This document shows, piece after piece, positions 1 to 18,037 of a stretch of DNA of 18,037 bases (the stretch's first letter is position 1; every line of letters begins with the position of its first letter). The DNA is from a virus. The stretch lies in the IMG/VR virus record IMGVR_UViG_3300031565_014477. One strand, given 5' to 3'. The notes below the pieces were generated by a model. That model did not search any database and was not told the origin of the DNA. It was given only the letters and a program-made list of their open reading frames with translations. The translations under genes were made by a program, and so were the position numbers.

Positions 1-366
1 TGGGAAATCTTGGGAGATCATTCCCGCCACGCTAAATTGGCTGCTAACAGTTTGGATGCTGCGGTGGTGTTGTTAGCTCAGTACGATGACGAAGGTAACA
101 AGCTGAAATATTCCAAAGCGATACAAGCGAATGCGAACTTTGTTTGGGTTTGGGATTACGGGGAAAAAGAAAAAGAATCTAATCTGATTAATATAAGACA
201 CCTAAAAGCTCGTAACGCTCCGGTCTACAATTTCTATCTGGAAAAGGACTTTACCACCTTCACCTTTAATGATTATTTTGGGCCTGCCCCGTTAGAGGAA
301 GAGGAAGAGAAACCGAAGCGTTCTAGGAAGTCGGTGCCTACTATGCCTGAATTAAGGGGCTCTTGA
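1..366 (+). CDS. 3' portion of a hypothetical protein (5' end outside window); acidic/lysine-rich C-terminal tail EEEEEKPKRSRK
   Basis: The frame is open from base 1 with no upstream stop, so the gene probably begins before the window. The TTG at 10 is only the first start-like codon. It ends at TGA 364-366. Confidence 0.45.
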   Translation, partial: WEILGDHSRHAKLAANSLDAAVVLLAQYDDEGNKLKYSKAIQANANFVWVWDYGEKEKESNLINIRHLKARNAPVYNFYLEKDFTTFTFNDYFGPAPLEEEEEKPKRSRKSVPTMPELRGS

Positions 367-1296
367 TTGATTTCCTATTACACAGCTATCTGGGCGATCT
401 GTTATGCCGAGGCGATCCATGAAGACGTGTATCTTCCCACGCCAGGGACTAACGAATTTACCGGAACAGTAGAAGATGTGTTAGATCAGCTTGCTTCTGC
501 CTACCCAGATATTTGCTTTGATTCCGGTATTTCTAAAAATGATATCTTACACAATGCCTACAACACGCAGACTATTTTTATCTTACAAAAAATTGAAGAC
601 CAATTAAGGGACATAGAAACTTTTATAAATACCACGGGTACGATGGCTCCTACGCTCCGAAGTTATCTCAGGTACCTTAGGCCCATCCACCCAGACTTTC
701 GCTTTAGCGGGGACGATGGTGCCCTTACAGAGCTAAAGAATCAAACAGGACTTACATCGGCTAAAAGTCTAGCTAAGTCTTGGTTGCGAAATGTGAAGAC
801 CAAATTAGAATTTTTAGGTGGGTCTGAGGCTGTAATCATTTTTCCTAACTCGAAGCAAAGCTTAATGCCGTCGGGGTTGGTGAATGAAAAGACCTATTTT
901 TCGGGGATGTCGGTGGCGATGAATTTACGAAATTTGTCTTCTATCCTTATAGAGCACCACCAATCAGGTATCTTTAATTTCGATAACGAAAAGCTGTTAC
1001 ACCAAAGTCATGGTGATTTTTACAGGGTGTACCGGTCTTTGCAATCGACTTATGAAATAAGGATGGACCACACGAGGGTTTGTGGTTTTGATTATGTTGC
1101 GGATTGGGTATCATTGCTCGATTCAATTAAAAACTTTTTAGAAATTTTGCGATTTTGTTATTACAACGAAGCTAAGGGGAGTAGGTATGGGTACGACAAT
1201 AATGTTCAAAGCCAAAGAGTTCAAAGAGACGCTGAAGGTCTTCGCAAAATTCGCGTCGTTCAGCGTCAAAAAGCCGACCATCACCTTCACCTTTGA
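367..1296 (+). CDS. hypothetical protein (start uncertain)
   Basis: A 309-codon ORF in the same frame as the previous ORF, separated only by TGA. The candidate TTG start at 367 sits 10 nt after TAAGGGG. There are no ATPase or other motifs I recognise. Its 3' end overlaps the next gene by 110 nt. Confidence 0.5.
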   Translation: MISYYTAIWAICYAEAIHEDVYLPTPGTNEFTGTVEDVLDQLASAYPDICFDSGISKNDILHNAYNTQTIFILQKIEDQLRDIETFINTTGTMAPTLRSYLRYLRPIHPDFRFSGDDGALTELKNQTGLTSAKSLAKSWLRNVKTKLEFLGGSEAVIIFPNSKQSLMPSGLVNEKTYFSGMSVAMNLRNLSSILIEHHQSGIFNFDNEKLLHQSHGDFYRVYRSLQSTYEIRMDHTRVCGFDYVADWVSLLDSIKNFLEILRFCYYNEAKGSRYGYDNNVQSQRVQRDAEGLRKIRVVQRQKADHHLHL

Positions 1297-2314
1297 TCCT
1301 TTCAAGATGGTGATGGTCACCGACAACGCTTTTATTTCGGCCAATCCACTTTCCGGCACCGTCCACGGTACGGAAAATATAATGTATTCTTTTGACCCTA
1401 CTACGCTTATGAATATTAGCTTGTCCGGGGATGATGTAGTGTTGTCTTGGGAAAGTGAGACTTCCGAACTTGTCTTGCGAAACGGCAAGCTCACCACTAG
1501 TCTAAGAGTCGCGGTGGACAAGCCTTCGTTTGATGCGATTCCTAGCGGGATGGATTCGGTCAAGATCCCTTATGGGGTGTTAGTAGCTGGCACCAAATAT
1601 TTAAGCATCCCTTTTTCTTTCCATGATGAAAAGAAAGACCTTATGCCGGTAAGGTTTTATTCTGAAAATGGTAAGTTGACTATGTCCGCTGACGACCAAT
1701 TTTCCCTTGCTAAGATCACTACCGATGTTTCTTTAGAAATGGAGTTCGATGTCAAAGCGCCAAAGTACTTATTAGATTGCTTGTACTCGAAGGGCGATAT
1801 CACCGATGCTACACCTATTCAAATTGGTGTTAGTAATGTACACACGATGTTCAGCAATGATATCTTCCAGGTGTATTCGGCTGGCATCGTAAAGAACACA
1901 TCAGATTTTGATCTCATAGTTTCCAATTTCAAAGCTAAAACGTCATGCTCCTTTAGCCCGAAATCATTGGCTACTGCGATGAAACCCTTGGTAGGTATGA
2001 TCCCTAAAAAGAGTGATGGTACGATTTTGACGGTATCTTTATCGGATACCATGACGTTAGGGATCAAACACAAAGACGTAGGAGAAGGCAGCGTAGACGA
2101 AGTTGACAATATCGAAGAAATCTTCAATGAAGATTCCCAAAGAACTTACAAAATAAATATGTTCCCAAAAGCATTCGAAGATTACACCAAGCTTTTTGCT
2201 GTAGAAAAAGGCCATATGTCTGCGAATGACCGGATGGTTTACTACAAAGGTTGTATCGAATCCGGTGGGGCTTCTTTAAGCTTGAATTACATCTTTCCTG
2301 TTGTCATGGTTTAA
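1187..2314 (+). CDS. putative DNA polymerase sliding clamp-like protein (β-clamp size, 375 aa)
   Basis: There is a strong SD (AAGGGGAG) 6 nt before the ATG. The N-terminus (MFKAKEFKETLKVFAKFASFSVKKPTITFTF...VMVTDNAF) has the alternating-hydrophobic pattern I recall at the N-termini of T4 gp45 and DnaN clamps. The length matches a three-domain β-clamp. The product call is by eye only. Confidence 0.35.
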   Translation: MGTTIMFKAKEFKETLKVFAKFASFSVKKPTITFTFDPFKMVMVTDNAFISANPLSGTVHGTENIMYSFDPTTLMNISLSGDDVVLSWESETSELVLRNGKLTTSLRVAVDKPSFDAIPSGMDSVKIPYGVLVAGTKYLSIPFSFHDEKKDLMPVRFYSENGKLTMSADDQFSLAKITTDVSLEMEFDVKAPKYLLDCLYSKGDITDATPIQIGVSNVHTMFSNDIFQVYSAGIVKNTSDFDLIVSNFKAKTSCSFSPKSLATAMKPLVGMIPKKSDGTILTVSLSDTMTLGIKHKDVGEGSVDEVDNIEEIFNEDSQRTYKINMFPKAFEDYTKLFAVEKGHMSANDRMVYYKGCIESGGASLSLNYIFPVVMV

Positions 2315-2326
2315 GGGAGAACTTTT

Positions 2327-2752
2327 GTGAAAATGGCCAAGTGGTATTTAGAAGACTCCATCAAAGACGGCACCGGTGAAGTCTTTGTGCTGAAAGGTGA
2401 GTCTTTAGAAGATGCAAAGCACCGAAAGATCTATAAAGTTTCGCGGGTGGAATTTTATTTGATCTATAGCGCTCAAGAAAAGATGATTGGTTACCTACTA
2501 CGCTATCGCTACGATGAAAACTTTCCTAAGTTCTGCTTGTTCAATTCATTCGGAGTTGTGTACAACAAGAAAGAAGCGGTGAACCCTGAAAATCTTTCTT
2601 TTGAAGTGATTTTCGAAGATCAAGTAATAAGGCTTTTGGCATTCGAACACCCAAACAAAGTCAAAGACTACATGCTAGTTGGGCGATGGCGGCCTACTAG
2701 TACCGATAAAATTATCGATGACAGGGAAGAAAGAGGAGACCGCAGTGCCTAA
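2327..2752 (+). CDS. hypothetical protein
   Basis: GTG start 7 nt after AAGGGAGA. It is a 141-aa ORF. Its stop overlaps the next start (GTGCCTAA). Confidence 0.6.
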   Translation: MKMAKWYLEDSIKDGTGEVFVLKGESLEDAKHRKIYKVSRVEFYLIYSAQEKMIGYLLRYRYDENFPKFCLFNSFGVVYNKKEAVNPENLSFEVIFEDQVIRLLAFEHPNKVKDYMLVGRWRPTSTDKIIDDREERGDRSA

Positions 2753-3431
2753 CGCCCGATACCCTGGCCAGCTAGCGGAAGCCGAAGCCGAAGATACCCG
2801 GTGCGGTCACTGCCAATGGTACAAAGCTGGTTTTGGGGACAGCGGAAATTGTTCAGTTACCCGTGAAGTAGAAGCTTTCACGTATGCTTGTGTAGAATAC
2901 ACGGAACCCTTGCAAGATGGGTTCTATGAGATTATTAATGATAAATATGTGATGGGGGTTCGTAAACGACTCGCATCCCCTAGATTCAATTTGGATGATT
3001 CCTTATTGGAAGAGCTACGTGGGTATGTCGTAGAGGAAGAATTTTCCCAACACCGCTTCGGCAGCCAACAGGATCTTGAAGAGATCAATCGTTATCTTCG
3101 AAAGATCGTAGTAAACAGATCTCGCGTATCTACTATCTACACTTCGTTGCTAGATACCAAGTACGATTTTGAAGAGCTTATCCAACACGCTGAGCTTTGG
3201 TTGTATTCCAAATATCCTAAGATGACGAACCTTAAAAATGAAGTTATGCGTAGGGCCGCCTTGGACCGACTAGTACCGGAACAAATTCCTTTGCGGAAAA
3301 AGCTAAAGAAATTCTCAGCCGTGGCCGAATACATCGACAAAAAGTTTGAATCCACAGAATTTACGCTATCTAAAATTCTAGCGTCTTCTGAAAAGTTGTT
3401 GTTTTCACGGGAAAGGTTTACCAATGGCTGA
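2745..3431 (+). CDS. hypothetical protein with N-terminal Cys4 zinc-ribbon-like motif (CGHC...C...C)
   Basis: An in-frame GTG at 2745 lies 6 nt after AAGAGGAG. This is more plausible than the track start at 2679, which would overlap the upstream gene by 74 nt. It has a CxxC-x13-C-x11-C pattern. The stop overlaps the next start (ATGGCTGATG). Confidence 0.6.
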   Translation: MPNARYPGQLAEAEAEDTRCGHCQWYKAGFGDSGNCSVTREVEAFTYACVEYTEPLQDGFYEIINDKYVMGVRKRLASPRFNLDDSLLEELRGYVVEEEFSQHRFGSQQDLEEINRYLRKIVVNRSRVSTIYTSLLDTKYDFEELIQHAELWLYSKYPKMTNLKNEVMRRAALDRLVPEQIPLRKKLKKFSAVAEYIDKKFESTEFTLSKILASSEKLLFSRERFTNG

Positions 3432-3909
3432 TGCTTTTGAAGAAAATGTAGTAGACGACGAAGAACTTATGGAAGAAGGGGAAAACGGGGGAGAAGGGGA
3501 AGAAGGGGAAAACGGGGGAGAAGCTACCCCGCTCAAGAAAGATAATGAAAAGATTTTAGGGACATGTTCGATATCGGATTACGAAAAAGCATTCCACAAG
3601 ATCTTTTTAGAGCTTTTAGATTACGGTAAGGGGTTACACAACGCTAAAGAAAGTTTCACTACCGCTCTTTTGAATACAGGCTCCCGAGAGAACCCACAGG
3701 ACGTTTACGAATTTATGGATCTTTTTTCTTCCCGGATCGAGAAAATCCATATCGTCAAAAGGTTGTGTGTGATGTTAGGATTACACAGCGAAATGGATGC
3801 TATCATCAATCACGAAATGGAACTTATTTATAACCGGCCTTCAAAGCCTCGAAAGTCTTTTGTGATGGATTCTGGTGGTATCGTAGCTGGTGATATTAGA
3901 CAACAATAA
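3424..3909 (+). CDS. hypothetical protein with acidic Gly/Glu-rich N-terminal repeat
   Basis: The start is coupled to the upstream stop. A 24-nt direct repeat encodes EEGENGGEGEEGENGGE (about 3469-3528). Confidence 0.65.
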   Translation: MADAFEENVVDDEELMEEGENGGEGEEGENGGEATPLKKDNEKILGTCSISDYEKAFHKIFLELLDYGKGLHNAKESFTTALLNTGSRENPQDVYEFMDLFSSRIEKIHIVKRLCVMLGLHSEMDAIINHEMELIYNRPSKPRKSFVMDSGGIVAGDIRQQ

Positions 3910-3918
3910 GGGTATGTA

Positions 3919-4554
3919 ATGACTGAAATTAACGAGACTAAAGAAGAAATCAAGAAGCTTGTAGTGTTCGTCGCCGCCGAAAGAGACCAAGCTGGGAATT
4001 ATTCCCCGGTCCTGGACATGGTAGAACAAACAAGTGGTGTTATTCTACTACATAATCAATATGACTATGCAAATGTGAAGGGGCGCGAAGTATTAAGCAA
4101 TTTTGAAACGGCACCTCCGACTGATCCCCACCCTTGGGAACAAAGCTTGAGGCAGGATTTTTGGGGCATACAAGAAGCTGATATAGTCGTATTGGACCTC
4201 GACAGCTTAAACAGTGTACACTTTATGGCAGTAGCAGCTTTATACCATAAGCCGATGGTTGCGGTGTCATCCACTTTAATCTCAGTACCTGCATACTTTT
4301 CCGGCTCCGTAGATCTCATAGTGAAGCCTGGGGAAGTTTTAAACAGTATCAGTTATGCGTTGACCCGACGCGAAGAAAGATGGCTGGCTGCGGAAGCTGA
4401 GACCAAAGCGAAACTTGAAGATGATGCAAAGTTTAAAGCATCGTTATCGGATGCCAACACTTCCACAAAAGTTAAAATGCAAGATATCTTACAGCGATCG
4501 CTTCAAAAGACTCTAAGCAAAATGGACCTTCCTGTAGAGGGTAGCGTCAATTAA
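3919..4554 (+). CDS. Rossmann-fold protein resembling nucleoside 2-deoxyribosyltransferase (NDT)-like family
   Basis: The N-terminal strand KKLVVFVAAERD resembles KTIYFGAGWF. The core ADIVVLDLDSLNSVHFMAVAALYHKPMVAV resembles the NDT motif D-I-M-L-x-x-x-D...G-x-E-x-G-x-A...K-x-V. The catalytic Glu is replaced here (HF-MAV). The stop overlaps the next start (TAATG). Confidence 0.3.
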   Translation: MTEINETKEEIKKLVVFVAAERDQAGNYSPVLDMVEQTSGVILLHNQYDYANVKGREVLSNFETAPPTDPHPWEQSLRQDFWGIQEADIVVLDLDSLNSVHFMAVAALYHKPMVAVSSTLISVPAYFSGSVDLIVKPGEVLNSISYALTRREERWLAAEAETKAKLEDDAKFKASLSDANTSTKVKMQDILQRSLQKTLSKMDLPVEGSVN

Positions 4555-5342
4555 TGGATTACTATGCCACTTTAGGTTGTAAGTCTGATGATCCGCCTGA
4601 TGTTTTACGCAAAGCATGGCGCAAGCTGTGCTTGGAACATCACCCGGACCACGGAGGTGATATCGATAAGTTTTTAGAAATCACCCACGCCTATCGGATG
4701 ATCACCGATCCTTCCTACGCTAGGAACCAAAAAAGCCAGCCGGTGAGGGATTTAACTTTCAATATCCAGATGATCGTTTCTTTTGGCGACGCTTTTTACG
4801 GTACCAGATTAGTAGTGTCTTACAATCAAATCACTTTGAATGCGAAGCTAGAGCCTCTTAAGACCACCGAGATCGAGCCAGTAACATTTGCTTTTGATTT
4901 GCCCCCTGGGGCACTATCTTTCAGGTACATCGAAAAAAGTAAAGGGAAAAAGTTTAATAATCAAACTGGAAATGCTGTGGTAACCGTTATCACAGAAAAA
5001 CATCCTAGGTATACGGTCAAAGGCATGGATGTGTTTGTGGAAGAGAAGGTGCCCCTTGAGACGATTCTAAAAGGCGACTACATGACTGTTGAGACTTTAT
5101 GGGGGGTCAAGACTACTTGGGTGCCGCCGGGAACGTTGCCGGGGGAATCGTTTCGTGTGGTGGGGTGCGGGGTAGACAAAAAGGGTCACCAATATTGTAA
5201 GATAAAAGTCGTCTACCCTGACAAGGACGATCTTAAGAACAAAGATACCTGGAAATCGCTAGGGATTAATTGGGCCAAAACGGATAAGCAAAACAAAGAA
5301 GATGAGGAATTATTTAAGAAATTCGAGCAAATGAAAAAGTAA
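4554..5342 (+). CDS. J-domain (DnaJ/Hsp40-like) co-chaperone, no Zn-finger region, with DnaJ-CTD-like β-rich C-terminus
   Basis: The sequence DYYATLGC...DVLRKAWRKLCLEHHPDHGGD...FLEITHAYRMITDP is a canonical J-domain with the HPD motif. Downstream, FGDAFYGTRLVVSY resembles the DnaJ C-terminal substrate-binding domain. Confidence 0.8.
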   Translation: MDYYATLGCKSDDPPDVLRKAWRKLCLEHHPDHGGDIDKFLEITHAYRMITDPSYARNQKSQPVRDLTFNIQMIVSFGDAFYGTRLVVSYNQITLNAKLEPLKTTEIEPVTFAFDLPPGALSFRYIEKSKGKKFNNQTGNAVVTVITEKHPRYTVKGMDVFVEEKVPLETILKGDYMTVETLWGVKTTWVPPGTLPGESFRVVGCGVDKKGHQYCKIKVVYPDKDDLKNKDTWKSLGINWAKTDKQNKEDEELFKKFEQMKK

Positions 5343-5405
5343 CTAACTAATGAGACTCGTATAGCCCTTATCTTTAGAAGGAACCCATTAGATAAAGAGC
5401 TTGTT

Positions 5406-7661
5406 ATGGTTGATATCCCGAACCCTAAAACACAAACTCCGTTCCAATTTCGAGAAGATGCTAATCAAGTCTACTATCATGATTTGAAGATTTTCATACA
5501 AGGTGCGGACGTTACGCCTTGGATCACTTCTGCGGTCAACCTAACAAGAGGCGACCGTAACGTGGTGAGTTCGCTTACATTCCAATTATCGAATGCTTAC
5601 CGAGCTTTTGAAATTACCGAAACAAATTTGAACCTAGGCGATCCCACAAGTAAGGTAGACGAAATTACGGGACAAAGCATTACCCGTGAAAGACAAAAAT
5701 CTGATGATGAACGGGACAAGGGCAAAACCACAAAAGGCCCTAATACGGGAAGAATAAAATCAGCAGGTACCTTCAGGCTATCCGATCCTTATGGTGCGGG
5801 TGCGGGTTATTCCGAATTGGCCAAAGCTACTATTTTCAAAAACAAACTGGAAAGCAATACCAATTGGCGTCACGGGGTGGCTAAGTTCGGTACCTACAGC
5901 AAAGGAAACACCCGAGGTGGAGCTTTAGCGGATTCGGATGCTGTAAGGGATGCTAGTAGCGCTACAGGAGCCACCACACCTCGGTATTTATTTACCGTGG
6001 GCTCTTTAGTTTTTCATAAATATGACCCGGTTCGATTCTTTGTAAAAAATCCACTAAGTGCAAGTGACGATGAATGGTCTTGTGAATTTGCAGGATATAT
6101 CGAAACTAAACCCTACTCACAAAATTATATCAATGGCCATTCTATAGTAAGTTTGACATGTCAGGACATCCGAACTTACATGCAGACGATGCGAACCCAA
6201 ACTAATCCGGTAGCTCAAATCGGTAATGAAAAGATGCTTTTCTTTGGGAATAACAAAAATGATGTTCCCGGTACTGGCGATGCTGGAGCCTTTAACGATT
6301 TGAGAATATCAGGTCGGGCGGGGCATTCCTTGTATGGGCAAACTTTTGTAGAGTCGATCAAATTCCTTTTATTAGGTGTTAAAAAGAATGGTGCCTATAA
6401 CGGCAGGGTCGGTAAATTAACCGAAGGCATCACCTTAAAGTATGATCCCAACGATAGCGAAATCAAAAAGAAGCTCACCCTAGAAAAATGGAATAATATA
6501 GTAAATTTCGGCACCTATCCTTTGCCGGTAACGGACGATGCAACACCAGAACAACCTGAAGGTGCTACTACCAATGCGACGGGCGGAGCACCAAACGTAC
6601 CAACAAAGGAACAAGAGGCGGAACAGTTCCCTAAAGGGGCAGCGGCCAGGGCTGGCAAATTGGGAATTGAGATCGAGAAATTTTTGACACGAGCCCAAAT
6701 GGAAAAAATGGGCCAAGAAACAAAGGACGGTGGTCAGTTTTCACCCGATGTAGCTCGCGTCCATTTTTTAGTACCGCCTGACCTTGGGCCTGTATCCAAT
6801 TTAATAGCTGCTTCTATGGTGGATGCTCGGGTATCTGTCCGGGTTGAATGGGCATCTCGTTTGGAATTGATAATCCAGCTTTGCAAAGCTATAGACTATC
6901 AATTTTATGTAACAGGTATGGGGGATGTTGTTTTTGAATTCCCTATGTACGATTTTATGCCCACTGATTTTAATAGCGTTTATAATAATATCTATACATT
7001 TCAAAGGCATGTCGTATCTGACAGCATCAATGATGAAGGCGGTACGCCCATAACAGCTTTAGAAGTGACCTCGCGGATTCTAACAGATGAATTGGCACAA
7101 GGTCACCCATCGACGCCCGGTTCCGCTCCGGTACAAAATTATGAATTACGCGCAACTGCTTTTTCAAATGTTTTGGCTTCGAGGGTTGGAGTTCATGTTG
7201 AGACACACTCATTGCCAGGTATTACCAGCCACGCTAGATTAGCCCAATATGCCTTATTGGAATTTAATAAGCGTCTTGCTAATTATAACAAATTCGATAT
7301 GCAAGTATCTTACAGACCTTTCATAGGTATCAACAGGCCTATCTATCACCAAACGAAACAAAGAGTGGCTATCTGCGATTCATTTACCTATAGTTGGAAA
7401 ATCCGAGAAGATGTATCTTTGGAAATGAATTTGTCCTACGTTCGTAGATTAGAAGGTGAAAATTTCCGATTTATAACAGGTGGGGAAAAACAGCCTCTTT
7501 CTTACAATACAATTTTCGATACTAAAAAATCTGCTACCCACCTTAAGTCGGTGGGTGTTGATGTATTCACTAATGAAACAGATGAAAAACCAGGCGGTAA
7601 GAAGAAAACAGTTCAAGAAGAAAAGACAGACCCAACGCAGTCCAAAGAAGCAAATCCTTGA
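5406..7661 (+). CDS. large (751 aa) hypothetical protein, possibly virion/baseplate component (hub-like?)
   Basis: ATG 7 nt after AAAGAG. It has no enzymatic motifs. It sits immediately upstream of a gp5/VgrG-like spike gene, which is the position a gp27-like hub usually occupies. The function is inferred from context only. Confidence 0.3.
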   Translation: MVDIPNPKTQTPFQFREDANQVYYHDLKIFIQGADVTPWITSAVNLTRGDRNVVSSLTFQLSNAYRAFEITETNLNLGDPTSKVDEITGQSITRERQKSDDERDKGKTTKGPNTGRIKSAGTFRLSDPYGAGAGYSELAKATIFKNKLESNTNWRHGVAKFGTYSKGNTRGGALADSDAVRDASSATGATTPRYLFTVGSLVFHKYDPVRFFVKNPLSASDDEWSCEFAGYIETKPYSQNYINGHSIVSLTCQDIRTYMQTMRTQTNPVAQIGNEKMLFFGNNKNDVPGTGDAGAFNDLRISGRAGHSLYGQTFVESIKFLLLGVKKNGAYNGRVGKLTEGITLKYDPNDSEIKKKLTLEKWNNIVNFGTYPLPVTDDATPEQPEGATTNATGGAPNVPTKEQEAEQFPKGAAARAGKLGIEIEKFLTRAQMEKMGQETKDGGQFSPDVARVHFLVPPDLGPVSNLIAASMVDARVSVRVEWASRLELIIQLCKAIDYQFYVTGMGDVVFEFPMYDFMPTDFNSVYNNIYTFQRHVVSDSINDEGGTPITALEVTSRILTDELAQGHPSTPGSAPVQNYELRATAFSNVLASRVGVHVETHSLPGITSHARLAQYALLEFNKRLANYNKFDMQVSYRPFIGINRPIYHQTKQRVAICDSFTYSWKIREDVSLEMNLSYVRRLEGENFRFITGGEKQPLSYNTIFDTKKSATHLKSVGVDVFTNETDEKPGGKKKTVQEEKTDPTQSKEANP

Positions 7662-7682
7662 AAACGATATTGGTGGTGGATA

Positions 7683-9290
7683 ATGCCCAACTGGGATCAA
7701 GAAGCGGTGCTAGATGAAGATAGAGACGACGCGCAACGGAAGGCACTTCGGTTCCCCTTCGGCGCACAATTAATAGCAATAGCAAGCGAATCCGAAAGCG
7801 GGGTCTTTTCCCATTATGGGAATCAGGCTCAAGTACTAAGCTTAACCCACCCGTTTATCTCCCAAAGATCTTGGATTCGGGGGATGCCAGAAGGTGGTAC
7901 TAATTATGTCTTACAATTCCGTGCTGATGAAGCTAAGCCGCAAATAATAACTTCTGTTCAAAGGGGTGTAAAAAAGAAGATAGAGAGTTACCGGCAAGGT
8001 AATTCTTTGTATCGTCCTTTGCTTCCCGGCGAAATTGATATGTTATCGAGCGGCGTAGCCCAGGTATTCATGAGCCGTCGCCCTACTTTGGATCTGTATG
8101 GTGGCATGGTCCGTCGGTGGGCTGATCAAGATAAGATGGTAGCGGGCGACCGTGCCCCTATCCACCTTCGCCAAGGCTTACAATACCGGTCTAATGCCTT
8201 AGGTGATGAAGAAAGATTCGGGGTGGTGTCGCGCCCTAAAGAAAATGAGGACGGTACTTTTTCTTCTTGGGAAAAAAATTATCCCAAAGTTCGAGGCAAT
8301 TTCACCGCCGAACACTATCAACAGCTAAAGAATCCCAGTAACGCCGAACCAGAAGTTTTGTTCCGTAAACAATCAGGCCACGTATTGAACCAACGTGGAT
8401 TCCCTATAAGCCATTCCCGAACCGGAAATGCGTTAAGGCACGTAGAAGAATATTTTGATAATGAAGATGATTCCACAAAAATTGAGATCGATGAAGCCGG
8501 TAACTATGCTGTTACCTTAAGTCCCGGTGCCGCCGTAGGCTTTGAATTCAATTCTCCTAGTGGGGGATTTGGGCGTGTCGTAGGTTTGGACGAAAAAGCT
8601 ACCATACGCGGGGACATGATTTACGGCATCCAAAAAAATGCCATCTTTAAAATTGGTGAATCTTTAAGGTTTAGTATAGGCGGATTATTCGAAATAGCTT
8701 CCCGAGGCGGAGGTCAAAGATTACAGTTTTCGGATATACCAGGGGAAACCATGGTCGCGCTCACCACAGGTGGGGGCCATTCCATGATCTTCGATGACAC
8801 CAAAAATAAGGAAACTATCAATATCATACATAGCTCCGGGGCTCGTAACACGATGAGCAAAGATGGCTCTGTTAAGATCAACGCCGGGGACGGTTCTAAC
8901 CTATTCATGAACGCCGCCAACTTAACGACATCACTTACTTCAGGCTTCGGCACTTACGTTTCTATGGGAAAAGATGTTAGGCTTGTGTCCCCGTTCCAAG
9001 CTTTGATATTAGATGGGTTAACCACCGCACAGTTAACATCAAATGTAAATATTTTACTTAAAGCTCCGAAAGTGGAGATCTCAGGCGGGGCGATAGCACT
9101 CGGAGCTTTAGCAGCCTATAGCGCTACCCTGGCGGAGCCTTTAGCTTTGCTCTTCGATGCTCATATCCACGCAACGCCTACGGGGCCTAGCGGACCACCC
9201 TTACCCCCGAATACAGCAGCCTTGTTCAACGCTACCCCGGCTACTTCCTTTGCAGCCTTGTTTGTAAAAGTAAAAGGAAATACACCTTAA
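7683..9290 (+). CDS. baseplate central spike / VgrG-gp5-like protein with C-terminal β-helix and HxH apex
   Basis: The region HSMIFDDTKNKETINIIHSSGARNTMSKDGSVKINAGDGSNLFMNAANLTTSLTS...NILLKAPKVEISGGAIAL resembles the gp5/VgrG β-helical repeats. I recall T4 gp5 having ...ISIKAPSISLSAP... in the matching place. The terminal DAHIHATPTGPSGPP resembles the metal-binding HxH apex of gpV-type spikes. Confidence 0.5.
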   Translation: MPNWDQEAVLDEDRDDAQRKALRFPFGAQLIAIASESESGVFSHYGNQAQVLSLTHPFISQRSWIRGMPEGGTNYVLQFRADEAKPQIITSVQRGVKKKIESYRQGNSLYRPLLPGEIDMLSSGVAQVFMSRRPTLDLYGGMVRRWADQDKMVAGDRAPIHLRQGLQYRSNALGDEERFGVVSRPKENEDGTFSSWEKNYPKVRGNFTAEHYQQLKNPSNAEPEVLFRKQSGHVLNQRGFPISHSRTGNALRHVEEYFDNEDDSTKIEIDEAGNYAVTLSPGAAVGFEFNSPSGGFGRVVGLDEKATIRGDMIYGIQKNAIFKIGESLRFSIGGLFEIASRGGGQRLQFSDIPGETMVALTTGGGHSMIFDDTKNKETINIIHSSGARNTMSKDGSVKINAGDGSNLFMNAANLTTSLTSGFGTYVSMGKDVRLVSPFQALILDGLTTAQLTSNVNILLKAPKVEISGGAIALGALAAYSATLAEPLALLFDAHIHATPTGPSGPPLPPNTAALFNATPATSFAALFVKVKGNTP

Positions 9291-9293
9291 GGG

Positions 9294-9902
9294 ATGACTT
9301 GTACATCGATCGTCAGTGTTATACCTGGGGGTACCGGGCACGGTAACGAAGGAATCTCGATATCTGGAATTCCTAAGAAATCCAATAGCAGCCCTAAAAG
9401 AAAATCTAAAGGATCTGGGGGTGGGAATGGGATCGGGGGCAACCCCGGTATAATTATCGGAGGGATCGGTGGCAACAGATCAAATATGTTCAGCGAGAAC
9501 GGACACGGCAACGAAGGGATCTCTAAAGGGAACGGTAAACCCAAAGCATCCAATAGCAGCCCTATAAGAAAATCTAAAGGATCTGGGGGCGGGAACGGGA
9601 TCGGTGGCAACCCCGGTATTATAATTGGCGGTATCGGTGGCAACAGATCAAATATGTTCAGCGAGAACGGACACGGCAACGAAGGGATCTCTAAAGGGAA
9701 CGGTAAACCCAAAGCACCTAACAGTAGCCCTAGAAGAAAATCTAAAGGATCTGGGGGTGGGAATGGGATCGGGACATCAAGAGGTAATGTGACTCTAAAA
9801 GGTATTTTAAATAATTCGAAACCTGCGGCTTCCACGGTGAACGTCACCACTAATGTAGACAACTCAACCCCCTATCACAGATGTAGTAGATTAGATAACT
9901 GA
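9294..9902 (+). CDS. Gly/Asn/Lys-rich low-complexity repeat protein (2.6 tandem 55/56-aa repeats); strand assignment uncertain
   Basis: It starts 4 nt after the spike stop and shares orientation with every neighbouring gene. The repeat period (165/168 nt) is a multiple of 3. A fully open antisense ORF (9287-9862, Pro/Leu-rich) shares its wobble positions, so sequence alone cannot decide between the strands. Confidence 0.4.
   Translation: MTCTSIVSVIPGGTGHGNEGISISGIPKKSNSSPKRKSKGSGGGNGIGGNPGIIIGGIGGNRSNMFSENGHGNEGISKGNGKPKASNSSPIRKSKGSGGGNGIGGNPGIIIGGIGGNRSNMFSENGHGNEGISKGNGKPKAPNSSPRRKSKGSGGGNGIGTSRGNVTLKGILNNSKPAASTVNVTTNVDNSTPYHRCSRLDN
9339..9773. repeat. tandem direct repeat, unit 165/168 nt, about 2.6 copies, roughly 90% identical
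   Basis: The copies start at about 9339, 9504 and 9672 (cacggYaacgaagg...cagcgagaacgga). The differences I tallied within the conserved stretch (9417-9470 versus 9585-9638, and 9584-9610 versus 9752-9778) fall at third codon positions. The repeat preserves both frames. Confidence 0.85.
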
Positions 9903-9992
9903 TCAACATCCTGTATTTTAACTGCCTCCTAGTTATCTTAACTTTAAATCATCGTTTTGGCAGAAATTCTACCTGGGAAGGTGACAATCATA

Positions 9993-11693
9993 ATGGAAGC
10001 TCGACGCAAACAAGAACTAAGGTCTCTGATACACACTATCCCGTCATTGGTAAAAGCCCATTTGGTGAACCAAGCCTTTGAGACAGAGACCATCATAGCA
10101 TCAACTTTTCAACTTTCGGAACCGTTTCGGGTGCTGATGCACAACATCCCGCAAAATTACATTGAGAATATCGCTTCTTGGTATTCAAAGTTGTCCTTCA
10201 AAGCTTTTCAAGGCGGCTTAAATAATGCCAAGCTGAAATTGGAAACAATAAACATGACCGCCCCTGCCGGGGAAGAACGCGAAGAAGAGATCAAAACTAA
10301 GATACCTATGCCGTATACTTTATCCCAACACCTAGCTAAGACCTTCCAAGACAATATTGGAAATCTTGTCCAAACCGTGCCGAATTCCTCCGATATTTTT
10401 GTACAATTCAAAAAAGATCTCGAAAAGGCTTATCGTGACGGTGTCTCGGAACATCTCAAGATGCTTGACGAAGAAAAAGAACAAGAAGAGGAACAACGAG
10501 AAGAGGAAGAAAAGCACGATGTAGTAGACGGTACTGAATTTGAAGATGATGCTGAAGAACGTGATGAAGAACGTGATGAAGAACTAGAAGAATTCGAGGA
10601 AGAAGATATCGACGACGAAGCTGCGATGGAAGCTGAAGAAGATATCGACGAAGAGGCTTTTTTAAAAGAATTATTGGACGAGATAGAAAGCGAGCCTACA
10701 GTGGGTCGTGATGAACAGATCGACACCCCTGTAGAAGGGACAATAGGAGAAAGTATGAATAAAAAGTTGGCGTCTAAGTTGAGACGAGACCCAGTCTTAG
10801 CTGATGTAACCCCTAATGAGGTTCTAAGGGCCTTAGAAGAATACACCAAGATCCCAGGTGACGCAGAAGCCGAAATGGTTCTCCGATATACCTTGGGGCT
10901 TCCCCCGGCAGGAAAGCCGAAAGCTGAAAAACCAAAGGTCGAAAAGGTTGAAAAGGCCCCAAAGGCTACAGCTTCTATGAAGCGAAGCATTGTACGTGGT
11001 GGCAAGGTTATAGGTCCTTATGATACCCAAGCGTTGAGACAAAAGGTCAAGGCTGCTGCTAAGACCCATGTACTGGATGACAATGACCTTCAAACAATAG
11101 TGATTGATTCGATCGTTTCTGATATTGATCAAATGGGTTCCAAAGAAGCTGCCCAAGCCATCGCCAAGAAGTTAGGTTTTTCAGAAGCATTAGCTTCCAA
11201 AGAGATCTCTTTGCAAGATGTTAAGAGCCGTTCTGATGTCTTAGCCCAAAAGCTGACCACTTCTTTAGGTTTGCCAGGTGAAATGATCTTTTTAGATGTT
11301 GATGGTGACTATTTATTAACTTTCGCCTTTCATCGATCCGAAGCAGCCAAGCTAAGTGACGAAGCCGGTTCTACTGTTAGAGCGGCCAAGATAGCCAAAA
11401 GGCGTCCGTTACCTAATAATCCGCAAGGGGTGTTATCAAAAAGAGATCAAGTTCAGATTTCTTCCTTGGCTGATTTAAGCAAAAGCCGAACGATGCGTGA
11501 TATCCGAAAAGCTTCCCCTAAAGTCGCAGCTTATCTTAATGATGTTCTTAAAAATATCCGTATTGGTCGCGTAGGTTTATCCGAGGGATCTTCCAAGCTC
11601 CGGGCGAATATTTCGGACGTGATCGCCGAAGTTTTTGGGATGGACGGTTTAGGTTACTTTGAATACTTAACCACACGTAAAAAGAGAGCTTAA
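9993..11693 (+). CDS. hypothetical protein with about 60-aa poly-acidic tract and Lys-rich KPKxEK segment
   Basis: The ATG at 9993 follows GGAAGGTGA. The track ORF begins at TTG 9957. The tract EEKEQEEEQREEEEK...DDAEERDEERDEELEEFEEEDIDDE contains a 15-nt duplication. It also has PAGKPKAEKPKVEKVEKAPK. The C-terminal 300 aa look globular. Confidence 0.7.
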   Translation: MEARRKQELRSLIHTIPSLVKAHLVNQAFETETIIASTFQLSEPFRVLMHNIPQNYIENIASWYSKLSFKAFQGGLNNAKLKLETINMTAPAGEEREEEIKTKIPMPYTLSQHLAKTFQDNIGNLVQTVPNSSDIFVQFKKDLEKAYRDGVSEHLKMLDEEKEQEEEQREEEEKHDVVDGTEFEDDAEERDEERDEELEEFEEEDIDDEAAMEAEEDIDEEAFLKELLDEIESEPTVGRDEQIDTPVEGTIGESMNKKLASKLRRDPVLADVTPNEVLRALEEYTKIPGDAEAEMVLRYTLGLPPAGKPKAEKPKVEKVEKAPKATASMKRSIVRGGKVIGPYDTQALRQKVKAAAKTHVLDDNDLQTIVIDSIVSDIDQMGSKEAAQAIAKKLGFSEALASKEISLQDVKSRSDVLAQKLTTSLGLPGEMIFLDVDGDYLLTFAFHRSEAAKLSDEAGSTVRAAKIAKRRPLPNNPQGVLSKRDQVQISSLADLSKSRTMRDIRKASPKVAAYLNDVLKNIRIGRVGLSEGSSKLRANISDVIAEVFGMDGLGYFEYLTTRKKRA

Positions 11694-11695
11694 TT

Positions 11696-12283
11696 TTGCC
11701 CTTACCTCAGCCAATCACATTGACGCACTTCATCGACATTCACCGTGAGGAGTTTGTGAAGTTCGAACTTTGGATATCCGAAGAGTTGACGCAACATTTG
11801 ATCGAAGCCCACAATTTAGATCCGGCTTTCACCACTGTTGTCGTAGACATGGACGAAGAAGAGCCGGTGGGTAAGAGTGTTGATAGCATTGTGCTGTTAA
11901 GGTTGAACGGGCGTTTCTACATGCCGCTAAAGGACAAACAAGGCGTGGACCTTGAGCTTACGGCGGAAAAGTGGATTGAGTCCGCAAAGGGCTGGTTCGA
12001 CGAAAATGAAGTCGAGGTTACCTTTGACGAAGATTCCAATGACCTTATCAAATTTACAGCCTTCGTACCGGGTGTCGAATTACCGGAAACGGAAGAACCC
12101 GCAGCGGAAGAAGGGGCCGAAGAGCCTGCCGATGAAGGCGAAGAAGCTGCCGATGAAGAGCCTGCTAAAGAAGGCGAAGAAGGTGCTGATGAAGAGCCTG
12201 CCGATGAAGAGCCTGCCGATGAAGGCGAAGAGGGTGCTGATGAAGAAGGTTTGAAAGAGTTCGAAGACGCATTAGGTCTGTAA
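11696..12283 (+). CDS. hypothetical protein with highly acidic repetitive C-terminal tail (EEPADE/GEEGADE units)
   Basis: TTG start 7 nt after AAAAGAGAG. The start is uncertain. An 18-nt tandem repeat at about 12110-12250 encodes a 60-aa stretch containing only E, D, P, A, G and a single K. Confidence 0.6.
   Translation: MPLPQPITLTHFIDIHREEFVKFELWISEELTQHLIEAHNLDPAFTTVVVDMDEEEPVGKSVDSIVLLRLNGRFYMPLKDKQGVDLELTAEKWIESAKGWFDENEVEVTFDEDSNDLIKFTAFVPGVELPETEEPAAEEGAEEPADEGEEAADEEPAKEGEEGADEEPADEEPADEGEEGADEEGLKEFEDALGL
12110..12250. repeat. imperfect 18-nt tandem repeats (gaagagcctgccgatgaa / ggcgaagaaggtgctgat) encoding poly-acidic tail
   Basis: Seen directly in the sequence. It also produces a spurious Ser-rich antisense ORF (11917-12375). 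Confidence 0.8.
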
Positions 12284-12298
12284 ATAAAAGGGTTTAAC

Positions 12299-12679
12299 AT
12301 GAGTAAATATATCGAAACTTTGCACGAAGAGATCGAAACCCTGCACGAAGTTTTGAATACTGAAATCGACCGCAAGATCGCAACAGGTGACTATGATAGT
12401 TTGGAGTCTACCCCTGCGGACATGTCAGCCCGATATTGGTTGATGCAATTCTTAGAACCCTTAAGTCGGAAAGAGCTTAAGAGTGTCGTAGACGGATTTC
12501 TAGTGCAGCTATTGAATGACGAACAAGCCAAAAAGCTAGTGAAGTTTTTGTTAGTGCGGTTTCCTGGTTATTACAACGAAGGTACCGCAGAAGGTGAGGG
12601 CGAAGGTGACGAATGCCCTGGGAAAGACGACGGTAGCATCGACGTTAGCAAGGCAATCAAGTTTCAGAATAGAGGATAG
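12299..12679 (+). CDS. hypothetical protein
   Basis: ATG 7 nt after AAAGGG. It has an internal 21-nt duplication (IETLHEE/IETLHEV). TAG stop. Confidence 0.65.
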   Translation: MSKYIETLHEEIETLHEVLNTEIDRKIATGDYDSLESTPADMSARYWLMQFLEPLSRKELKSVVDGFLVQLLNDEQAKKLVKFLLVRFPGYYNEGTAEGEGEGDECPGKDDGSIDVSKAIKFQNRG

Positions 12680-12682
12680 GCC

Positions 12683-13408
12683 GTGGCATTTGATAAAAAG
12701 AAACAAAAGATTTTCACCGTCTATGTAGAAGCTGTTCGTAAGAAGGGAGATTCTTTCGACTTTTACAAGTCTGCCAAAGCTTTCGACAAGCTTTTAGAAA
12801 AAGTTGGCTTGTCGCTAAAGTCGAATCAATTCTTCCGGGAAGTATGGGACGAATTAGACGATCCGAATAGCCGCTGGGACGTAACGGAAGAAGACCTCGG
12901 AACTTTTCTGGACGTTATGCCTAAAGATCTTTTAAAACGAAATCTTACAAAAAACATTATCCAAAAAAAGATCAAACCGGCGGACCAAGAAAAATACGAA
13001 AAATTAATAGCGATCATGAAGCCGCAAGCTCAAGCCAAGTTCCTTGCCAAAAACAAAATGACTTCGGCTACTCCGGTAATGTTTACCAAAGTCAAAGATG
13101 GTAAATGTATTATAAGAGCTTTTCTAGGCAACATCACAAACAAAGTTGGGATGCCTAGCAAAAGCGCATCGGGTTCCTTGTACCGGGATTTTTATGATGC
13201 TCTCGAACAAGAGATCGGGCGCAAGAGCTTGCAAAAAGCGATAGCCTATGTGGTACCGCAGATCGAATTCAACGTCGTAGATTGGCCTAATATGTCCACG
13301 TTGGAAGATGCCAGGTACGAAGTAGAATTCTATTTCGAACCTGATGAAACTCTACTGCAAAATTTAGCGGATGCCGTGGCGCTAACCGTAGAAGGCTTTG
13401 TTAACTAG
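12683..13408 (+). CDS. hypothetical protein
   Basis: GTG start after AGAGGATAGG. It is a 241-aa ORF. Its 3' end overlaps the convergent minus-strand gene by 8 nt. Confidence 0.65.
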   Translation: MAFDKKKQKIFTVYVEAVRKKGDSFDFYKSAKAFDKLLEKVGLSLKSNQFFREVWDELDDPNSRWDVTEEDLGTFLDVMPKDLLKRNLTKNIIQKKIKPADQEKYEKLIAIMKPQAQAKFLAKNKMTSATPVMFTKVKDGKCIIRAFLGNITNKVGMPSKSASGSLYRDFYDALEQEIGRKSLQKAIAYVVPQIEFNVVDWPNMSTLEDARYEVEFYFEPDETLLQNLADAVALTVEGFVN

Positions 13409-13925
13409 CCCATAATTTTTCCCCGCGCAACACATAGCTGTTTATCGCTTTGATCACTTCAATTCGAAGGTCATCGGATTGTTTTAAAGCAAAATTAAAT
13501 AATTTGTAATCTGTGGATTGGGCTAACATAGCTTTTCGCAATACCGACGATCGTGACTTCGTAAAAACTTCCAACCACAAACTAGCCTCTTTATGTTTAC
13601 CCAAAAGCTCTAATTGCTTCGGTAAATTTCTTTTGATCCTTATAATTTGAAGGGCGGGGCTTTCCTTGGTCGTGGTTTTCGCTACCCGTCTTAGGACCGG
13701 CTTCTCAACCGCTACCTCCGCTGGCTTTTCAGCCACTTTGACTACGCTTTGTATTTGGTGGATCGCCCAATTTTCCAGCAAGTTGTACTTCAGATTATAT
13801 TCCTTGGCTATGGCGGCGATAGCGAACGTTAAGTTTCGGCTGGAATCTTTGTGGGTTTTGATGGCTTCCAGGATCGTTTGCTTGTGTTTTAAGAGCTGTT
13901 CTAAGTCTTCTGTTAATATTGACAT
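13401..13925 (-). CDS. hypothetical protein with probable helix-turn-helix segments (possible transcription regulator)
   Basis: It is the only minus-strand gene inside the 13-kb plus-strand block. RNLTFAIAAIAKEYNLKYNLLENWAI and SSVLRKAMLAQSTDYKLFNFAL look like HTH motifs. It is divergent from the downstream + gene. Confidence 0.5.
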   Translation of the reverse strand: MSILTEDLEQLLKHKQTILEAIKTHKDSSRNLTFAIAAIAKEYNLKYNLLENWAIHQIQSVVKVAEKPAEVAVEKPVLRRVAKTTTKESPALQIIRIKRNLPKQLELLGKHKEASLWLEVFTKSRSSVLRKAMLAQSTDYKLFNFALKQSDDLRIEVIKAINSYVLRGEKLWAS

Positions 13926-13972
13926 TCCTATACCCTTGTTACTTTAGATTTATAAACTTCCAGGAGATCATA

Positions 13973-14272
13973 ATGATAACTCCCGATAAGATTGAATCCG
14001 CCTTAGCTCGGATTCAATCTCAAAAAAAAGAATCTCGACTTCGTAAAAGTGTCGAGATCATAGCTGAAGTCAAAGCGAACGTCAGCCAGAATCCCTATGA
14101 TATCGCCACCGATTTGAAAAAGTTGGCTGCTGTCTACGAAAGTGCGGGAGAAGAAAAACAAGATTTCTATGATGAGATCTATGCCAGCCTAGGCAACGCG
14201 ATCCAAGAACACATGCAAATTTTGTTGGATGACGCTACCGAAATCGTTGAAGAAAGGGCTAAGCAGAAATGA
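13973..14272 (+). CDS. hypothetical protein (100 aa)
   Basis: ATG 4-5 nt after CAGGAGAT. The track ORF begins at 13919, but that start has no SD and overlaps the divergent gene. Its stop overlaps the next start (ATGA). Confidence 0.6.
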   Translation: MITPDKIESALARIQSQKKESRLRKSVEIIAEVKANVSQNPYDIATDLKKLAAVYESAGEEKQDFYDEIYASLGNAIQEHMQILLDDATEIVEERAKQK

Positions 14273-15150
14273 CTGCCAAGACCAAGCTGAAAAAGGAGCT
14301 TAAAGCCTTAGGGCTTAAGACCTACCTTAAGACAGGTACCCAAGAGTCTTTCGTCCGCAAAGGCGATGTTAAAAGGATCTTGGCAAGCTTGCACCGTGTA
14401 GTAGCCGATAAATTACCGGGCATGGCCCAACTTGATAAGATGATCAAGGCTGAATTGGAAAAGGCTTTCTCGGACGTTGAAGACGATTACGAGCTTTACA
14501 GTACGGGCGCTGAAAAAGTCAGCACCGAAAGGTCTAGTGGGTTCAGCCCGCACACCCAAGGCGGGTACCAGATCCGAGGTTTCCAAACCGAGATGGGTCT
14601 TATAAGTTCAGGGAATATGCCCGCTGACGCAAAAGCTAGCAAAGCGATTGAAGATGGCTATGCTTACAATGAAGAAATAGCGGCTGAAGAAATTTGGGAT
14701 AAGAATGAAGCCAAATTAAAAGGTGCAGGCTTCAAAGGGCCTAAAGAGCTTAATTACCAGGCAATGAACGATAAAGGTTTGGATGATTTAGCTGAACATT
14801 TGAGTGATCTAGTAGATGACTATAGCCGAGATGACAGTTCAGAAATTCTCTTTGGTATGGGTGTCTTCTATTACGAACCCGAAGGAGATTCTAAAATCCA
14901 TTCCGTTTATGTTTACAGTGAAATCAATTGGGAAGCTCCTTACTTCCGTACCGGTAAAGGCGCGAGCGTAGCCCCTTTCGAAGAAGACATCGACTTTGAA
15001 ACTGCTGGGGAGCTTCGACCCCTATTGATAAAAGCTCTTGGCAAGGCCGCCGCTTCTATCAGTAGTTCCGGTAAGCCCTATGCAGGGTCTGGCGCTGAAG
15101 AAGGCGAGAAAGCTCCGGTAGTCCGAATCAACGATCGCAAGATGTTTTAA
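14269..15150 (+). CDS. hypothetical protein with N-terminal SAP/HeH-like DNA-binding motif
   Basis: KLKKELKALGLKTYLKTGTQESFVRKGDVKRILASL matches the SAP/HeH pattern L..LK..GL...G.K..L..R. The remainder is acidic. Confidence 0.65.
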   Translation: MTAKTKLKKELKALGLKTYLKTGTQESFVRKGDVKRILASLHRVVADKLPGMAQLDKMIKAELEKAFSDVEDDYELYSTGAEKVSTERSSGFSPHTQGGYQIRGFQTEMGLISSGNMPADAKASKAIEDGYAYNEEIAAEEIWDKNEAKLKGAGFKGPKELNYQAMNDKGLDDLAEHLSDLVDDYSRDDSSEILFGMGVFYYEPEGDSKIHSVYVYSEINWEAPYFRTGKGASVAPFEEDIDFETAGELRPLLIKALGKAAASISSSGKPYAGSGAEEGEKAPVVRINDRKMF

Positions 15151-15194
15151 GCTAGTTTGAAAAAGTTCCCAACGACTACCCGCATCAGTGATTA

Positions 15195-15222
15195 AGCCCT
15201 TACCTTTATAGTAGGGAGGGCT
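15195..15222 (+). terminator. hairpin (AGCCCT-TAC...GTA-GGG-AGGGCT) followed by TTACTTT; embeds the SD of the downstream gene
   Basis: There is a 6-bp stem plus a 3-bp stem with a GGG bulge. GGGAGGG in the 3' arm is the ribosome-binding site for the TTG start at 15228. Confidence 0.3.
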
Positions 15223-15227
15223 TTACT

Positions 15228-18037: not shown

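Follow-up and report, generated by a model that had tools for sequence, protein, structure and literature searches.

Shadow ORFs, the spurious antisense ORFs that lie opposite real genes, are already a well-known phenomenon and form the basis of the AntiFam and Spurio concept (PMC5897793). Work on Pseudomonas aeruginosa under the title "Shadow ORFs illuminated" has reported antisense ORFs that are translated and under purifying selection (bioRxiv 10.1101/2021.02.09.430400). The locus considered here, beside the spike gene of an uncultured phage, shares features with both. Like the shadow ORFs of Spurio and AntiFam, it has a long, stop-free antisense ORF that was publicly called as a protein, while the homologous DNA of relatives has stops. 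What sets it apart is that the shadow ORF begins with an ATG and exceeds the real gene in length; it also lies on the operon strand, since it is the real gene that is inverted. As with the P. aeruginosa overlapping genes, a real gene contains a long ORF on its antisense strand and the two reading frames overlap; the difference is that the antisense frame here is unconstrained and is not conserved in close relatives.

Adhesin tips of the gp38 type in T-even phages are Gly-rich and adopt polyproline-II structure. The plus-strand translation of the present locus (GNGIGGNPGIIIGGIGGN) superficially resembles such Gly-rich motifs, but this frame is non-coding here. PAAR-repeat tips (T4 gp5.4 and the PAAR proteins of T6SS) offer another likeness, in that a small protein gene lies by the spike and three repeats could give pseudo-threefold symmetry. 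Unlike those tips, the protein encoded here is Pro/Leu-rich and has no Pfam PAAR similarity, and its neighbours are spikes with an HxH motif. According to PMC12407873, which cites Browning et al. 2012, this C-terminal motif is the mark of self-tipped spikes of the P2 gpV type, which have their own Fe-loaded apex and were proposed to lack a separate tip protein.

The window is the whole stretch of DNA that was analysed, 18,037 nt from IMG/VR virus record IMGVR_UViG_3300031565_014477. The features at the centre of the analysis are as follows.

Positions 9287–9862, minus strand: real gene; its product is 191 aa long, Pro/Leu-rich and built from three tandem repeat units (homology, intact frame, purifying selection, SD-like tract).
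Positions 9294–9902, plus strand: shadow (antisense) ORF of 202 codons, Gly/Asn/Lys-rich, with an ATG start (no constraint, broken in relatives, open by composition).
Positions 9335–9773, no strand: tandem repeat array with a period of 168 nt, a first unit of 165 nt and ~2.6 copies, the units being 92–95% identical.

Taken as a whole, the locus is with high probability explained by a minus-strand gene at 9287–9862 that belongs to an unannotated family and has been inverted within its operon, the plus-strand 202-codon ORF being its shadow. The coding strand, the pattern of selection, membership of the family and the inversion are shown by sequence comparison. The original prediction had offered two alternatives, genuine dual coding or a repetitive protein under purifying selection on one strand. 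The second has held in its general form, except that the strand is the minus, Pro/Leu-rich one, and the idea of the plus-strand Gly-rich ORF as that gene is to be dropped.

The repeat itself was described accurately at the outset. Tandem Repeats Finder detected a single array at 9380–9773 (period 168, 2.3 copies, 92% matches, no indels, score 690), and repeat similarity extends 5′ to 9335, with the first unit spaced at 165 nt, for a total of ~2.6 copies. This agrees with the predicted in-frame 165/168-nt repeat with a unit of 55/56 codons and ~2.6 copies, and with the predicted 3-nt indel between copies, which is seen as the 165-nt spacing of the first unit. The third-position differences described for the conserved half of the unit were likewise borne out, as eight of the nine differences between the two full units fall there and the ninth at a first position. 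Both strands are open as reported, with peptides correctly quoted for the plus and minus products, and the third codon positions of the two ORFs coincide ((9860−9294) mod 3 = 2).

Relatives of the locus were located via the adjacent spike protein. Downstream of the spike, L002 (spike 46% identical), L003 and L004/L005 carry a Pro/Leu-rich repeat protein on the spike's own strand, tightly packed with its neighbours. The minus-strand product of the window starts (M)STLVVTF...IPFRVTLPLDVPIPFPPP and ends ..ITLTIDVQVIP, while the L004 protein has the N-terminus MATLVTTF...FPVRVPIPGLPSIPFPPP and the C-terminus ...TVTISTSIE. The two align end to end, non-repetitive termini included (residues 1–189 against 1–151, E = 1.4e-7 in blastp with composition-based statistics). 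For pairs of relatives, the Pro frame gave E-values of 2e-28 (L002–L004) and 1e-17 (L003–L004), against 1e-8 and 1e-3, respectively, for the Gly frame. A database search with the minus-strand product recovered P0001 (83% identical, 191 aa) and P0002 (54%, 190 aa, ATG start), both intact, and further hits, namely P0003, P0004, P0007, P0009, P0010, P0013, P0014 and P0015, came from 1.84 billion representatives searched with a profile. In the exhaustive search, profile E-values for family members ranged from 1e-47 to 1e-11. P0010, which is 37% identical to the window protein, and P0014 are both undisrupted, with 214 aa each.

The resulting family comprises P0001–P0004, P0007, P0009, P0010, P0013 and P0014, together with the proteins of L002, L003 and L004. 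Homology among members is full-length, with a shared N-terminus (M-A/S-T-L-V-x-T ... R-V-P) and C-terminus (..V-x-V/I-x-I/V-E), and the window protein has the two to three tandem units with an I-P-F-P-P-P/S motif that characterize the family. Its IPFPPP motifs lie at residues 32, 88 and 144 of 191, and each unit carries IPFPPPDPLDFL..LPSLPCP; in the protein, a β-hairpin-like N-terminal segment is followed by three 56-residue units and a C-terminal strand. Searches of Pfam, PHROGs and PDB with both frames and the family members returned no consistent match, and blastn and tblastn against GenBank phages found no cultured-phage relatives. The AlphaFold2 models built from 6 and from 10 sequences had mean pLDDT values of 38.5 and 44.5, respectively, too low for fold comparison. 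In family loci the repeat gene lies beside or near an HxH-type spike gene, the P0002 lineage excepted. Judged by similarity and gene context, this is a small, unannotated family in the spike/hub (baseplate) module of uncultured contractile-tail-type phages. An uncharacterised Pro/Leu-rich repeat family of this module, mostly with three units, is a modestly new element of the present work.

Repeat units from one genome resemble each other (92% in the window, 80% in L010) more than units from different genomes do (70–74%), which indicates that they are probably kept alike inside each genome by concerted evolution. Such within-genome homogenisation shows that units do recombine, and unequal recombination between in-frame units that are 92–95% identical would preserve the reading frame. 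It is thus conceivable that gain and loss of the 168-nt unit acts as a phase-variable length switch, as the original prediction had proposed. The chance of this appears very slim, as alignment A5 shows about three units in its 10 family sequences and L002 also has about three (against two in the shortest members), protein length is the same in the window and L010, and copy number is equal among contigs assembled from different samples. With the three-unit architecture kept in this way across the family, the length switch finds no support.

Substitutions distinguish between the two frames. Over 576 nt, a gap-free alignment of the window with L010 shows 72% of nucleotides to be identical, and the differences fall at Pro-frame codon positions 1/2/3 in the numbers 39/12/110, the usual coding order for the Pro frame and the reverse of it for the Gly frame, which argues that the Pro frame codes. 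At the protein level, 160/191 residues are identical in the Pro frame, compared with 132/191 in the Gly frame. Jukes-Cantor dN/dS was unusable because synonymous sites are saturated (pS = 0.78), and the comparison relied on uncorrected proportions and on rates normalised by opportunity. Per mutational opportunity, the rate was 0.280 for changes silent in both frames, 0.223 for those silent only in the Pro frame, 0.055 for those silent only in the Gly frame and 0.034 for those non-synonymous in both (binomial p 1.8e-4; 6.5e-6 with the reciprocal reference). As 0.223 is near 0.280 and 0.055 is near 0.034, altering the Gly protein is almost cost-free and silence in the Gly frame brings no benefit. 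The same asymmetry was replicated in the diverged internal units of L002 (10 vs 0). As estimated from these rates, purifying selection is on the Pro frame, and the Gly frame imposes no detectable constraint. An opportunity-normalised substitution test of this kind separates dual coding from a shadow ORF. Synonymous codon usage, at 0.033 vs 0.019 bits per codon for the two frames, lies within the range of the antisense frames of real genes and did not separate them.

The same data bear on the notion that neither strand codes and that the repeat serves the phage purely as DNA, for instance as a structural element or regulatory array. The sequence is indeed repetitive and of low complexity, and structure prediction yielded no confident fold, but the strong codon-position periodicity of substitutions and a pN/pS of 0.13 in the Pro frame make this scarcely credible. 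The ORF is moreover intact and length-conserved, and its conserved start, SD-like tract and termini persist to ~27–37% protein identity.

A second line of evidence is the state of the Gly frame in relatives. In L010 this frame is without an ATG (GITF replaces GMTC) and has one internal stop, although the Pro protein is 83% identical and intact. Internal stops number three in L013/L015 and two in L017, and the ATG is absent; the Pro frame is intact in 10/10 lineages examined. Disruption of one frame in relatives had been named beforehand as the observation that would speak against dual coding, and it was found in L010, L013/L015 and L017. A database search with the Gly-rich product, which includes the peptide GSGGGNGIGGNPGIIIGGIGGNR, returned only itself (P0016).

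Signals around the two starts also differ. The minus-strand gene begins at a TTG (9862) that aligns with the ATG of homologues, and the L010 start is also TTG. An SD-like GGGGG lies 5 nt upstream (GGGGG-ttgag-TTG), a pattern seen in the window's other genes, and a purine-rich SD-like tract occurs 4–8 nt upstream of every Pro-gene start examined. A sigma-70 consensus scan of 9200–10100 gave no promoter match, and none was thus identified for the minus-strand gene. The ATG of the plus-strand ORF is 3 nt after the spike TAA, with an AAGGG that abuts it without a spacer, unlike the window's other genes.

These observations make dual coding, in which both proteins would be made and functional in this lineage, very improbable. 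If real, the overlapping plus-strand gene would be young, having arisen when the inversion moved an open antisense frame onto the operon strand behind the spike stop. The plus-strand ORF is open for 202 codons, co-directional with the operon and identical in four contigs, and an ATG so close to the spike TAA could permit termination-reinitiation. The ATG and the open frame are nevertheless lost even in the relative with an 83% identical Pro protein, changes to the Gly protein alone occur at nearly the rate of fully silent ones (0.223 vs 0.280 per opportunity), the product is without homologues, an open frame is expected in 74% of shuffles (see below), and the AAGGG has no spacer before the ATG. 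Genuine dual coding is hence unsupported, on the grounds of the stops and lost start in relatives and of the substitution rates. The variant in which the overlapping gene is only now being born de novo, so that ribosomes terminating on the spike gene re-initiate and make the 202-aa Gly/Asn/Lys-rich protein from a new ATG, in this one lineage and while selection is still undetectable, likewise has only a very small chance of being correct.

It might instead be argued that only the plus-strand Gly-rich ORF is a gene, with a spike-tip or fibre-like product, and that the minus-strand similarity is a compositional artefact. That ORF is the longer one, has an ATG start, shares the strand of its neighbours and was chosen by gene callers on four contigs. 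Against this, minus-strand homology spans the non-repetitive N- and C-termini, survives composition-based statistics and reaches a profile E-value of 1e-47. The Gly frame, besides being broken in relatives, changes at its position 2 three times as often as at its position 1 (39 vs 12), the reverse of coding. A gene on the plus strand only is thus extremely improbable, and the coding strand is taken to be the minus strand.

The consequence for public data is direct. Gene calls on four ENA contigs (P0016; L007–L009) took the Gly-rich ORF and omitted the minus-strand gene; on the sister lineage's JGI contigs, which have a broken shadow ORF, the Pro frame was called instead. P0016, a 202-aa public database protein, is by these comparisons very probably spurious. 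The main value of the analysis is accordingly corrective, in that it points to a probably spurious P0016 and to a real gene on the opposite strand that is missing from those annotations.

How so long an antisense frame can stay open is explained by amino-acid composition. In an antisense frame with shared wobble positions, only sense Tyr, His or Gln codons can face a stop, since a stop requires T-TA, C-TA or T-CA at positions 3-1-2 of the sense strand. Neither Tyr nor His occurs in the 191-aa protein, and Gln occurs once, so that the shared-wobble antisense frame stays open by composition alone. When the codon order of the minus-strand gene was shuffled, 74% of the shuffles left this frame stop-free. 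Across ten family members, it contains 0–4 stops, versus 5–23 in the other two antisense frames, and for the spike gene the equivalent antisense frame yields 3.2 per 100 codons. The openness of the plus strand is not beyond chance once composition is counted. The locus thereby serves as a worked example of how amino-acid composition alone yields a full-length antisense ORF with shared wobble positions.

Orientation is the other unusual property of the gene. Synteny between the window and L002 extends over a hub-like protein (751/682 aa), the spike (535/535 aa), the repeat gene, a 578/449-aa protein and an acidic protein; the order is conserved, and the repeat gene of the window points opposite to that of L002. 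In the window, the stop of the minus-strand gene (9287–9289) overlaps the spike TAA (9288–9290) within TTAA, and the two genes are convergent. The inverted layout also occurs in L010–L012 (spike 75% identical), L017 (48%), L018 (44%) and L013–L015. Inverted members have a subfamily signature consisting of an additional amphipathic segment and one LPCP cysteine per unit. In L013 (5696–6172, minus strand) and L015 (2276–2782, minus strand), both of the P0002 lineage, a 168-aa gene is convergent with the repeat gene; since it replaces the spike as convergent neighbour, the module has undergone further rearrangement in that lineage.

The LPCP cysteines of the window protein (residues 64, 120 and 175, one per unit) recur in P0001, P0002, P0010 and P0014, and the co-directional subfamily is without them. 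They may jointly bind a metal or form a set of disulphides about a pseudo-threefold axis.

Within each lineage the repeat gene has one fixed orientation, the same whichever sample a contig came from, and searches around 9287–9956 and around the L002 repeat gene detected no flanking inverted repeats. Constant orientation and the lack of such repeats point to an old, fixed inversion, not to an assembly error or an invertase switch. An invertible segment of the Gin/Cin/Hin type was considered and rejected, with no flanking inverted repeats and a single orientation per lineage, and none of ten window proteins scanned against Pfam and PHROGs matched a recombinase. The inversion of the repeat gene has placed the shadow ORF on the operon strand, and an ORF on that strand that, in this lineage, has its ATG 3 nt past the spike stop is what gene callers pick. 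A clade with a stable single-gene inversion inside an operon is, like the family, modestly new. Elsewhere in the window, a 174-aa gene at 13401–13925 (minus strand) also runs against the plus-strand series, an orientation kept in L007, L008 and apparently L010.

The inversion leaves a divergent spacer.

Positions 9863–9992, no strand: divergent intergenic region of 130 nt between the repeat gene (minus strand) and a 566/578-aa gene (plus strand, ATG at 9993).

Within it, a conserved block, CTTAACTTTA, lies at ~9934–9947 on the plus strand and reads AAAGTTAAG on the strand of the repeat gene. It occurs in 5/5 inverted lineages (window, L010, L013, L017 and L018), 42–47 nt upstream of the start of the 553–578-aa gene, while its distance to the repeat gene varies from ~40 to 86 nt. 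Given a constant spacing to the 578-aa-type gene and a variable one to the repeat gene, the block more probably serves the former. It may be a promoter or leader element of the 553–578-aa gene, one that would be needed because the operon is broken by the inverted gene. The block is overlapped by an imperfect inverted repeat (9888–9900 / 9931–9943). A role for the conserved block (GTTAAGATAACTA) as a recurrent promoter motif was rejected, its recurrence in the window not being above chance.

What the repeat protein does can be approached through its neighbours, above all the spike.

Positions 7683–9290, plus strand: spike-like protein of 535 aa (weak match to phrog_430; HIH 42 residues from the C-terminus).

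The spike weakly matches phrog_430, baseplate hub/tail lysozyme (E = 3e-4), and its match to the T4 gp5 β-helix is very weak (E = 0.62). In co-directional L016 and L004, the repeat gene lies between the spike and a protein with the Pfam domain Phage_tail_tube_init, and these neighbours place the repeat gene in a contractile-tail hub/baseplate module. We infer from this gene neighbourhood that the repeat protein would be a structural or assembly component of the hub–spike complex. The presence of three units beside a trimeric spike suggests a monomer that could match the threefold axis, as PAAR proteins do.

The original prediction had pointed out that the slot after the spike is often occupied by spike-tip or PAAR-like proteins. 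That idea has lost ground, as every spike of the group carries, 41–42 residues from its C-terminus, the HxH of self-tipped spikes. Spikes with a blunt β-helix end and no apex domain, the expected partners of a PAAR protein, were not found among them. Neither frame nor any family member matched PAAR in Pfam, even at E ≤ 1, and there was no PDB match. A PAAR-like cap, considered for the sake of the three repeats, was down-weighted by the apex motif of the spikes. With HxH in all spikes, the repeat protein is unlikely to form a PAAR-like tip; it may act at another point of the axis or during assembly.

Gene content between the spike and the repeat gene varies. An extra gene for 178–191 aa is found there in L003 (6579–7154), L004 (6438–6995) and L016 (943–1479), all on the plus strand, and L002 has a 71-codon ORF (7611–7826, plus strand); the window's clade has nothing at this position.

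Several other genes of the window deserve mention. Just upstream of the hub/spike genes, 4554–5342 (plus strand) encodes a full DnaJ-like co-chaperone, with a J domain and DnaJ_C (Pfam E = 1e-9 and 1.5e-15), and this gene is conserved in L007, L008, L010 and L011. Short acidic tandem repeats occur in genes neighbouring the repeat gene, including EEPADE-type repeats with 15–51-nt periods and GGAAGAAGG with a 27-nt period; the sites are 12118–12247, in the gene 11696–12283 (plus strand), as well as 10471–10620 and 3471–3523. Antisense frames of these acidic-repeat genes also give long spurious ORFs, for example 10430–11005 and 11917–12375, both on the minus strand. Finally, 16325–17995 (minus strand) encodes a Major Vault Protein shoulder (PF11978, E = 3e-26) with a Vault_3 repeat and SPFH/Band_7 domains. 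This MVP-like gene is conserved in related contigs (L010/L011, 1–109, plus strand, 884-aa product), and an MVP-like protein is unusual for a phage.
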